DNA from: Capsulimonadaceae bacterium
GTDB lineage: Bacteria; Armatimonadota; Armatimonadia; Armatimonadales; Capsulimonadaceae
Assembly: GCA_965215505.1 (NCBI GenBank)
Contig: OZ244065.1
Span: 4,640,001-4,704,000 of the forward strand
DNA: 64,000 nucleotides
Reading direction: 5' to 3'
The position numbers and the translations under genes were made by a program. Below the pieces are notes generated by a model. It saw only the letters and a program-made list of their open reading frames with translations. It was not told where the DNA came from and ran no database searches. Position 1 is the first letter of the stretch, and each line of letters begins with the position of its first letter. This document shows, one piece after another, positions 1-64,000 of the stretch.

Positions 1-334
1 TGAGCGGCCTCTGCTTGGGGGGCGGCGGCTGGTGCTTGGGCGGCGGGGGCGGCGGCTCCTTCTTCTTGGGCTTGGGCTTCTGCGGGATCGGCGGCTTGAC
101 GATCTTGATGAGCTGTGGCTTCAGGTCCGAAAGTGAGGCCGCGCCGCCGAACAGGTCGCTGTTGCCGACCCAGAGCAGCCAGCCGATGTTGATGAAGACG
201 GAGCCAACGACGGAGTACGCGAGGATGCGGTCCGCCAGCGACCTCTGCTTGGCGAGGGACCGGGTTTCGGGCGATTGTATATCGGACGCCTGAGTCTCAG
301 GCGTCCGGGGTGTGGGCGTTTGAGTTTCGTTCAT
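1..334 (-). CDS. tonB: TonB-family energy transducer, N-terminal part (runs off the window)
   Basis: Manual translation from ATG 334 gives MNETQTP...RILAYSVVGSVFINIGWLLW (TM helix), then a Pro/Lys-rich linker KPPIPQKPKPKKKEPPPPPPK. Lies directly downstream of exbB/exbD/exbD. Confidence 0.75.
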   Translation of the reverse strand, partial: MNETQTPTPRTPETQASDIQSPETRSLAKQRSLADRILAYSVVGSVFINIGWLLWVGNSDLFGGAASLSDLKPQLIKIVKPPIPQKPKPKKKEPPPPPPKHQPPPPKQRPL

Positions 335-357
335 AGAAGGGCCTACCGACGAAAAAA

Positions 358-831
358 CTAGGGTGCCGGAGTGGCGGCGGGCGGGCCATCCTGGCTGACC
401 GCTTCGGTCGCGATCATGACGCCCACGGGGTCGTCGGGGTGGCCCGGTATCTTGACCGTGTTGACGGCGTCCATGACTGTGATGATGTCCTGGGTCGGGC
501 GCTGCTTGTCCACGTTGACGATGAAGACCGTGTCGGGCTTTGCGTCCAGCCGGGTCTGCATCTGCGGCGCGAGGTCGGCCGCCGTGACCTGCGTTCGGTC
601 CAGGAAGTAGGCACCAGCGTTGTCCACGGTGATGACCACCTGGGGCGGCGGCTTCTGGTCCGGGTTGTTGCTGTCTTTGGGCAGGCTGACGTCCAGGCCA
701 TGCATCTTGACCATTGAGAGGCTTGTGAACATGAAGAAGACCAGCAGGAAGAAGATCGTGTCGATCATCGGGATGATCTCGATCCGCGCCTTCTTGAGCT
801 GTGGCTTTTGGATATTGACCCGGTTTCTCAT
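358..831 (-). CDS. exbD: Biopolymer transporter ExbD/TolR
   Basis: IEIIPMIDTIFFLLVFFM TM motif with the conserved Asp; operon context. Confidence 0.93.
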   Translation of the reverse strand: MRNRVNIQKPQLKKARIEIIPMIDTIFFLLVFFMFTSLSMVKMHGLDVSLPKDSNNPDQKPPPQVVITVDNAGAYFLDRTQVTAADLAPQMQTRLDAKPDTVFIVNVDKQRPTQDIITVMDAVNTVKIPGHPDDPVGVMIATEAVSQDGPPAATPAP

Positions 832-865
832 GGGTTACTTCAATTTACTTTCGGTCTTCTTCGGG

Positions 866-1285
866 CTAGAGGTCCGAAGCGGACTTGGGCGTCGTCGCGA
901 TCATCAGGGCGGCGGGGTTCGCGCGCTTGGCGATGTCGAGCGCGTACTGGAACTGCTCCACGCGTTCGGTCTTATCGCAGTTGATGACGATCACCACGCT
1001 CGGGTCCCGCGTCACACGGTCCTGGAGGGCGGGCAGAACGTCCTTGTAGCTGTCGATGTGGCCCCGGTCTATATAGAACTCACCTTTGTCGTCCACGGTC
1101 AGCACGACCTTGTTCAGAGGTTTGCTCTGGGCGGTCGTGCTGGTGGGCAGCGCGACCTTCTTGGCAGACATCTGGACCATGGAGAGGCTGGTGATCATGA
1201 AATAGACCAGCAGGAAGAAGATCGTGTCGATCATCGGGATGATCTCGATCCGCGCCTTCTTAAGCTCGGCTCGCTGCAACTTCAC
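866..1285 (-). CDS. exbD: Biopolymer transporter ExbD/TolR (second paralogue)
   Basis: IEIIPMIDTIFFLLVYFM motif; overlaps the end of exbB. Confidence 0.93.
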   Translation of the reverse strand: MKLQRAELKKARIEIIPMIDTIFFLLVYFMITSLSMVQMSAKKVALPTSTTAQSKPLNKVVLTVDDKGEFYIDRGHIDSYKDVLPALQDRVTRDPSVVIVINCDKTERVEQFQYALDIAKRANPAALMIATTPKSASDL

Positions 1286-1919
1286 CGCGCAGTCCCTCCT
1301 TGCCGCGCAGCCCGGCCAGGATGTTCATGAGCTGGGTGGCGCGGATCTCCATGTCGGCGATGATCTCCTTGACCTTCTCGGTCAGAAAGTTGTAGCCGAC
1401 CAGGGTGACGATGGCGATGGCAAGCCCGGTCGCGGTCGCGAGCAAAGCCTCGGCGACGCCGCCGGTGATGGCGTTCGGGTTGTTCAGGCCCGTCGAGGAG
1501 CCGACGACGTGGAACGACTTGATCATGCCCGTGACCGTGCCGAGCAGGCCGAGCAGCGGGGCGATGGTGATAATAGTGTCCAGGACACCCAGGCGGCGGT
1601 AGAGCAGCGGGGTCTCACGGAGGGCCAACTCTTCCATCGCCCGCTCAATCGAGTCCGAGTCGAGGTTGCGGTTGCGGATGCCGTTGGCGAGCAGGCCCGA
1701 GACGGGGCCGGGGTGTTCGTCGCAGACGGTCAGGGCCTCGTTCACGCGGCCCGCGACCAGGTGTTCCCGCACCTGCTCGGAAAGCACCTCGTTGTCGGCG
1801 GACGCCTTGTAGATGGCGATGAACCGCTCGATCATGACGGCGACGGAAAAGATCGCGCAGAACAACAGCGGCCACATGACGGGGCCACCGTCATGGATGA
1901 ATTTCAACGGGCTGAACAT
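1260..1919 (-). CDS. exbB: MotA/TolQ/ExbB proton channel protein
   Basis: GGPVMWPL, IAPLLGLLGTVTGMI and GVAEALLATATGLAIAI motifs; likely start ATG 1919 after an AAGGAG RBS. Confidence 0.93.
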   Translation of the reverse strand: MFSPLKFIHDGGPVMWPLLFCAIFSVAVMIERFIAIYKASADNEVLSEQVREHLVAGRVNEALTVCDEHPGPVSGLLANGIRNRNLDSDSIERAMEELALRETPLLYRRLGVLDTIITIAPLLGLLGTVTGMIKSFHVVGSSTGLNNPNAITGGVAEALLATATGLAIAIVTLVGYNFLTEKVKEIIADMEIRATQLMNILAGLRGKEGLRGEVAASRA

Positions 1920-2143
1920 GGTCTTATCTTTCGCTCCTTTACAGCTGAGAAAACGGAATGCGAAAAGACTCCCGCGCCGTGACCGGCACAACTTCGTGCG
2001 GTCCGCTGGGAGCCTTTAAATGAGAACAACGGCGTTCCTGATAACAACTGAACAATGACCGCCGAGAATCGGATTTTACGGGAGGCGGACGCCGGACGAC
2101 ACTGACGCGGCGATGCCACCTGGGAAGGCAGGCGGCAAGTCGT

Positions 2144-2173
2144 ATTATAGACCAAGCATTCCCGATTTGTCAA
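2144..2173 (-). promoter_or_regulatory. Consensus sigma70 promoter of the exbB operon
   Basis: Minus strand reads TTGACA (2173-2168), 18 nt, TATAAT (2149-2144). Confidence 0.8.
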
Positions 2174-2274
2174 CGGAACGAAACCCAGGGCCGGAAACAA
2201 TCACGAAACATGGACGCGAAATATGGCTGCGGCATCCGGCGCAGGGGCGGAACACGGCTTCGCTTCGATTCGCG

Positions 2275-4467
2275 TCAAAAGGCAGCCTGGAGGGGAGAGT
2301 TCGGGGCGGCGACCAGCGAGGCGGCGTGGGTGACGCGGTCGCGGCCCGCCGTTTTGGCCGCGTAGAGGGCGCGGTCGGCGGCCGAGACCAGGGCGTCCTC
2401 GGTGGACATGCCGGGCAGGAGCGTGGCCGCGCCGATGCTTGCCGTGACGGCGCGGGCCGGCCAGGGGGCGGCCGAGATCGTCGCCCGCAGGCGTTCGGCG
2501 AGCGTGCGCGCGCCCTCGGCGTCGGTGTGCGGCAGGATTGCGACGAACTCCTCGCCGCCGTAGCGGGCGAAGAAGTCGGTCTCGCGGCCCTTGCCGGTCA
2601 GGAGCCGCGCGAGGGTGCGGAGGACCTCGTCGCCGGCGACGTGCCCGAAGGTGTCGTTGTACTCTTTGAAGTGGTCCACGTCCAGCAGCAGCAGCGACAG
2701 GGGCGTGCCGTAGCGAACGGCCCGGTTCATCTCCAGGGCGAGGCGCTGCCCGAAGGCGCGGCGGTTGCTCAGGCCGGTCAGCCCGTCGCGCAGGGCCAGC
2801 GTCTCCAACTCGGCATTGACGGCCACCAGCTCGCGCTTCTGGGCCTCCAGGACGGCGGCGTGTTCGCGGATCTGGATCATCTGCTCGGCGATCAGGTCCT
2901 CCTGACGCCGCCGTCCGCTGATGTCCGCGAAGGTCGCCACCGCCCCGTGGGGCGTGTCCTCGCCGGGCCGGAAGAGGGGCGTGGAGTTGATGGAGACCCA
3001 CAGCAGGCCGCCGCCCACGCGCGGCAGGCCCGCGACGATGTCGCGCTGCGGCCGGCCCTGGCGCAGCGAAACGACGAGCGGGTAGCTGCCCTGCGGGAAC
3101 GGCGTCCCGTCCTCGCGGTGCGCGACGTATTCCGGGTTGAGCGGGCGCCACGCCTCGATCTGGCTCTGCGTCACGCCCAGGATGCGCTCGGCACTCCCGT
3201 TGCAGACGCGGACCACGCCGTCCGCGTCCATCAGCAGCAGGCCCTCGGACATGGACTCGATGGCGGTGCGGAACCGGGCCTCGCTGGCCTGCACCGCCTC
3301 CTCGGCCTGCGTGCGGGCGATCTCTCCGCCGATCCACTGCGCCATCAGCCGGACCAGCTCGCGGTCACCACTGGTGAACATCCCCGACCGGGGCCGCCCG
3401 CACGCGAAGCAGAGAGTCCCCCAGACCGCGCCGTCCACGCGGATCGGGGTGCCGAGGTAGCCCCCCGTGTGGGGGCCGCCGGCCCGCTCCACCGCCTGGG
3501 CGCAGTAAGCCTCACAGGCCTCGAACGTCACGCCGCACGGGACGATGTCCTCTGGGGACCGCGCCTGCACTACCCGGCAGCGGTCCGTCTCGGCGCGCGC
3601 CAGGATGCCGATCTCCAGGCCGAACTGCGCGCACCCCATCTCCAGCAGAGCCGCCGTCTTTTCCTCGAACGACAGGTCCTGCTGCGAAGTCGTGTTATAA
3701 AGCGCGTGCAGACGCTCCTCGCTCTCGCGCCGGGCGTCCTCCGCTTCCCGCTGCGCGCTGACGTCCACGTCCGCCTCCAGCACCCCGGAGACCGCGCCGT
3801 CCGGCCCTCGCAGCGGGAAAAGGCTGGAGTGGACATGCACCGGCGCCCCGCCCGCGCGGTGGTGAGTCCATTCCACCCCCGCGCGCGCCTCGCCGCCCCG
3901 CGCGGCCTCCATCGCCTCGGCCAATTCGGGCACCCCTTCCGGGCCGCCCAGTGCTTGCACGACTCTTTCCCCCAGCGGGTTTTCCAGCCCGTGCAGCCGC
4001 GCCCAGGCGCGGTTCCACTCCATGACGCGGCCCTCGCGGTCGCAGGAGACGCAGGCCACGGGCAGGCCCTGGAAAAGCTCCTGGAAGCGGCCTGAAGCCT
4101 CGGCCAGCAGGGCGTTCATCTGGGAAAGGCTCCGCGCCCCCTCCTCCACCTCCTGCTGCTGTGCCGCCCGCTCGCCGTCCGCCCGCGCGCGCCGCGCGGC
4201 CTCCTCCCGCAGCGCCCGGTTGGTGGCCTCGGCCCGGCGCGAAGCCCAGGCCATGCGGGCGGCCCAAGCCAGGGCCAGCGCGAGCAGGACGCCCAGACCG
4301 AGCGCGACGGCCCACGACGCGCCGCGCCCGGCCGGTGCGGCCCCCGGTGCGGCCAGCGCGGGGCCGGCCTGTGTCAGTAGGGCACCCGCCGACAGGGGCA
4401 GCATGCGGCGCCAGGAGAGCCGCCCAGGACGGAGTGGGGCATGATAGGGGAAAGGTCGTGGCATCAT
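2275..4467 (-). CDS. Membrane-anchored diguanylate cyclase (PAS-GAF-PAS-GGDEF)
   Basis: C-terminal DGLTGLSNRR, LLLLDVDHFK and RYGGEEF with an RETD I-site; two PAS-like segments and one GAF-like segment; N-terminal hydrophobic segments. Confidence 0.92.
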   Translation of the reverse strand: MMPRPFPYHAPLRPGRLSWRRMLPLSAGALLTQAGPALAAPGAAPAGRGASWAVALGLGVLLALALAWAARMAWASRRAEATNRALREEAARRARADGERAAQQQEVEEGARSLSQMNALLAEASGRFQELFQGLPVACVSCDREGRVMEWNRAWARLHGLENPLGERVVQALGGPEGVPELAEAMEAARGGEARAGVEWTHHRAGGAPVHVHSSLFPLRGPDGAVSGVLEADVDVSAQREAEDARRESEERLHALYNTTSQQDLSFEEKTAALLEMGCAQFGLEIGILARAETDRCRVVQARSPEDIVPCGVTFEACEAYCAQAVERAGGPHTGGYLGTPIRVDGAVWGTLCFACGRPRSGMFTSGDRELVRLMAQWIGGEIARTQAEEAVQASEARFRTAIESMSEGLLLMDADGVVRVCNGSAERILGVTQSQIEAWRPLNPEYVAHREDGTPFPQGSYPLVVSLRQGRPQRDIVAGLPRVGGGLLWVSINSTPLFRPGEDTPHGAVATFADISGRRRQEDLIAEQMIQIREHAAVLEAQKRELVAVNAELETLALRDGLTGLSNRRAFGQRLALEMNRAVRYGTPLSLLLLDVDHFKEYNDTFGHVAGDEVLRTLARLLTGKGRETDFFARYGGEEFVAILPHTDAEGARTLAERLRATISAAPWPARAVTASIGAATLLPGMSTEDALVSAADRALYAAKTAGRDRVTHAASLVAAPNSPLQAAF

Positions 4468-4547
4468 TTGGGCTACAGTCTGCTCTCAATATCGGGCACG
4501 CCCCGGCAAATCTCTAGGGCCGCGAATCCTAGGCCGCCGCCCGCCCG

Positions 4548-4573
4548 GTTTAGCTTCGCGTGCCCGGCGGTAA
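4548..4573 (+). promoter_or_regulatory. Putative SigB/SigF-like promoter (GTTT-N16-CGGTAA)
   Basis: About 40 nt upstream of the cupin start; the same motif occurs before dps and the ADH operon. Confidence 0.5.
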
Positions 4574-4611
4574 AGGACCACCACGCAATGGACACCGTGA
4601 AGGACACAATA

Positions 4612-4956
4612 ATGAGTGACACGACAGTGACAAAAGTAGATTCGGCCCACTCGCCGCGCGGCGAGATGGGGCAGAAGTACCTCGCCTCGGGCAAGAGCGT
4701 CGCCATGCGGCTGTGGGAGGAGACGCCGGTCGGGGACCCCAAGCCGATGACCGCGCGGGACTATGAGACGGTCGGCTACGTCATCGCAGGCCGCGCGGAG
4801 CTTCATCTGGAGGAAAGCCAGATGGTCGTTCTGGCCCCCGGCGATTCGTGGGTCGTGCCGCACGGTGCCTCGCACACCTACAAGATACTGGAGCCGTTCA
4901 GCGCCGTCGAGGCTACGCACCCGCCCGCGCAGGTGCATGGACGTGACGAGGGCTGA
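4612..4956 (+). CDS. Cupin domain protein
   Basis: ETVGYVIAGRAEL...LAPGDSWVVPHGASHTY cupin motifs; start MSDTT after an AAGGA RBS. Confidence 0.88.
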   Translation: MSDTTVTKVDSAHSPRGEMGQKYLASGKSVAMRLWEETPVGDPKPMTARDYETVGYVIAGRAELHLEESQMVVLAPGDSWVVPHGASHTYKILEPFSAVEATHPPAQVHGRDEG

Positions 4957-4999
4957 AGCCCCTGTAAAAAGCTGAAGCCCTGTAGAAAGCAGCCAAGTC

Positions 5000-6337
5000 A
5001 TGCCGGGAGACTTCCTGGAGATCCTGAAAAGCCGTGGCGACGACGGTGGGAACGCGGGCGACGAGTTCGGCGGGGCGGCCTCGGGTTCGGGCGGCGGCCT
5101 GCCGACCGCGCTGCCAAACAATTTCTGGTTCGCAACCGGAATCGAGTGTTCCTACCCGACGATTGACGCCGGGAAGACGCGGCGGGACCTGCTGGCGGAG
5201 TGCGGCCACTACGAGAAGTGGCGTGAGGACCTGCATCTGGTCAAAGATTTAGGCCTGCGCTTCCTGCGCTACGGCCTGCCCTACCACAAAATTCACCTGG
5301 GACCGGGGCGCTATGACTGGGAGTTCGCCGACCTCGCGATGGCGGAGATGCATCGGCTGGGGATCGCGCCCATCCTGGACCTGCTGCACTTCGGCGTCCC
5401 GGACTGGCTGGGCGACTTCCAGAATCCGGAGCTGCCGGGCCACTTCGCCGATTACGCCGACGCCGTCTGCGCGCGCTACCCTTGGGTGCGCTTCTACACC
5501 CCCGTCAACGAGATCTACGTCACGGCCAAGGCCAGCGCCAAGCAGGGGATCTGGAACGAGCAGCTCAGGACCGACTCCGGCTTCATCACCGCCCTCAAGC
5601 ACCTGTGCGCGGCCTCCATCCTCGCGGGCCAGCGCATCGCCCGCCGCCGGCCCGACGTCATCATCGTGCAGAGCGAGTCGGCGGAATATATCCACCAGAT
5701 GAAGGCCGTCCCGGACCAGGAGGTCACGCTGAAGAACGACCTGCGTTTCCTGTCGCTGGACCTGCTGTACGCCGTCCGCCCCAACGCCGATGTCGGGCTG
5801 TACATGATGGACAACGGGCTGACGCGGGCGCAGTACGAGTGGTTCATGGCCGGCAAGCCGCCCGGCTATCAGGTCATGGGGAATGATTATTACGGGCGCA
5901 ATGAACACCTGCTGCTGCCGGACGGCAGGATGCTGGAGGCCGAGGACGTCATGGGCTGGTACGGGCTGACTCTGCTCTACTACCAGCGCTATTTCAAGCC
6001 CATCATGCACACCGAGACCAACGTCATGGACGCCGAGGCCGCCCCGACGTGGCTCTGGAAGCAGTTCCGCAACCTCCTGCGGATGCGCGGGGCCGGCATC
6101 CCCGTGCTGGGCTTCACCTGGTACAGCCTGATTGACCAGATGGACTGGGACATCGAGCTTGCCGAGAAGAAGGGCACGGTGAACCCCTGCGGCCTGTACG
6201 ACCTGGACCGCCGCCCGCGCCCCGTGGCGGGCGCGTACCGGCAGTTGTTAGAAGAGTTCGGCCAGATGGCCCTCGTGCCGCACGCCGAGCTGCTGGCCGT
6301 CAACGACGCCCCGGCCCGGCTCAAGACGGACGTCTGA
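5000..6337 (+). CDS. Glycoside hydrolase family 1-like protein
   Basis: FATGIECS, HYEKWREDL, TPVNEI (acid/base), HTETN (nucleophile), GFTWYSLIDQMDW. Confidence 0.85.
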   Translation: MPGDFLEILKSRGDDGGNAGDEFGGAASGSGGGLPTALPNNFWFATGIECSYPTIDAGKTRRDLLAECGHYEKWREDLHLVKDLGLRFLRYGLPYHKIHLGPGRYDWEFADLAMAEMHRLGIAPILDLLHFGVPDWLGDFQNPELPGHFADYADAVCARYPWVRFYTPVNEIYVTAKASAKQGIWNEQLRTDSGFITALKHLCAASILAGQRIARRRPDVIIVQSESAEYIHQMKAVPDQEVTLKNDLRFLSLDLLYAVRPNADVGLYMMDNGLTRAQYEWFMAGKPPGYQVMGNDYYGRNEHLLLPDGRMLEAEDVMGWYGLTLLYYQRYFKPIMHTETNVMDAEAAPTWLWKQFRNLLRMRGAGIPVLGFTWYSLIDQMDWDIELAEKKGTVNPCGLYDLDRRPRPVAGAYRQLLEEFGQMALVPHAELLAVNDAPARLKTDV

Positions 6338-6373
6338 ATGACGCGATGGAACATGCAAGAGAAAGAGAACGAA

Positions 6374-7678
6374 ATGTCGGAAGAGACTCAAAATGACGAC
6401 CAAGTTTCGCGCCGCGCCTTCCTGAGAACGGCGGGGACGGGCCTTGTCGCCGCCGGCCTGCTCGGCGGGGCGGGGGCGAAGGCGATGGCCCAGGCACCCC
6501 CGGTGACGCCGCCCAATACGCCCGAAACTCGGCCCATCCCCCTGCCGCCCACCAGCGCCGCCACTGAGAGGCCGCCGGACCCGGCCCCGACGCCCCTGCC
6601 GCCCGGCCGGCGGCTCGGCGTCGCCGTGGTCGGCCTCGGGAATCTCGCCTTGGCCCAGATCATCCCCGCCTTCGGCGAAACCAAATACTGCAAGTTGACC
6701 GCCCTGGTCAGCGGAACGCCGGACAAGGCGGCCGAGGTCGCCGCCCAGCACGGCATTCCCGCCCGCAGCGTCTACTCGTATGCCAGTTATGACACAATCC
6801 GGGACAACCCGGATGTGGACATCATCTACATCGTCCTGCCAAACTCGATGCACGCCGAGTACACCGTGCGCGGCGCGCGGGCCGGCAAGCACATCCTCTG
6901 CGAGAAGCCGATGGCGACCTCCTCGGCGGAATGCAGGCAGATGATCGAGGCCTGCCGCACGGCGGGCAAAAAGCTGATGATCGCCTACCGAATCCAGTAC
7001 GAGCCGAACAACCGCCTGATGCGGCAGATGGTCCAAGCGCAGCAGTACGGCCCGGTCAAGGTGATTGAGGCCGTCAACGGGCAGAACCAGGGCGACCCGG
7101 ACCAGTGGCGTCAGAAGAAGGCCCTGGCCGGGGGCGGCGCGCTGCCGGATGTGGGCCTGTACTGCCTGAACACGACCCGGTTCCTGACCGGCGAGGAGCC
7201 GACCGAGGTGATCGCGACTACCTACAGCACGCCGGGCGACCCGCGCTTCAAGGAGGTCGAGGAGACAGTCACCTGGCAGATGCGCTTCCCCAGCGGCATC
7301 CAGTCCAACAACGTCACTTCCTACGGCTTCCACGAGGACCGCCGCTACCGCGTACACGCCGCGACCGGCTGGTTCGGCCTGGACCCGGCCTTTTCCTATA
7401 GCGGCCTGCGGCCCGAGCTGTCCTACACCCAGGGCAAGATCGAACACTGCGAGACGCCCCTCTTGGGCCAGAAGAACCAGTTCGCGCTGGAGATGGACCA
7501 CATGGCCCAGTGCGTTATGCAGGACAAAACGCCGTGGACGCCCGGCGAGGAGGGTTTGCAGGACCAGCGCATCATGGAGGCCATCTACGAGTCCGCCCGC
7601 ACCGGCAAGCCGGTGAGCCTGCCGCATATGGTCAAGCCGGATTACTTCCGTGGGTCGGAGCCGGCCAGCGAGGGGTAG
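6374..7678 (+). CDS. Glucose-fructose oxidoreductase-like Gfo/Idh/MocA protein with Tat signal
   Basis: SRRAFLR twin-arginine signal; VVGLG, HILCEKPMA, GGGALPDVGLY. Start uncertain (6338, 6353 or 6374). Confidence 0.9.
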   Translation: MSEETQNDDQVSRRAFLRTAGTGLVAAGLLGGAGAKAMAQAPPVTPPNTPETRPIPLPPTSAATERPPDPAPTPLPPGRRLGVAVVGLGNLALAQIIPAFGETKYCKLTALVSGTPDKAAEVAAQHGIPARSVYSYASYDTIRDNPDVDIIYIVLPNSMHAEYTVRGARAGKHILCEKPMATSSAECRQMIEACRTAGKKLMIAYRIQYEPNNRLMRQMVQAQQYGPVKVIEAVNGQNQGDPDQWRQKKALAGGGALPDVGLYCLNTTRFLTGEEPTEVIATTYSTPGDPRFKEVEETVTWQMRFPSGIQSNNVTSYGFHEDRRYRVHAATGWFGLDPAFSYSGLRPELSYTQGKIEHCETPLLGQKNQFALEMDHMAQCVMQDKTPWTPGEEGLQDQRIMEAIYESARTGKPVSLPHMVKPDYFRGSEPASEG

Positions 7679-7715
7679 GCGGAGGGAAGAGGGAGGGCGG
7701 ACGGGACAGAAGGAA

Positions 7716-7890
7716 GGGCGAACACAAGGTTCGCGCCCTACGTTCATGTATCGGGCTGCCTTCCCCGTAGGGGCGAACCTTGTGTTCGCCCTTCTGCCCT
7801 CCGTCCGCCCTTCCGCCCTCCGTCCGCCCTTCCGCCCTCCGTCCGCCTTTCTGCCCTCCGTCCGCCCTTCCTTCTGTCCCGTCCGCCCTC
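7716..7890. repeat. GTAG-family REP doublet (REPIN) plus a CCGTCCGCCCTT tandem array
   Basis: Inverted copies of GTAGGGGCGAACCTTGTGTTCGCCC at 7716-7741 (-) and 7767-7791 (+), followed by several CCGTCCGCCCT(T) units; between convergent genes. Confidence 0.8.
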
Positions 7891-7891
7891 T

Positions 7892-8221
7892 TCAGCCGCC
7901 CGCCGACAGCCTCGGTAGATCCCCTACAGCGCACAACAGCCGGGGCTTGTCCGGGTCGCTCAGGTCCAGCTTGTCCCACGGCACACGGTGGCCCAGATCT
8001 TTGTCGGCCCCGAGCAGGCGGAACAGCGGGGCGGCGATGTGGAAGGCCGACAGGCGCGACAGCAGGGCAGTCGGCCCGATGTGGAACTCGGTGATGACCC
8101 ACTCGTCCCCCCGACGTTCCGCCTGCATCTCGTGGATGTGCCCGGCGTTTTTGCCGTCCTGTCCCAGCACCCTGCGGCCCAGCAGCAGCTCCAGGTTGAC
8201 CTCCGTCACGGCTTGCGTCAC
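7892..8221 (-). CDS. PRC-barrel-like hypothetical protein
   Basis: LELLLGRRVLGQDGKNAGHIHE...HRVPWDKL; GTG start overlaps the upstream stop (GTGA). Confidence 0.65.
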   Translation of the reverse strand: MTQAVTEVNLELLLGRRVLGQDGKNAGHIHEMQAERRGDEWVITEFHIGPTALLSRLSAFHIAAPLFRLLGADKDLGHRVPWDKLDLSDPDKPRLLCAVGDLPRLSAGG

Positions 8222-8598
8222 GGCTTGACTCCCGAGCCGGGGATGCGCCCGATGACGTGTCGGCGCAGCCACAGCTCCCAGTCCATCATCGGCGTCGCAT
8301 CCGCCTCGGCCCGCACCTGGACCGTGATGCCGACCTCCTCCACGTCCGCCCAGGCCACGCGGTACGGCCCGCTCGGGCGGACGCCGCGACGGTGACGCCA
8401 CGCGGTCAGCCGGTCGCCCAGGCGGCGCGAGAGGCGGCGGGCCAGGACGGGCGCACCCATCTCGACGAACGCCAGGCGCGGCGGCTGCCCCTCGCGGAGT
8501 TCCGCCGCCAGCCCGTCCACCTTTCCCATCTTGCTGCCCCAGCGGTCCACGACTTGGTTGTCCAGGACTTCGCGCACCAGCGCGAGTTTATTTTCCAC
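8218..8598 (-). CDS. PRC-barrel-like hypothetical protein
   Basis: VLDNQVVDRWGSKMGKVDGL...YRVAWADV; GAGG RBS; downstream of the Nramp gene. Confidence 0.7.
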   Translation of the reverse strand: MENKLALVREVLDNQVVDRWGSKMGKVDGLAAELREGQPPRLAFVEMGAPVLARRLSRRLGDRLTAWRHRRGVRPSGPYRVAWADVEEVGITVQVRAEADATPMMDWELWLRRHVIGRIPGSGVKP

Positions 8599-8609
8599 CT
8601 TATTCCTCC

Positions 8610-9827
8610 TCAGCCCCCTCCGAGTATTTGCAGCGGGATCGCGACCATCGCCAGGATGCAGGCCAGAACCAATGTCAGGAGCAGGACCGTGTTGCTTATC
8701 CAGCCGTTGCGGTGCTTGCCAACGTACTGCGGGTCGTTCATCAGCAGCAGGAACGGCCCGATGACGACCGGCAGAAGCAGCGTGGTCAGGGCCAGCGTGT
8801 AGATCGTGAGCTGCAAGGGGTCAATGCCCGTGGTCATCATCAGCCCGGCGAACAGCAGGTACAGCGTGTAGACCAGGCTGAACCGGGCATTCTCGCGCGG
8901 TGGTGCGCTGACACCCCAGCGCCAGCCGAACGCCTGCGCGACGGTGTAGGAAACCTCAGAGCTGACCTCCAAAGCCGCACCGAAGCAGGCGACGCCCAAG
9001 GCTGCCGCGAAGGCGGGGACGCCCCAGCGGCCAAGAACCGGGGTCAGCATCGCCGCCGCCTGCGGGTAGTGGTCCACTTTAACGTGCTGGGGGTTCAGGA
9101 CTAGCGCGGCGACGACCAGCACACCCACCGAGATAACACTGCCGAACCCCATGCCCAGGGTCGCCGTCACTCTGTTCGAGCCGATGTAGCTCTCGTCCCA
9201 TTGCTCCTCCACCGCGCCCGAAGAGTAGAAGTAGAGCAAGTAGGGGCTGATGATCGCGCCGACGATGCCGACGACGATGAACAAATAGTGATACGGCTTC
9301 TCGTGGGGGAGAGTGGGCAGCAGGCAGCGCCCGACCTCGCCCCAATGCGGGTGCAGGTGCAGGGCGGCGTAGACGAAGACCAGTGTCACCAGGCCCAGCA
9401 GGGACACGCCGTTCTCGATCAGGCCGAAGGTCCCCTTCCAGAGCAGCAGCCAGACGCAGAAGGCGACCGGCATGGCCCAGACGGCGGCCCTGATCCCGGT
9501 CACGAGTTGGAGGGCGATGCTGACGCCGCCGATCTCGGCGGCCAGCGTCAGGAAGTCCACGATCAGCTCGGCGGCCAGCGGCCAGACGTAGAACCGGAAG
9601 CCCAGCTTGGCGCGCATGGCGTCCACGATGGTGTGTCGGCTGACGGCGGCCAGTCGGCCCGCCATCTCCACCAGGAAGATCACGCAGAGGGTTCCCAGTG
9701 CCACCGCCCAAAGCAGCCGGAAACGGTACTCGGCCCCGGCCTGCGCCGAGGTCGCGATGGCCCCGACATCCAGGAAGCCGCCGATGCTGGTCAATACCCC
9801 CAGCGTGATTTGCAGAAGCCGTTTCAT
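8610..9827 (-). CDS. NRAMP-family divalent metal transporter
   Basis: IGGFLDVGAIAT..QAGA.Y.F.LLW, EMAGRL, GAIISPY; ~11 TM segments; start MKRLL at 9827. Confidence 0.88.
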   Translation of the reverse strand: MKRLLQITLGVLTSIGGFLDVGAIATSAQAGAEYRFRLLWAVALGTLCVIFLVEMAGRLAAVSRHTIVDAMRAKLGFRFYVWPLAAELIVDFLTLAAEIGGVSIALQLVTGIRAAVWAMPVAFCVWLLLWKGTFGLIENGVSLLGLVTLVFVYAALHLHPHWGEVGRCLLPTLPHEKPYHYLFIVVGIVGAIISPYLLYFYSSGAVEEQWDESYIGSNRVTATLGMGFGSVISVGVLVVAALVLNPQHVKVDHYPQAAAMLTPVLGRWGVPAFAAALGVACFGAALEVSSEVSYTVAQAFGWRWGVSAPPRENARFSLVYTLYLLFAGLMMTTGIDPLQLTIYTLALTTLLLPVVIGPFLLLMNDPQYVGKHRNGWISNTVLLLTLVLACILAMVAIPLQILGGG

Positions 9828-9906
9828 AGAAGGAGTGCAGACGACAAGCGGCGGCTGAGAGCCTTTGGCCCTCAGCCGCCGTAGGGATCGGCGCGTACAG
9901 TCACGT

Positions 9907-10506
9907 CTAGTGGACGGCTTCCGAGTCCTGGGCGATCTCGAAGAGGAACCAGGTGCGCCGCTCGGCGTCGTCCAGCAGTGACTCCAGCAGATCGCTCGTG
10001 GCGAGGTCCTTGTTGTCGTCGGCGACCTCAGCAGCCGCGCGGATCTGCTGGGCGACGTGGCGGTTGTCCAGCAAAAGCCGCCGGACCATTTCCTGCGGGG
10101 CGACAAACTCGTCGTTGTCATCATGTAGGGTCTGGAGCTTGCCCGCGTGAGACAGTGAGCGGATGGAGGTGCCGCCGATCTTGCGGATGCGCTCCACCAT
10201 CGGGTCGATCCCCTCCAGTATCTGCGCTGCATGCTCATCGAACAACAGGTGCAGGTCACGGAAGCGCGGGCCGGACAGATGCCAGTGGAAATTCTTGGTC
10301 TTGGCGTACAGCGCGAGGGAGTCGGCGATGAGCGGGTTGACTGCATCGGTGACGGCCTTGGCCTGCTCCGGCGTCAGGTCCGTCGGGGTGGAAAGCTGGG
10401 GCGCGGCGGGGTAGGTCTTCGGGAAGCCCTCCGACCGGCTCTGGGCCGGGCTGCCGTCTGCGGTGACGCCGTTGCCCTTGCTGGGCTTGGGTGCTGTCAT
10501 TGTCAT
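9907..10506 (-). CDS. dps: Dps DNA starvation/stationary-phase protection protein
   Basis: LYAKTKNFHWHLSGPRFRDLHLLFDE ferroxidase motif; ERIRKIGG; ERRTWFL. Confidence 0.95.
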   Translation of the reverse strand: MTMTAPKPSKGNGVTADGSPAQSRSEGFPKTYPAAPQLSTPTDLTPEQAKAVTDAVNPLIADSLALYAKTKNFHWHLSGPRFRDLHLLFDEHAAQILEGIDPMVERIRKIGGTSIRSLSHAGKLQTLHDDNDEFVAPQEMVRRLLLDNRHVAQQIRAAAEVADDNKDLATSDLLESLLDDAERRTWFLFEIAQDSEAVH

Positions 10507-10578
10507 CGGTTCAATGCCTTTCCGTGATAAACCCATGTGCCGGACGTGCTGCCGCCCGGCGTTTGGCTCAACCGGGGT

Positions 10579-10605
10579 TTACCCGACGTGGCGCACAAGA
10601 CAAAC
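10579..10605 (-). promoter_or_regulatory. Putative SigB/SigF-like promoter (GTTT-N17-GGGTAA) for dps
   Basis: Minus strand reads GTTT gtcttgtgcgccacgtc GGGTAA. Confidence 0.55.
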
Positions 10606-10690
10606 ACACGCATCATCGTCTTGTCATACATATTTAACTAGTTAAAGCAATACGTTAGCAGTTAAGCGCATCAGTTAATCGTCGGCTGAT

Positions 10691-10716
10691 GTTTAGCATC
10701 TTGTACGACAAGGTAA
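10691..10716 (+). promoter_or_regulatory. Putative SigB/SigF-like promoter (GTTT-N16-AGGTAA)
   Basis: About 45 nt upstream of the small acidic ORF that leads the ADH operon. Confidence 0.5.
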
Positions 10717-10762
10717 CACTGAGGCGGATAAACGGCCCCGTAAAGCTACGAGGAGACAAGAA

Positions 10763-10879
10763 ATGGCAGACGACGAGACGACGGAAGAAGAGCAGGAAGA
10801 CACCGACCAGGAGACGAACGACCACAGCCCCGAGGCGGCTCAGGTGGGCACATCGGACGGCGACGGTGAGAGCAGCTAA
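10763..10879 (+). CDS. 38-aa acidic small protein (not in the ORF track)
   Basis: GAGGAG RBS; translates to MADDETTEEEQEDTDQETNDHSPEAAQVGTSDGDGESS*; the stop abuts the RBS of the next gene. Confidence 0.55.
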   Translation: MADDETTEEEQEDTDQETNDHSPEAAQVGTSDGDGESS

Positions 10880-10892
10880 GAAGGAAGACCAC

Positions 10893-12119
10893 ATGAAAGC
10901 AGTTGTCTGGCACGGCATCGGCGACATCCGCCTGGATGAAGTGCCCAAACCCACGATTAAAGACCCCTCGGACGCCATCATCCGGCTGACAGCCAGCGCG
11001 ATCTGCGGGACCGACCTGCATTTCATCCGCGGCACGTTCGCCGGCATGAAGCCCGGCACGATTTTGGGCCACGAGGGCGTCGGCGTGGTGGAGGAGGTGG
11101 GCAAAGACGTCCGCAACTTCAATATCGGCGACCGGGTCGTCATCGGCTCCACACTGGCCTGCGGGACTTGCCCCTTCTGCCGCAAGGGCGATTATTCTCA
11201 GTGCGACAAGGCCAACCCGAACGGTCCTGCGGCGGGCACGGCCTTCTTCGGCGGCCCGGTCCCGGCAGGCGGCTTTGACGGCTTGCAGGCGGAGTACGCC
11301 CGCGTTCCGTTCGCCCACACCACCCTGGTCAAGCTGCCCGACGAGGTGAGCGACGCCCAGGCGATCCTGATCTCGGACATCTTCCCCACCGCCTATTTCG
11401 GCGCGGACATCGCCGACATCAAGCCGGGCCACACCGTCGCCGTGTTCGGCTGCGGGCCGGTCGGCCAGTTCGTCATCGCCAGCGCCAAGCTGATGGGCGC
11501 GGGCCGCGTCTTCGCCGTGGACGCCGTGCCGTCCCGCCTGGACATGGCGCGGGCGCAGGGGGCCGAGGTCGTCAACTTCAACGAGGAGCATCCCGTCGAA
11601 ACCCTGATGCGGCTGACCGATGGGGCGGGCGTAGACTGTATCATTGACGCGGTCGGCGTGGACTCCTATCACGCCCATCAAGGCCCCGCCGCCAAGCTGG
11701 AGAAGGCGCAGGAGGGGCAGTTCAAGCAGGAGATGGAGCAGAACAACCCGGCGGGCTACAACCCGCAGGGCAGCGACTGGATTCCCGGCGACGCCCCCTC
11801 GCAGGCTTTGCAGTGGGAGGTCGAGTCGGTGGCAAAGGCCGGTACTATCTCGATCATCGGCGTCTACCCGCTGACCATGAACTCGTTCCCCATCGGCGCG
11901 GCCATGAACAAGAACTTGACCCTGCGGATGGGCAACTGCCCGCACCGCAAGTACATCCCGCTCCTCGTGGACCTGGTCCGCAGCGGCGTCATTGACCCGA
12001 CTATGATCCTGACCCAGCAGGAGCCGATGGCCTCGGCGATTGACGCCTACAAGTCGTTCGACGAGCGCAAGCCGGGCTGGATCAAGGTCGAGCTGGAGCC
12101 GCAGGCGATGGCGGCCTAG
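10893..12119 (+). CDS. Zinc-dependent alcohol/formaldehyde dehydrogenase (MDR family)
   Basis: ICGTDLH, GHEGVG, CGTCPFC..C, GCGPVG; start MKAVVW. Confidence 0.93.
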   Translation: MKAVVWHGIGDIRLDEVPKPTIKDPSDAIIRLTASAICGTDLHFIRGTFAGMKPGTILGHEGVGVVEEVGKDVRNFNIGDRVVIGSTLACGTCPFCRKGDYSQCDKANPNGPAAGTAFFGGPVPAGGFDGLQAEYARVPFAHTTLVKLPDEVSDAQAILISDIFPTAYFGADIADIKPGHTVAVFGCGPVGQFVIASAKLMGAGRVFAVDAVPSRLDMARAQGAEVVNFNEEHPVETLMRLTDGAGVDCIIDAVGVDSYHAHQGPAAKLEKAQEGQFKQEMEQNNPAGYNPQGSDWIPGDAPSQALQWEVESVAKAGTISIIGVYPLTMNSFPIGAAMNKNLTLRMGNCPHRKYIPLLVDLVRSGVIDPTMILTQQEPMASAIDAYKSFDERKPGWIKVELEPQAMAA

Positions 12120-12193
12120 ACTTGCACCCGGCGGGGGCCGTAGCCTGTCGCGGCCCCCGCACCCATCATGAAAAGGCGGCAGAAGGAAAACCT

Positions 12194-13078
12194 TTGAAAC
12201 TGACTTCCTCATCCGCCTGGCGGACCCTGGCGGCTGCCGCCGGACTCGCCCTGCCCCTCGCCGCGCACGCGCAGGGTCCGCAGTCCGGCTCCGTCAAGTC
12301 CGGCGGCGCGACTATCGCCTACCGCGTCCAGGGCCACGGCCCGGCCATGATGCTGATTCACGGCTACCCGCTGTCGGGTGAGCTGTTCGCCAAGAACCGG
12401 GCCGTTTTGTCGCACCGCTACACGGTCGTCACCCCAGACCTTCGCGGCTTCGGCAGCAGCACCACGCCGGACACCAAGGGCGGCGTCGAGCTGTATGCCA
12501 AGGACATGCTGGCCGTCATGGACCACCTGCACGTCAAGAAGGCGATCATCGGCGGCATGTCCATGGGTGGCCCCGTCGTCCTGGAGATGTACCGTGAGGC
12601 CCCGCAGCGGTTCCGCGGCATGATCCTGATCGACTCGGTCGCCGCGCCGGCCTCCCCGCCCGAGAAGGGGCAGTGGCCCGGCTTCGGCCAGCTCGCCGCC
12701 CAGAAGGGGACGGCGGCCATGATTCCCATCCTCATGCCGCAGATGCTGACCACGAAGACGCGCATGGCCGACCCCGCCCTGGTGACGTTCATCGGCGGCA
12801 TCGTCAAGAAAGGGTCCACGAAAGCCGCCGTGGGTGGCGGCGAGACCCTCGCCACCCGGCCCGACTCGCAGCCCACGCTGGCCCACATCAAGGTGCCGGT
12901 CCTGCTCCTGGTGGGCATGGATGACCCGATCTACGCCGTCGAGATGCAGAAGATGATGCAGAAGCTGGCCTACGGCTCCCGCATGGCGATCATCCCCGGC
13001 GCGGCCCATGCCGCCATCATCGAGAAGCCTGCCGCCTGTGACCGGGCAATCGAGAGCTTCGCCGCGAGCATCCGCTGA
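12194..13078 (+). CDS. Secreted alpha/beta hydrolase
   Basis: Signal peptide ending AHA; IHGYP, PDLRGFG, GMSMGG, AHAA. Confidence 0.9.
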   Translation: MKLTSSSAWRTLAAAAGLALPLAAHAQGPQSGSVKSGGATIAYRVQGHGPAMMLIHGYPLSGELFAKNRAVLSHRYTVVTPDLRGFGSSTTPDTKGGVELYAKDMLAVMDHLHVKKAIIGGMSMGGPVVLEMYREAPQRFRGMILIDSVAAPASPPEKGQWPGFGQLAAQKGTAAMIPILMPQMLTTKTRMADPALVTFIGGIVKKGSTKAAVGGGETLATRPDSQPTLAHIKVPVLLLVGMDDPIYAVEMQKMMQKLAYGSRMAIIPGAAHAAIIEKPAACDRAIESFAASIR

Positions 13079-13139
13079 CCTCCGACATCCGGGCGGGCGC
13101 AGAGCGCCCGCCCCCTCGTGCCGTGAAAGAACCAACACA

Positions 13140-13442
13140 ATGCCACTCACCGTGATCGCCAAGTTCCAGGCCAAGCCTGGTTCGGAAGATGAAGTCCGGC
13201 ACGCCCTCTTGGGCATGACCGCGCCCTCCCGCGCCGAAGAGGGCTGCCTGAACTACGACATTTATCAGTCCAATGACGACCCGACAATTCTCTTCACCTA
13301 TGAGAACTGGACCGGCAAGCCCGCCCTGGATGAACACATGGAGACGCCGCACTTCAAGAACCTCGGCGAGATTCTTAAGCCGCTCCTGGCCTCCCCGATG
13401 GTGATCGACCTCCTGACCATGCGGAGCGCCCCGGCGGCTTAG
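13140..13442 (+). CDS. ABM-domain putative quinol monooxygenase
   Basis: AKFQAKPG...SRAEEGCLNYD...YENW...HMETPHF. Confidence 0.9.
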   Translation: MPLTVIAKFQAKPGSEDEVRHALLGMTAPSRAEEGCLNYDIYQSNDDPTILFTYENWTGKPALDEHMETPHFKNLGEILKPLLASPMVIDLLTMRSAPAA

Positions 13443-13469
13443 TCGCCTGAAACCTATCGGAGTAGAAAC

Positions 13470-14597
13470 GTGCTATCGCTGAAACTATCATCCACCCTCG
13501 CCCTGCTGGCGCTCACCGCCCTCCCCGCCTGCGCGCAGCGCGTGGAGCAGGTCGCGACTTTTAATGGGCCGATGCTTACCGGCGTCACCACCTCCAAGTC
13601 GGGCCGCATCTTCGTGAACTACCCGCATTGGGGCGATCAGGTGCCCTTCACGGTGGCCGAGATCAAGAACGGCAAGGCGGTCGCCTACCCGAACGCTAAG
13701 ATCAACCGGATCAACAAGGCCGACCCCGGTGCCTGCCTGTACTCGGTGCAGAGCGTCGTCGTGGACCCCAAGGACCGCCTGTGGGCTTTGGACACGGGCA
13801 GCGTCAAGCTCGGCCCGAATGTCGCCAAAGGGCCTAAGATGGTCTGCATCGACCTGAAGACCAACACCGTGACGCGGACGATCTTCTTCCCGCGCTCGGT
13901 CGTCCCGCCCGCCACCTACCTCAACGACGTGCGCTTTGATCTGCGGCGCGGCAAGGCGGGCATGGCCTACATCACCGACTCGGGCGCGAAGGCCCCGAAC
14001 GGCATCATCATCGTGGACCTCGCGACCGGCGACAGCTTCCGGCGGCTCGGCGGGCATCCTTCCGTTAAGGCCGACCTCAGCCTGACGATGCACCCGGAAG
14101 GGCAGCCCCTGTTCGAGCGCAAGCACGGCCTGTCCCCGCAGAAGCCCAAGCTCGGCTCGGACGGCATCGCCCTCAGCGCGGACGGCAAGACGCTCTACTA
14201 CTGCCCGCTTATCAGCCGCAAGCTCTACAGCGTGGACGTTGACACCATGCTGGACCGGACCAAGAGCGAGGCCGACGTGGACGCCACGGTTAAGGACCTG
14301 GGCGTCAAGGGTGCCTCGGATGGCCTGGAAATGGACGCCAAAGGACGCCTATACGCGACCGACTACGAGAACGCCCGCGTCCTGGTCGGCCCGCCCGGCG
14401 GCCCGTACAAGACGCTGGCACAGGTGCCACGCATCTACTGGATGGATACGATGTCGGTGGGGGACGATGGGTATCTCTACTTCACCGCCAACGAACTGCA
14501 CCGGCAGCCCTCCTACCACAACGGCAAGGACCTGCGGGTCAAGCCCTACCGCCTGTACCGGGTGAAGGTGGGCGCGAAGCCGGTTTCGCTGAAATAA
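13470..14597 (+). CDS. Major royal jelly protein / L-dopachrome tautomerase-related secreted protein
   Basis: Signal peptide; SVQSVVVD..DRLWALDTG, YLNDVRFD, AYITDSG, SDGIALS. Confidence 0.88.
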   Translation: MLSLKLSSTLALLALTALPACAQRVEQVATFNGPMLTGVTTSKSGRIFVNYPHWGDQVPFTVAEIKNGKAVAYPNAKINRINKADPGACLYSVQSVVVDPKDRLWALDTGSVKLGPNVAKGPKMVCIDLKTNTVTRTIFFPRSVVPPATYLNDVRFDLRRGKAGMAYITDSGAKAPNGIIIVDLATGDSFRRLGGHPSVKADLSLTMHPEGQPLFERKHGLSPQKPKLGSDGIALSADGKTLYYCPLISRKLYSVDVDTMLDRTKSEADVDATVKDLGVKGASDGLEMDAKGRLYATDYENARVLVGPPGGPYKTLAQVPRIYWMDTMSVGDDGYLYFTANELHRQPSYHNGKDLRVKPYRLYRVKVGAKPVSLK

Positions 14598-14624
14598 CCT
14601 AACATTCGGGAGAAGAAAACCATC

Positions 14625-15365
14625 ATGGCAGACGACACGACAACCAACGTCAGCAGCTCGGAGCGCTGGAGTACCGCCATCCTCGGCGGCGGCCTGGCGA
14701 CCTACGGCGCGCTGACCCGCACCCCGGCGGGCCTCGCCCTGGGCGCGGCGGGGCTTTACATGATCTACCGAGGCTCGACCGGCTACTGCCCTGCCTACGC
14801 CGCCGCAGGCGTCAACCCGGCCAAATCCACCGACAGCCAGCAGGGAATCCGCGAGAAGCTGGGCGACGTGGGCATCAAGGTCGTCCACTCGGTCACGATC
14901 CTGAAGCCCGCCGCCGACCTGTACGCCTTCTGGCGCGACTTTTCTAATCTGCCGCGCATAATGGACCACCTCGAAGCCGTGACGGTCCACGACGGCGGCA
15001 AGTCGCACTGGGTGGCTAAAGCGCCTCTGGGCAAGACCGTGGCCTGGGACGCCGAGATCATCAACGAGGTTCCGGGCGAGCTGATCGCCTGGCAGTCCCT
15101 CCCCGGCGGCGACGTGGACAACGCCGGCAGTGTCCAGTTCCTGCCTGCTCCGGGCGGGCGCGGGACCGAACTGCGCGTCGAAATCTCCTATGCCCCCCCG
15201 GCGGGCAAGGTCGGCGCGACGGTCGCCAAGCTGTTCGGCGAAGAGCCGAAGAAGCAGCTCGACGACGACCTGCGCCACTTCAAGAACCTCATGGAGACCG
15301 GCGAGCGGCCCACGACCGAAGGCCAGCCCTCCGGACGCGGCCCGGACAAAGACCAGGTAAAGTAG
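14625..15365 (+). CDS. SRPBCC/polyketide-cyclase-family protein with N-terminal DUF2892-like TM segment
   Basis: ERWSTAILGG...TGYCPAY; LYAFWRDFSNLPRIMDHL; DLRHFKNLMETGE. Confidence 0.88.
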   Translation: MADDTTTNVSSSERWSTAILGGGLATYGALTRTPAGLALGAAGLYMIYRGSTGYCPAYAAAGVNPAKSTDSQQGIREKLGDVGIKVVHSVTILKPAADLYAFWRDFSNLPRIMDHLEAVTVHDGGKSHWVAKAPLGKTVAWDAEIINEVPGELIAWQSLPGGDVDNAGSVQFLPAPGGRGTELRVEISYAPPAGKVGATVAKLFGEEPKKQLDDDLRHFKNLMETGERPTTEGQPSGRGPDKDQVK

Positions 15366-15475
15366 GGGCGCGATTCATCGCGCCCTTTATCCGAAACGCG
15401 CCCTCCATTCCAAACGCGCCCTTTGTCCGAAACGCGCCCCTGATCCGAACCGCGCCCCTGATCCGAACCGGGGCA
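15362..15475. repeat. GTAG REP variant plus tandem CCGAAACGCGCCCC-like units
   Basis: GTAGGGGCGCGATTCATCGCGCCC at 15362-15385, followed by about five degenerate ~18-nt units. Confidence 0.65.
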
Positions 15476-15494
15476 CCCAAAAGAAAGACACACT

Positions 15495-16667
15495 ATGAAA
15501 GCGCTCTGCTGGTACGGCAAAAACGACGTGCAGGTCAGTCAGGTCCCCGACCCCAAGATCCTGAACCCGCGCGACGCCATCATCAAGGTCACCTCCACCG
15601 CCATCTGCGGCTCGGACCTGCACCTCTATAACGGTTTCATCCCCTCGATGGAAAAGGGCGACATCCTGGGACACGAGTTCATGGGCATCGTCGTCGAGTT
15701 GGGGGCCGAGGTCAAGAACCTCCAGATCGGCGACCGCGTTGTCGTCCCTTTCGACATCGCCTGCGGCAACTGCCACTACTGCCAGACCGACCGGTTCTCG
15801 CTCTGCGACAACTCCAACCCCAACTCGCTCATGGCCGAGGAGCTGTACGGCTACTCGCCCGCCGCCCTCTACGGCTACTCGCACCTGTACGGCGGCTATG
15901 CCGGCGGGCAGGCCGAGTACGTCCGCGTGCCCTTCGCCGATGTCGGCCCGATCAAGGTGCCCGAAGGGCTGACCGACGAGCAGGTGCTGTTCCTGACCGA
16001 CATCTTCCCGACTGGCTACATGGCGGCGGAGAACTGCGGCATCACGCCCGGCGACACCGTCGCCGTCTGGGGCTGCGGGCCGGTCGGCCAGTTCGCCATC
16101 CAGAGCGCCTACCTGCTCGGCGCGGACCGCGTCATCGCCATGGACCACATCCCCGAGCGTCTGGCGATGGCCCGCGACAAGAGCAAGGCGGATGTGGTGA
16201 ACTATGAGGAGCAGGACAATCTGTTTGAAACGCTCAAAGAGATGACCGGCGGGCGCGGCCCCGACCACTGCATTGACGCCGTCGGCCTGGAAGCGCACGG
16301 CACCGGCCTGGGCAACATCTACGACAAGACCAAGGAACTGGCACGGCTCGCCTCGGACCGCTCCAACGTGCTGCGTCAGGCAATCCAGTGCTGCGGCAAG
16401 GGCGGGACCGTCTCGCTGCCGGGCGTCTACGGCGGCTTCCTGGACAAGTTCCCGATGGGCGCGGCCTTCGCCAAGGGCCTGACCTTCAAGATGGGCCAGA
16501 CCCACACCCAGCGGTATCTGAAGCCGCTGCTGGCCCGCATCGAGAAGGGGGAGATCGACCCGACCTTCGTCATCACGCACCGCATGAAGCTGGACGATGC
16601 GCCGGAAGGGTACAAGATCTTCAAAGAGAAGAAGGACGACTGCATCAAGGTGGTGCTGACGCCGTGA
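15495..16667 (+). CDS. Zinc-dependent dehydrogenase (glutathione-dependent formaldehyde dehydrogenase/YbdR-like)
   Basis: [39 protein letters not shown]. Confidence 0.93.
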
Positions 16668-16790
16668 CCTCTCCCCGCCGCAAGCGGCGACCCTCCCCTG
16701 TTAAGGGAGGGTAAAAAGGGAAGCGTTCGTTTGCGCCTTCTTCACCCTTCCCTAACAGGGAAGGGTCGCCACTTGCGGCGGGGAGAGGTC
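16666..16790. repeat. Long intergenic inverted repeat (second REP-like family)
   Basis: GACCTCTCCCCGCCGCAAGCGGCGACCCTCCCCTGTTAAGGGAGGG pairs with CCCTTCCCTAACAGGGAAGGGTCGCCACTTGCGGCGGGGAGAGGTC. Confidence 0.7.
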
Positions 16791-16798
16791 CGCCACCC

Positions 16799-17845
16799 AT
16801 GAACAAAACCACCCGAAACATCCTGCTCCTCTCCGGCCTCGCCCTTGCCGCCCGCGCCCTGCTCCAGAAGAGCCGCGAGGCGGACCTGACCGATCAGGTC
16901 GTACTCATCACGGGCGGCTCGCGCGGCCTGGGCCTGGCCCTCGCCGCCGAGTTCGGGCGGAAGGGCGCGAAACTCGCCCTCTGTGCCCGCGATGCCGGGG
17001 AACTCCAGCGCGCGAAGGGGAAGCTGGCGGGGGAGGGGATAGACGCCTACACCGTCGTCTGCGACCTGACCGACACGGCCCAGGTGGGGCGGCTCATTTC
17101 GGACGTGACGGCCTACTACGAGCGCATTGACATACTGGTCAACAACGCTGGCATAATTGAGGTGGGGCCGGTGCAGAACATGGCCCGGTCGGATTTTGAA
17201 GACGCCCTGGCCGTGGACTTCTGGGGTGTTCTGGACCCCATCCTGGCCGTCCTGCCGCAGATGCGGGCACGAAGAAGCGGCCGTATCGTCAACATCACCT
17301 CCATCGGCGGTAAGGTCGCCTTCCCGCACTTGCTGCCGTATGTCGCCGCCAAGTTCGCCGCCACGGGTCTGTCCGAGGGCCTGCACGCCGAGCTGAAGCG
17401 CGACGGCATCACCGTCACGACCATTGTCCCCGGCCTGCTGCGGACCGGCTCCTATGGGAACGCCCTGTTCAAGGGGAAGAAGGCCGGCGAGTACGCCTGG
17501 TTCAGCCTCGGCGACAACCTGCCCGGCGGCTCCATCTCCGCCGCACGCGCGGCGTGCGAGATCGTCACGGCGACCCGGCGCGGCGAAGCGGAGCGCATCC
17601 TGTCCATACCCGCGAACCTTTTGGCCCGCCTGCACGGCCTGGCCCCCGCGAATACGGGCGGCCTGCTGACATTGATAAACAACCTCGCCCTGCCCGCGCC
17701 CACCGAGGAGCCGGAAGGCTTCGCGACTTCCAAAGGCGAGGATGTAGACCCGGACGTCCCCGCCCGCCCGCTGTTTGAAGCGGCGACCGTCCTGGGCCGG
17801 GCGGCGGCGGAGGGGCTGAACCAGAAGACCGACCAAGACCAGTAG
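16799..17845 (+). CDS. Short-chain dehydrogenase/reductase
   Basis: TGGSRGLG, NNAG, YVAAK (YxxxK). Confidence 0.92.
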   Translation: MNKTTRNILLLSGLALAARALLQKSREADLTDQVVLITGGSRGLGLALAAEFGRKGAKLALCARDAGELQRAKGKLAGEGIDAYTVVCDLTDTAQVGRLISDVTAYYERIDILVNNAGIIEVGPVQNMARSDFEDALAVDFWGVLDPILAVLPQMRARRSGRIVNITSIGGKVAFPHLLPYVAAKFAATGLSEGLHAELKRDGITVTTIVPGLLRTGSYGNALFKGKKAGEYAWFSLGDNLPGGSISAARAACEIVTATRRGEAERILSIPANLLARLHGLAPANTGGLLTLINNLALPAPTEEPEGFATSKGEDVDPDVPARPLFEAATVLGRAAAEGLNQKTDQDQ

Positions 17846-17853
17846 TGGGAACG

Positions 17854-19014
17854 TCAACGATAGACGCTGCGCGTCAGGGCAACGTCTCGGGGCAAGGCCG
17901 GTCGCGCATCCGGTGTAAGCCCCTGGTTACGACGCAGGATGGCGGCGAGGGCGGGACGCATCCTGCCTTCCAGAAGAAGACGGCACAGGTGCGTGTTGGC
18001 CGCCAGCGCGTCGGCCAGAGTTTCCTGGCCCTTGTCCGAGATGCCGTTGCCGCGCAGGTCCAATGATTGGAGCCTTGGGTTCCGCGCCAGCGCGGACGCC
18101 AGCGCCGCCGCGCCCGCATCGCCCAGATTGTTTGGCGATGCCCCCAAGACGCGGGTTGAAGGGCTATGTCCCAGGTCAAGTGTAGTGAGCGTGGGGTGTA
18201 CGCCGATCACTTGCGCGAGGACTTCCCCAGACCGAGCCGTCAGCCCGTTGCTCGCCAGCCCTAGCTCCTCCAGCCCCGCGTTCTCCCGCAAGGCTCCAGC
18301 GATCAACGCCGCGCCTTCATCCCCCAGATGACCGACATTCAGCAGCAGTGCTTTAATGCTCTGGTTGGCCCGCAGGAGGGCCACCAGCCGGGGCGCGTCG
18401 CCCGGCCCCAGCCCGTTCCCGCCCAGGTACAGGCGCTCCACCGTCCGGTTCCCCTCCGTCAAAGCGTCCAGCAGGGCGGCGGCCCCGTCCGGCCCGATCT
18501 GCGTGTTGACAAGGTCCAGCGTCCGCAGGGTCCGGTTACGCCGCAGCATGTCGGCCAGCATCCGGGCACCCTCCGCGCCGAGGGGGTTGCGCTTGAGCCA
18601 CAGCCCGCGAACGGCCGCATCGGCGGACAGGGGCCGGGCCAGTGCGAAGGCCCCGTCGGGTCCGATCTTGTTGCAACCGAGGTAGAGCGTTTCCAGGGCG
18701 GCGTTCTGCCCGACCAGCCCGGCGACGTCCGCCGCGCCCGCGTCGCCGATGCCGTCCGTGCCCAGCATCAGGCTGACCACCGATGTGTTCCCGGCCAGGG
18801 CGGCGACGATCGTCCGGCACCCGGCGGGTCCCAAGGACTGCTTGCATAGGTCCAGCCGACCGTCCAGCGTCAGGGTGCCGCGCGGGAACGTGATCGGCGC
18901 GTCCGAGCGCGCACCGCCCCGCAAATGGTCTACGAGGGGCCACAGTTCGGCGGGGTCGCACGGGACGATATCGGCCACGGTATAAAGGGGGCAGTGCGGG
19001 GCGTCGTGTGTCAT
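17854..19014 (-). CDS. Leucine-rich repeat protein, ribonuclease-inhibitor/GALA-like 28-residue repeats
   Basis: About 9-10 repeats of LxxLxLxxNxIGxxGAxxLAxxL. Confidence 0.88.
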   Translation of the reverse strand: MTHDAPHCPLYTVADIVPCDPAELWPLVDHLRGGARSDAPITFPRGTLTLDGRLDLCKQSLGPAGCRTIVAALAGNTSVVSLMLGTDGIGDAGAADVAGLVGQNAALETLYLGCNKIGPDGAFALARPLSADAAVRGLWLKRNPLGAEGARMLADMLRRNRTLRTLDLVNTQIGPDGAAALLDALTEGNRTVERLYLGGNGLGPGDAPRLVALLRANQSIKALLLNVGHLGDEGAALIAGALRENAGLEELGLASNGLTARSGEVLAQVIGVHPTLTTLDLGHSPSTRVLGASPNNLGDAGAAALASALARNPRLQSLDLRGNGISDKGQETLADALAANTHLCRLLLEGRMRPALAAILRRNQGLTPDARPALPRDVALTRSVYR

Positions 19015-19030
19015 AGCCTTATCGATAGTC

Positions 19031-20356
19031 TTACCAAGGGTGGGGCGCGTAGTCTTTGAGGAAGTGTCCGAACGGGGGCGTGGCTTCTTCGGTCAGGCCC
19101 CGCACGATGGGGTCGTAGATGCGCGCCATGCCGTCCGTGCTGTCGAGCGGCGTCCAGACCCCCCGTTTCTCCTGGAGGTGCGTCCTGCGCGGGTGCGGGT
19201 TCTCGTCCGTCACCCAGCCCGTGTCCACGCTGTTCATGTAGATGCCGTCCCGCGCGTAGTCGGCGGCCGAGGTGCGCGTCATCATGTTCAGAGCGGCCTT
19301 CGCCATGTTCGTGTGCGGGTGGAAGACCGTCTTGCTTTCGCGCCCGAACTGGCCTTCCATCGCGGACACGTTGACGATGAACCGGCGCGCGAATGGGGAC
19401 CGCAGCAGCAGCGGTTTCAGGCGGGCGTTCAAGAGGAACGGCGCGACGGCGTTGACGACCTGGACTTCCAGCATCTCGACCGTCTCGATCTCATCCAGGC
19501 GCAGACGCCAGCTATTCGTGGGCCGCGTGTCAACCTGCTGGCCGTCCCGGTCATAGCGGCCCGGCGGGAAGTGGTCCATCAGTTCCAGCCCCGCGCCCGC
19601 CGCCTCCGGCCCCGCCTCTAGCTGCGGCAGTGCCCGCTCCTCTGCCAGCAGATGCCGGTAGAAGGCGGGCGGTCGCCGGATGGTCTGGGCGGCGTTGTTG
19701 ATCAGGATGTCCAGGGCCGGCTCCGAGGCGAGCAGATCGCGGGTGAACTCCTCGACGGCGGGCAGGCGGCGCAGGTCCAGCCCTTCCAACCGGAGCCGGT
19801 CCTGCCACTGCGGCCGGTCAGATTCGGCCTCGAAGCGCCGGGCGGCGTCGGCCGGGAACCGCGTCGTGACGATGACCCGCGCCCCGTCGCGCAGCAGGCG
19901 CAGGGCGACCTGATAGCCGATCTTGATCCTGCCGCCCGTGACCAGGGCGACGTGGCCCGTCAGGTCCGCCGTTTGGAGCCGCTTGCGGGCGTTCAGCGCG
20001 GCGCACGCCGGACACAGCAGGTGGTAGAACGGGTGAACGGCGGAGTAGGCCGCCTTGCAGACGTAGCACCGCGCCGGAGTGTTCAGCGTCCCCAGCGTCG
20101 TCACGGCCCCATCCGTCAGGGCGGGCAGGACTTGTGCGTCCTGATGCGCCTGCACCATGGCCGTGCCCGCCTTGAGCCGCCGGTCTTCGGCCCGCCCGTC
20201 CTCCTGCGCGGCCCGGCGTGCGCCCTTCTTGCCGCCCCTGTGGATTTTGGCGATCAGGCCCTTCATCCGGTCATGGTCGCGGATCAGGTCCGGGTCCTCG
20301 GAGACTCGCTGCAAGACGCGCAGGCACGCCTCCATCTCGTCGGGCGCGATGCTCAT
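19031..20356 (-). CDS. SDR oxidoreductase with N-terminal Cys/His zinc-finger-like region
   Basis: CYVC...HPFYHLLCPAC; TGGRIKIG; NNAA; atypical catalytic HPHTNMAKAAL. Confidence 0.88.
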   Translation of the reverse strand: MSIAPDEMEACLRVLQRVSEDPDLIRDHDRMKGLIAKIHRGGKKGARRAAQEDGRAEDRRLKAGTAMVQAHQDAQVLPALTDGAVTTLGTLNTPARCYVCKAAYSAVHPFYHLLCPACAALNARKRLQTADLTGHVALVTGGRIKIGYQVALRLLRDGARVIVTTRFPADAARRFEAESDRPQWQDRLRLEGLDLRRLPAVEEFTRDLLASEPALDILINNAAQTIRRPPAFYRHLLAEERALPQLEAGPEAAGAGLELMDHFPPGRYDRDGQQVDTRPTNSWRLRLDEIETVEMLEVQVVNAVAPFLLNARLKPLLLRSPFARRFIVNVSAMEGQFGRESKTVFHPHTNMAKAALNMMTRTSAADYARDGIYMNSVDTGWVTDENPHPRRTHLQEKRGVWTPLDSTDGMARIYDPIVRGLTEEATPPFGHFLKDYAPHPW

Positions 20357-20380
20357 GGTTCCGCCTCATCGGGGGTAAAT

Positions 20381-20453
20381 GGGGGCCGGAAGGAATCGAA
20401 CCTTCATCCTCGGGATTTGCAGTCCCGCGCTCTTCCTTTGAGCTACGGCCCCC
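20381..20453 (-). tRNA. Atypical tRNA-Cys(GCA)-like gene (extra G:C pair atop the acceptor stem, no encoded CCA)
   Basis: GGGGGCCG TA GCTC AAAGGAA GAGC G CGGGA CTGCAAA TCCCG AGGAT GAAGG TTCGATT CCTTC CGGCCCCC forms a full cloverleaf. Confidence 0.8.
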
Positions 20454-20474
20454 ACGAGGGAAAAGAGGCTTGCT

Positions 20475-20547
20475 GGAAACGGGCGGGACTCGAACCCGCA
20501 TCTCCCCCATGAAGTGGGGGGCGTTTTTCCGCTAAACTACCGTTTCC
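20475..20547 (-). ncRNA. tRNA-like RNA with a non-canonical anticodon loop
   Basis: GGAAACGG TA GTTT AGCGGAA AAAC G CCCCC CACTTCAT GGGGG AGAT GCGGG TTCGAGT CCCGC CCGTTTCC; all stems pair; 8-nt anticodon loop. Confidence 0.75.
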
Positions 20548-20674
20548 GCAGCCACAATGCTCTTTCGACGGCCGCCGTCCGATGACCTCCCTGCTGCTCG
20601 TCCTGCCCCTTGTGGCGAGCTGGCTTTCGTGATACAATGGCAACAGTCTCGTGTTCCGAAGGGATCTGCCCGCC

Positions 20675-21283
20675 ATGAACCACGGATTTTCTCAGATGTC
20701 CACACCGCCTCCGGGCTACGGCGCTCCGCCCCCCGGCTATGTCCCCCCGCCCGGCTATGGGTATCCCCCGCCCAAGAAGAACAACACGGCGACCGTGGTC
20801 ATTATCGTGATTGCGTCCATCTTTGGGGGCGGCATCTTCGTCGTCGCCATCCTCGCCGCGATCCTCTTCCCGGTCTTCCAGAAGGTGCGCGGCAACGCCC
20901 GGCTGACCTCCTGCGAGTCCAACGTCAAGCAGATCGAGCTTGGCCTGATCCAGTATGCCTACGACAACAACAACAAGTTCCCGGCGGGCGACTACAAGGC
21001 GGCCATCATGCCATATACCAAGAGCGAGTCGCTGTTCCACTGCCCCGCCGACACTGTCACGGGGGGTGCCTCGGACTACTCGCTCAACCCAAGCCTCCAG
21101 GGCGTCAGCCTGGCGAAGCTCTCCGACCCGGCGAACACCGTCGCGATCTATGAGGGCAGCAACCGGACGCTCGACTTCCGCCACGAACACACGGGCGGCA
21201 ATGTCGCGGTGGTTGGGTTCGCGGACGGCCATGTCAGAGCCGTCTCCGCGCAGCAGGCGAAGTCCCTGCGCTGGCGGCCCTGA
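20675..21283 (+). CDS. DUF1559 / prepilin-like H-X9-DG domain protein with Pro-rich N-terminus
   Basis: ILAAILFPVFQKVRGNARLTSCESNVKQI.LG..QY..D, FHCPAD, C-terminal RHEHTGGNVAVVGFADGHV. Confidence 0.85.
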   Translation: MNHGFSQMSTPPPGYGAPPPGYVPPPGYGYPPPKKNNTATVVIIVIASIFGGGIFVVAILAAILFPVFQKVRGNARLTSCESNVKQIELGLIQYAYDNNNKFPAGDYKAAIMPYTKSESLFHCPADTVTGGASDYSLNPSLQGVSLAKLSDPANTVAIYEGSNRTLDFRHEHTGGNVAVVGFADGHVRAVSAQQAKSLRWRP

Positions 21284-21354
21284 GCGGCACAGACAGAGAA
21301 GGCCCGGAGGGATAAAAAGCCGGTGGGATGAGCAGAACAAACGGGAACAGATGA

Positions 21355-21434
21355 GGGCGAACACAAGGTTCGCCCCTACGGGGCAGGCGGACAGGACAGA
21401 TGGGCGGGTGTAGGGGCGAACCTTGTGTTCGCCC
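21355..21434. repeat. GTAG REP doublet (REPIN)
   Basis: GTAGGGGCGAACCTTGTGTTCGCCC at 21355-21379 (-) and 21410-21434 (+). Confidence 0.85.
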
Positions 21435-21509
21435 TTTTCCCACGGTGTACGCCCGGTTTCTCCTCTTGGCGTCACTCCGCTCCGGCAACATCACTCCGCC
21501 CCGGCAACA

Positions 21510-22994
21510 TCACTCCGCCCCCGGCAGTGTCACCGTCACGGTCGTGCCTGCGCCCAGGGCGCTGGCGAACGCTATCGTCCCCCCGTGCGCCTCGGCGATG
21601 CTCCGGGCGATGGACAGGCCCAGGCCCGTCCCGCCGTCGAGCCGGGCGCGGGCGCTGTCCACGCGGTAGAACCGCTCGCCCAGGTGCGGCAGGTGTTCGG
21701 GCGCGATGCCGTCCCCGGTGTCCGCGACCGCGACGACGATCTGCTCGCCGTCGCGCCGGGCGCTCAGGCTGATCCGCCCCCCGGCGGGCGTGTGCCGGGC
21801 CGCATTCGTCAGCAGGTTCGTGAACAGGCGCACCAGCTCTTCCTCGTTCCCCGGAACGGACAGCGCCTCGTCTTGGAGCGAGAGGCAGACGGCGGCCTCG
21901 GGGCGCGGGACGCGGGCGACGGCCCGCTCCAGCACCTCGCGCAGCAGCAATTCGATCCGGCCCTGGCCGAGCCGCCCCGCGTCCGACTGCGCCAGCAGGA
22001 TCAGGTCCCGCACCAGCCGCGACATCGTCTCCGCCGCCATCCCGATCTCCCCCATGGCGGAATGATACTCGGACAGGTCGGGGTGGCCCGAGAGGGCGAG
22101 GCTGGTGTTGCCCTGGATGATCGTCAGCGGCGTCTTCAGCTCATGGGAGGCGTCGGCGGTGAAACGCCGCTGCTGCTCGATCAGGCGCTGCTGCCGCCCG
22201 AAGGCGGTTTCGAGCCGCCCCAGCAGGCCGTTGAAGGTGTCGGCAAGCTCCGAGAACTCGTCACTGCCCGTCACCGGCAGCCGCTCGGACAGGTCGCGCG
22301 CCCCGATCTTCCCCGCCGCCTGCGTCAGCCGCCGCACCCGCAGCAGCACGCGGTCGGTCAGCAGGGCACCGACCAGGCCCGCACACAGGAGGGCGACGGG
22401 CAGCAGCAGGAGCAGGGCGCGGTCCAGCCCGCGCAGGGCGCGGCCCACGTCGGCCAGCGGGTAGGGGACCTGGATGACGCCCTCGGCCGGCCCTTGCCGG
22501 GGGAACGGGCGGGACAGAATTCGAACCGGGTCGCCATTCAAAACAACCGTAGAGTAGTTCATCTTCCCCCCTGCGGCGGCGAGGAAGGCGGGCGGGTCCC
22601 AGAGCGGTTCCTCCGACTGATCGGGGTTCAGGGAGCGCCCGGTCAAGTCGAACCGGCGCGGTCGGTAGGGGTTGTTGTCGAAGCGCGGGGCGCGGTTCTC
22701 GTGCGGCCCTCCCCCGCGCCCTTCCTGGGGGGGGCGTTGGTCGGACCGCTCCCCCGACGGGCGGGGGGGCGGTCCGGGGGGCTGGCCCCCGCGCCCCCGG
22801 TCCATCATCGGGCGCGTGCGCGCCTCCAGTTCGCGGTCCACGGAGGCCATGATGGTGGAGCGGACGAGGGTGCGGACGACGACGCCCAGCGCCCCGAGGA
22901 GCAGGGCCAGGGCGACGATGTTCCACCAGACGAGCTGGGTGCGGACGGACTGCCGCCGGCGCGGCATGACTGTGGGATGGGGTACGGCTGTCAC
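21510..22994 (-). CDS. Sensor histidine kinase (2 TM, HAMP, HisKA, HATPase)
   Basis: FTADASHELKTPL H-box, NLLTNA, DTGDGI, GGTGLGL. Confidence 0.95.
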   Translation of the reverse strand: MTAVPHPTVMPRRRQSVRTQLVWWNIVALALLLGALGVVVRTLVRSTIMASVDRELEARTRPMMDRGRGGQPPGPPPRPSGERSDQRPPQEGRGGGPHENRAPRFDNNPYRPRRFDLTGRSLNPDQSEEPLWDPPAFLAAAGGKMNYSTVVLNGDPVRILSRPFPRQGPAEGVIQVPYPLADVGRALRGLDRALLLLLPVALLCAGLVGALLTDRVLLRVRRLTQAAGKIGARDLSERLPVTGSDEFSELADTFNGLLGRLETAFGRQQRLIEQQRRFTADASHELKTPLTIIQGNTSLALSGHPDLSEYHSAMGEIGMAAETMSRLVRDLILLAQSDAGRLGQGRIELLLREVLERAVARVPRPEAAVCLSLQDEALSVPGNEEELVRLFTNLLTNAARHTPAGGRISLSARRDGEQIVVAVADTGDGIAPEHLPHLGERFYRVDSARARLDGGTGLGLSIARSIAEAHGGTIAFASALGAGTTVTVTLPGAE

Positions 22995-23677
22995 TGCCCC
23001 GCCTCCACGTCCGGCACGCGCAGGGTGTAGCCCAGGCCGCGCACCGTCTGGATCAGCTTGCGCGCGTGCCCGGCGTCTATCTTCTTGCGGAGCATCCCGA
23101 TGTAGACGTCCACGGTGTTGGAGTACGAGTCCTCGTCCATCCAGATGCGCTCCTGGATGACCTCGCGGGTCAGCACCTGGCTTTCGTGGGCGGCCAATGC
23201 CTCCAGAAGCTCGTACTCCCGGTGGCTCAGGCCGACCTCGACGCCCGCCCGCGTCACCAGCCGCTGACCGGTGTCAATCACCAGGTCGTCCACCTGGATG
23301 ACGCGCGCGCGATGCACCCGGTCCCGCCGCAGCAGGGCGCGGACTCGCGCCAGCAGCTCGGGGAACTCGAACGGCTTGGGCAGATAGTCGTCCGCCCCCA
23401 GGTCCAGGCCCCGGACCCTATCGGGCACCGAGTCGCGCGCCGTCAGCATCAGGATGGGGATCTGACTGCCCTGCGCCCGCAGAGCCTCGCACACCTGCCA
23501 GCCGTCCAGGCCGGGCACCATCAGGTCCAGGAGCAGGAGGTTGTAGGTCTTCTCCTGAGCCATCTCCAGGCCCTGACGCCCGTTCGCCGTCGCCTCCACC
23601 GAATAGCCGGCGTCTTCCAGGCCCCGGCGGATCAGGCGCGCGATGCCCGGCTCGTCCTCGATCAGCAGGATTTTCAT
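22991..23677 (-). CDS. OmpR-family response regulator
   Basis: MKILLIEDE, LLDLMVPG, GADDYLPKPF, IQTVRGLGY. Confidence 0.95.
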   Translation of the reverse strand: MKILLIEDEPGIARLIRRGLEDAGYSVEATANGRQGLEMAQEKTYNLLLLDLMVPGLDGWQVCEALRAQGSQIPILMLTARDSVPDRVRGLDLGADDYLPKPFEFPELLARVRALLRRDRVHRARVIQVDDLVIDTGQRLVTRAGVEVGLSHREYELLEALAAHESQVLTREVIQERIWMDEDSYSNTVDVYIGMLRKKIDAGHARKLIQTVRGLGYTLRVPDVEAGQ

Positions 23678-23698
23678 GGCGTGATTGTGCCTGGGCAA

Positions 23699-23765
23699 GA
23701 TGAAAGGAACATGAAAGCCGTTTTGCGGCCGTTTCGACGGGGCCGCTTTCATGCGGTTTTCATGT
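23699..23765. promoter_or_regulatory. Two oppositely oriented tandem TTTCAT direct repeats (candidate OmpR-type boxes)
   Basis: ATGAAAGgaacATGAAAG (~23700-23717) and TTTCATGcggtTTTCATG (~23747-23764), each with an 11-nt period, in the divergent intergenic region. Confidence 0.55.
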
Positions 23766-23817
23766 GCTTGCCTGATACTGTTTCCAGCGCACCCGAGGCG
23801 CAGCAGAGGAGAACACA

Positions 23818-24648
23818 ATGCACCGAAGACCAAATGACAGACTGACGGGAACACGCACCGCACGCACGGCGGCGCTGACGGCGCTCATTGGCGTGATGCT
23901 CGGCACCGCCGCCCTGGCACAGTTCGGGGGACCGCCCCCACCCGGAGGCCCGCGGTTCGGCGGCCCCAGGGGCGGCAGTCCCGGTGGTGGCGGGCCGGGG
24001 CGCGGGATGCGCGGCCCGCGCGCATCCACCGCCGCCACCGCTCCTCTACCCGCGCTGACCGCGGGCCTGAGACTGACAGCGGAACAGCAGGCGAAGATCG
24101 CCCGGATTCAATCCACGTTCAGCGGCCAGCGCCGGAGCATGATGCCCCCGCCGCCCCCGCCCGGCGGCCCGCCGCCCGACTTCAGGGCCATGGGCGCGGC
24201 CTTCGACCGGATGCGTGCAATGGAGCAGAGCGCCGACGCCAGTGTCCAGGCTGTCCTGACCGCCCAACAGCGCGCCGCCCTGCCGGGCCTGCTCCGGACT
24301 CTGGACGACCTGCGGACGGCCGGCATTCCTCCCGCCACCTATGGCGCGCTGCACCTGACCACGGCCCAGACCGCGCGCATCACCGGCATGGCCCAGGCCT
24401 TGCAGCAGGCCACGCGCCAGGCGATGGCCGCCCCGCCCGCAGGCGGCGACCCCCGCTCGGCGATGCGGGCGGGGCGTGACCGCCTGGCGGCCCAGGCCGC
24501 CGCCGTGCTGACGCCGACCCAGCGGGCAATCGTGGACAAGTACAAAGCCGCCCACCCGCGCCCCGCCTTCGGCGAACCCGGCGGCCCGCGCGGCGGCGGT
24601 TTCGGCGGCCCACCGGGAGGCCCGCCGCCCTTCGAGCGGCGGTCGTAG
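23818..24648 (+). CDS. Secreted Spy/CpxP-like (LTxxQ motif) Gly/Pro-rich protein
   Basis: Signal peptide; LTAEQ, LTAQQ, LTTAQ and LTPTQ motifs. Confidence 0.75.
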   Translation: MHRRPNDRLTGTRTARTAALTALIGVMLGTAALAQFGGPPPPGGPRFGGPRGGSPGGGGPGRGMRGPRASTAATAPLPALTAGLRLTAEQQAKIARIQSTFSGQRRSMMPPPPPPGGPPPDFRAMGAAFDRMRAMEQSADASVQAVLTAQQRAALPGLLRTLDDLRTAGIPPATYGALHLTTAQTARITGMAQALQQATRQAMAAPPAGGDPRSAMRAGRDRLAAQAAAVLTPTQRAIVDKYKAAHPRPAFGEPGGPRGGGFGGPPGGPPPFERRS

Positions 24649-24678
24649 GAGCGTCTGCATCGGGGTATACTCCTCCCC

Positions 24679-25731
24679 ATGCACGAGACGCTGAACGCGA
24701 CACTGCTGAACGGGACGCTCTGGAAAAACATCGCCGCCGCCTACGACCTCGGGGCGTGGGACGAACCGCCCCGCGCCGTCACGGGAGGCCTGAAGCACCG
24801 GCTCTACCACGCCCGAACGGCGCGGGGCGAGTACGCCGTCAAGGTGCTTAACCCGCGCCTTTTGCGAGGGATGGGCCGGCTCGCGCGCTACAAGCGGGCG
24901 GAACAGATCGCGCAGGAGGCGGCGCGGGCGGGCCTGCCCGCCGTCTGTGCCCTGCCCGGCCCCGACGGGCCGGTGCAGAGGGTCGGCCCCGACACGGTCA
25001 TGGTGTTCCCCTGGCTCTCGGGGACCATCCTGCCTCCCGGCCCCGCCTCCCCCGAGGCGGCCCGGCAGATGGGCGTCCTGCTGGGGCGGCTGCACTCCCT
25101 GGCACCGGACGTCCCCGGCCTGGAGCCTCCCCCGTCGCTGCACTTCTCCGACGCCTACTGGGCGAGGCTGGTCCGGCAGGGTCGGGAGGACGGCGTGATC
25201 TGGGCCGACCCGGTCGGGGACGCCCTGCCGGAGCTGAAGTGCTGGAGCGCGGCGGTCCGCCATGCGCGGGAGGCCCTGGGGCCGGGTTGGACGGCGACGC
25301 ACCGGGATATGGACCAGAAGAACATCCTGTGGAGCGACCCGCACACGCCCCACCTGCTGGACTGGGAGGAGGCCGGGGCGATGCCTTCCGCCCTGGAGGT
25401 CATGGGGACCGCCCTCAACTGGGCCGGTCAGTCGGCAGGACCGCCTGACGCCCAGGCGTTCGCGGCCTTCCTTGACGGCTACCGCGTTGCCGCCCCCCTG
25501 GACCCGGATGCCCTGAGACACGCCGCCGTCGCCGTGCTGGACAAGTGGCTGGTCTGGCTCGACTTCAACCTGCAACGCTCCCTGCGCGCCGCCCGGACGC
25601 CGCCCGACGAGCTGGCGACCGCAAACGGGGCGGTCTCACACGCCCTCGCCACCCTGCATTCGCTGGACGCCGACACGCCGCGCCGGCTGGCCTGGTGCGA
25701 TGCCGTCACGGCTTCCAGCCCAGATCCGTAG
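24679..25731 (+). CDS. Aminoglycoside phosphotransferase/kinase-like protein
   Basis: YAVKVLN, THRDMDQKNILW, LLDWEEAG. Confidence 0.85.
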   Translation: MHETLNATLLNGTLWKNIAAAYDLGAWDEPPRAVTGGLKHRLYHARTARGEYAVKVLNPRLLRGMGRLARYKRAEQIAQEAARAGLPAVCALPGPDGPVQRVGPDTVMVFPWLSGTILPPGPASPEAARQMGVLLGRLHSLAPDVPGLEPPPSLHFSDAYWARLVRQGREDGVIWADPVGDALPELKCWSAAVRHAREALGPGWTATHRDMDQKNILWSDPHTPHLLDWEEAGAMPSALEVMGTALNWAGQSAGPPDAQAFAAFLDGYRVAAPLDPDALRHAAVAVLDKWLVWLDFNLQRSLRAARTPPDELATANGAVSHALATLHSLDADTPRRLAWCDAVTASSPDP

Positions 25732-26860
25732 CCAGCGCCGCTTCCAGCTTCTCCGCCATCAGTGCGTCCGTTTTGACGCTCGGGTGCCAGTCCGCCCCGA
25801 AGCCGTTCTTCCCGCCGTCCTGCGTCTCGAAGACGAGCAGCCGAACATTCTTGTCCCCCGCCGCGTTCTCGTCCGCCACGACCTGCGAGAGATATGACTT
25901 AGCGATGGCCCCAGCCTCGCCCCCCATCATGGGGCTGGTAGCGCAATAAACGGCCGCGCGCGGGTAGTTCGCGCGGACGCGCGTCAGGAACGCCTCGTAC
26001 CCGCCCGTCCAGCCTTTGCGGTCGGGAGTGCCGCCGTTGAAGTCGTTCGTGCTGAGGGTGATGACGACGGCATCCGGCGTCCAGCGCGCGAAGTCCCACC
26101 GGCTGCCCGGATCGAGCGGCAGGGCCAGGTCGTAGATCTCGCCCATCGTGTTCTTCGGCCACATGGTCCGCCCCGACCAGGCGAGGCAGGCGTAGTCCGC
26201 ATTCAGCGCGCGGGCGGCGACGGCCCCGTAGCTGAGGAAGGCGTTCTCGGTCGCGGCCGTGAACTTCTCGTGCTGGTCTTTGGCCTCGTTGCCGTAGCCG
26301 CAGCTGATCGAGTCGCCGATCACCTCCAATCTGTGCTTGGGCCTGGGCGGAGGTGGAAGCAGCCTGCCGCCCCGCGCGACCTGGAAGCCTAAAAACTGCG
26401 TCGTCCCGAAGAACGCCTCGGTGCGCTTGACCAGCGTGACCGTGTGCGGGGCGTCGTCGGTGCTGTGGTAAACGCCGTAAAGGTGCGCTCCACCCCTCGT
26501 CACCAGCACGGCGGACGGCTTGCCGTCCACGGTGACCTCGTACTCGTCGTTGTTCGTGTCTGCCAGCCTGACGTTCAGCCCCGTTCCCGTAAGTCGCAGC
26601 GTCACCGCGCTGGCGGGCCAGGCACAGCGCGGCCCGTCAATGTCGCGCAGGTCGAAGCGGCCTTCATACCGGATGCGCGGGTCGGTGGGCGCGACGGCGT
26701 AGGCCAGCGGCGCGGCGTCCCCGGCGGCGGGAGTGGGCGCAGGCGCGGCCTGCTGGGCGCGGCCCGCCGCGCCTAGGGTGAAGAGCGCTCCCGCCAGCAG
26801 CAGGGCAGGGGAACGAAAAGCGGGCGGGGGAACCCCGCCCCTACGCATTGTGGTCGTCAT
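25706..26860 (-). CDS. SGNH/GDSL carbohydrate esterase (CE2-like)
   Basis: IRYEGRF, LVKRTE, IGDSISCGYG, STND, ADWHP. Confidence 0.88.
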   Translation of the reverse strand: MTTTMRRGGVPPPAFRSPALLLAGALFTLGAAGRAQQAAPAPTPAAGDAAPLAYAVAPTDPRIRYEGRFDLRDIDGPRCAWPASAVTLRLTGTGLNVRLADTNNDEYEVTVDGKPSAVLVTRGGAHLYGVYHSTDDAPHTVTLVKRTEAFFGTTQFLGFQVARGGRLLPPPPRPKHRLEVIGDSISCGYGNEAKDQHEKFTAATENAFLSYGAVAARALNADYACLAWSGRTMWPKNTMGEIYDLALPLDPGSRWDFARWTPDAVVITLSTNDFNGGTPDRKGWTGGYEAFLTRVRANYPRAAVYCATSPMMGGEAGAIAKSYLSQVVADENAAGDKNVRLLVFETQDGGKNGFGADWHPSVKTDALMAEKLEAALATDLGWKP

Positions 26861-28947
26861 GGCGATGTCTGTCTCCCGTAATAAACCCCGCGCCCGTTCG
26901 TGCCCACGAAGACCAGCCCGAACGTGTCAAAACTCGCCGCCATCGCGTTCGGCGCATCGCCGACCGGCTCGCGAGGATCGTTGATCCCCTCCCAGGAGAC
27001 CCCGCCGTCCAGCGACCGGAAGAGGCCCTGCCGCCCGTCGGCCAGCGCGCCGTCCAAATACAGCGCCGCGCCCGTGTGCCCCGGCGCGGCCTTGCCGACG
27101 GCGAACAAAGATGCCTGTTTGACGGCGGGCATTGAATGGAACGTCAGGCCGCCGTCGGCTGAGTGGGACAGGCCCGCATCGCCGAAGGCCAGCCACACGT
27201 CGCCCGCCTGCCCTGGCACGGTCACAAGGGCCTGGCCGCCGTTCGGCAGGTCCGAAGCGGTGACGGTGAAAGACGCGCCGCCGTCCACGCTCTTGTAGAC
27301 CTTGCCATTGTGATAGACATAGAAGACGTCCGCCAAGGCCCCGTCGGCGGCCAGCGGCGTCTGCCAGTTCCAGACGCCGCCGATCAGGCCATCCGGCAGG
27401 CCCGCCACGTTCTGCCAGGAGTGGCCGCCGTCGCGAGTCACCAGGGCTGGGCCTGCCCCGACGCGCAGGACGACCATGATGTCCGGGTCAGTGGCCGAGA
27501 CGGCGACGCGCGCCGCCAGTATCTTCGCGTCCCAGGCCGGGAAGCTTTCCCAGGTCCGCCCGCCGTCACGCGAGAGCGCGCCGCCCCCCGTCTTGTTCCA
27601 CGGCACCACGCCCGCCCGCGCGACGCGGCCCGGCTGGGAGGCGCACCAGGCGATGCCTTCCGTATACCCGAACGTCGGCCCCTTGCCGCCGAAGTAGCCG
27701 CCGAACCCGTGCGTGGGGAACGTGTCCAGGGCATCATGGACGAACCCGTCCACGTCCGCCGTCCCCGATAGCAGGGGCGGGCCGCCGGGCGGGCAGGCCA
27801 GGGTGAACACGACAAGCTCCTCGTGCCCGCGCTCGTGGTTCGTCAGGACAATGGGGTCGGCATTAACGTCCTCGGTGCGGTAGGTGGCGTACCAGTCGGT
27901 GAGCCAAACGCGGCCCTTCGCGGCGGGACTGAAAGCCACCCCGGCGACATACTGGATACGCTTCATGCCGTCCGCGTACCACGGCACGGAGCTTCGCGTC
28001 ACCGTCTTCTTCTCGGCCCAGGTCGCCCCGCCGTCGCGCGAGCGGAACAGGCGTAGGTGATCGGTCTGCGTCGTCGCCAGCAGATCATGCGGGTCCTGCG
28101 GGTCTACGGAAACGCCGCCAAAGGCCACGGCGACGCCGGGCGGGGTCACGTCCGCCCACGCCGCGCCGTCGTACTTACCAACCCCGTGCGCGTGGGTCGC
28201 ATACAGCGCCCCGTCCGGCGAGGCCGCCAGCCTCTCCACTTCGGCGGGGCCGCCCACCGTCTTGTGCCAGGTCAGGCCGTCATCGCCGGACTCGTACACG
28301 CCCTCTCCGAACGCAGCGGCATAGGCCGCACCGGGTTTTCTCGCCCCGAATGCGACTGCCGAAATGCCCACGCCCTCCTTCCCCGCGCCGGGGGTGGGGA
28401 CGCGCGCCCAGGAGGCCCCGGCGTCCGCGCTCCGCCACAGGCCGTCGTGGCGCGAGCCGAAGAGGAGGACGGACGGGTGGAACGGCGAGACGACCAGGCG
28501 CGGCCCGCCAAAGCGGTGGTCCTCGTTGCCGCCCATTTTAAGGTTTATCGGGAGCTTCTTCCATGTCCGCCCCCTGTCGCCCGACTTGAAGATCGTCCCC
28601 GGCGTCGCCCACTCGTACTCGCCCGCCGCGATATAGACGACGTCGGGGTCGCTCGGGTCGAGTGCCAGCCCCTCGCCGCCGTAGTAGTTGCTCTGATCGC
28701 GCCGCACCCAGTCCATGAGTGGGACCCAGTGCGAGGTCGGGGCGTCCCAGCGGTAGAACCCGCCGACATCGGTGCGGATGTAGACCAAATCTTTCTGCTT
28801 CGGATGGCAGTAGATGTCCGTCACATACCCCCCGCCGCCGATGGCGACGTTCTTCCAGACATAAGGAACGGCAGCAGGAGGAGCGGCGTGGGCACAAGGA
28901 GCGAGGAAGAGCAACGGAAGAAGATAAAGGAGCGGGCGCGTATTCAT
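26857..28947 (-). CDS. Secreted GH74 xyloglucanase-like beta-propeller protein
   Basis: WKNVAIGGGGYV, YIRTDVGG, MGGNE..R..G.RL, BNR repeats (S.DGG.TW), GTNGRG; signal peptide from 28947. Confidence 0.88.
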   Translation of the reverse strand: MNTRPLLYLLPLLFLAPCAHAAPPAAVPYVWKNVAIGGGGYVTDIYCHPKQKDLVYIRTDVGGFYRWDAPTSHWVPLMDWVRRDQSNYYGGEGLALDPSDPDVVYIAAGEYEWATPGTIFKSGDRGRTWKKLPINLKMGGNEDHRFGGPRLVVSPFHPSVLLFGSRHDGLWRSADAGASWARVPTPGAGKEGVGISAVAFGARKPGAAYAAAFGEGVYESGDDGLTWHKTVGGPAEVERLAASPDGALYATHAHGVGKYDGAAWADVTPPGVAVAFGGVSVDPQDPHDLLATTQTDHLRLFRSRDGGATWAEKKTVTRSSVPWYADGMKRIQYVAGVAFSPAAKGRVWLTDWYATYRTEDVNADPIVLTNHERGHEELVVFTLACPPGGPPLLSGTADVDGFVHDALDTFPTHGFGGYFGGKGPTFGYTEGIAWCASQPGRVARAGVVPWNKTGGGALSRDGGRTWESFPAWDAKILAARVAVSATDPDIMVVLRVGAGPALVTRDGGHSWQNVAGLPDGLIGGVWNWQTPLAADGALADVFYVYHNGKVYKSVDGGASFTVTASDLPNGGQALVTVPGQAGDVWLAFGDAGLSHSADGGLTFHSMPAVKQASLFAVGKAAPGHTGAALYLDGALADGRQGLFRSLDGGVSWEGINDPREPVGDAPNAMAASFDTFGLVFVGTNGRGVYYGRQTSP

Positions 28948-28996
28948 CAGCGTTAGTATACCTCTGCGGCAAAAGAACCGGACACTGACCTCCTCC

Positions 28997-29117
28997 GTAG
29001 GGGCGAACCTTGTGTTCGCCCATGCCATACAGGAACCGAATGCCAGGGCAACCACAGGGGGTTGCCCCTACCGGTCAGTCACGCGGTCACCGTAGGGGCA
29101 GGCCCCCGTGCCTGCCC
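28997..29117. repeat. Cluster of three GTAG REPs
   Basis: 28997-29021 (+, consensus), 29046-29071 (-, variant), 29092-29117 (+, variant). Confidence 0.75.
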
Positions 29118-29172
29118 TTCCTTGCTCCGTGCCTGCCGTTCATCTGCGACGATGCTGACCGGACGCCGGGCA

Positions 29173-29201
29173 TTGACAAACGGGGCCGGCTGTGCTAGAG
29201 T
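29173..29201 (+). promoter_or_regulatory. sigma70-type promoter for the GH95/GH5 genes
   Basis: TTGACA-17 nt-TAGAGT with an extended -10 TG. Confidence 0.6.
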
Positions 29202-29263
29202 TCCGTACCAATCGCGGTGCCCCGGCTCCTCGCAGCCCCGGCATACGCCCGACGGAAAAACCC

Positions 29264-31750
29264 ATGCCCACCCCTAACCTCACGCCCGCCGCCGACACGG
29301 CCGCCCTGATGCCCCGCCACGGGACCGTCAGCATCAAGCCTGCCGATAATTGGGAAGACGCCCTGGCCGCCGGGAACGGCACGATGGGCGCGCTGCTCTA
29401 CGGGGACCCGCGCCGTGACACGCTCATCGCCGACCACTGCCGACTTTGGCTGCCCGCTGGGTCGCGCGAGGTCCTGCCCGACATGGGACCGGTCCTGCCC
29501 GAGATGCGGCGTATCATCGGCGAACAGGGGTACGACGCCGGGCAGAAGTTCTTCCTGAAGACCGCCCGCGAACAGGGCTGGGGCGGCAGCCTGGTCTGGA
29601 CGGATGCCTTCCACCCCGGCTTCTTCCTCCGAATAGACCAGCCCGAGCCGGGCGCGATCACGGAGTATGCCCGCGTCGAGGACTTCGCGACCGGCGAGGT
29701 CTGGGCGCGCTGGCACACCGAGGCGGGCAATTTTACGCGCCGCCTGTTCGTCTCCAAGACCGATAACGTCATCGTCGTCACGACGACCGGCCCGAAAGGC
29801 AAGGTGTCCCTGAGCGCGGTGATGCAGGAAGTGGACAATGCCCTGATCAAGTCAATGGCCGTCCACGAGGTCGGCTTGATCACCTGCCACAGCGTCTATG
29901 TCCACGGCAAGGGCGGCTACGATGGGGCCATTCGGGTTGTCGCCGAGGGCGGCGTACAGATCAGCGACGGCCACTCCGTCTCCGTCACGGGTGCCGACTC
30001 GGTGACGCTCCTCCTGCATATCATGCCCTGGAAAACGCCCCTGTCGGGCAGCCAGGCGTGGCCCAACTCGCCCGACAACCCGGACTTCACCCGCGCCGCG
30101 CCTCCCACGCGGAATACAGTTCAGGCCGCCGGCACAGCCTACGACCCTCAGTGGATGGAGGCCCTGACGCGCGACCTGAACGCGCTGCCGTCCGGCTACG
30201 ATGCCCTACTGAAGCCCCATGCCGCCGCTTGGGGCGTGCTGTTCGGTCGCGTCTCGGTTGACCTGGGCGGGACGCCCGCCGAGCGCAGCATGTCTTCCGA
30301 GGGCCTGCTGGACCTGGCCCAGAAGGAGCAGCGGCTGCCGCCCGCCCTCCTGGAGCGGATGTACGACGCGGGCCGCTACGTCTTCCTCTGCTCGGCGGGG
30401 CCGGAGACGCCGCCCAACCTGTTCGGCATCTGGACCGGGACATGGCACCCGGCCTGGTCGGGCGACTACACGACCGACACTAACTTGCAACTGGACACGG
30501 AGCTTGCCTACAGCGCCAACCTGGCCGAGTGCATGGACGGCTATTTCAACCTCTGGGACAGCTACGTCCCCGACTTCCAGAGGAACGCACGCGACCTCTA
30601 CGGCTGCCGGGGCATCCTGACCGGCAGCCGCGCCTCGAACAACGGCCTGGCCCTGCACTGGGACGATAGCTGGCCCGGCAACCTGTGGACGCCCGGTGCC
30701 CCCTGGATCGCGCACTGGTACTACGACCACTATTTGTATACGGGTGACAAAGCCTTCCTGCGTGACCGCGCCCTGCCCTGGATGGAGCAGTGCGCGCTCT
30801 TCTATGAAGACTTCCTGATGGGGACCGAGGATGACAGCGGCCACTACACCTTCCGCCCCTCCTTCTCCGCCGAGAACGGCTGGGGGGACAATGCCGCCCA
30901 GGACATCGAGATCGCGCACGAGCTTCTGACAAACCTCATCGCCGGGTGCGAGACGTTGCACGTCAACCCAGAGGGCGTCGCGCGCTGGAAGGCGCTGCTG
31001 GCGAAGCTGCCGCCGCTGCTGATCAACGAGGAGGGGCAGCTCAAGGAGTGGGCGAACCCGACCCAGGGCGAGAAGAACGATCACCGCCACCTGATGCACC
31101 TCTACGGCGCGTTCGAGAGCGGGCAGTTCGGCGAGGAGGCCGACCCAACATTGTTCGAGGCCGCCCGAGTCGCCCTGCACAACCGCGTGGAGGCAAGCAC
31201 CGAAGACGCCACCCACGGCTTCATGCACACGGGCCTTGCGGCGGTCGGCCTGGGCCTGGGCGACCTCGCCTTCGCCCGCGTCGAGCTGCTGGCGAAGCAC
31301 CGCTCGGTCTACCCGAGCCTAGTGGCCGCCCACTTCGGCGGCCCGCGCACGCTCTGCGACGACGGCAACGGCACGACGCCGGAGATCGTCAACCGCATGA
31401 TCGTCCAGTCGAAAATGGGCCGCCTGGAACTCCTGCCCGCCCTCCCCGCTGCACTGCCGAAGGGCACTCTGAGCGGCACGCGGGCGCGCGGCGCTCTCCT
31501 CGTCAACCATGTGACCTGGGACATGAAGGCCGGCACCCTCTCCGCCGTCCTGACCTCGGACGCGGCCCAGACGCTGGCCCTCGTGCTGCCGCCCGACGCG
31601 ACGATAGACAGCCTGACCGTGGACGGCACGGTTCGCCCCGCGACAATGCAGGGCGTCCGCAAGCAGGGCTGCACCCTGCATCTACCCGAAGGCGAGGCCG
31701 TGACGGTCCACGCCCGGTTCCACTTCACGGGGGCCGATGATGCGGCCTAG
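29264..31750 (+). CDS. GH95-like alpha-L-fucosidase
   Basis: PADNWEDAL..GNG.MGA, YDAGRY, PNLFGIW, WSGDYTTDTNLQ, GQLKEW, HRHLMHLY, LLPALP. Confidence 0.85.
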   Translation: MPTPNLTPAADTAALMPRHGTVSIKPADNWEDALAAGNGTMGALLYGDPRRDTLIADHCRLWLPAGSREVLPDMGPVLPEMRRIIGEQGYDAGQKFFLKTAREQGWGGSLVWTDAFHPGFFLRIDQPEPGAITEYARVEDFATGEVWARWHTEAGNFTRRLFVSKTDNVIVVTTTGPKGKVSLSAVMQEVDNALIKSMAVHEVGLITCHSVYVHGKGGYDGAIRVVAEGGVQISDGHSVSVTGADSVTLLLHIMPWKTPLSGSQAWPNSPDNPDFTRAAPPTRNTVQAAGTAYDPQWMEALTRDLNALPSGYDALLKPHAAAWGVLFGRVSVDLGGTPAERSMSSEGLLDLAQKEQRLPPALLERMYDAGRYVFLCSAGPETPPNLFGIWTGTWHPAWSGDYTTDTNLQLDTELAYSANLAECMDGYFNLWDSYVPDFQRNARDLYGCRGILTGSRASNNGLALHWDDSWPGNLWTPGAPWIAHWYYDHYLYTGDKAFLRDRALPWMEQCALFYEDFLMGTEDDSGHYTFRPSFSAENGWGDNAAQDIEIAHELLTNLIAGCETLHVNPEGVARWKALLAKLPPLLINEEGQLKEWANPTQGEKNDHRHLMHLYGAFESGQFGEEADPTLFEAARVALHNRVEASTEDATHGFMHTGLAAVGLGLGDLAFARVELLAKHRSVYPSLVAAHFGGPRTLCDDGNGTTPEIVNRMIVQSKMGRLELLPALPAALPKGTLSGTRARGALLVNHVTWDMKAGTLSAVLTSDAAQTLALVLPPDATIDSLTVDGTVRPATMQGVRKQGCTLHLPEGEAVTVHARFHFTGADDAA

Positions 31751-32984
31751 AACATTTGGCCTCGCCTGTGCCCTCGCCGCCTTGACCATCATCTGCGGCT
31801 GCCGAAACCCCGCCCGCTGTGCCCCCACCTTCGTCCGCAGCCAGGGGACGCGGATGATGCTCGGCAAGACTCCGTTCCAGCCCCGAGGCGTCAACCTGGG
31901 CAACTGGCTGGTGCCGGAGCCTTACATGATGGGCGGCGGCCACTCCAACGAGCAGATCCGACTGGCGCTCCGATCCGCCGCCGGGAGCGAGGCGAACTAT
32001 CAGGCATGGCGAGCCGCCTGGCGCGACAACTATATCACCAGGCCCGACATCCGCCGCATCAAGTCGCTCGGCTTCAACACCGTCCGCGTCCCCCTCGACT
32101 GGCGCGACTTCGGAAGCGGCGATTCGTCCGTCGGCTTCCGCTCGCTCGACCCTCTTCTGGCCTGGTGCCGGGCGGAGGGCGTCTACGTCCTGCCGGACAT
32201 GCACGTCTACCCGGACACTTTGGGCAAAGGCACCGTATTCGTCCGCTCCGAAACCGAGGCCGACCTCGCCCTCGACACGGTCAAGGCCGCCTGGGCGACG
32301 GTCGCGCTGCATTACCGCGACAACCCCAACATCCTCGGCTATGACCTGCTCAACGAGCCGCCCGGCTACCACGACGACCGCCTCCGCCCGACCTACCTCC
32401 AGATCCGGAACGCCATCCGCGCCGTGGACACACACCACATCATCGTGGTCGAGCCGAACATCTTCTCCGACCTTGGCACGCCGGGCCACTGGTCCCTGGG
32501 CGCACCCATTGACGCCGACATGGCGGTCGCCCCCCACTTCTACGGCGGGGCGGTGCCGGGCAGCATTGACGCCGACCTCCCGACCGACGCCAACCACCAC
32601 AACGGACGCAAGTACCTGAACTGGCAATACGCGGCTGAGAACCACGTCCCTCTGCTCGTCGGCGAGTTCGGCGAGAACAGCGACGACTGGCTCCGGCGCA
32701 TGGTTCGTCTCTGGAAAACCGGCAAGGATGGCGTGGCGGCGGGGGTCTTTTACTGGACCTACAAGAAGCCCGGAAACGAGGCCGGCGACCTCGTCACTGT
32801 CCCCTGGATTCCGGGCTGGGACACTATCCGACACTACCTCCAGGACGGCGGCCCGCCCCCGCCGGACGCCTACAAGGCGATGATGGACATGGCCGCCGCC
32901 ACGAACGCGAGGTACGAAGTCTTCCACCCCAACATCGCCGAGGCTTTGCGGGGAGAGGCACCGCCCCAGTCTGCACCGAAATGA
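31737..32984 (+). CDS. GH5 (cellulase family) glycoside hydrolase, secreted
   Basis: RGVNLGNWLVPE, GFNTVRVP, YDLLNEP, HFY, VGEFGE. Confidence 0.88.
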   Translation: MMRPRTFGLACALAALTIICGCRNPARCAPTFVRSQGTRMMLGKTPFQPRGVNLGNWLVPEPYMMGGGHSNEQIRLALRSAAGSEANYQAWRAAWRDNYITRPDIRRIKSLGFNTVRVPLDWRDFGSGDSSVGFRSLDPLLAWCRAEGVYVLPDMHVYPDTLGKGTVFVRSETEADLALDTVKAAWATVALHYRDNPNILGYDLLNEPPGYHDDRLRPTYLQIRNAIRAVDTHHIIVVEPNIFSDLGTPGHWSLGAPIDADMAVAPHFYGGAVPGSIDADLPTDANHHNGRKYLNWQYAAENHVPLLVGEFGENSDDWLRRMVRLWKTGKDGVAAGVFYWTYKKPGNEAGDLVTVPWIPGWDTIRHYLQDGGPPPPDAYKAMMDMAAATNARYEVFHPNIAEALRGEAPPQSAPK

Positions 32985-33001
32985 CGCCCGGCGGCGGACT
33001 C

Positions 33002-34519
33002 TCAGCCCTCTATCTCTCCGAGAGCCGAACTCATCCGTCCTTGAATCGCCGCTTGGATCTCGGCCACTTCTTCGTCCGACAACTCTGCGAACCGATCCCT
33101 TTTTCCCTTCGCTAGATGCCCCCGGTTTTGTAGGCACAATTGTACCAGCAGAGAGGCGCGACGGTCAGGCATGTCCACGACATCACGCACCGCCTCGAAG
33201 CAGGCGTCATAGAGACTCAGAAAATCCAGCTCTTTCTTGAAATCCTGCTGGATGGTGTCGGCGACCCTCTCATAAAGATACTCTGCCTGTGCCGTCGCGT
33301 CGAAGTGGCGATATAATTGGTCTGTGGTGTTGAGGACTTCGATCATACGATCCTCCGTCCACTTCCAGTCAATGTACGGTAGGAGCGGGCGGGAGAAAGC
33401 TTCTAATGCCTGGTCGTATAGATGCCTCTGGCGGAGTATGGCAGCGCTCACCGGCAGGATCACGCCGGGGGGGCTGAAACCCCGCCGCGCCAGCATCGCG
33501 TGAATGAGGAAGCGGTGGATGCGCCCGTTGCCGTCCTCGAACGGATGCACGAAGACGAACGCGAAGGCGCTGACCGCCGCCGCCAGTACGGCATCTAAGT
33601 CGCTGGAAGAAACGCGCTCCGTCATTGCCATCCAGCCCTGCATGAGAGAGGGGACATCCTGCGGGCGTGGACAGATGAAGTGGACCTGCTCTTGAAAATC
33701 GTGCGTCGTCTGGCCGACGAAGTTCTGCACGTCACGCCAGTCGTTCGCGGCATAACGCGGGTCCACGATGCTCGCCTGCAAGCGGACGAGTTCTTCCTTT
33801 GAATGGTGAAAGTCTCCCACCCCGTGCAGGGTCTGCCAGAACCGTTCTTCGCGGAGGCGGCTTGGCTTCTCCCCTTCAATCGCGAAGGAGGAGCGCGTCT
33901 CCTTCGTATACAGGAAATTGACGGCCCGTGCCAGCGTTTCCGGCGCGTACTGCTTCGCCAGGCGCGCGGCCTCCAGGTCAAGGCGGGCTTTGCACAGTGC
34001 CTCCAGCCGGGGCGTCCGGCGCAAAACCGGGCAGAAACCGCCGCCGCCCAGCAGGTTGTCACGGACACGGTGCCGCGCTGAGACTTGCGGGCGTGCGCCG
34101 TAATGACGCCGCTCATCCAGTGCATCGACATAGATGCCGGCGCGCGCCGCTTCCAGGTCCAGGGTCTGCCCGCCCAGCGTCTCATACAGGAACCAGGCCC
34201 GCCGGCTGAAACCGCTCGTCGGCTTGGAGCGCACCCACTCTTCCAGCGCGTGCCGCCCGATGCCTGCCATTGCCTCATGGACGATGCCTAGATCAAGCGG
34301 CTCGTTCTTCAGGGCGAAAGTCAGGTGCCCGATTAAAGTGTCTGCCGGCAGATATTGGGGGGGATAAAACTCTTCCGCCGCCCCCGGAAGTTCTTTCGTG
34401 CGGCGCGCGCCAGCCCCGACAAAGCTACGCACGGCGGGCAGCGGGCGTCGCATCTCAAGCCTCTGGTGCAAAGCGTACTGGCCCGCCGGTGTGTAGGAAT
34501 TGTTCTGGGGGCGGCTCAT
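33002..34519 (-). CDS. Fic family protein
   Basis: Intact HPFEDGNGRIHR Fic motif; ETRSSFAIEGE. Confidence 0.92.
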   Translation of the reverse strand: MSRPQNNSYTPAGQYALHQRLEMRRPLPAVRSFVGAGARRTKELPGAAEEFYPPQYLPADTLIGHLTFALKNEPLDLGIVHEAMAGIGRHALEEWVRSKPTSGFSRRAWFLYETLGGQTLDLEAARAGIYVDALDERRHYGARPQVSARHRVRDNLLGGGGFCPVLRRTPRLEALCKARLDLEAARLAKQYAPETLARAVNFLYTKETRSSFAIEGEKPSRLREERFWQTLHGVGDFHHSKEELVRLQASIVDPRYAANDWRDVQNFVGQTTHDFQEQVHFICPRPQDVPSLMQGWMAMTERVSSSDLDAVLAAAVSAFAFVFVHPFEDGNGRIHRFLIHAMLARRGFSPPGVILPVSAAILRQRHLYDQALEAFSRPLLPYIDWKWTEDRMIEVLNTTDQLYRHFDATAQAEYLYERVADTIQQDFKKELDFLSLYDACFEAVRDVVDMPDRRASLLVQLCLQNRGHLAKGKRDRFAELSDEEVAEIQAAIQGRMSSALGEIEG

Positions 34520-34651
34520 TGTCGCAAAACCATGTCGTTTATCTTAAAACAGTAACTAGAGCCATAGTTTATCCTAAACCATTGTCGCTGTCAATGCCGT
34601 TGGGGGCACTTCCAGGGCGATTGCATATCGACGTTACTTCCGTGCCATGAC

Positions 34652-34839
34652 CCGACCATGCCATGAATGGCACGACTACTCCTGGTACGGCTACGCGGCG
34701 AGGACGCTACAAACCCCGCTTCTGCACTGGTCAGCACTGGCTACCCGGAGGGCGCGGGGCTAGGAGTTTTTCCTCAGTGCCGCGAAGCGGTACTTCCTGG
34801 CGTCCTCGCCGCGTAGCCGTGCGTTTCAACGCACGGTCG
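34652..34839. repeat. REPIN/MITE-like element of a further GTAG REP type
   Basis: GTAGTCGTGCCATTCATGGCATGG (-) near 34655-34678; GTAGCCGTGCGTTTCAACGCACGG (+) near 34814-34837; 19-bp inverted repeat GGCTACGCGGCGAGGACGC / GCGTCCTCGCCGCGTAGCC. Confidence 0.6.
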
Positions 34840-34867
34840 GGTTTATATGCGATTGCCACGGGGCACT

Positions 34868-35836
34868 TCATTTGCGGTCGGCCACGTCGCGCGCTTGCAG
34901 GAGGAGTTCGGCCATCTCCAGCGACGCCGCCGTGCTGTAGTACTCGTCCCCGCCACACGTTAGGGCCGCGAGGAGCGCCTGATGGACGGGGACGGTCGGC
35001 ACGGTGTCGGTGATGTCCGCCTCGGGCCGGCCCTCGGTGGTGAGGAGGCAGCGCCCGTCCCGCACCTCGACCATCCCCTTGCTGCCCGCCAGGCGGAGGC
35101 GGTCGTCGCCGTGCGTTTTGGCCGAGGCGGGGCGCAGGAAGTCGGCGTGGACCAGGCCGCTGCCGCCGTTTTCGAGGGCGAACGCGCAGGCGACGTGGTC
35201 CTCCATCGTCGGGTAGGCGGGCCGGGAGAGGTTGCCCTGCCGCCCCCACAGGGGCCGGAGGCTTTGGCCGGTCGTGAAGCGGAGGACGTCAATGCCGTGG
35301 CTGGCGATCCAGAGCAGGGTGCCGCCGTAGAGGCTGCGGTCGTCGTACCAGGGGGGCCGCGTGCCGAACCTGTAGCTCTTCTGGGCGGTCGCCAGCACGA
35401 CCTCGCCGATCAGGCCGTCGGCGACGGCGGCGCGGGCGGCCCGGAACTCCGGCAGGGCGCGGAAGGGGAACTCGGTCAGCAGGAGGCGTCGCGTACCGTC
35501 GGTCAGTGCCCGCAGACGCGCCAGCATCTCCCAGGAGGCGGCGACCGGCTTGTCGCTGACCACGGCGACCTCGCGCTCCAAAGCGGCGGCGGCCCATTCG
35601 CCGTTCAGGGCGTAGACGGCCCCGACGCTGACAACGTCGGGCCGGGCGGCCTCCAGCATGACCCGCGCGTCGTCGAACCAGAGGGTGTCGCCTAGTGTCG
35701 CGGCGAACGCCTCTGCTTTCTCGTCATCTACCCCGTCACCCGCCACGGGAACGGGCCGCTCCACGGACAAACCGGAATCGCTCAGAGCGGCGCGCAGATA
35801 ATGGTGTCCGTGTCCGCCGATGAAGGCAAGGCGCAT
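34868..35836 (-). CDS. Gfo/Idh/MocA oxidoreductase
   Basis: MRLAFIGG, VVSDKPVA, YGGTLLWIASHGID. Confidence 0.85.
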   Translation of the reverse strand: MRLAFIGGHGHHYLRAALSDSGLSVERPVPVAGDGVDDEKAEAFAATLGDTLWFDDARVMLEAARPDVVSVGAVYALNGEWAAAALEREVAVVSDKPVAASWEMLARLRALTDGTRRLLLTEFPFRALPEFRAARAAVADGLIGEVVLATAQKSYRFGTRPPWYDDRSLYGGTLLWIASHGIDVLRFTTGQSLRPLWGRQGNLSRPAYPTMEDHVACAFALENGGSGLVHADFLRPASAKTHGDDRLRLAGSKGMVEVRDGRCLLTTEGRPEADITDTVPTVPVHQALLAALTCGGDEYYSTAASLEMAELLLQARDVADRK

Positions 35837-35840
35837 GGGG

Positions 35841-37112
35841 TCAGCTTTCTTCTTCCGCCGGCCCGGCGAAGAACGAGTAGCCGCGCAGGTCACGCGCCCC
35901 GCCCGGCGCGGTCCAGCCGGTCAGGCCCGTCTCGTGCGGCAGGCAATGGCGCTCGGCGCAGGCTTGGAAGAGGTCTTCGATGCCCGAAATCGCCGTCAGG
36001 CGTCCGCCCTCCCCCGAGGGCAGCACGTTGAAGAACTGCGGTGGGATGGCATGCACTGGCGCGGCCTCGGACGCCCCGTTGACGGCGATCAGGTGTGCGC
36101 GCGCCACGACCAGCGTCGCGACCGGCTGTTCGTCGGGGACGCCGCGCACGAGCGAGGCGAACCGGCGCAGCATGTGCGTCCGGGACGCCTCCCGCAGCGA
36201 GAACGTCTGCGCCCCGCGCGGCGTCCGTATCTCGGCCTGTGCGCCCGCCTCATAGTGGAGGCTGCCGGACGTACCCTCCATGACGATGCGGGGCGGGCGT
36301 GTCTCGCGGCAGGCGTGAGTCAGCAGGGCAAGAAGCGGTACGCCCGACGCGGTGACGAGCCGCAGGCCGCAGGTGTCATAGGTTTCGATGGGGTTTGCGC
36401 GGTACAACTCGGCTTCGACACCCGCAGGGACGGCGGAGTCTCCGAGGGAGTCGCCCAGCAGGAACAGGGCGAGGTTGAGGTAGTGGGCCAGCGCGTTGCT
36501 CGCTGGGCTGTCCATCACCCACGCGCCGCCTTGCCGCCGGCGTCCGGCCCAGGCGGAGCGGGCGTAGTAGCGGCTGTCGCGCGGCCAGCAGGCCGTCAGG
36601 GTGACGGACCGGACCGCGCCGATTTCCCCGGCCAGCAGCGCCCGCTTGAGCGCGAGTGTCGCCGGCTCATGGATGTCCTGGAAGCCTATCGCCACGGGCA
36701 GCCCCGCCCGGTTTTGGGCCTCCTGCATGGCGTCCAGGTCTTGAACACAACCGGCGGCTGGCTTTTCGCACATCACGGCGAGGCCCGCCGCCAGGGCCTG
36801 CTCGGTGTAGGGGCGGTGGAGCGGGATGGGAAGCGGCAGCCAGACCGCCTCGGCGGGACGGGCCAGCAGGTCTTCCCAGCGCGCCAGTACGGGGACGCCC
36901 GCCGCTTCCAGTTCGGCGGACAGCGCGGGGTGCGCGTCCGGGTCCGGCTCACAGATGGCGGCCAGCCGGACGAGCGGCCCCGCGCCGCCCGCGCCCCGGC
37001 TCTGTTCCAGCAGCAGGCGGCAGATGACCCCGGCGTAGCCGCCCATCCCCGCCGTGCCGATGAGCAAAGGCCCCGCCGGAGTCCCGGCGGGGCCTGATGC
37101 CGACGTCGTCAT
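35841..37112 (-). CDS. Gfo/Idh/MocA oxidoreductase
   Basis: GTAGMGGY, PIPLH, VMCEKPAA, NALAHYLN. Confidence 0.85.
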   Translation of the reverse strand: MTTSASGPAGTPAGPLLIGTAGMGGYAGVICRLLLEQSRGAGGAGPLVRLAAICEPDPDAHPALSAELEAAGVPVLARWEDLLARPAEAVWLPLPIPLHRPYTEQALAAGLAVMCEKPAAGCVQDLDAMQEAQNRAGLPVAIGFQDIHEPATLALKRALLAGEIGAVRSVTLTACWPRDSRYYARSAWAGRRRQGGAWVMDSPASNALAHYLNLALFLLGDSLGDSAVPAGVEAELYRANPIETYDTCGLRLVTASGVPLLALLTHACRETRPPRIVMEGTSGSLHYEAGAQAEIRTPRGAQTFSLREASRTHMLRRFASLVRGVPDEQPVATLVVARAHLIAVNGASEAAPVHAIPPQFFNVLPSGEGGRLTAISGIEDLFQACAERHCLPHETGLTGWTAPGGARDLRGYSFFAGPAEEES

Positions 37113-37114
37113 CG

Positions 37115-37828
37115 TCAGACCTTCGTCGCGGGCGCGGTGGTCGGGGCAGCGGCCGGGGCTGCGCCGGGGGCTGCGGGCGCGGGGAACGTGAACGGGGTGC
37201 CCTGCATGGCCTTCCACTGCGTCTTCTGCGTGTCGGTCAGCAGGGCGAGGATCTTGTCGCCCTCGGCCTTCTGCATGTCGGTCATCTTGGTCGCCAGGGC
37301 CTGGCGGTCCGCGTCGGTCATGTTCTGGTAGTCAATGCCCTGCATGGCCGCCCGCCGGTCCGCATTGGCCTGGGTCTGGAGGTCGGCCACCTGCTTCTGC
37401 TGGTCGTCGGTCAGCTTGAGCTGGTCGGCCACGCTCTTGCGCGTGATGGCGACCGGCCCCTGCTGCTGCAATTCGAGCTGGCGGAAGCGCATCCCGATGA
37501 TCTCGAAGACAGCCTTGTCCTGAAGCTCCTGCGTCTTCGCCATCCGCTGCTGGCGCTCCTCGGGCGTCATCTGGCCGGGGCCATTGGGATAAAGCGCCGT
37601 CATGGCGTCGCGCACTTCCTGCTGCTTGACGTCAATCATGCTGATCTGCTCTGGCGTCAGCTTCAGCTCCTTCTGCACTTCCGGGAGGCGCAGCATTTGC
37701 AGGCCCCCGCCGTTGTTCTGGCCCCACCTGCCGCCGCGCCCGCCGCCGCCGAACTGCGCCATCGCCGTGCCGGACGTGAGCGCGAAGAGCGCCACCGCCG
37801 CCAGTACCATGCTCCGCTGCCGTTTCAT
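37115..37828 (-). CDS. Secreted LTxxQ-repeat (Spy/CpxP-like) protein
   Basis: Signal peptide ending AMA; LKLTPEQ, LKLTDDQ, LLTDTQ. Confidence 0.75.
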   Translation of the reverse strand: MKRQRSMVLAAVALFALTSGTAMAQFGGGGRGGRWGQNNGGGLQMLRLPEVQKELKLTPEQISMIDVKQQEVRDAMTALYPNGPGQMTPEERQQRMAKTQELQDKAVFEIIGMRFRQLELQQQGPVAITRKSVADQLKLTDDQQKQVADLQTQANADRRAAMQGIDYQNMTDADRQALATKMTDMQKAEGDKILALLTDTQKTQWKAMQGTPFTFPAPAAPGAAPAAAPTTAPATKV

Positions 37829-37943
37829 TTCGTTGCCTTTCCGCCCCTGTGGGGCAAAGAGCCGTTCTGTTTCGGACTACTGCACTTCTTTGTTTTGCAA
37901 CCGTTGCCGTTTTTCCTTCTTTTGGCCCCGCAAAAATACGGAG

Positions 37944-40025
37944 TCATGGCTTCAGTCCATTCGCGACAAGCGGCAGCGCACGGAGCCGGACTCCGGCCGC
38001 CTCGAAGATCGCGCTGCCGAGCGCCGGGGCGATGGCGATGATGGGCGTCTCGCCCGCGCCCACCGAGGGCAGGTCCGTCCGGTCCAGCAGCACAACGTCG
38101 ATGGGCGGCACGTCGCCGAAGCGCGGGACACGGTAGGCGGACAAACACGGGTTCAGGATGCGCCCCCCGTCGAATTGGACGGCCTCGAACAGCGCGCCCC
38201 CCAGACCCATGACGACCGCTCCCTCCACCTGGCTTTCCAGGTGCCGGGGGTTGATGACGGCCCCGCATTCGTAGGCCGCCACGATGCGGACCACGCGCAC
38301 CGCGCCGGTTTCGGGCGTGACGGCGACCTCGACGCAGTTAGCGATGAAACTGCCCTTCTCGGTCCCACAGGCGATCCCGAAGCCGTGATTAGGAGGCGCT
38401 TTGCGCCCCTGCCACCCGAATCGCTCCGCCGCCGCCGTCAGCACCGCGCGCATCCGGTCATCGCCCAGGTTATGCAGGCGGAAGGCCAGCGGGTCCCAGC
38501 CGTGGGCATGGGCCAGGTCGTCTATGTGGCACTCGCGGGCGAAGTGATTGCCGGTCGCCGCCAAGGCCCGGTAGGAACCCTGTCGGAGCGGCGACGAGGC
38601 TTCGTGGAACTCTGCCACCTGCTCCGGGACTCGGTACGGCGACTGAATGCCCGCCGACCCCGAGTTGTAGTTGTGGCACTCCCACCGCGTCAGCGTCCCG
38701 TCCGCGTCCGTGGCGGCGTTGACCTCGATGACCCCGGCTGGCCGGAGGTAGGCCGCCGTGAACTCCTCCTCGCGGGTCCAGACCATCTTCACGGGCCTGC
38801 CGGCGGCGCGGGCGAGCCTGGCGGCCTCGACCGCCGCCTCCCCGGTGTGCTTGCCGCCGTAGCCCGAGCCGGTATCCGGCACGATGACGCGGACCTGGTC
38901 TTCGGGCACGTCCAGGGCGACCGCCAGCTCTTCCCGCACCCCGAAAGGCCGCTGCGTCCCCGTCCAGACGGTCAGCCGCCCGTCCTCCCACACTGCCAGC
39001 GCAGCGCGCGGCTCCAGCGGCACATGCGCGAGGTAGGCGAGAGTATAGGTCGCCTGAAGCCGGTGCCCCCCGCCGTCTCCCTGAATGGCCGGGATGGGGG
39101 CAGAGTCCGGGCGCAGCAAGGCGACCAGGTCGGACCCCGCCGCGACGGGCGGCAGGTCCCATTCGGCTTTGACCGCCCTCAGCGCGCGCTCCGCCGCTGC
39201 CGCCGTCGGGGCGGCGACGCCGGCGAACCCGCCGTCATGGACGGCGACAACGCCGGGCAGTGCCTCCGCGCCGTGTAGGGCCACCGTCTTGAGAACGGCC
39301 CCGAAGACGGGGGGACGCAGGACGCGGCCCCAGAGCATCCCGTCCGCCGCGCAGTCGGAGGTGTAGTGGTGGCGGCCCGTCACGAACGCCCGCCCGTCCA
39401 CCTTCGGGGCCGACGTTCCCGCGACCTTCCACTCACCGGCGGGCGTCACGGCGACATCCGGGCCGACGGTCCGTGCGAGCCTCCGCCCCTGAACGATCTG
39501 CCCGAAGCCCAGCGCCCGCCCCGTTGGCGCATGACAGACCCCGCCTTCTTCGACAGTAAGCGCGGCGGGGTCTACCCGCCACTGTTCTGCCGCCAGCCCG
39601 GTCAGCAACTCGCGGGCCGTGGCGGCGGCCCGGCGCACCTGCGGGGCCATGAACGGCGTGGTCCGGCTGCCGAACGTCCCCATGTCAAACGGCGACAGGT
39701 CGGTGTCACCCAGCACGATCCGGATGGCGTCCATGGAAACCAGCAGCTCATCGGCGACGGCCTGTGCCAGCGACGTCCGGATGTTCTGGCCGACCTCCGC
39801 CTTGCCCGTCCCGACCGTGACGCGGCCCTCTGCCCCCAGATGAAGCCAGACTTCTACATCCCGAGTACCGGGATATGGCGCGGAGGCGGCAACCAGGGCC
39901 ACGATCCCCGCCCCATAAAGGCCGAAAAGGTCGGCCCGGATAGGCAGGGGGTGGGGGAACGGCTCGGCCTCCAGCTCGTACCGCTCCGGGGCGTCCACCC
40001 CCTCGGCCAGTGTTTCCGTGTTCAT
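37944..40025 (-). CDS. Xanthine dehydrogenase-family molybdopterin subunit (IorB-like)
   Basis: GKAEVGQ, DMGTFGS, HVPLEPR, GSGYGGK, SQVEGA, GAGETP. Confidence 0.9.
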   Translation of the reverse strand: MNTETLAEGVDAPERYELEAEPFPHPLPIRADLFGLYGAGIVALVAASAPYPGTRDVEVWLHLGAEGRVTVGTGKAEVGQNIRTSLAQAVADELLVSMDAIRIVLGDTDLSPFDMGTFGSRTTPFMAPQVRRAAATARELLTGLAAEQWRVDPAALTVEEGGVCHAPTGRALGFGQIVQGRRLARTVGPDVAVTPAGEWKVAGTSAPKVDGRAFVTGRHHYTSDCAADGMLWGRVLRPPVFGAVLKTVALHGAEALPGVVAVHDGGFAGVAAPTAAAAERALRAVKAEWDLPPVAAGSDLVALLRPDSAPIPAIQGDGGGHRLQATYTLAYLAHVPLEPRAALAVWEDGRLTVWTGTQRPFGVREELAVALDVPEDQVRVIVPDTGSGYGGKHTGEAAVEAARLARAAGRPVKMVWTREEEFTAAYLRPAGVIEVNAATDADGTLTRWECHNYNSGSAGIQSPYRVPEQVAEFHEASSPLRQGSYRALAATGNHFARECHIDDLAHAHGWDPLAFRLHNLGDDRMRAVLTAAAERFGWQGRKAPPNHGFGIACGTEKGSFIANCVEVAVTPETGAVRVVRIVAAYECGAVINPRHLESQVEGAVVMGLGGALFEAVQFDGGRILNPCLSAYRVPRFGDVPPIDVVLLDRTDLPSVGAGETPIIAIAPALGSAIFEAAGVRLRALPLVANGLKP

Positions 40026-40501
40026 CGCGCTCCCCTTTCCATGCTTCGCGCCGCCAGCCGGACCGCCGCCAGGATGCGCCGGTAGACCCCGCACCGGCAG
40101 ACGTGCTTCTGGAGCGCCCCGATGATCTCCGCCTCAGTCGGGTCGCCGTTCTCCGCCAGCAGGGCCACGGTCGCCAGTATCATCCCAGGCGTGCAGTACC
40201 CGCATTGGAGCGCGTCGGCCTCCAAGAATGCTTCCTGGACCGGGTGAAGCCGCCCCTCCCGTTCGAGTCCCTCGATGGTGAGGACCGCCCCCGACCCGAC
40301 CGCACCGATCGGCGTGATGCACGTCGGCACCGGTTTCCCGCCCAGCAGCACGACGCAGGCCCCGCACTGCGCCTCGCCGCAGCCGTACTTCGCCCCCGTC
40401 AGGCCCATCTCGTCCCGCAGAACGCCAAGCAGGCTCCGCTCCGGGCTTCCGGTGACGGTGCAACCGGCTCCGTTGACGTGTATCTGTTGTTCTTCCGGCA
40501 T
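40022..40501 (-). CDS. (2Fe-2S)-binding subunit (IorA/CoxS-like)
   Basis: KYGCGEAQCGAC, QCGYCTPG, CRCG. Confidence 0.93.
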   Translation of the reverse strand: MPEEQQIHVNGAGCTVTGSPERSLLGVLRDEMGLTGAKYGCGEAQCGACVVLLGGKPVPTCITPIGAVGSGAVLTIEGLEREGRLHPVQEAFLEADALQCGYCTPGMILATVALLAENGDPTEAEIIGALQKHVCRCGVYRRILAAVRLAARSMERGAR

Positions 40502-40619
40502 AGTGCCCAATTCGCCGTCCACCGTGGGGAATCCTGTCTGGGAAAGCAGTCACCGGCACTTCAGTGCCAGTGACTTTCCAGCAGCAGGAATAAATGGCAG
40601 CACCGGCGAACTTCCTCCC

Positions 40620-42206
40620 ATGAAGCCATTCCTCCGCAGCATCTTTCACGCCGCCCTCATCCTGTGCGCGCTCACGTTCGCGGGGAGCGCCCGTGCGGCC
40701 GACCTCGCCAAGACCGCCGACGTCAAGACCGCCAACGGCGTCCTGGAAGGGACTGTGGACTCCGCCACCGGGGTCACGGCCTTCAAAGGCATCCCCTACG
40801 CCCAGCCGCCCGTCGGGGACCTGCGGTGGAAAGCGCCCCTGCCCGCCAAGGACTGGTCGGGCGTGCGTCCGGCGGCCGCCTTCGGGCCGCGCGCCATGCA
40901 GCTCCCCCTCTTCAGCGACATGGTCTTCCGCTCCAACGGCATGAGCGAGGACTGCCTGTACCTCAACGTCTGGGAACCTGCCACCGCCGACAAGCAGCGC
41001 CGGCCGGTGCTGGTCTACTTCTTCGGCGGCGGCTTCGTGGGCGGCGACGGCTCCGAGCCGCGCTATGACGGGGCGGCCATGGCGCGGCGCGGCATCGTGG
41101 CCGTCACCGTCACCTTCCGCCTGGGCGTGTTCGGCTTCCTCGCCCACCCCGAGCTGACGCGCGAGTCCCCACATCACGCCTCCGGCGACTACGGCCTGAT
41201 GGACCAGAGTGCCGCCCTGCGCTGGGTGCAGAAGAACATCGCGGCCTTCGGCGGCGACCCCAGGCGCGTCACCATCGCCGGCGAGTCGGCGGGGTCGTAC
41301 TCGGTCAGCGCCCAGATGGCCTCCCCCTGGTCCAAGGGCCTCATCACCGGGGCCATCGGGGAAAGTGGCTCGCTGATGGGCACGCACCCCACGCCCTTTT
41401 TGGCAGATGCCGAGCGCCGAGGCACGACGTTCGCGGCCGGCCTGGGGGCGACCTCGCTTGCCGCCCTGCGCGCCCTGCCCGCCGATCAAATCCTCGCCGC
41501 AACCGCCCCGCGCACCGCCCCGCGCTTCGGGGCCATCGTGGACGGCGACTTCCTGCCCCGTCCGCCCGCCGAGATCTACGCCGCCGGGGACCAGGCGCAC
41601 GTGCCCCTGCTGGTCGGGTGGAACTCGCAGGAGTCGGACGCCGGGGGCGTTCTGGGGAAGGACCCCCCGACCCCGGAGAACTTCGCCAAGGCTTTGCGGA
41701 CCGTCTTCGGGGACCACGCGGACGATGCCGCGAAAGTATTCCCCGCCTCCACGGACGAGGAAGCCCGCCAATCCGCGACGGCCCTCGCCAGCGACCGGTT
41801 CATCGCCTTCAGCACCTGGAAGTGGTACGACCTCCAGAGCCGCACCGGGGGCAAACCCGTCTTCCGCTACCTCTTCTCCCGCCCCCGTCCGGGCGGATCG
41901 GGCGCGGTGCATTCCGGCGAGATCGAGTACGCCCTGGGCAACCTCGCCACCAACACGACCTATGCCTGGACGCCGGACGACTACAAGGTATCCGAAACCA
42001 TGCAGAGCTACTTCGCGAACTTCATCAAGACCGGCGACCCGAACGGCGCGGCCCTGCCCTCCTGGCCCGCCGCCAACCGTGGCGGCTCGGAGCCGGTCAT
42101 GCACCTGGACGTGAACACCCATGTGGGCTTCGACGCGCACCGGGACCGCTACCGGTTCCTGGATCAGTTCTACTTCTACGCCCCGCCGGTTGACGGTTCG
42201 CGCTGA
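40620..42206 (+). CDS. Type-B carboxylesterase/lipase, secreted
   Basis: FKGIPYA.PP.G.LRW, SEDCLYLN, GESAG, HSGEI; signal peptide from 40620. Confidence 0.93.
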   Translation: MKPFLRSIFHAALILCALTFAGSARAADLAKTADVKTANGVLEGTVDSATGVTAFKGIPYAQPPVGDLRWKAPLPAKDWSGVRPAAAFGPRAMQLPLFSDMVFRSNGMSEDCLYLNVWEPATADKQRRPVLVYFFGGGFVGGDGSEPRYDGAAMARRGIVAVTVTFRLGVFGFLAHPELTRESPHHASGDYGLMDQSAALRWVQKNIAAFGGDPRRVTIAGESAGSYSVSAQMASPWSKGLITGAIGESGSLMGTHPTPFLADAERRGTTFAAGLGATSLAALRALPADQILAATAPRTAPRFGAIVDGDFLPRPPAEIYAAGDQAHVPLLVGWNSQESDAGGVLGKDPPTPENFAKALRTVFGDHADDAAKVFPASTDEEARQSATALASDRFIAFSTWKWYDLQSRTGGKPVFRYLFSRPRPGGSGAVHSGEIEYALGNLATNTTYAWTPDDYKVSETMQSYFANFIKTGDPNGAALPSWPAANRGGSEPVMHLDVNTHVGFDAHRDRYRFLDQFYFYAPPVDGSR

Positions 42207-42257
42207 AGACTGAACGGCGGCGTCGCCAGGATGTTCTGCCGGGTCCGAGACGTGGGC

Positions 42258-42298
42258 AAAAAAAGGGGGCCGCAGGCATGATGCCTGCGGCTCCCTTC
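42258..42298 (-). terminator. Intrinsic terminator between convergent genes
   Basis: AAAAAAA GGGGGCCGCAGGCA TGA TGCCTGCGGCTCCC TT; the U-tract is on the minus strand. Confidence 0.75.
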
Positions 42299-42325
42299 TG
42301 CGTCTCTGGGTGAGGGTCCATCGGT

Positions 42326-42520
42326 TTAGAGGCCCAGATGCGCTAGCGCATACACTCCATAGGCTGCGCTTGATCCCATAAGGGCCACCATCCCCACCAC
42401 GTCCCACCGATGGGCGAGCCATTGCACAAATCCCCCGCCCGGCTTTGGCTTCGCCGGAACGGTCGCCTCGTCCAGATGGACTAGGGTAAGAACACTGTTC
42501 CCGTAAAGAGCGTGTCGCAT
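42326..42520 (-). CDS. Small (64 aa) membrane protein
   Basis: Strong GAGGAGG RBS; C-terminal hydrophobic helix; followed by a terminator. Confidence 0.6.
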   Translation of the reverse strand: MRHALYGNSVLTLVHLDEATVPAKPKPGGGFVQWLAHRWDVVGMVALMGSSAAYGVYALAHLGL

Positions 42521-42887
42521 GGTATGCCTCCTCAGGTCTCTTCCCGCCTTCCGTTTCTTCCTCTTGATTATGACACTTCCACGGCGTTCTTGTGGCTATT
42601 TTGGTAGACATGCAGGAGCGATCCCGGAGTTGTCTCACCTGATGAGAATTTGGGGTAGTTCCGCCTCTGCTGCTCCGTTTAAAGGCTCAGGCGTCCTAAC
42701 AAGAGGCAACATGTTCCTGTTCTCAGAGGGCGTTTAGGAGAACATTCGTTCACACGCCAGACGCGACCTGCTGCTGACTCTGGTGGAGGAAGTAGTGTGC
42801 TACAAAGACGGGGCGGAGATGAGACAGATGATAGGATGAAGGTCGTGTTCCTCCCCGGCGTGTTCGGGAATGCTGGGAAAGAGGACG

Positions 42888-42998
42888 GGGCATCAAGGCG
42901 TAGAGGTAGTCGGCGTCGTCGGTGGGGCGGATGACGCCGGGGCGCAGCGGCTCGGTCAGCTCGATGTGCAGGCCCTCGGTGTCTAGGACGTTCAGGAC
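42888..42998 (-). pseudogene. dnaN: Orphan fragment resembling the C-terminus of the DNA polymerase III beta clamp
   Basis: Manual translation VLNVLDTEGLHIELTEPLRPGVIRPTDDADYLYALMP fits the DnaN C-terminal pattern (D.L..L......L.....P..I.P.....Y.Y.LMP); no start and no upstream domains. Confidence 0.7.
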
Positions 42999-43011
42999 GC
43001 CGGTTCGAACT

Positions 43012-43033
43012 TGTTGACTAAATGTTGACTAAA
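43012..43033. repeat. Tandem 11-bp direct repeat (TGTTGACTAAA x2), candidate integrase arm-type site
   Basis: Exact AT-rich tandem repeat 13 nt from the dnaN fragment. Confidence 0.55.
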
Positions 43034-43289
43034 TCTGGTCCGTGCCAAAAGCCAGCACCAGCGCGACGGCCTTGGCCTCTTCCCTCATCTCTTTTTGCAG
43101 CGCGTCCCAGATCATGTCCTGCTTCGTGCGCTCACCCAGACCATCAAAACGGTCGGAGACGAGGCGGACATAGATCGAGCCGTCGTCGCCCTCGTCGGTG
43201 CGGACCGCCGCGTTTGGGCCGAACGCCTTTTGCAACGTCTCGCGTACTCTGGCGCTTGCCTGTGGGTAGTTGTGAGAGAAGGTAGCCAT
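43029..43289 (-). CDS. Small BolA-like protein (86 aa)
   Basis: GGAGG RBS; IYVRLVSDRFDGLGERTKQDMIWDALQKEM resembles the BolA pattern V.IVS..F.G.....R...V...L..E. Confidence 0.6.
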   Translation of the reverse strand: MATFSHNYPQASARVRETLQKAFGPNAAVRTDEGDDGSIYVRLVSDRFDGLGERTKQDMIWDALQKEMREEAKAVALVLAFGTDQI

Positions 43290-43293
43290 TGAT

Positions 43294-43788
43294 TCATCCT
43301 CCGCCGATCTTCGGTGAAAGCCAGTCCACCACCGTTTGCACGTCGTCCAAAAATTCTGTCGCCTCCGCACGAGGCACGGCGTCTGACTCGTATCGCCATG
43401 AAGAGCGCCATTGGGCGACACGGCCCCATAATCTTCGGTCGTAGGCAAGGTCCTGCGGCAAATCGGTGAGCTGGAGCAGGTACAAGATTTTGTGGCCTGC
43501 CGCTGACCGCGCGATGTTTTCCACCGGCTCCAACCCCCGCCGCTTCCGCTGTTCGTTGAGCTTATCCACTGCGGACGCCAAAGTCTGCGTGTTCATGTGC
43601 TGGATCAGATATGCCTTCACCAGACACTCCGCCGCATAACCAGCGAGATACATCGCGCCGCGCAGATGGCGACGGCCGGCGTCGGAACGCTGCGGGTCAA
43701 GCGTCGGAGGTTCCAGCAGTTCTCTTGCATCCCCTAACCGCCGGGCTGCGCTGCGCTTGTAGTCCTGAATGGTATCGCGGAACGGCAT
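43294..43788 (-). CDS. HEPN domain protein
   Basis: A.RRL.DA..LL...GAMYLAGYAAECLVKA...GH.I..LL...W....RY...A..F...V..WL HEPN pattern; extended -10 TGGTATAAT at 43887-43879. Confidence 0.75.
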   Translation of the reverse strand: MPFRDTIQDYKRSAARRLGDARELLEPPTLDPQRSDAGRRHLRGAMYLAGYAAECLVKAYLIQHMNTQTLASAVDKLNEQRKRRGLEPVENIARSAAGHKILYLLQLTDLPQDLAYDRRLWGRVAQWRSSWRYESDAVPRAEATEFLDDVQTVVDWLSPKIGGG

Positions 43789-43971
43789 TTCAGTCCTACT
43801 CCGGCCTATGGCACGGGAACCAAGCGGTGGGCAGTGTCAGGGCGCAGGAGGCCAAACCCTGACACCGCTTCCATCTAGATTATACCACCTGCATCGTGTG
43901 CAGGGTTGAGAACCATGTGAGTAGCTATGAAACGCGGCGTCTTCCCTCTGAGCAACGCGCCGCGGCCTAAT

Positions 43972-44111
43972 CTCGAACCAATATGGCAGTTCTCGCTGAC
44001 AGGTTCGGGCTAGGCAAGGACGCGGCAGAGGGCCAGGAAGTGCGAATGCGCGGCGGCCCGCCCGGTGAGCCGGGCCGCCTGCCATTTGGCGGTCAGTTGG
44101 GCGGGGATCAA
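43972..44111 (-). pseudogene. Relic N-terminus of an MmeI-like type IIL restriction-modification enzyme
   Basis: Manual translation LIPAQLTAKWQAARLTGRAAAHSHFLALCRVLA*PEP...YWFE compared with the family pattern MTP.EFI.KW....L.ER.AAQ.HF.DLC.LLG.P.P...Y.FE. Confidence 0.6.
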
Positions 44112-44120
44112 ACGCGGGTC

Positions 44121-44342
44121 CTATGCCCCGGGGGTCTTGTGCTTCTTCAGCCACACGCGCTGCACGGCCTCCCGGATCAGGGCGCTGCGGCTCTGCCCCC
44201 GCTCGTCCGCGATGGCGTCCAGCGCCTGCCGCTCGGCTAGGTCTAGCATCACGGGTGTCTGCGTGAGCCTGGCCTTCTTGCGCCGCGCGCCGGGCCGCAG
44301 CCCCGTCCGTGCCCGCGTCTCCCCGATCTCCGTTTCCGTCAT
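44121..44342 (-). CDS. Ribbon-helix-helix (CopG-like) protein
   Basis: VMLDLAERQALDAIADERGQSRSALIREAV; AGGAGGAG RBS. Confidence 0.8.
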   Translation of the reverse strand: MTETEIGETRARTGLRPGARRKKARLTQTPVMLDLAERQALDAIADERGQSRSALIREAVQRVWLKKHKTPGA

Positions 44343-44361
44343 GTCGGCTCCTCCTAGTCTT

Positions 44362-45365
44362 TCACAGCAGCCCACTCAGCAGGCCGGTCATCTCGCCCTG
44401 GGCGTCGGCCCGGTTGTCATCGTAAATGGTCAGCGTCCGCAGGTCCGCGTGATGCGAGAGCTTCTGCACCTTCCGCACGTCCCCGCCGGAGGCATCCAGG
44501 GCCGCCGTGATGCTGCTGTGGCGGATCTTGTGGGGCGAAAGCTTCAGCCCCATCTTCTCGCCGTAGGTCTGGATCAGGTCGTGCAGGCCGTCCGGGGCCA
44601 GCCGCCCGCCCACGCGCTCGGGGGCCGCGACTGTGTGCCGCCGGGCGAGGCTGTGGAACAGGGGGGCGGCCCCGTCCCCCGCGTGGCCCGCCGCGACGAG
44701 GTAGGCGGCGACGGCCTCCGCGCACTTCGAGGACAGCGTGACCGGGGCCTTCTGCGTCCCCCGGCCCTTCCCCGTGATCAGCCGCCGCCGCTCGGTCAGG
44801 GAGAAGTCGCCGACGTTCAGGGCGCAGACTTCCGCCCGGCGCAGGGCGTTCTCGGCCAGCAGGCGCAGCAGGGCGGCGTCGCGCAGGGTCCGCAGCGTCC
44901 CCGCCCCGTGCATTTCGGCGGGCAGGGCCAGCAGCCAGCGCAGGGCTTTGAGGTCGGGGCCGCGCGTGTCTCGGTAGGCCCTGATCTTCTCCGAGTCCAC
45001 CAGGCCCCCCGTCCGTCTGCGCCATCCCCAGGCGGTGCGCGAACTTCAGCAGGGAGGGGACGGCGGCCAGACGGCGGCTGACGGTGGCCTCGGCCAGCCC
45101 CTCGGCCAGCGTCCGGCCCTTGTACGTCGCCAGGCGCAGGGCAACCTCGGGGGCGGCGAGGGAAAGGAACGCCCGCACGTCGGCGGGGCCGAGGGCCTGT
45201 TCGGGAGCGCCGAAGAAGGCGGCCAGGTCGGAGGCGTAGGCGCGTGGCCGGGGAGCGCTTGTCGGCCAACAGCAGGGCGACGGGATCAGAGCCGAGCGGG
45301 GGCAGTTTTGCTGCCATGTCACTGGGTGGCACGAGCGCACCGGTCGTCGCTTCCGACCCATTCAT
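44362..45365 (-). pseudogene. Tyrosine recombinase/integrase with two frameshifts
   Basis: Three frames join: LLADKRSPATR | RAYASDLAAFF...ATVSRRLAAV.SL.KFA | RDAALL...LRRAEV...GKG...HKIRH...HADLRTLTIY. Shifts lie near 45240 and 45005. Confidence 0.85.
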
Positions 45366-45910
45366 CGCTTATAATCCAGGGTGTCGTGGGTGATGTCCCC
45401 CGCCACTTCCCGCCAGCCTCCGGGCAGTTTCGCCCAGGTTGTCTGCTCCTCGTAAGTCCGCACGATCGTATACGCCGGCGTGGATGCCGAGCGCGAAAAA
45501 TGGGTGACGTAGCGCCAGCGCAGGACGGCACGGGCCTGGTTGCCCTGGAGCGCCACCTGGGAGACCGCGCAGCGCGCGGCGGCGGTGTAATTGTTTCTGG
45601 CGAAGAGGCCCGCGACGCCCGTCTGTTCCCCCCGGAAGTTCCCCTTCCGGCCCTGGACGTCCCTCAGCGCGAGGGTGGGCGACCGCATCGCCATGTAGCC
45701 CGCCAGATCCCGCGCCCCGTAGGCCGTGGCGGCACGGTCGCAGGCCGCCTGAATCGCCTGCCGCGCCTGAGCCGGGGTGTCGGCGCTGGCGTCTGGGGCG
45801 GGGCCGAGGACGCCCGCAGCGAGGGCCAGCACAACGAACACAGGCAAGGCGCGGCGCGGGGGACTCTCAGCCGGAACACGGAACGCCATCATACGGAACG
45901 CCATCATCAC
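45362..45910 (-). CDS. Secreted NTF2/DUF4440-like protein
   Basis: Signal peptide; ARQAIQAA.DR...AY.ARDL.GY, TWAK..GGWR. Confidence 0.65.
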   Translation of the reverse strand: MMMAFRMMAFRVPAESPPRRALPVFVVLALAAGVLGPAPDASADTPAQARQAIQAACDRAATAYGARDLAGYMAMRSPTLALRDVQGRKGNFRGEQTGVAGLFARNNYTAAARCAVSQVALQGNQARAVLRWRYVTHFSRSASTPAYTIVRTYEEQTTWAKLPGGWREVAGDITHDTLDYKR

Positions 45911-46117
45911 GATCTCCTGCCTCGAGTATGGCGTATAATCCGCCGCCCGTCAATACTCCTGATAACGGACATTTTACGGAGTAAATTCCCGCCGGGTCAT
46001 CGCGGATAGCCAGCCGCCGGCCGTCTGATGCGCCGGTAACATGCAGCGCTGTTCTCCCCGTATTCCAGCCTATCTTCCTCATACATCAATTCCCCGTTTG
46101 GAAAGGTCTGCCTTATC

Positions 46118-47272
46118 ATGAACGCCCTCTCGCGTGTCATAGCCTTGTGCCTCACTCTTTCCCCTTCACTCATAGGTGTTGACGCAGCCACCGGCCCGCC
46201 GTCCGCGGCTGTTCCCCTCCCTGCTGCTGTTCCCCTCCCTGCTGTCCCTGTGACTGACCTCGGGACGCTCGGCGGATCGGGCAGCACGGGCTACGGCGTC
46301 AACAACAAAGGACAAGTGACAGGAACATCGCGGATGCCGGGAGACAAAACCATCCACGCGTTCTTCTACTCCGATGGCAAGATAATGGACCTGGGAACCC
46401 TCGGGGGTGACCAGAGCGAGGCCCATGCGCTCAACGACGCCGGACAAGTGACAGGCAACGCCGACACCAAGGACAAGGACAAGCGCCATGACTTCGTGCG
46501 CCATGCCTTCCTGTGGCAGAACGGCAAGATGAGCGAACTCGGCACGTCAAAGGCAGATACCAGCGACGGGCTGGCAATCAACGGAGCCGGGCAGGTCGTC
46601 GGCAGAATAAGCCGCGGCTGGCTGGGGCTTTCGCGCGCGTGTTTCTGGTTGGGCGGGAAGGTGAACACGCTGGAGGATTCCGGCGCAGGGAGCAGTGAGG
46701 CCGGCGGCATCAATAGTCAGGGTCAGATGGTCGGCACGTTCCGGGAGCCGGGGCGGCCCTTCAAGGATTTACAGGCGGACGGCATCTATTACTGCGATCA
46801 CGCCGTCCTGTGGGGACGACCAAAGGCGTTGGAGTTAGGTCTTCCGGGCACGGAAATCAGTCAGGCGAACGCCATCAACGACGGCGGCGAGGTTGCGGGT
46901 ACGGCCTCGTTCAGCCCCTATCCGATCCTCCATGCCTGCGTATGGCAGCGCGGCAAGATGACCGACTTGGGGCAGCTCGCGGGGCAAGACACAGTGGTCT
47001 ACGCCATCAACGGCACTGGGCTGATGGTAGGGGGCACGAATTCGAACGACCTGGAAGAGAACGGAAAAGACCGTGGGGATGCGGATCAGCCTCAGTATGC
47101 GTTCTGCTGTTCCGGGAAGAGGATAATCAACCTCAACTCCCTGATTGAACCAACGTCGGGGTGGACGCTGACGGATGCCCACAGCATCTCGGATACAGGG
47201 TATGTCACGGGAGCGGGCACCCACAACGGCCAGCCTCACGCCTACCTTCTCAAACTGCCTTCAAACCTTTGA
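46118..47272 (+). CDS. Secreted HAF-repeat (extracellular beta-propeller) protein
   Basis: Repeated [15 protein letters not shown] and HAF(L/F)(W/Y) units. Confidence 0.88.
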
Positions 47273-47361
47273 GCTGAGCAACTGTGTACGTTCATTTTCC
47301 GCCCCATACATTCGTTTGAAGGTGCGCCCTTACGGAAACCGCTTTGCCAGAGATTCTGCGC

Positions 47362-47480
47362 CAGAGATTTTGCGGCGGTGAGCAGCCGGTCGGGATCGTC
47401 CCCGAAATGACCGAGGCCCTGGTTGCAGGGAGCACACAGGAGGCCGCGAACTGCCCCGTCGCGTGGTCGTGGTCAACAGC
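47362..47480 (-). pseudogene. Endonuclease VII (HNH-like) fragment with a frameshift
   Basis: Manual translation AVDHDHATG/[1 nt missing]/[30 protein letters not shown]. Confidence 0.75.
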
Positions 47481-47596
47481 ACGGTAGGTTTCTTTTCAGT
47501 GGATGGTGATGTAACTTTTTTGACCTGAAGGTGTCATAAAGAGTGACGAAGAGACGCTTTCTTATGTCGCATCCATTTTATCTGAGGTGAGAGCCT

Positions 47597-48652
47597 TTGA
47601 AAACCAGAGCCAAAAGAATAAAACGCATCCTTCGCTTTTTTCGGGGGACTGAGTTCATAACGGAGAGCCTGCGCGATTTAGTAGAAACCTCTCTGCCAGT
47701 CCTTATGGTTGCGGCTTTGCCCCTTCTCCTGGCGCTTGTTTGGTATGCCCCTCTCTGGGCGGTGAGCTACCATCAAACCCATATCCCCCTCAAACTCACG
47801 CCGAAAGACCTTCTGGACTTTGAAGGTAACGTGCGGACGACGCTGGTTCAGCTTCTCGGCGGGATAGCTGTTTTGATCGGTTCTTACATCGCTTACCGCA
47901 ATGTGAAAGCGGTAGAGAAGAATATCAAAGTTTCCCAAGAAGGGCAGATCAACGAGCGATTCACACGGGCTGTTGAGCAGCTTGGAAGCGAGATACTGCC
48001 GGTCCGTCTCGGTGGCATCTCTTCTTTAGAGAGCATCGCCCATGACTCCGAGCGGCATCATCGGGCGGTCATGGAAACCCTCTCGAATTACGTTCGCTCT
48101 CACAGACGCATCAGCGAGAGTACAGCCGAGGCCAAAGATGATCCTGCCGACAACGAGGTCCAGGCCATTTTCACCGTGATCGGTCGGCGGGCTTGGGTGC
48201 ATGAAATTGATGGTCATGGCTTAGACTTCAGAGGGCTTGATTTACACGACCTCAACCTTCAAACCGCGTTTCTCGAAGGGCTGTCTTTTGATAACTCAAA
48301 CCTGAACGGGGTGAACTTTGTAGGCGCAGCTCTTGAAGAAGCGTCTTTCGTAAACGCGTCTTTAGACTGGGCTCAATTGCAGGGACTTGATCTCAGCGGT
48401 GTAGATTTTAGAGCGACACGACTAGCTAAGGCAAATCTGTCTGGTTGCAAACTCAAAGGCGCTTGTAACCTCACGGCCTCTCAGGTCTCCGCAACTTACT
48501 TCGATAAAGCCACTTCAATGACTGCTTTGATGAAGGAAGAGTTGAAGCGTATCTGGAAGTTTGAGAACGAGAACTGTCCTCCGCAACTGCAAGACACCCA
48601 GCAGGCAGAGGTACTCGGTATTGCCCCCGTTGCATCCGGCCCAAAGCCGTAG
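47597..48652 (+). CDS. Pentapeptide-repeat membrane protein
   Basis: Two TM segments; QINERFTRAVEQLGS...VRLGGI.SLE.IA; (A/L)xLxx pentapeptide repeats; lower GC. Confidence 0.88.
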   Translation: MKTRAKRIKRILRFFRGTEFITESLRDLVETSLPVLMVAALPLLLALVWYAPLWAVSYHQTHIPLKLTPKDLLDFEGNVRTTLVQLLGGIAVLIGSYIAYRNVKAVEKNIKVSQEGQINERFTRAVEQLGSEILPVRLGGISSLESIAHDSERHHRAVMETLSNYVRSHRRISESTAEAKDDPADNEVQAIFTVIGRRAWVHEIDGHGLDFRGLDLHDLNLQTAFLEGLSFDNSNLNGVNFVGAALEEASFVNASLDWAQLQGLDLSGVDFRATRLAKANLSGCKLKGACNLTASQVSATYFDKATSMTALMKEELKRIWKFENENCPPQLQDTQQAEVLGIAPVASGPKP

Positions 48653-49644
48653 GTCGTCCCTAAGCCCGCCGAGAGCCAGATGCAGACTACAGAAAACAAA
48701 GAATTGGGGTAAAGACGCAGCGGACTTCCTCATGCCCCCGCCAGTGTCTTAAAGAGAGAAAGATAAAGAGACCCAGCTAGAATGCTGAGGACTCTTCTTG
48801 GTGGGAGGAACTAAGCCGCCGGACGCGGAATTAACTCCATATGTGCCCACAACGGTGAAGCCGCCCGCCGCGCTGGTCTGGACGCCTACAGGCAGCGGAC
48901 GAGGCCAAACGGGGACAAGCTGAGGAGCAGGCCACGAGGTGGTAGGAACAAACAGGATAGTATCGGGGGACACGTCGTTGACAATGAAGCTTAAAGAATT
49001 GTTCTTCTGTTATTATCCTCCAACGGAGGCCGATTTTTCCCAATGGTGGAATACGGCCCTTTTCGCGTTCGATGCGAATACTCTCCTTGATCTTTACGGG
49101 CTTCAGGATGAAACGCGAGGGGAACTGTTCGCCTTCCTAGAGTCTGCTTCTATTAAGGATCGGGTTTGGGTGCCGCATCAGGCTGCCTTTGAATTTAGCA
49201 AGAATCGAATCAAGGTCATCGAGCAACAGGTCGGGAAGTATAAGGCGGTCATCGGACGGCTTGAGAAATTGATTCCAAGCATGAAAATCAATGCGGAAGA
49301 GGCCCAAAAAGAGCTAGCTGATCCTAATCTACCGGAGGCCATCAAGAAAGTCGCCTTGAACGTCTCCTCTAATTTCGAGACGCTGCGGTCGCGGATTAGT
49401 GAAAGTGTAGAGCCTCTAACCGGGGACATCGGCCAACTTATCGCATTGTTAGAGGCCGAGCGTGACAAACAGGCGGCTCTTATCGGAACTGACCCTATCC
49501 TCGACCGTCTCGCGGCTTTACTAGCCGATAACGTGGGTGACGCGTATGACGAGGCAGCACTGAAAGAAATATATAAAGAAGGTGCAGAGCGGTATGCTGC
49601 CGATCCCCAAACCCCTCCGGGATACATGGACCAAAATGACAAGC

Positions 49645-50876
49645 CTGAGTAACCGTCAGTTTCTTGCGAGTAAAGTCTTGTCTGAGTAGAGCAGCCAGAA
49701 AGGCAGTGTCCATTGCAGGTAAAATGAAAGTGTCACCCAACACTTTAGCCTGCGAGGAACCCATGCCTTTCCGCTGCCCTGCCTATTATACCGTCTCTAC
49801 CGTCCGTCAGCGTCTGCGCTCTCTGCTGACGGGCCTGTCCAAGCCTCAACTGGAGAACCTGAGCCTGATGACGTTCGGCTTGTTCGCCGCCGGCAACTGC
49901 CAACTGCCGCGCATCGCCGTCAAACTGCCGTTGCTTGTGGGAGCCGCCAGTCTCACACAGCGACTGCGCCGCCTGCTCATGAACCGCGCCATCGAGCCAA
50001 GCACGCTCTACCCGCCGGTGGCCCGCTTCCTGCTGGCGGCTTTCTCCGGCGGCAGCGTCCGCCTGATCCTGGATGCCACCGACTTAGGCGGGCGCCTGCC
50101 CGTGTTGTTTGTGGCCGTCGCCTACCGGGGCCGCGCTTTGCCCCTGGCCTGGCGGATGCTCCCAGCGATGGGGTGCAGCGAGTTCCGTGAGCAGAAGGCG
50201 CTGCTGTCTCAGGTCGCTGCTTTGGTGCCGCCCGGCACCGAGGTCACACTGCTGGCCGACCGTGAGTACGGCAGTGTGGCCATCACGCGCTGGTGCCTGT
50301 CACACGGCTGGCACTTCGGCCTGCGCCTGAAGAAGAACCGCTGGTTCATGCACGCCGATGGCCGCCGGGAGCAGATCGGCTCCCTGCCGCTGGCACCCGG
50401 CGGACGCCTCTTCGTCGGAGGCATCCGGCTCCCGGCCCTGCCGGAACACCGGTTGAACCTGTGCTGTGGGTGGAGCCGGGACAACAAGGACGATGAACCC
50501 TGGTATATCCTCAGCGATCTGCCCGCTGACCCGCAGACGTTTCATCAGGTGCTGGCACTCTATAATGTCCGCTTCCACATTGAGGAGATGTTCCGCGACT
50601 TCAAGGAGCATGGATTTCGGCTGGAAACAACACACCTGCGGGACCCGGAGCGTGTTTCGCGCCTGCTTCTGTGTGTCTGCATCGCGCATATCTGGTTGAT
50701 GAACGCGGGCGTCTGGGTCAGCAAGCGCGGCCTGCGGCGAAAGGTTGACCGGCACACAACCCGCCAACTGAGCTACTTCCAGATCGGCTGGCGTTTTGTG
50801 CAGCAACAGCATACCTGTGGACTGCCCCTCCGGTGCGAGATAGCCGTCTACACTTGAAAAACTGACGGTTACTCAG
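49645..50876 (+). mobile_element. Complete IS4-family insertion sequence (1232 bp)
   Basis: Perfect 18-bp TIRs CTGAGTAACCGTCAGTTT; 9-bp TSD ATGACAAGC at 49636-49644 and 50877-50885. Confidence 0.95.
49763..50857 (+). CDS. IS4-family DDE transposase
   Basis: LILDAT, LLADREYG and Y..RF.IEEMFRDFK (YREK signature). Confidence 0.93.
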   Translation: MPFRCPAYYTVSTVRQRLRSLLTGLSKPQLENLSLMTFGLFAAGNCQLPRIAVKLPLLVGAASLTQRLRRLLMNRAIEPSTLYPPVARFLLAAFSGGSVRLILDATDLGGRLPVLFVAVAYRGRALPLAWRMLPAMGCSEFREQKALLSQVAALVPPGTEVTLLADREYGSVAITRWCLSHGWHFGLRLKKNRWFMHADGRREQIGSLPLAPGGRLFVGGIRLPALPEHRLNLCCGWSRDNKDDEPWYILSDLPADPQTFHQVLALYNVRFHIEEMFRDFKEHGFRLETTHLRDPERVSRLLLCVCIAHIWLMNAGVWVSKRGLRRKVDRHTTRQLSYFQIGWRFVQQQHTCGLPLRCEIAVYT

Positions 50877-52086
50877 ATGACAAGCATAAGAAGGGGAACG
50901 AAATCTATGGTGACCTACTCGTCTGGAAGCAAACTATAGAGAAGGCAAAGCAGGCAAACAGGCCTCTTCTCATGGTCAATAACGAGCAGAAAACGGATTG
51001 GGTTGAGCCGTGGGCGCAGGGTAAAAGAGCACGGAAGGAATTGGTTCAGGAAATGTACCAGAAGGCAAAAGTACCCTTCTTCATGCACACTCTGCCCCAG
51101 TTCATGGAAGCAGCCACGAAGTACCTCGGGGCCTCATTCTCTGTCAACGCTTTGTCCGATGCGATTCGGGTAGAAAGTGAGGAAGCCGCAAAACTGAACG
51201 TCAACGAAGCTGAATCGAAACAGACTAGAAGTAGCCTATACGGAGACTTTATATTAGATTGGCTGATGATTGAAAGCCACCTAGCCGCGTTGTTAGCAGA
51301 ATCCGGTAACGACAACAGAAACGTCAATTCTTCTCAGGCTTTGGATACTCTGCGTGCCCAGGGAGAAATCTCAGACAAACACCACAACCGCCTCCATTGG
51401 CTAAGACGGTTTAAGAACACACTCATACATGGCACGGGATTTATTGTGCCCGAAGCAAATATCCAGGCAAATCTTGGGGAACTGCGCGACATTATTGATG
51501 AACTAGGAGTCAAGGCACAGGCTACAATAGCTGCGGTATCTAGGACGCTACAGGCGATGTATCCCACGGCAAATCTTACACTTCAACGGGACAAGCCTAA
51601 CATTTTTTTAACTCGCGGCTTAGAAGCAGTTGCCGTCGGCGTAGAACCCGTGGCCACTATGGATTTGGAAGCTCTCAATAAGGTAGTTGCATCTCTGAGT
51701 CTAGGTGATCAGTTGGTAGCACAGGGCAATGTGGACCGTTTCGTGCATGTGGTTGCATGCGGTGATAAAGCCGTTGCATTAAGTTCAGACTATATGTTAT
51801 CCAACATGGGAAAAGTGTCGGATTCAAAGGTTTGGGTCGGGTATTTAGAAGGGGGAAACTTCATCCCGACAACAAACATCCCTTCTCTTCATCTGTTGTT
51901 TAAACAGCCTCCGCCCAAATAGCATTGGAACAACCCCGCACACTGCCAAAGCCTTCGTCCCTGCCAGGGCTTTTCCCCTGCTAGGCTTCCCACCGGCCGC
52001 TGGCCCGTCCCGCCGATGAAGGGCGCAGCCCCATCGAAGTAGAGGCTAACTGACTCGGCCAAAGACAAACCGAGACCCAAAGAGAC

Positions 52087-52118
52087 AGAGACCTCGCCAA
52101 GCGGCGGAGGTCTCTTTT
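52087..52118 (+). terminator. Putative intrinsic terminator
   Basis: AGAGACCTC...GAGGTCTCT followed by a T run, downstream of the PIN gene. Confidence 0.55.
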
Positions 52119-52169
52119 CAATGGCTCCCTCCTTTGCGATACCATTTCAACTGACTGGGCGAGGGTAGG

Positions 52170-52271
52170 GGGTGTGAACAAAGTTTATGATAAACTTGGC
52201 CTGGCTACTCGGAAAGCAGTCCTGACTGCGGCGGCCTCTTCACTGTGCCATCATAAACTTTGCGCGCACCC
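52170..52271. mobile_element. ~100-bp MITE with TIRs and target-site duplication
   Basis: Left end GGGTGTGAACAAAGTTTATGAT and reverse-complemented right end GGGTGCGCGCAAAGTTTATGAT match 19/22; flanked by direct repeat GAGGGTAGG (52161-52169, 52272-52280). Confidence 0.75.
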
Positions 52272-52337
52272 GAGGGTAGGGAGGAGAAAGACAGTCCTAC
52301 CCATAAAAAGGTAAGGCAAAGGAGGAGCGACCCAGCG

Positions 52338-53336
52338 ATGAATATGGTGGAAGTTACGGACACACGGGTCTCCTGCCGGCGGCCCGTCGGCCTGCGGATC
52401 GGGATGGGCGTCGCCGGCGGCGTCTTCGGTGTCCTGTGCCTGGCCCTGCTCGTCTGGATCTGGCCGGCCCCGGCGACCCTGGCGCAGCGCTCGCCCGCCG
52501 ACATCCTCAGCCGGCTCGCCCCGACCGTCGGTGTGCCCCTGGTCGGCCTCTGCTTCCCCACCCTCTACTTCCTCTACCTCGCCGGACCCGAAGACCTGAT
52601 CCTGGACACCGTCCGCCGCACCTACCGGTTCCGGCGCGGCTTCCCACTGCTGGCCTCCTGGAAGGAAGGGCCACTGGACCATATTGCGGGTCTGCGCGTG
52701 AAAACCCTCAGCAGCAAATCCAGCGGCAGCAAATCCGGGTCCTCGTCTCAAGTGCTGCTGGACTGGAAGAACACGCAGGCCACCCCCTGGAGCCTTGGGG
52801 ATGGGGCCGTCGCCAGCCGCCGGCCCGTGGCGCTCAGCACCTCACGGGATGCGGGCCGTTTGCGGCAGGAGGCCCAGGATCTGGCCCGGCGGCTCGGGGT
52901 GGCCTGGGAAGAACGAGTGCCCGCGCCCGAACGCGCCCGGAAGCGGGCGCAAAGCCTCCTGGTGCTGGTCCCGCTCCTGTCCTTCCTCCTGCTCAACGGC
53001 CTCCCCCCGCTGCTGGTCGCCCGCGCCCTGGACAGCCAGGGGCAGACGACGGCGGGGACGGTGACGAGCCTGCGCCACGGGAAGGGCTACTCTGCGTCCT
53101 ATACCTACCAAGTCGGGGACCACACCTTTGACGGCCGGGCGTCGCTGAGCGCCTCGGCCTACGAGGCCCTGGAGTTCGGCGGCTCGATCACCGTCTCTTA
53201 CCTGCCGGCCTACCCGCACACGAGCACCCTGGCCGGCGCGCAGACGACCCGGCCCGCCCCGCTGTTCCTGGTCTACGGTGCGCTGCTGGTAGGGCTTGTG
53301 CTGTGGACTACCCTCGGGCGGCGCGACGACCGCTGA
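52338..53336 (+). CDS. Membrane protein with a C-terminal DUF3592-like domain
   Basis: AGGAGG RBS; four TM segments; G..T.GTV....Y.Y.V.......G..I.V.YLP..P..S.L. Confidence 0.7.
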   Translation: MNMVEVTDTRVSCRRPVGLRIGMGVAGGVFGVLCLALLVWIWPAPATLAQRSPADILSRLAPTVGVPLVGLCFPTLYFLYLAGPEDLILDTVRRTYRFRRGFPLLASWKEGPLDHIAGLRVKTLSSKSSGSKSGSSSQVLLDWKNTQATPWSLGDGAVASRRPVALSTSRDAGRLRQEAQDLARRLGVAWEERVPAPERARKRAQSLLVLVPLLSFLLLNGLPPLLVARALDSQGQTTAGTVTSLRHGKGYSASYTYQVGDHTFDGRASLSASAYEALEFGGSITVSYLPAYPHTSTLAGAQTTRPAPLFLVYGALLVGLVLWTTLGRRDDR

Positions 53337-53516
53337 AAACACCTGTGAAAACACCTGCCGGCGGCGATCTCCAGCAGCGCGCGTGATAATGGACATTATG
53401 CGACGGGCTGCGCCTGGTGGAAACAAAGCAGGAAACCAAGCCGAGAAGTGAGAAACCAAGCGCGGCACTGCCCCGGACACTGCATAGCGATGTGTTTATC
53501 GGAATGAAAATGCCTT

Positions 53517-53855
53517 ATGAAAAAGCGCCTTCGCAAGAAATTGGGTGTCGGTGAGTTCGTGGAACTCGGATTTGAGGCTAAGTGGCAACTTCTGCCGCAA
53601 ACCTATAGTGGTCGCGATGTTTATGACGAAATCCAGCCGATTGATTACGAATTTGAGGCCTTAATTGTAGGCATGAAGCTCTATTTATGGGGATGGGGAG
53701 AGGGGCGATGGGCGGTCCACTTCCTTAACTGGATTGGGCGTGGTTCTGCAACGGAAGAACATCGGCAAATGGTTGAGCAATGGCTGGGCCAGCGTTCTGA
53801 TGTAAGCCGCTACGAGGTCGGCCCATTACGGGATGCCCGCAAGTATCCGCCTTAA
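53517..53855 (+). CDS. YggL-like (DUF469) 50S ribosome-binding protein
   Basis: RLRKKL.VGEF.ELGF N-terminus; GSATEEHR..V..WL..R.DV....VGPL.DA C-terminus. Confidence 0.8.
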   Translation: MKKRLRKKLGVGEFVELGFEAKWQLLPQTYSGRDVYDEIQPIDYEFEALIVGMKLYLWGWGEGRWAVHFLNWIGRGSATEEHRQMVEQWLGQRSDVSRYEVGPLRDARKYPP

Positions 53856-53914
53856 CAACGTGCTGCTGCCGTCCGCGTGACCACCTGCTTGTCAGCGATG
53901 TTCTGGGTCTGCCC

Positions 53915-54190
53915 GATGTTCTGATGCTGCCCGATGTTGACCTGCACGGCGGGCAGCTCCAGACGCCGCACCTGCGCCAACCCCCTTGATCGCCGACAGG
54001 TAGCGCCGGGGTGCCTGCTCGATCCGCTTCCCGTGCGCCTCCGACGGGCGCAGGCTCTGCTCCTTCAGGCTCTGTGCGACCAGCGCCTTGTAGGAGTGCA
54101 GGTGTAGCCAGCAGGTGACGGTCCGCTCCGCCAGCAGGGACTCCAGTGGGGAGGGCGATGCCCCCGCCAGCCGCGTGTGCAGCGCCCCGT
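53915..54190 (-). pseudogene. Decayed mobile-element-associated hypothetical gene
   Basis: LAGASPSPLESLLAERTVTCWL...RRYLSAIK, then after a frameshift LAQVRRLELPAVQVNIGQ; no intact start. Confidence 0.45.
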
Positions 54191-54470
54191 CTGCCGCCGA
54201 CGGTCCTCTCCGAGCAGAATATTTGCCAGGGAGAGCAAACTGAATGGCCCCGTGGGATGTGCCGATAATACCCCTAACAGTCATTAGTGACGTCATGATA
54301 GCTTTGTCAGTGACGTTGCTGCCGGCCAGACCGCTGGGAGCATGAGGCAGGGGAGTTCAAGGGGGAGGGGAGTTCATAACTTGCCCAAGTTGAAGGTTTG
54401 CTTATGGATTCCCCAACCCGCCTAATGATTCCCGGAGAAATGGCTGGTTCCTGGGAAGAAAGGGGTCGGT

Positions 54471-55225
54471 ATGGGCGGAGTCGGATCGGGCCAATTCGGG
54501 GGCATCGTACCCACGCGCAAGAAGGCGGTGGAAGGCGGCACCAGCATCAGCGTGACGCCGCTGCGGGAGAGCGGCGTCTTCACCTCTGGCAAACCGGCTT
54601 CCCGCCCCTGCCGTGGGAGGCGCAGTTTACGGTCCAAAGTTTGCGGGTGTCAGCGTAGCTGCTGAGAGGCAAAAGTGAGACCGCCGGGGGCTGCTGAGGC
54701 AGGTCAGCGTCCGAGCCGTGCTGGATCAGGCGCTCGTCATCGTCGCGGTGTATTTGGGCGCGCAGGGACAGCCGCAGGTGGCCGAGGCGACGGTCAGGCT
54801 CGCCTGGTCGGACTGTCACTTCGGCGGGAAGCGGCCCTGGTTCCTCTGCCCGGCGTTGGATGATGGGGTGCCTTGCGAGCGGCGGGTGACGAAGTTGTAA
54901 TTTTTCGTGGGGCGGCTCCTTTCTGTGCCGCGAGTGTGCGGCCCTGGGCTACAAGAGCGACCATATGCCGTCATGGGAGCGGCCACTGCTGCGGGCGCAG
55001 AAGATCCGGCGGCGGCTGGGAGGGAGCGGGTCGTTGGGGGAGGACTTCCCGGATCGCCCGAAGGGGATGCACTACGACATCTGGGATAGCTCCCGGCGTC
55101 GGGCGCACAACCTCGTGAACGCCTATGTGCAGGGCAGTTCTGCGTACATGGAGGAGTGGGGGGAGCCGCTCCCTCCGAGGAGGTGGGCTGTCTCCCTGAT
55201 GCCTCAATTGGGGCCGAGGCACTGA
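54471..55225 (+). pseudogene. Decayed prophage/island-type Cys-rich hypothetical gene
   Basis: MGGVGSG start; CHFGGKRPWFLCP...CERRVTKL*, FLCRECAALGY, RAQKIRRRLGG...RPKGMH spread over several frames with stops. Confidence 0.55.
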
Positions 55226-55786
55226 GGACGGATTATGAAGGGCAAATGGCCCTAACTTGTCAAGCTGGTATGGTGTCACCTTGGTTGCCACACGGAGCCG
55301 CAATTCTGTTCAACAGCAGTTCCGTTCGGGCGGAACCGCTCTCCTTGCAAAACCCATCGCCCACGTCATAGAGAAGCCCCCGGCTGGCAAAACGCAGGGA
55401 TGCGCCATGACCGCCTGGGTGACTAAGCGGCGCGGGCCGTTGTCCGGGCAGCCAGTGCAATTTCGCCAGCGTATGAGCTAGTTCCCGCACCGTGCGTCAC
55501 TCCGACTCTCCCTAGCCTGTGCCGCCTTATGGAAACTCGTCAGGAGGAGCTAAGAACAGAGAGGCGTTCGGCTCATATTGTACCGACCTGTATCAAACCG
55601 GCCCAATAGCTTCTCTTTGTACAAACCGGGTTAGGGCTTTTGTTCTCTCGCGCTAGTGAAGCCATGATTCTCCACGAGGTGCCGGTTGAAAATCGCAGAA
55701 GTGTAGTCGGTTGGTCAGCGACTCGGGTCAGCCTCACAAAGTAGGTCATCCTCGGACTCGCTTTTAGTTACAGAGTGGCCTACCGT

Positions 55787-56803
55787 CTATCTCTTCTCGA
55801 TGAACCGCAGTTCCCTTGCCTCTCGCATGTCTAAGGTGACTTCTTCGGGTGGGAGGCATTGGTGTGTTTCGTGGTAGAAACGTGAAAAACTCGGGGCGTT
55901 CTGGATTGCCTGATGCATTGCTAACGCAAGCCGCAGATACCGCTTTTGGTCCGCCATGTCTCTCTTCTCCTGCTCCATACAATAATCCGCTTCTTTCTTA
56001 TCTGTCGCGAGATCTTCGTCGGTATACGCCTTCGCCATTAGGTCTAGATAGCCGTTCGTATTATTGCAGGAGTTCCGAACAGCCCTATTGGCTTCCTGGG
56101 CACGGGTTAAATTATCGTTATAGTCCTGCACAAGTCTGTCGAGCGGTACGCCCCGGAAGTCCTGTGTCGGCGTCGAATAAGACGGAACGATGCTTGGCGT
56201 GATGACGGGGGGCGTTGCCATTGGGTTAGTGACGGCTTGTTCCTGTACGTTCCTGATCCAAACCTCTGTCTGTTGTCCTGGTGGGCTTTTACCGTCCCAC
56301 CAGGAACCAATCGTGATCGCGTCAGGAGTGATTGTGGAAGCTTCTGTAGCCACCTGTACACTATCCAACCATATCGTTAGTGCCCGTCCGTCACTGGCAC
56401 AGACAACTTGGTGCCAGCGCATATCAGCGGGTTGTCCAAACTTGTTGGTGTTTCCTATAAAAGCTCCTATACCCTTGTACCAACCGTCCGCTCCCACCCA
56501 AGCGATGACGGTCGGCCCGCTGTAAAGACGCACGGCAGCGCCAGCAGACCGCAGGTGGCCGAAGCGAATGCTAAAGGCCACGCGCCACATGGGTGCTGCT
56601 GCAAAATGCAGTTTTGCTGTTGCTGTCGCATAAGAGGTCGTGTCGGTTGGATCGGACTGATCTAGGTGAAGGCCAGTGGCACTAATTTCCGCTAAATTCG
56701 CGCCTTTACTAAGAGACCATTGGTGTGAAGTGGATGCTTCAGATGCTGGCACCGCAACGACCATGGCGAGTAACAGGAGTATGAACGAGTGCCTCAGTTT
56801 CAT
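55787..56803 (-). CDS. Secreted protein with a possible ConA/LamG-like beta-sandwich and a helical C-terminus
   Basis: Signal peptide MKLRHSFILLLLAMVVAVPASEA; WHQVV...DG..LTIWLD.V.V; lower GC. Confidence 0.6.
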   Translation of the reverse strand: MKLRHSFILLLLAMVVAVPASEASTSHQWSLSKGANLAEISATGLHLDQSDPTDTTSYATATAKLHFAAAPMWRVAFSIRFGHLRSAGAAVRLYSGPTVIAWVGADGWYKGIGAFIGNTNKFGQPADMRWHQVVCASDGRALTIWLDSVQVATEASTITPDAITIGSWWDGKSPPGQQTEVWIRNVQEQAVTNPMATPPVITPSIVPSYSTPTQDFRGVPLDRLVQDYNDNLTRAQEANRAVRNSCNNTNGYLDLMAKAYTDEDLATDKKEADYCMEQEKRDMADQKRYLRLALAMHQAIQNAPSFSRFYHETHQCLPPEEVTLDMREARELRFIEKR

Positions 56804-56887
56804 GTCGTCTATCCTCTCGCAGCTGTTCTGGTAAGGCGGAAAGCGTCTGCACCAGATTGATGTGAAGTATTTCTCTCGACTTGCTCG

Positions 56888-56910
56888 TAATGTTCTATGA
56901 TAGAACATTA
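56888..56910. promoter_or_regulatory. Perfect palindromic operator candidate
   Basis: TAATGTTCTAT-G-ATAGAACATTA between the divergent secreted-protein and XRE genes. Confidence 0.65.
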
Positions 56911-56940
56911 TAGCACACTGCTTGCAATAAGATCAAGGCA

Positions 56941-57207
56941 GTGTTTCGTCTTAGAACAGATAAAGAAGATGCCCGCCCGAAGAACATCATCGCCAAACGG
57001 GTACGGGAGGCGCGTCGGCGTTTCCAGCCGCGTATGACGCAGGCAGATCTATCTACTACACTTCAGGAAATGGGCGTCCGCATTGACCGTGCTGGCATCA
57101 GCAAGATTGAGGGTGGGGAGCGGGTCGTGCTGGATTTTGAGCTAAAGGCGATTGGGGAGGCTCTGTTGGTAAAAGTGGGATGGCTACTCAATGAGGTTGA
57201 GCCATAA
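56941..57207 (+). CDS. XRE-family HTH transcriptional regulator
   Basis: KNIIAKRVREAR...MTQADLS......I.R..ISKIEGGER.V.DFEL..I..AL.V...WL. Confidence 0.88.
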   Translation: MFRLRTDKEDARPKNIIAKRVREARRRFQPRMTQADLSTTLQEMGVRIDRAGISKIEGGERVVLDFELKAIGEALLVKVGWLLNEVEP

Positions 57208-57791
57208 GCGCCACTGAAAAAATCAGGTACTAACGAGCACGCCGCATCCATCTAAATGTCCACTTACTTGATTTTCTGAGTAATCGCCACCTCCCGCTGA
57301 ATGATTTGCCGCGTGCCTGTTGAGTGGAGAGGAGCCGAACGAGATGCGGCGGGCAGGGAGCCTAAAATATACTGCGGTAAGCGCAATGAGATTAACGAGA
57401 GGGCGACGTAATCCCTGCATCTGACGGATGCTGTTCGGCTCATTCCGTTGTGGCTGAGATCATAAAGAAACAGCAAGGTAGTAGAGGACAATGCTAGCAG
57501 ATTTGGTACGACAGGCTTGGACTACGGGGGATGCTGGACCTCACGATGGTTGCTATTGTTGATGCGATGATATGGCCAGTGCGATGGTGTTCTTGCAGCG
57601 GTAGCAGGGGACGAACTGGAAGACGCAGATCGCACTGACGCCCTGGATCGTGTCCCGATTCGAGCCGCTCTCGGTGCTGGGGGAAAGCAACGGGATCAGA
57701 GACCTTCTGGCGGAGTGCTTCCAGATGGTGATCCGCACGATGGTCTTGAAGGGAACACTCGGGTGCGTCCCGCTATTCGAGCGGTTCAAGT

Positions 57792-60700
57792 GTTTCAATT
57801 CCAGCCTGGTTCTATTAGAAGCTGGTGGCGCAGATCCGCGAGCAGGAGCAGCCGGTCTAGTTTCAATCCCAGCCTGGTTCTAATTAGAAGAAACGCAAGG
57901 CCGACACGATCCGTTTTGACGAACCTATGTTTCAATTCCAGCCTGGTTCTATTAGAAGGCCGCCCGGCTGTGACAGGCTCCTAGAGGGCATAGAATCGTT
58001 TCAATTCCAGCTTGGTTCTATTAGAAGACGGCACCGGGCCGCAGGGGGCCGGGAGCATTGGCTAGTTTCAATTCCAGCTTGGTTCTATTAGAAGCCGGCG
58101 GCAGGGAGGCGGACAGGAGCGCCGGGGCGTCCCCGAGTTTCAATTCCAGCTTGGTTCTATTAGAAGCTTCATCTTCGCGCCGAGCAGGGCGGCCTGCCGC
58201 TCCCACGTTTCAATTCCAGCTTGGTTCTATTAGAAGCGGCAGCTTCTATCTTGGGGACGACTACATGAGTCACAGGTTTCAATTCCAGCTTGGTTCTATT
58301 AGAAGCCGGCCTGTCTCCGACGCGGAGGCAAAGGCGTACATTCATGTTTCAATTCCAGCTTGGTTCTATTAGAAGCGGAGCGGGGGCAAGCGGGCATGAG
58401 CCTCTACGCCGTGTTTCAATTCCAGCTTGGTTCTATTAGAAGCTTGACGCTGAGGCCGACGCCCGCGCCGGACTGCCCCGCGTTTCAATTCCAGCTTGGT
58501 TCTATTAGAAGCCTCCCGCAGCCCGGCGTGGACCACCGACTCCATCCACGTTTCAATTCCAGCTTGGTTCTATTAGAAGGCCGTCAGGCCGGAGCCATAT
58601 CCACACGCCGTCGCGAGTTTCAATTCCAGCTTGGTTCTATTAGAAGGCGCTTCTGGTTATAGAGCATCGTCAAGGTCCAGTTTCGTTTCAATTCCAGCTT
58701 GGTTCTATTAGAAGACCCGGTGGGGGCGCTCGGGGTGACCTCCACGGACGGGTTTCAATTCCAGCTTGGTTCTATTAGAAGACTCGGGCGACGGCTCCCG
58801 CCCACGGCCGACGAGCTGGTTTCAATTCCAGCTTGGTTCTATTAGAAGGGCCGCCCTCACCTTCGCCCAAGCCTTGCAGGAGCGGTTTCAATTCCAGCTT
58901 GGTTCTATTAGAAGCCGTCTTCCAGGGCGCGGACGTGGACCGGCTGATCGGTTTCAATTCCAGCTTGGTTCTATTAGAAGAGTAGTAAACGTCCGCGTCT
59001 CCGGGCGCAACGTCGTCGGTTTCAATTCCAGCTTGGTTCTATTAGAAGGATATTTGGTTGAGCCATCGCCTTTGAGTCCCAGGTTTCAATTCCAGCTTGG
59101 TTCTATTAGAAGGCCCAGACAGCCTCGAAAATGGGCGCTTTCCATTCATCGTTTCAATTCCAGCTTGGTTCTATTAGAAGACCGAAGGCCTGTCGCAAGT
59201 GTGGGCGCGTGGAACGGGTTTCAATTCCAGCTTGGTTCTATTAGAAGCACCCCGAAAATGTCTAAAACAGACAGCGGGAGTAACTGAGTTTCAATTCCAG
59301 CTTGGTTCTATTAGAAGCTCGTAGACCAGCCGCGCCCAGCGCAGGTCGACCTGTTTCAATTCCAGCTTGGTTCTATTAGAAGCTGGCTCACCCGCCCACG
59401 CCCTCGTTCGCGGGCAACCCGTTTCAATTCCAGCTTGGTTCTATTAGAAGATGATGTCCGCGAAAAAGCCGGGGGCCAGGTTGACGGTTTCAATTCCAGC
59501 TTGGTTCTATTAGAAGCCGTGCCGGACGTTCCCGACGACGCGGCGCTGTATCTCCGTTTCAATTCCAGCTTGGTTCTATTAGAAGGAGGTCGTGAACACG
59601 CCGCCCGTGTCAAAGTTGAGCGTGTTTCAATTCCAGCTTGGTTCTATTAGAAGGTCGTCAGCCGGTGCGGGTTTGTTTTCCATTGGTTCACCTTTGTTTC
59701 AATTCCAGCTTGGTTCTATTAGAAGCAGTAGCCGAACCACTCCTGGAGCAGCCCGATCCACTCGTAGATGTGGTCTTCTAGTTTCAATTCCAGCTTGGTT
59801 CTATTAGAAGAGGCAGTAGACGCGCTTGTTAATTGCGCCGTAATACATTGTTTCAATTCCAGCTTGGTTCTATTAGAAGCATGGGGTCGCACCCGGCAGG
59901 GTCGCACTCGCAACCCTTGTTTCAATTCCAGCTTGGTTCTATTAGAAGTTACCGGCCCGTCCGCCGCCGTCAGCACGGACACTAGTTTCAATTCCAGCTT
60001 GGTTCTATTAGAAGGGGCCGGCACGACGCGCACGTTGGAGGCATACGAGTTTCAATTCCAGCTTGGTTCTATTAGAAGCGGGTCCAGGACGTTGCCAATG
60101 TCCGAGAAAGCAAGCTTCGTTTCAATTCCAGCTTGGTTCTATTAGAAGTGGTCCCTAACGCCTCGGCATCATGGGAATCAACCTGTTTCAATTCCAGCTT
60201 GGTTCTATTAGAAGATGGGGACGCTGACACCCGAGCAACACATCGCCATCAATAGTTTCAATTCCAGCTTGGTTCTATTAGAAGTCGATACTTCATCGTG
60301 GTAGATGAGGGTATCCAGCGTTTCAATTCCAGCTTGGTTCTATTAGAAGGATCGGCAGCTCGACGCTCAGGAACGCCTCATTGCCGTTTCAATTCCAGCT
60401 TGGTTCTATTAGAAGCCGCATCCGCGTGGACGAGGGCGCGGAGCAGAAGGACCTGTTTCAATTCCAGCTTGGTTCTATTAGAAGACGGGGCATAATAGCG
60501 GTGGTAACGCCCCAGCAGGAGAGTTTCAATTCCAGCTTGGTTCTATTAGAAGCATGGAGACTCAGGCGACCCATCCCGCCCCCCACGAGTTTCAATTCCA
60601 GCTTGGTTCTATTAGAAGCTGACCGGTGCGCGCCACCTGTACGTCCTCCCCTAGTTTCAATTCCAGCTTGGTTCTATTAGAAGGCTGCTGGTGGTCGCGG

Positions 60701-63518
60701 CCGGCGACCGCTGCCTGTACCAGTTTCAATTCCAGCTTGGTTCTATTAGAAGTCGCCGCCTCCCAGCCCCAAGGCGAGTCGGAATACATTGTTTCAATTC
60801 CAGCTTGGTTCTATTAGAAGGTTCTGGGACCTCGGGCGGGGCGGCTGGCACGGGCTGGTTTCAATTCCAGCTTGGTTCTATTAGAAGCACGGCGGGCGCG
60901 TCCTGGCCGTCACGGTCGTTACGAGTTTCAATTCCAGCTTGGTTCTATTAGAAGACATCGTGGCCCCCTTACTTCCCGAGCATGACGCGGGTTTCAATTC
61001 CAGCTTGGTTCTATTAGAAGCCATCAGTTGCAGGATGTTCATAGCGCGCTAGTCTTTGTTTCAATTCCAGCTTGGTTCTATTAGAAGTCCACGTCCGAGT
61101 TGTAGACGCGCAGGATCGCACGGTTTCAATTCCAGCTTGGTTCTATTAGAAGTCGGCGCAGGGTCAGGACTGTAGGCCGCATATCCTTGTTTCAATTCCA
61201 GCTTGGTTCTATTAGAAGCCGCCGTGCGACGCTGGCCTCGCACATCGCCGCCTCGACTTGTTTCAATTCCAGCTTGGTTCTATTAGAAGGCGCGCTGGAG
61301 GCCGAAACCATCGACGCCCTGCCGGTTTCAATTCCAGCTTGGTTCTATTAGAAGCAGCGGGCGGAAGTACTCGGCAGCCCGCTGGATGCCTAGTTTCAAT
61401 TCCAGCTTGGTTCTATTAGAAGGAGCAGGTACACCCCGTCCCCGACGATGTGGAAGTTGTTTCAATTCCAGCTTGGTTCTATTAGAAGTTGACGGTCAGG
61501 CCCTTGACAATATGAGCCGGGATGTAGGTTTCAATTCCAGCTTGGTTCTATTAGAAGGGGGATTGATCTGCCACCCCGGAGGCCGCCACAGCTGTTTCAA
61601 TTCCAGCTTGGTTCTATTAGAAGCGTCGCGCGGGTTGGCGTAGCAGACTTTCCACAGGAACGTGTTTCAATTCCAGCTTGGTTCTATTAGAAGAATCGAA
61701 GTGCATAAAGGCTGGCACCGTCACCCGAAGTTTCAATTCCAGCTTGGTTCTATTAGAAGTCAAGGGGGCGACCACGGACCTGGGCGGCAAGCTGCTGTTT
61801 CAATTCCAGCTTGGTTCTATTAGAAGCGTCCCGGTCGCCGTGCCGGGGTCCCAGGCGTCCGTGTCGTTTCAATTCCAGCTTGGTTCTATTAGAAGCTTGC
61901 CCGTAGTGCTGTGCGTGGTCTACACACGAGGGCAGGTTTCAATTCCAGCTTGGTTCTATTAGAAGCTGGCAGAACACCGGTTGGTTCACTGCTCCAGGTC
62001 CTCCACGTTTCAATTCCAGCTTGGTTCTATTAGAAGGCTTCGGCCCGCTGACCGGCGCGGGCAGCCTCAGCGTGTTTCAATTCCAGCTTGGTTCTATTAG
62101 AAGCCTCCCACCCGTCCAACTCCCTCCCCCGGACGCTCATGTTTCAATTCCAGCTTGGTTCTATTAGAAGCGGCACGGGGAGCGGCCCCAATGAACACCC
62201 CCCGCAAGTTTCAATTCCAGCTTGGTTCTATTAGAAGAAGCACACCGCCGAGATGCTCCGCGCCCGCTGCATCTGTTTCAATTCCAGCTTGGTTCTATTA
62301 GAAGCTCGTGATCTGTAAAGCAACTGAGGGCAGCAACTTCAGTTTCAATTCCAGCTTGGTTCTATTAGAAGAACGTGGTGCTTTACCACTTGTTGGCCTA
62401 GATGTATGTTTCAATTCCAGCTTGGTTCTATTAGAAGCTCATAAGTTCTTGTCAAGACCTTTCAAGGTTTATTTGTTTCAATTCCAGCTTGGTTCTATTA
62501 GAAGGCAACGTGCGCGGCTTGACTAGGATCATTGGCTTGTTGGTTTCAATTCCAGCTTGGTTCTATTAGAAGTAGAGGTCGCCCGTGTCGGGCCGCACGT
62601 CTAGCATCTCGGTTTCAATTCCAGCTTGGTTCTATTAGAAGGGGTGAGGTAGGTCGGCACGCCCGCCGCGTTTAGCCGCGTTTCAATTCCAGCTTGGTTC
62701 TATTAGAAGACGGCGCAGAAGGTCGCCGCACTGTCCTCGTACCTGCTCGTTTCAATTCCAGCTTGGTTCTATTAGAAGTTTCCCCGTGACCCGCGCCCGT
62801 GTCCTTTTCTCAGAGTTTCAATTCCAGCTTGGTTCTATTAGAAGTCTCCGTCGCCTTCGGGCGCGCGGGCGGCCTCCCCCTCAGTTTCAATTCCAGCTTG
62901 GTTCTATTAGAAGGAGCATCAATCGTGTCTGTAACCATGACGCCCATTATAGTTTCAATTCCAGCTTGGTTCTATTAGAAGCCGATCAACGATGACAACA
63001 CAATCCGTCAGTCTCTCATGCGTTTCAATTCCAGCTTGGTTCTATTAGAAGTGGTGGATCAATCAGCAGAAGCAACAGGTTGAGAAGTTTCAATTCCAGC
63101 TTGGTTCTATTAGAAGCGGGGTCTATGCTCCGTTTCCAGTGGGCGAGAGCATGTTTCAATTCCAGCTTGGTTCTATTAGAAGGACGGAACGGTCGTGGAG
63201 CGCCACCTGTTCAATCACGAGTTTCAATTCCAGCTTGGTTCTATTAGAAGTTTGCCAACGTACTGAAAACGTCCCGGTTCGGCGTGTTTCAATTCCAGCT
63301 TGGTTCTATTAGAAGGCGAGTGCGCCACCACGCGCCGCGCGTCCCGGTCCTCGTTTCAATTCCAGCTTGGTTCTATTAGAAGGCTGGGGCCGCCCCTGAT
63401 CAACATCTCCCAGGGCCTCTGTTTCAATTCCAGCTTGGTTCTATTAGAAGTGGGCCTGCTCAACGTCTATGTGGCGTTCTACATCTATGTTTCAATTCCA
63501 GCTTGGTTCTATTAGAAG
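57792..63518 (-). CRISPR. CRISPR array, 85 repeats / 84 spacers (manual count), 30-bp repeat CTTCTAATAGAACCAAGCTGGAATTGAAAC in transcribed orientation; probably type I-B
   Basis: Plus-strand unit GTTTCAATTCCAGCTTGGTTCTATTAGAAG; the three leftmost repeats are degenerate (trailer end); leader and cas2 on the right; ATTGAAAC 3' end; spacers mostly ~33-42 nt. Confidence 0.98.
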
Positions 63519-63722
63519 ACCACATCTGGTAGTGGTCGGTCATTGCCGTACTAGGTCTGTGAAGGCGAAACGCTGACACAGCCATTATGTCACAGGAATG
63601 GGATTTTTCACCCGCTTTTTGGGGGAAAGAGTCGTCGGCCTTCTCTGTAGCAGAGGGCTACCGGGGGCCGACGACACGCGGATGGAGGCCAAAACGAGCG
63701 AACGGATTGGGTGAGGATCGGG
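63519..63722 (-). promoter_or_regulatory. CRISPR leader
   Basis: Lies between cas2 and the first repeat; inverted repeat GTCGTCGGCC (63631-63640) / GGCCGACGAC (63666-63675); CATAAT -10-like hexamer on the minus strand. Confidence 0.85.
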
Positions 63723-63986
63723 TTAGAGGAAGTTGCTGACGGGGAGCTTCTCGCAGCCGAACACCTGGCGGTCTACCCACTTGGCGTCGCGCAGGACCCA
63801 GAGGAGGACCGAGTCGCGCTCCCCCGTGAGGAGTTTCTTCAGGCCAACCTTCATGGATTCCAGTTTGGACTCCGGCAGGTCGCCCTCGAAGACCGAGTTC
63901 TGGACGCGCGGCAGGAAGCGCCGCATGAACTTGCAGACCTTGCCGACCCGCTCTTCCCCCACGTCGTAGACGACGATGACGTACAT
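63723..63986 (-). CDS. cas2: CRISPR-associated endonuclease Cas2
   Basis: MYVIVVYDV..ERV.KV.K...R.L..VQNSVFEG; GGAGG RBS; adjacent to the array. Confidence 0.96.
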   Translation of the reverse strand: MYVIVVYDVGEERVGKVCKFMRRFLPRVQNSVFEGDLPESKLESMKVGLKKLLTGERDSVLLWVLRDAKWVDRQVFGCEKLPVSNFL

Positions 63987-64000
63987 GATGAAGTCCTCCA

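Follow-up and report, generated by a model that had tools for sequence, protein, structure and literature searches.

We analysed a window of 64,000 nucleotides of DNA from a Capsulimonadaceae bacterium, whose genome is assembled as one contig of 6.18 Mb. The window carries a CRISPR array together with its leader and cas2 (Table 1). Transcription of the array starts from the high-coordinate end, where the leader and cas2 lie, and three of the 85 repeats, all at the opposite (trailer) end, are degenerate; the other 82 are identical 30-mers. On the minus strand the repeat ends in ATTGAAAC, and its start carries a 5-bp inverted repeat, TTCTA-A-TAGAA. After cas2, past the end of the window, come cas1b, cas4, cas3, cas5b, cas7/Csh2 and cas6. 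The cas genes were identified with the NCBIfam models TIGR01573, TIGR03641, TIGR00372, TIGR01587/01596, TIGR02592, TIGR02590 and TIGR01877; Cas1 scored 437.6 bits on TIGR03641 (cut-off 304), whereas for the 605-aa protein presumed to be the large subunit no NCBIfam match was obtained. Direct repeats of ~30 nt, unique spacers and the adjoining cas6, cas7 (Csh2), cas5b, cas3, cas4, cas1b and cas2 place the system in type I-B. The first-pass annotation had supposed a paralogous array, in this genome or on a mobile element. In the genome we found a single array: when up to 5 substitutions were allowed the repeat matched at 84 places, all of them inside it, and a periodic k-mer scan of the genome revealed no further array.

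Table 1. Features of the CRISPR locus, in window coordinates
Feature	Coordinates	Strand	Remarks
Type I-B CRISPR array	57792..63518	-	85 repeats (30 nt), 84 spacers
Perfect repeat	59696..59725	-	leader-distal flank of spacer 56
Oversized spacer	59726..59780	-	55 nt, number 56 of 84 counting from the leader
40-nt part of spacer 56	59726..59765	-	normal spacer length; P4/D5_N-type primase protospacer, encodes (Y)EWIGLLQEWFGY
15-nt insert	59766..59780	-	leader-proximal (PAM-proximal) spacer end; exact inverted copy of own leader-repeat junction
Perfect repeat	59781..59810	-	leader-proximal flank of spacer 56
Source of insert: leader-repeat junction	63513..63527	-	repeat positions 1-6 (63513-63518) and leader -1 to -9 (63519-63527)
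Leader	63519..63722	-	between cas2 and first repeat; last ~10 nt conserved in four relatives
cas2	63723..63986	-	NCBIfam profile match

Spacer length was measured between perfect repeats, which gave 81 spacers. Eighty of them were 34-42 nt long (mean 37.6, sd 1.8), and spacer 56 was 55 nt long, so that the unusual length first ascribed to it was borne out. Subtracting the 15 nt discussed below leaves 40 nt, which is within the normal range and is the length of 8 of the 81 measured spacers; in other words, the overlength equals the length of the matched part. Fifty-five more spacers were gained after this one. Fusion of two spacers after loss of a repeat was ruled out, as 55 nt is less than twice 34 nt and the repeat-like bases amount to only 6 nt and are inverted. 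We also rejected a fusion of two arrays and, both flanking repeats being oriented alike, an inversion between arrays. The RNA structure of the repeat-spacer unit was unremarkable (z -1.27), and no Rfam family matched it.

The leader-proximal end of spacer 56 consists of six nucleotides of repeat start and nine of leader end, inverted, with 15/15 identity and ending at the spacer boundary. The exact reverse complementarity to the leader-repeat junction that had been noticed at first pass is therefore real. The insert joins directly to the last transcribed base of the leader-proximal flanking repeat, that is, to the 5' end of the plus-strand repeat. By blastn against the 6.18 Mb genome, three other 15-mers of spacer 56 also matched exactly elsewhere by chance, each with an E value of 0.2, so a 15-mer match at just any place carries no meaning. 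The composition-adjusted chance of a junction-spanning match that ends exactly at the spacer boundary was ~1e-8, and that of a junction match anywhere within the spacer ~2e-7. For comparison, we took 240 other spacers, from this array and from two related arrays: the longest substring that any of them had in common with its own 70-nt junction, on either strand, was 9 nt, and no similar insert was seen among them. Against the leaders of four relatives, whose junctions read ...TGGC/CTTTTA, ...TGGC/CCTTTA and, in G012, ...ATGGC/CTTCTA, the array's own leader alone gave a 15/15 match. These results support the conclusion that the 15 nt derive from the leader-repeat junction and do not match it by chance. 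In the geometry of such a copy the two arms stand 24 nt apart, the distance being the remainder of the repeat.

An imperfect continuation of the match had also been reported, and similarity past the 15-mer does exist (AGTGGATCGG vs AGTGG-TCGG). It did not reach significance alone, as 4.3% of 4092 random 13-mers from other spacers scored equally well (p 0.043), and the three bases adjoining the insert mismatch the leader. The bases after the 15-mer are in-frame primase codons, E-W-I-G, present at the same place in same-genus homologues.

The 40-nt part could be traced to a gene family. The reading frame translates as EDHIYEWIGLLQEWFGY; of 17 third codon positions, 16 are G or C. The frame is the same as that of ...DLIQEWFGY... 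in an annotated P4-family primase. The proposal that the spacer came from a leader thus fails for 40 of its 55 nt, which are an in-frame P4/D5_N primase segment of a mobile element. In a 60-nt BLAST against 71 genomes of the order, the best match was a same-genus contig (G007) with 88% identity over 40 nt; searching the array spacers against five same-genus genomes returned the same G007 match alone. An exact 23-mer scan of IMG/VR, GTDB genomes and JGI metagenomes yielded 17 loci sharing 23-27 nt exactly with the 40-mer (4 in IMG/VR, 5 in GTDB and 8 in metagenomes). All of these are primase genes and none is an array; the source element is not among them. The P4/D5_N primase genes matched by the 40-nt part belong to viral contigs and a plasmid. 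To judge from this homology, the 40-nt protospacer stems from a plasmid- or phage-like element, namely from its primase gene.

A BLAST of the full 55-mer against the genome, IMG/VR and plasmids had been advised in the first-pass annotation, where a perfect match next to another copy of the repeat was to count as support; the searches returned partial matches. Against phages and plasmids, blastn gave partial matches of 23-36 nt alone (E 0.09 to 4), the best of which fell in primase genes and the rest in scattered, unrelated genes. The true protospacer was found neither in phages and plasmids nor in IMG/VR, GTDB genomes or JGI metagenomes, and the spacer-bearing stretch 57822-63488 had no match in phage or plasmid collections. 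Searching the spacers of the three arrays against the fetched foreign loci produced nothing useful, and tblastn of the own genome with three primase homologues gave nothing at E < 1e-5. The 15-nt insert was missing from all 17 primase loci, which match it at 2-8 of 15 positions. Among 19 homologues of the primase subfamily with the xEW motif, 17 have G five residues before EW and 13 have C two residues before it. The residues that the insert would encode lack the conserved G, and E, D, H and I, each at its own one of the four places, occur in none of the 19. The disagreement of the xEW-subfamily residues with the insert indicates that primase homology stops at the boundary between the 15-nt and the 40-nt parts.

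A possibility was nevertheless that the whole 55-mer is one contiguous, oversized primase protospacer and that its identity with the junction is a coincidence. The insert shares the reading frame of the primase codons, contains no stop, and has G or C in the third position of three of its four complete codons. Its translation would be (L/I/V)-E-D-H, which resembles, one residue out of register, a sister-subfamily motif, L-E-[G/D/E]-D, present in 7 of 23 non-EW alignment rows. A relative, G008, has an array of the same CRISPR family with a contiguous 76-nt spacer against the same primase family, hence oversized spacers do arise here without any insertion; unlike that single uninterrupted coding stretch, however, spacer 56 changes origin between positions 15 and 16. 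Many windows were scanned, and rare coincidences are thus to be expected, but a chance of ~1e-8 to 2e-7 per spacer, a maximum of 9 nt in the comparison set, an overlength equal to the matched length and the residues foreign to the subfamily make this explanation quite improbable. Replication template switching or recombinational repair, operating without the adaptation machinery, is another candidate, and one that we consider unlikely, if still worth weighing. Mutations that leave a templated inverted patch are a known class (quasipalindrome template switching), the repeat begins with a short inverted repeat, and the weak 13-nt similarity adjoins the insert. Yet the three bases on which the primer would have had to end differ from those of the leader, no register was found in the sequence in which the nascent end could pair and switch back, and the insert meets the repeat boundary to the base, for which a polymerase switch has no reason. 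Two related routes, a snap-back from the repeat end and a microhomology-primed extension, were rejected, the former for lack of pairing and the latter on account of the three terminal mismatches.

A leader-like part of at most 28 nt could have been captured at the leader end of another array, paralogous or foreign, whose leader had diverged. Leaders of the clade share a motif, CCACAT.T followed by ..GTGG..., and a contig of a public run (X3) has a related array with a leader that likewise starts with CCACATCT. Against it, the genome is without a second array, the bases past the 15-mer are the E-W-I-G codons seen at the same place in same-genus primases, the leaders of the four relatives fit no better than the own leader, and the continuation is not significant. 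As only the own leader matches throughout the 15 nt and those of the relatives fit worse, the earlier idea of another array's leader as the source is not supported, and we regard such a capture as very improbable. An assembly or sequencing artefact appears to us equally remote. None of the public runs contains the spacer stretch: the best share of the stretch was 0.05, in three runs, and these hold only the repeat of related arrays. A 15-nt inverted copy placed with base precision at a repeat boundary, between perfect repeats and in a genome of one contig, would nonetheless be an unusual assembly error.

The reading that we favour, with a probability of about 0.6, is that spacer 56 is a chimera produced when spacer integration or gap repair went wrong. 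In the sense of the crRNA (minus strand), it would start with the 15-nt inverted junction copy and continue with an ordinary 40-nt primase protospacer. On the bottom strand, the insert is placed exactly where the spacer meets the 5' end of the repeat. The bond at this place is the one that Cas1 forms at spacer insertion and breaks again at the next insertion, and both new joints would have the polarity of a Cas1 strand transfer, with a 3' end onto the 5' side of the target. It is this position at the Cas1 bond, together with the polarity of the joints, that leads us to read the insert as the putative scar of a faulty adaptation round at the first repeat. Two routes may be envisaged. An incoming prespacer strand may have borne a 3' tail made of leader and six repeat bases, such as a half-integration away from the proper site, in the leader, could leave. 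Alternatively, during insertion of the next spacer, the freed 3' end of the leader may have been gap-filled 6 nt into the repeat and joined to the wrong partner, and the hairpin-like product would then have been opened off-centre and resealed. The joint between insert and repeat is exactly the canonical spacer-side bond; the other joint lies 9 nt inside the leader and is not a known site. Since the insert meets the repeat precisely at this scissile bond, the link to Cas1-Cas2 integration suggested at first pass is the reading that needs the fewest assumptions. The data show how the spacer is built, where its two parts come from and how improbable chance is; Cas1 or gap repair as the maker of the joints, like the round in which they were made, we infer. 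Against a chimera speaks the finding that no microhomology would prime a simple template switch. No Ku gene was found in the genome, which disfavours a Ku-dependent end-joining route.

A more specific version of the favoured chimera is distinctly unlikely in our estimation: a transposase-like side reaction of the integrase would have been recorded in vivo, with the 3' end of the leader, extended by six bases, transferred to the opposite strand at the spacer-side site. Just as doubtful is the accompanying idea that a hairpin-capped end was opened off-centre and resealed, which would be the prokaryotic equivalent of a step in V(D)J joining, where palindromic (P) nucleotides are added after off-centre opening of a hairpin. 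These P nucleotides and quasipalindrome mutations resemble the insert in being a short inverted copy of nearby sequence at a DNA joint; unlike in either of them, the arms here are separated. To our knowledge, no hairpin-forming activity has been described for Cas1.

The steps that lead from strand transfer to a sealed repeat-spacer unit are known almost solely from test-tube work, and CRISPR arrays are usually taken as clean records. If the favoured reading is true, spacer 56 would be a rare natural fossil of a failed or sloppy adaptation round, and its junctions would be concrete constraints for models of gap repair or of side reactions. It suggests a survey for spacers that mirror, at the PAM-proximal end, the leader-repeat junction of their own array. 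Should the 55-mer turn up in the source element, spacer 56 would be an oversized spacer of the ordinary kind, and its match to the junction an instructive coincidence. In the literature that we searched we found no paper describing an inverted leader-repeat copy inside a spacer, which is not proof that none was published.

As far as the accessible parts of the reports go, known acquisition systems offer close parallels. The type I-B system of Haloarcula hispanica, in which acquisition depends on Cas4-Cas1-Cas2, likewise has repeats of 30 nt, with an AACC... motif in their middle, ~10 nt from the junction, a conserved leader end, 34-42 nt spacers and adjacent cas6-cas8-cas7-cas5-cas3-cas4-cas1-cas2 (PMC4872114). 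In contrast to ordinary I-B acquisition, spacer 56 has 15 inverted, host-derived bases at its PAM-proximal end; the accessible part of the Haloarcula study deals with altered sizes of repeat duplication and not with inverted junction copies (PMC4872114). The 3' ends and both scissile bonds next to the insert also take part in the in vitro integration reactions of a type II-A system, yet no inverted leader-repeat fragment is described as a product in that portion of the work (PMC8390005).

Self-targeting had also been considered. The host match covers 15 of the 55 nt and lies at the junction of the array itself, far short of the near full-length match outside the array that would mark a self-targeting spacer, and no measured spacer matched the own genome at E < 1e-4. 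Nor would the copy be expected to serve as an ectopic integration site, as had been suggested: it lacks, ~10 bp downstream, the mid-repeat AACC motif that the haloarchaeal I-B system needs (PMC4872114, as far as its accessible text goes) and that by analogy would be needed here. The crRNA of spacer 56 would have host-derived bases in its seed, and its activity against the primase target is probably lost. From general type I rules, a 15-nt host match would be too short for attack by Cas3; the triplet flanking that match would be TAT. CreA and CreR of type I systems are crRNA-like regulators that use partial complementarity. By the same token, a seed-proximal host match of 11-15 nt would allow Cascade binding without cutting, but here, unlike for CreA/CreR, the target is not shown to be a promoter and the PAM is not established. 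The notion that the 15-nt seed guides Cascade to the array's own integration site and acts as a brake looks extremely improbable, and the 55 later spacers show that integration was not blocked.

The genes past the end of the window were, in order, cas1b, cas4, cas3, cas5b, cas7/Csh2, two unassigned genes and cas6. On the minus strand, the terminal bases of the repeat are ATTGAAAC. This repeat end, together with the spacer-free stretch and the position of cas2 and the other cas genes on the high-coordinate side, shows that the locus is of type I-B, transcribed on the minus strand, with its oldest spacers at low coordinates. It is an ordinary I-B array. An AACC... motif of its repeat sits where the Haloarcula I-B repeat has AACCC, an essential motif there (PMC4872114). 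Among the 85 repeats, 82 were identical and the three degenerate ones lay at the low-coordinate end (57792-57960). These three oldest repeats share a T-to-C change (CCAGCCTGG), to which the second adds another one of this type (CAATCCC) and the insertion of one base, as is typical of trailer-end decay. Incidentally, the Cas1 protein encoded past the window end (positions 1038-2261 of locus L001) has 407 aa against the 324 positions of the type I-B model, and its match to this model was split into two stretches, which suggests an insertion or extension of ~80 residues.

Features of the CRISPR locus and of its oversize spacer
Feature	Position in window	Strand	Description
CRISPR array	57792-63518	minus (transcription)	85 copies of a 30-nt repeat
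Odd spacer	59726-59780	minus	55 nt; number 56 of 84 from the leader; perfect repeats on both sides
Leader	63519-63722	minus	~200 nt without spacers, between cas2 and the first repeat
cas2	63723-63986	minus	at the high-coordinate end of the array

The first-pass annotation had pointed to one oversize spacer ending with an inverted copy of the leader-repeat junction, and both observations were confirmed. Indeed, 80 of the 81 spacers lying between the 82 perfect repeats measured 34-42 nt (mean 37.6, sd 1.8), the remaining one being the odd spacer. Direct comparison and a genome-wide search showed that its last 15 plus-strand bases (59766-59780, hereafter the insert) are the exact reverse complement of 63513-63527. 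Read as transcribed, the spacer thus opens with the 6 initial repeat bases and then the 9 final leader bases, both in inverted copy. Because three other 15-mers of the spacer also had exact chance matches elsewhere in the genome (E 0.2 each), the 15-nt match is remarkable solely by its location. Given the base composition of the spacers, the chance of a junction-spanning match was ~1e-8 if it had to end at the spacer boundary and ~2e-7 if it could fall anywhere in the spacer. As a control, 240 other spacers (82 from the window array and 79 from each of two related genomes, G008 and G015) were compared on both strands with the 70-nt junction of their own array, and the longest string in common was 9 nt. 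We noticed that every repeat, 63489-63518 included, begins in the transcribed sense with two inverted 5-bp arms flanking a single base (TTCTA-A-TAGAA, positions 2-12). Read directly, positions 8-12 of the repeat therefore also equal the first five insert bases.

The rest of the spacer has another origin. Frame 3 of the spacer, taken in the crRNA sense, encodes EDHIYEWIGLLQEWFGY, and 16 of the 17 codons end in G or C. By blastn, the 55-mer matched both phages and plasmids, weakly and over part of its length. The best matches were primase/helicase genes of three Alteromonas phages and a Streptomyces plasmid gene annotated "phage/plasmid primase, P4 family", matched in the same frame at ...DLIQEWFGYVLSG..., directly before the P-loop; the remaining plasmid rows among the matches listed were unrelated genes (E 0.3 to 4). 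Among 71 genomes of the order, a contig of the same genus (G007) showed 88% identity over 40 nt, that is, spacer positions 17-55 plus one base. Lastly, the distal-end 23-mer was found exactly in 4 IMG/VR, 5 GTDB and 8 metagenome contigs, and in each of these 17 loci it encodes LLQEWFGYC of a D5_N-type primase. These matches identify positions 16-55, 40 nt and hence of normal spacer length, as a protospacer from a D5_N-type primase gene. The actual source element was not found in phages, plasmids, IMG/VR, GTDB genomes or metagenomes, nor was a primase copy found in the host genome.

We consider it likely (probability about 0.8) that the odd spacer is a chimera of the insert and a 40-nt primase protospacer. 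The whole 55-mer might instead be one contiguous primase protospacer, the junction identity being pure coincidence. Indeed, the insert is in frame and stop-free, three of its four complete codons end in G or C, and its (L/I/V)-E-D-H resembles the L-E-[G/D/E]-D of another primase subfamily (7 of 23 rows), though one residue out of register. Moreover, oversized spacers occur in these arrays without insertion: spacer 50 of G008 (L042, 5606-5681), 76 nt or about double length, corresponds to an unbroken piece of D5_N primase coding sequence (AFLSTVQLPIAYDPDAACPHWDKFT), lying just upstream of the part that the odd spacer targets. Yet the chance values and the 9-nt maximum of the control set oppose coincidence, and the excess length equals the matched length, 15 nt in both cases. 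The first 15 nt agree with each of the 17 loci at merely 2-8 of 15 positions. Among 19 "xEW" homologues (the rows fitting the motif pattern, out of 40 database proteins plus the translated loci), G stands five residues before E-W in 17 and C two before in 13, and none has any of the would-be residues E, D, H and I of the insert at its place. The 40-nt part fits the family well. We thus hold a contiguous protospacer to be unlikely. An assembly error as the origin of the 55 nt is considered very unlikely as well. Nor does the odd spacer belong to the class of fused spacer pairs.

The spacer had been attributed to the leader end of a paralogous array. Yet a periodic k-mer scan of the 6.18 Mb single-contig genome found no second array, a repeat search allowing at most five substitutions gave 84 matches, every one inside the window array, and a paralogue is not needed to explain the 15 nt. 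The array's own junction (...AGATGTGGT/CTTCTA, leader/repeat) alone gave 15/15, as compared with those of four relatives, whose leader ends are conserved yet unlike it (...TGGC/CTTTTA, ...TGGC/CCTTTA and, in G012, ...ATGGC/CTTCTA). This, and the primase origin of the remainder, spoke against capture from another array's leader. All 17 loci with the 23-mer were primase genes rather than arrays. The similarity reported past the 15-mer does exist, but not as leader sequence: these bases are codons for E-W-I-G, E-W occurs at the equivalent place in same-genus primase homologues, and the agreement with the leader was no better than that of 4.3% of 4092 random spacer 13-mers. The junction of a very close relative may also have been the source, as a related array shares the first 8-9 leader bases before diverging; it belongs to another organism in the public sequencing run X3, in a contig placed at 59624-59654, and has the same or a nearly identical repeat.

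How could the insert have arisen? In plus-strand order, the 40-mer is followed by top-strand leader bases -9 to -1, repeat bases 1-6 and the 5' end of the bottom-strand repeat. Both new joints would have strand-transfer polarity, with a 3' end attached to the target's 5' side. The second one, from insert to repeat, coincides exactly with the bond made by Cas1 as it links a prespacer, by its PAM-side 3' end, to the first repeat at the spacer side, and broken by Cas1 at the insertion of the following spacer. Two routes would fit. The incoming strand may already have carried a 3' tail of leader and six repeat bases, possibly because it had half-integrated off-site, 9 nt into the leader, and the chimeric fragment was re-captured; with a PAM of TAT, the cut after repeat base 6, just before ATA, would be a suitable one for Cas4. 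Alternatively, during the following round, gap filling would add six bases to the leader 3' end that the first strand transfer had released, and this end would be joined to the bottom-strand repeat, replacing the proper partner. A nick in the hairpin-like end, 15 nt from the tip, and its ligation to the spacer end that had been freed would then produce precisely the order observed, and the array would not have gained a spacer. A simple template switch by a polymerase is a poorer fit, since the three bases adjoining the insert mismatch the leader and no pairing was found for a switch back. No Ku was found in the genome.

In the crRNA, host-derived bases would occupy the seed and the primase match would be displaced by 15 nt, so that activity against the element was probably lost. 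Self-targeting, also put forward by the first-pass annotation, found no support: the host match is 15 nt only, far short of what Cas3 recruitment needs, and the host would thus tolerate the spacer. The acquisition of 55 spacers after it indicates that it did not block adaptation. Its unit showed no unusual RNA structure. In literature listings, no report of a spacer containing an inverted leader-repeat copy was found. We infer that this is an aberrant spacer, and offer the mechanism as a proposal.

The DNA encoding LLQEWFGYC was nucleotide-identical over 23-27 nt (59726-59752; L025-L041) across primase genes with diverged flanks, in viral contigs and MAGs labelled Planctomycetota, Phycisphaerae and Armatimonadota. 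For a coding motif, such conservation of the DNA itself is unusually strong. Four related primase loci (L032, L034, L036 and L040) contain exact 13-nt matches to spacer 33 (61290-61324), in every case ~158 nt away from where the odd spacer matches. Spacer 33 may also be directed at this gene family, the matches being individually weak (E 0.048) and the four loci non-independent. Finally, irregular acquisition in this CRISPR family was seen once more in G008: its newest spacer, first after the leader in L042, was just 26 nt, a 13-nt unit twice in tandem.
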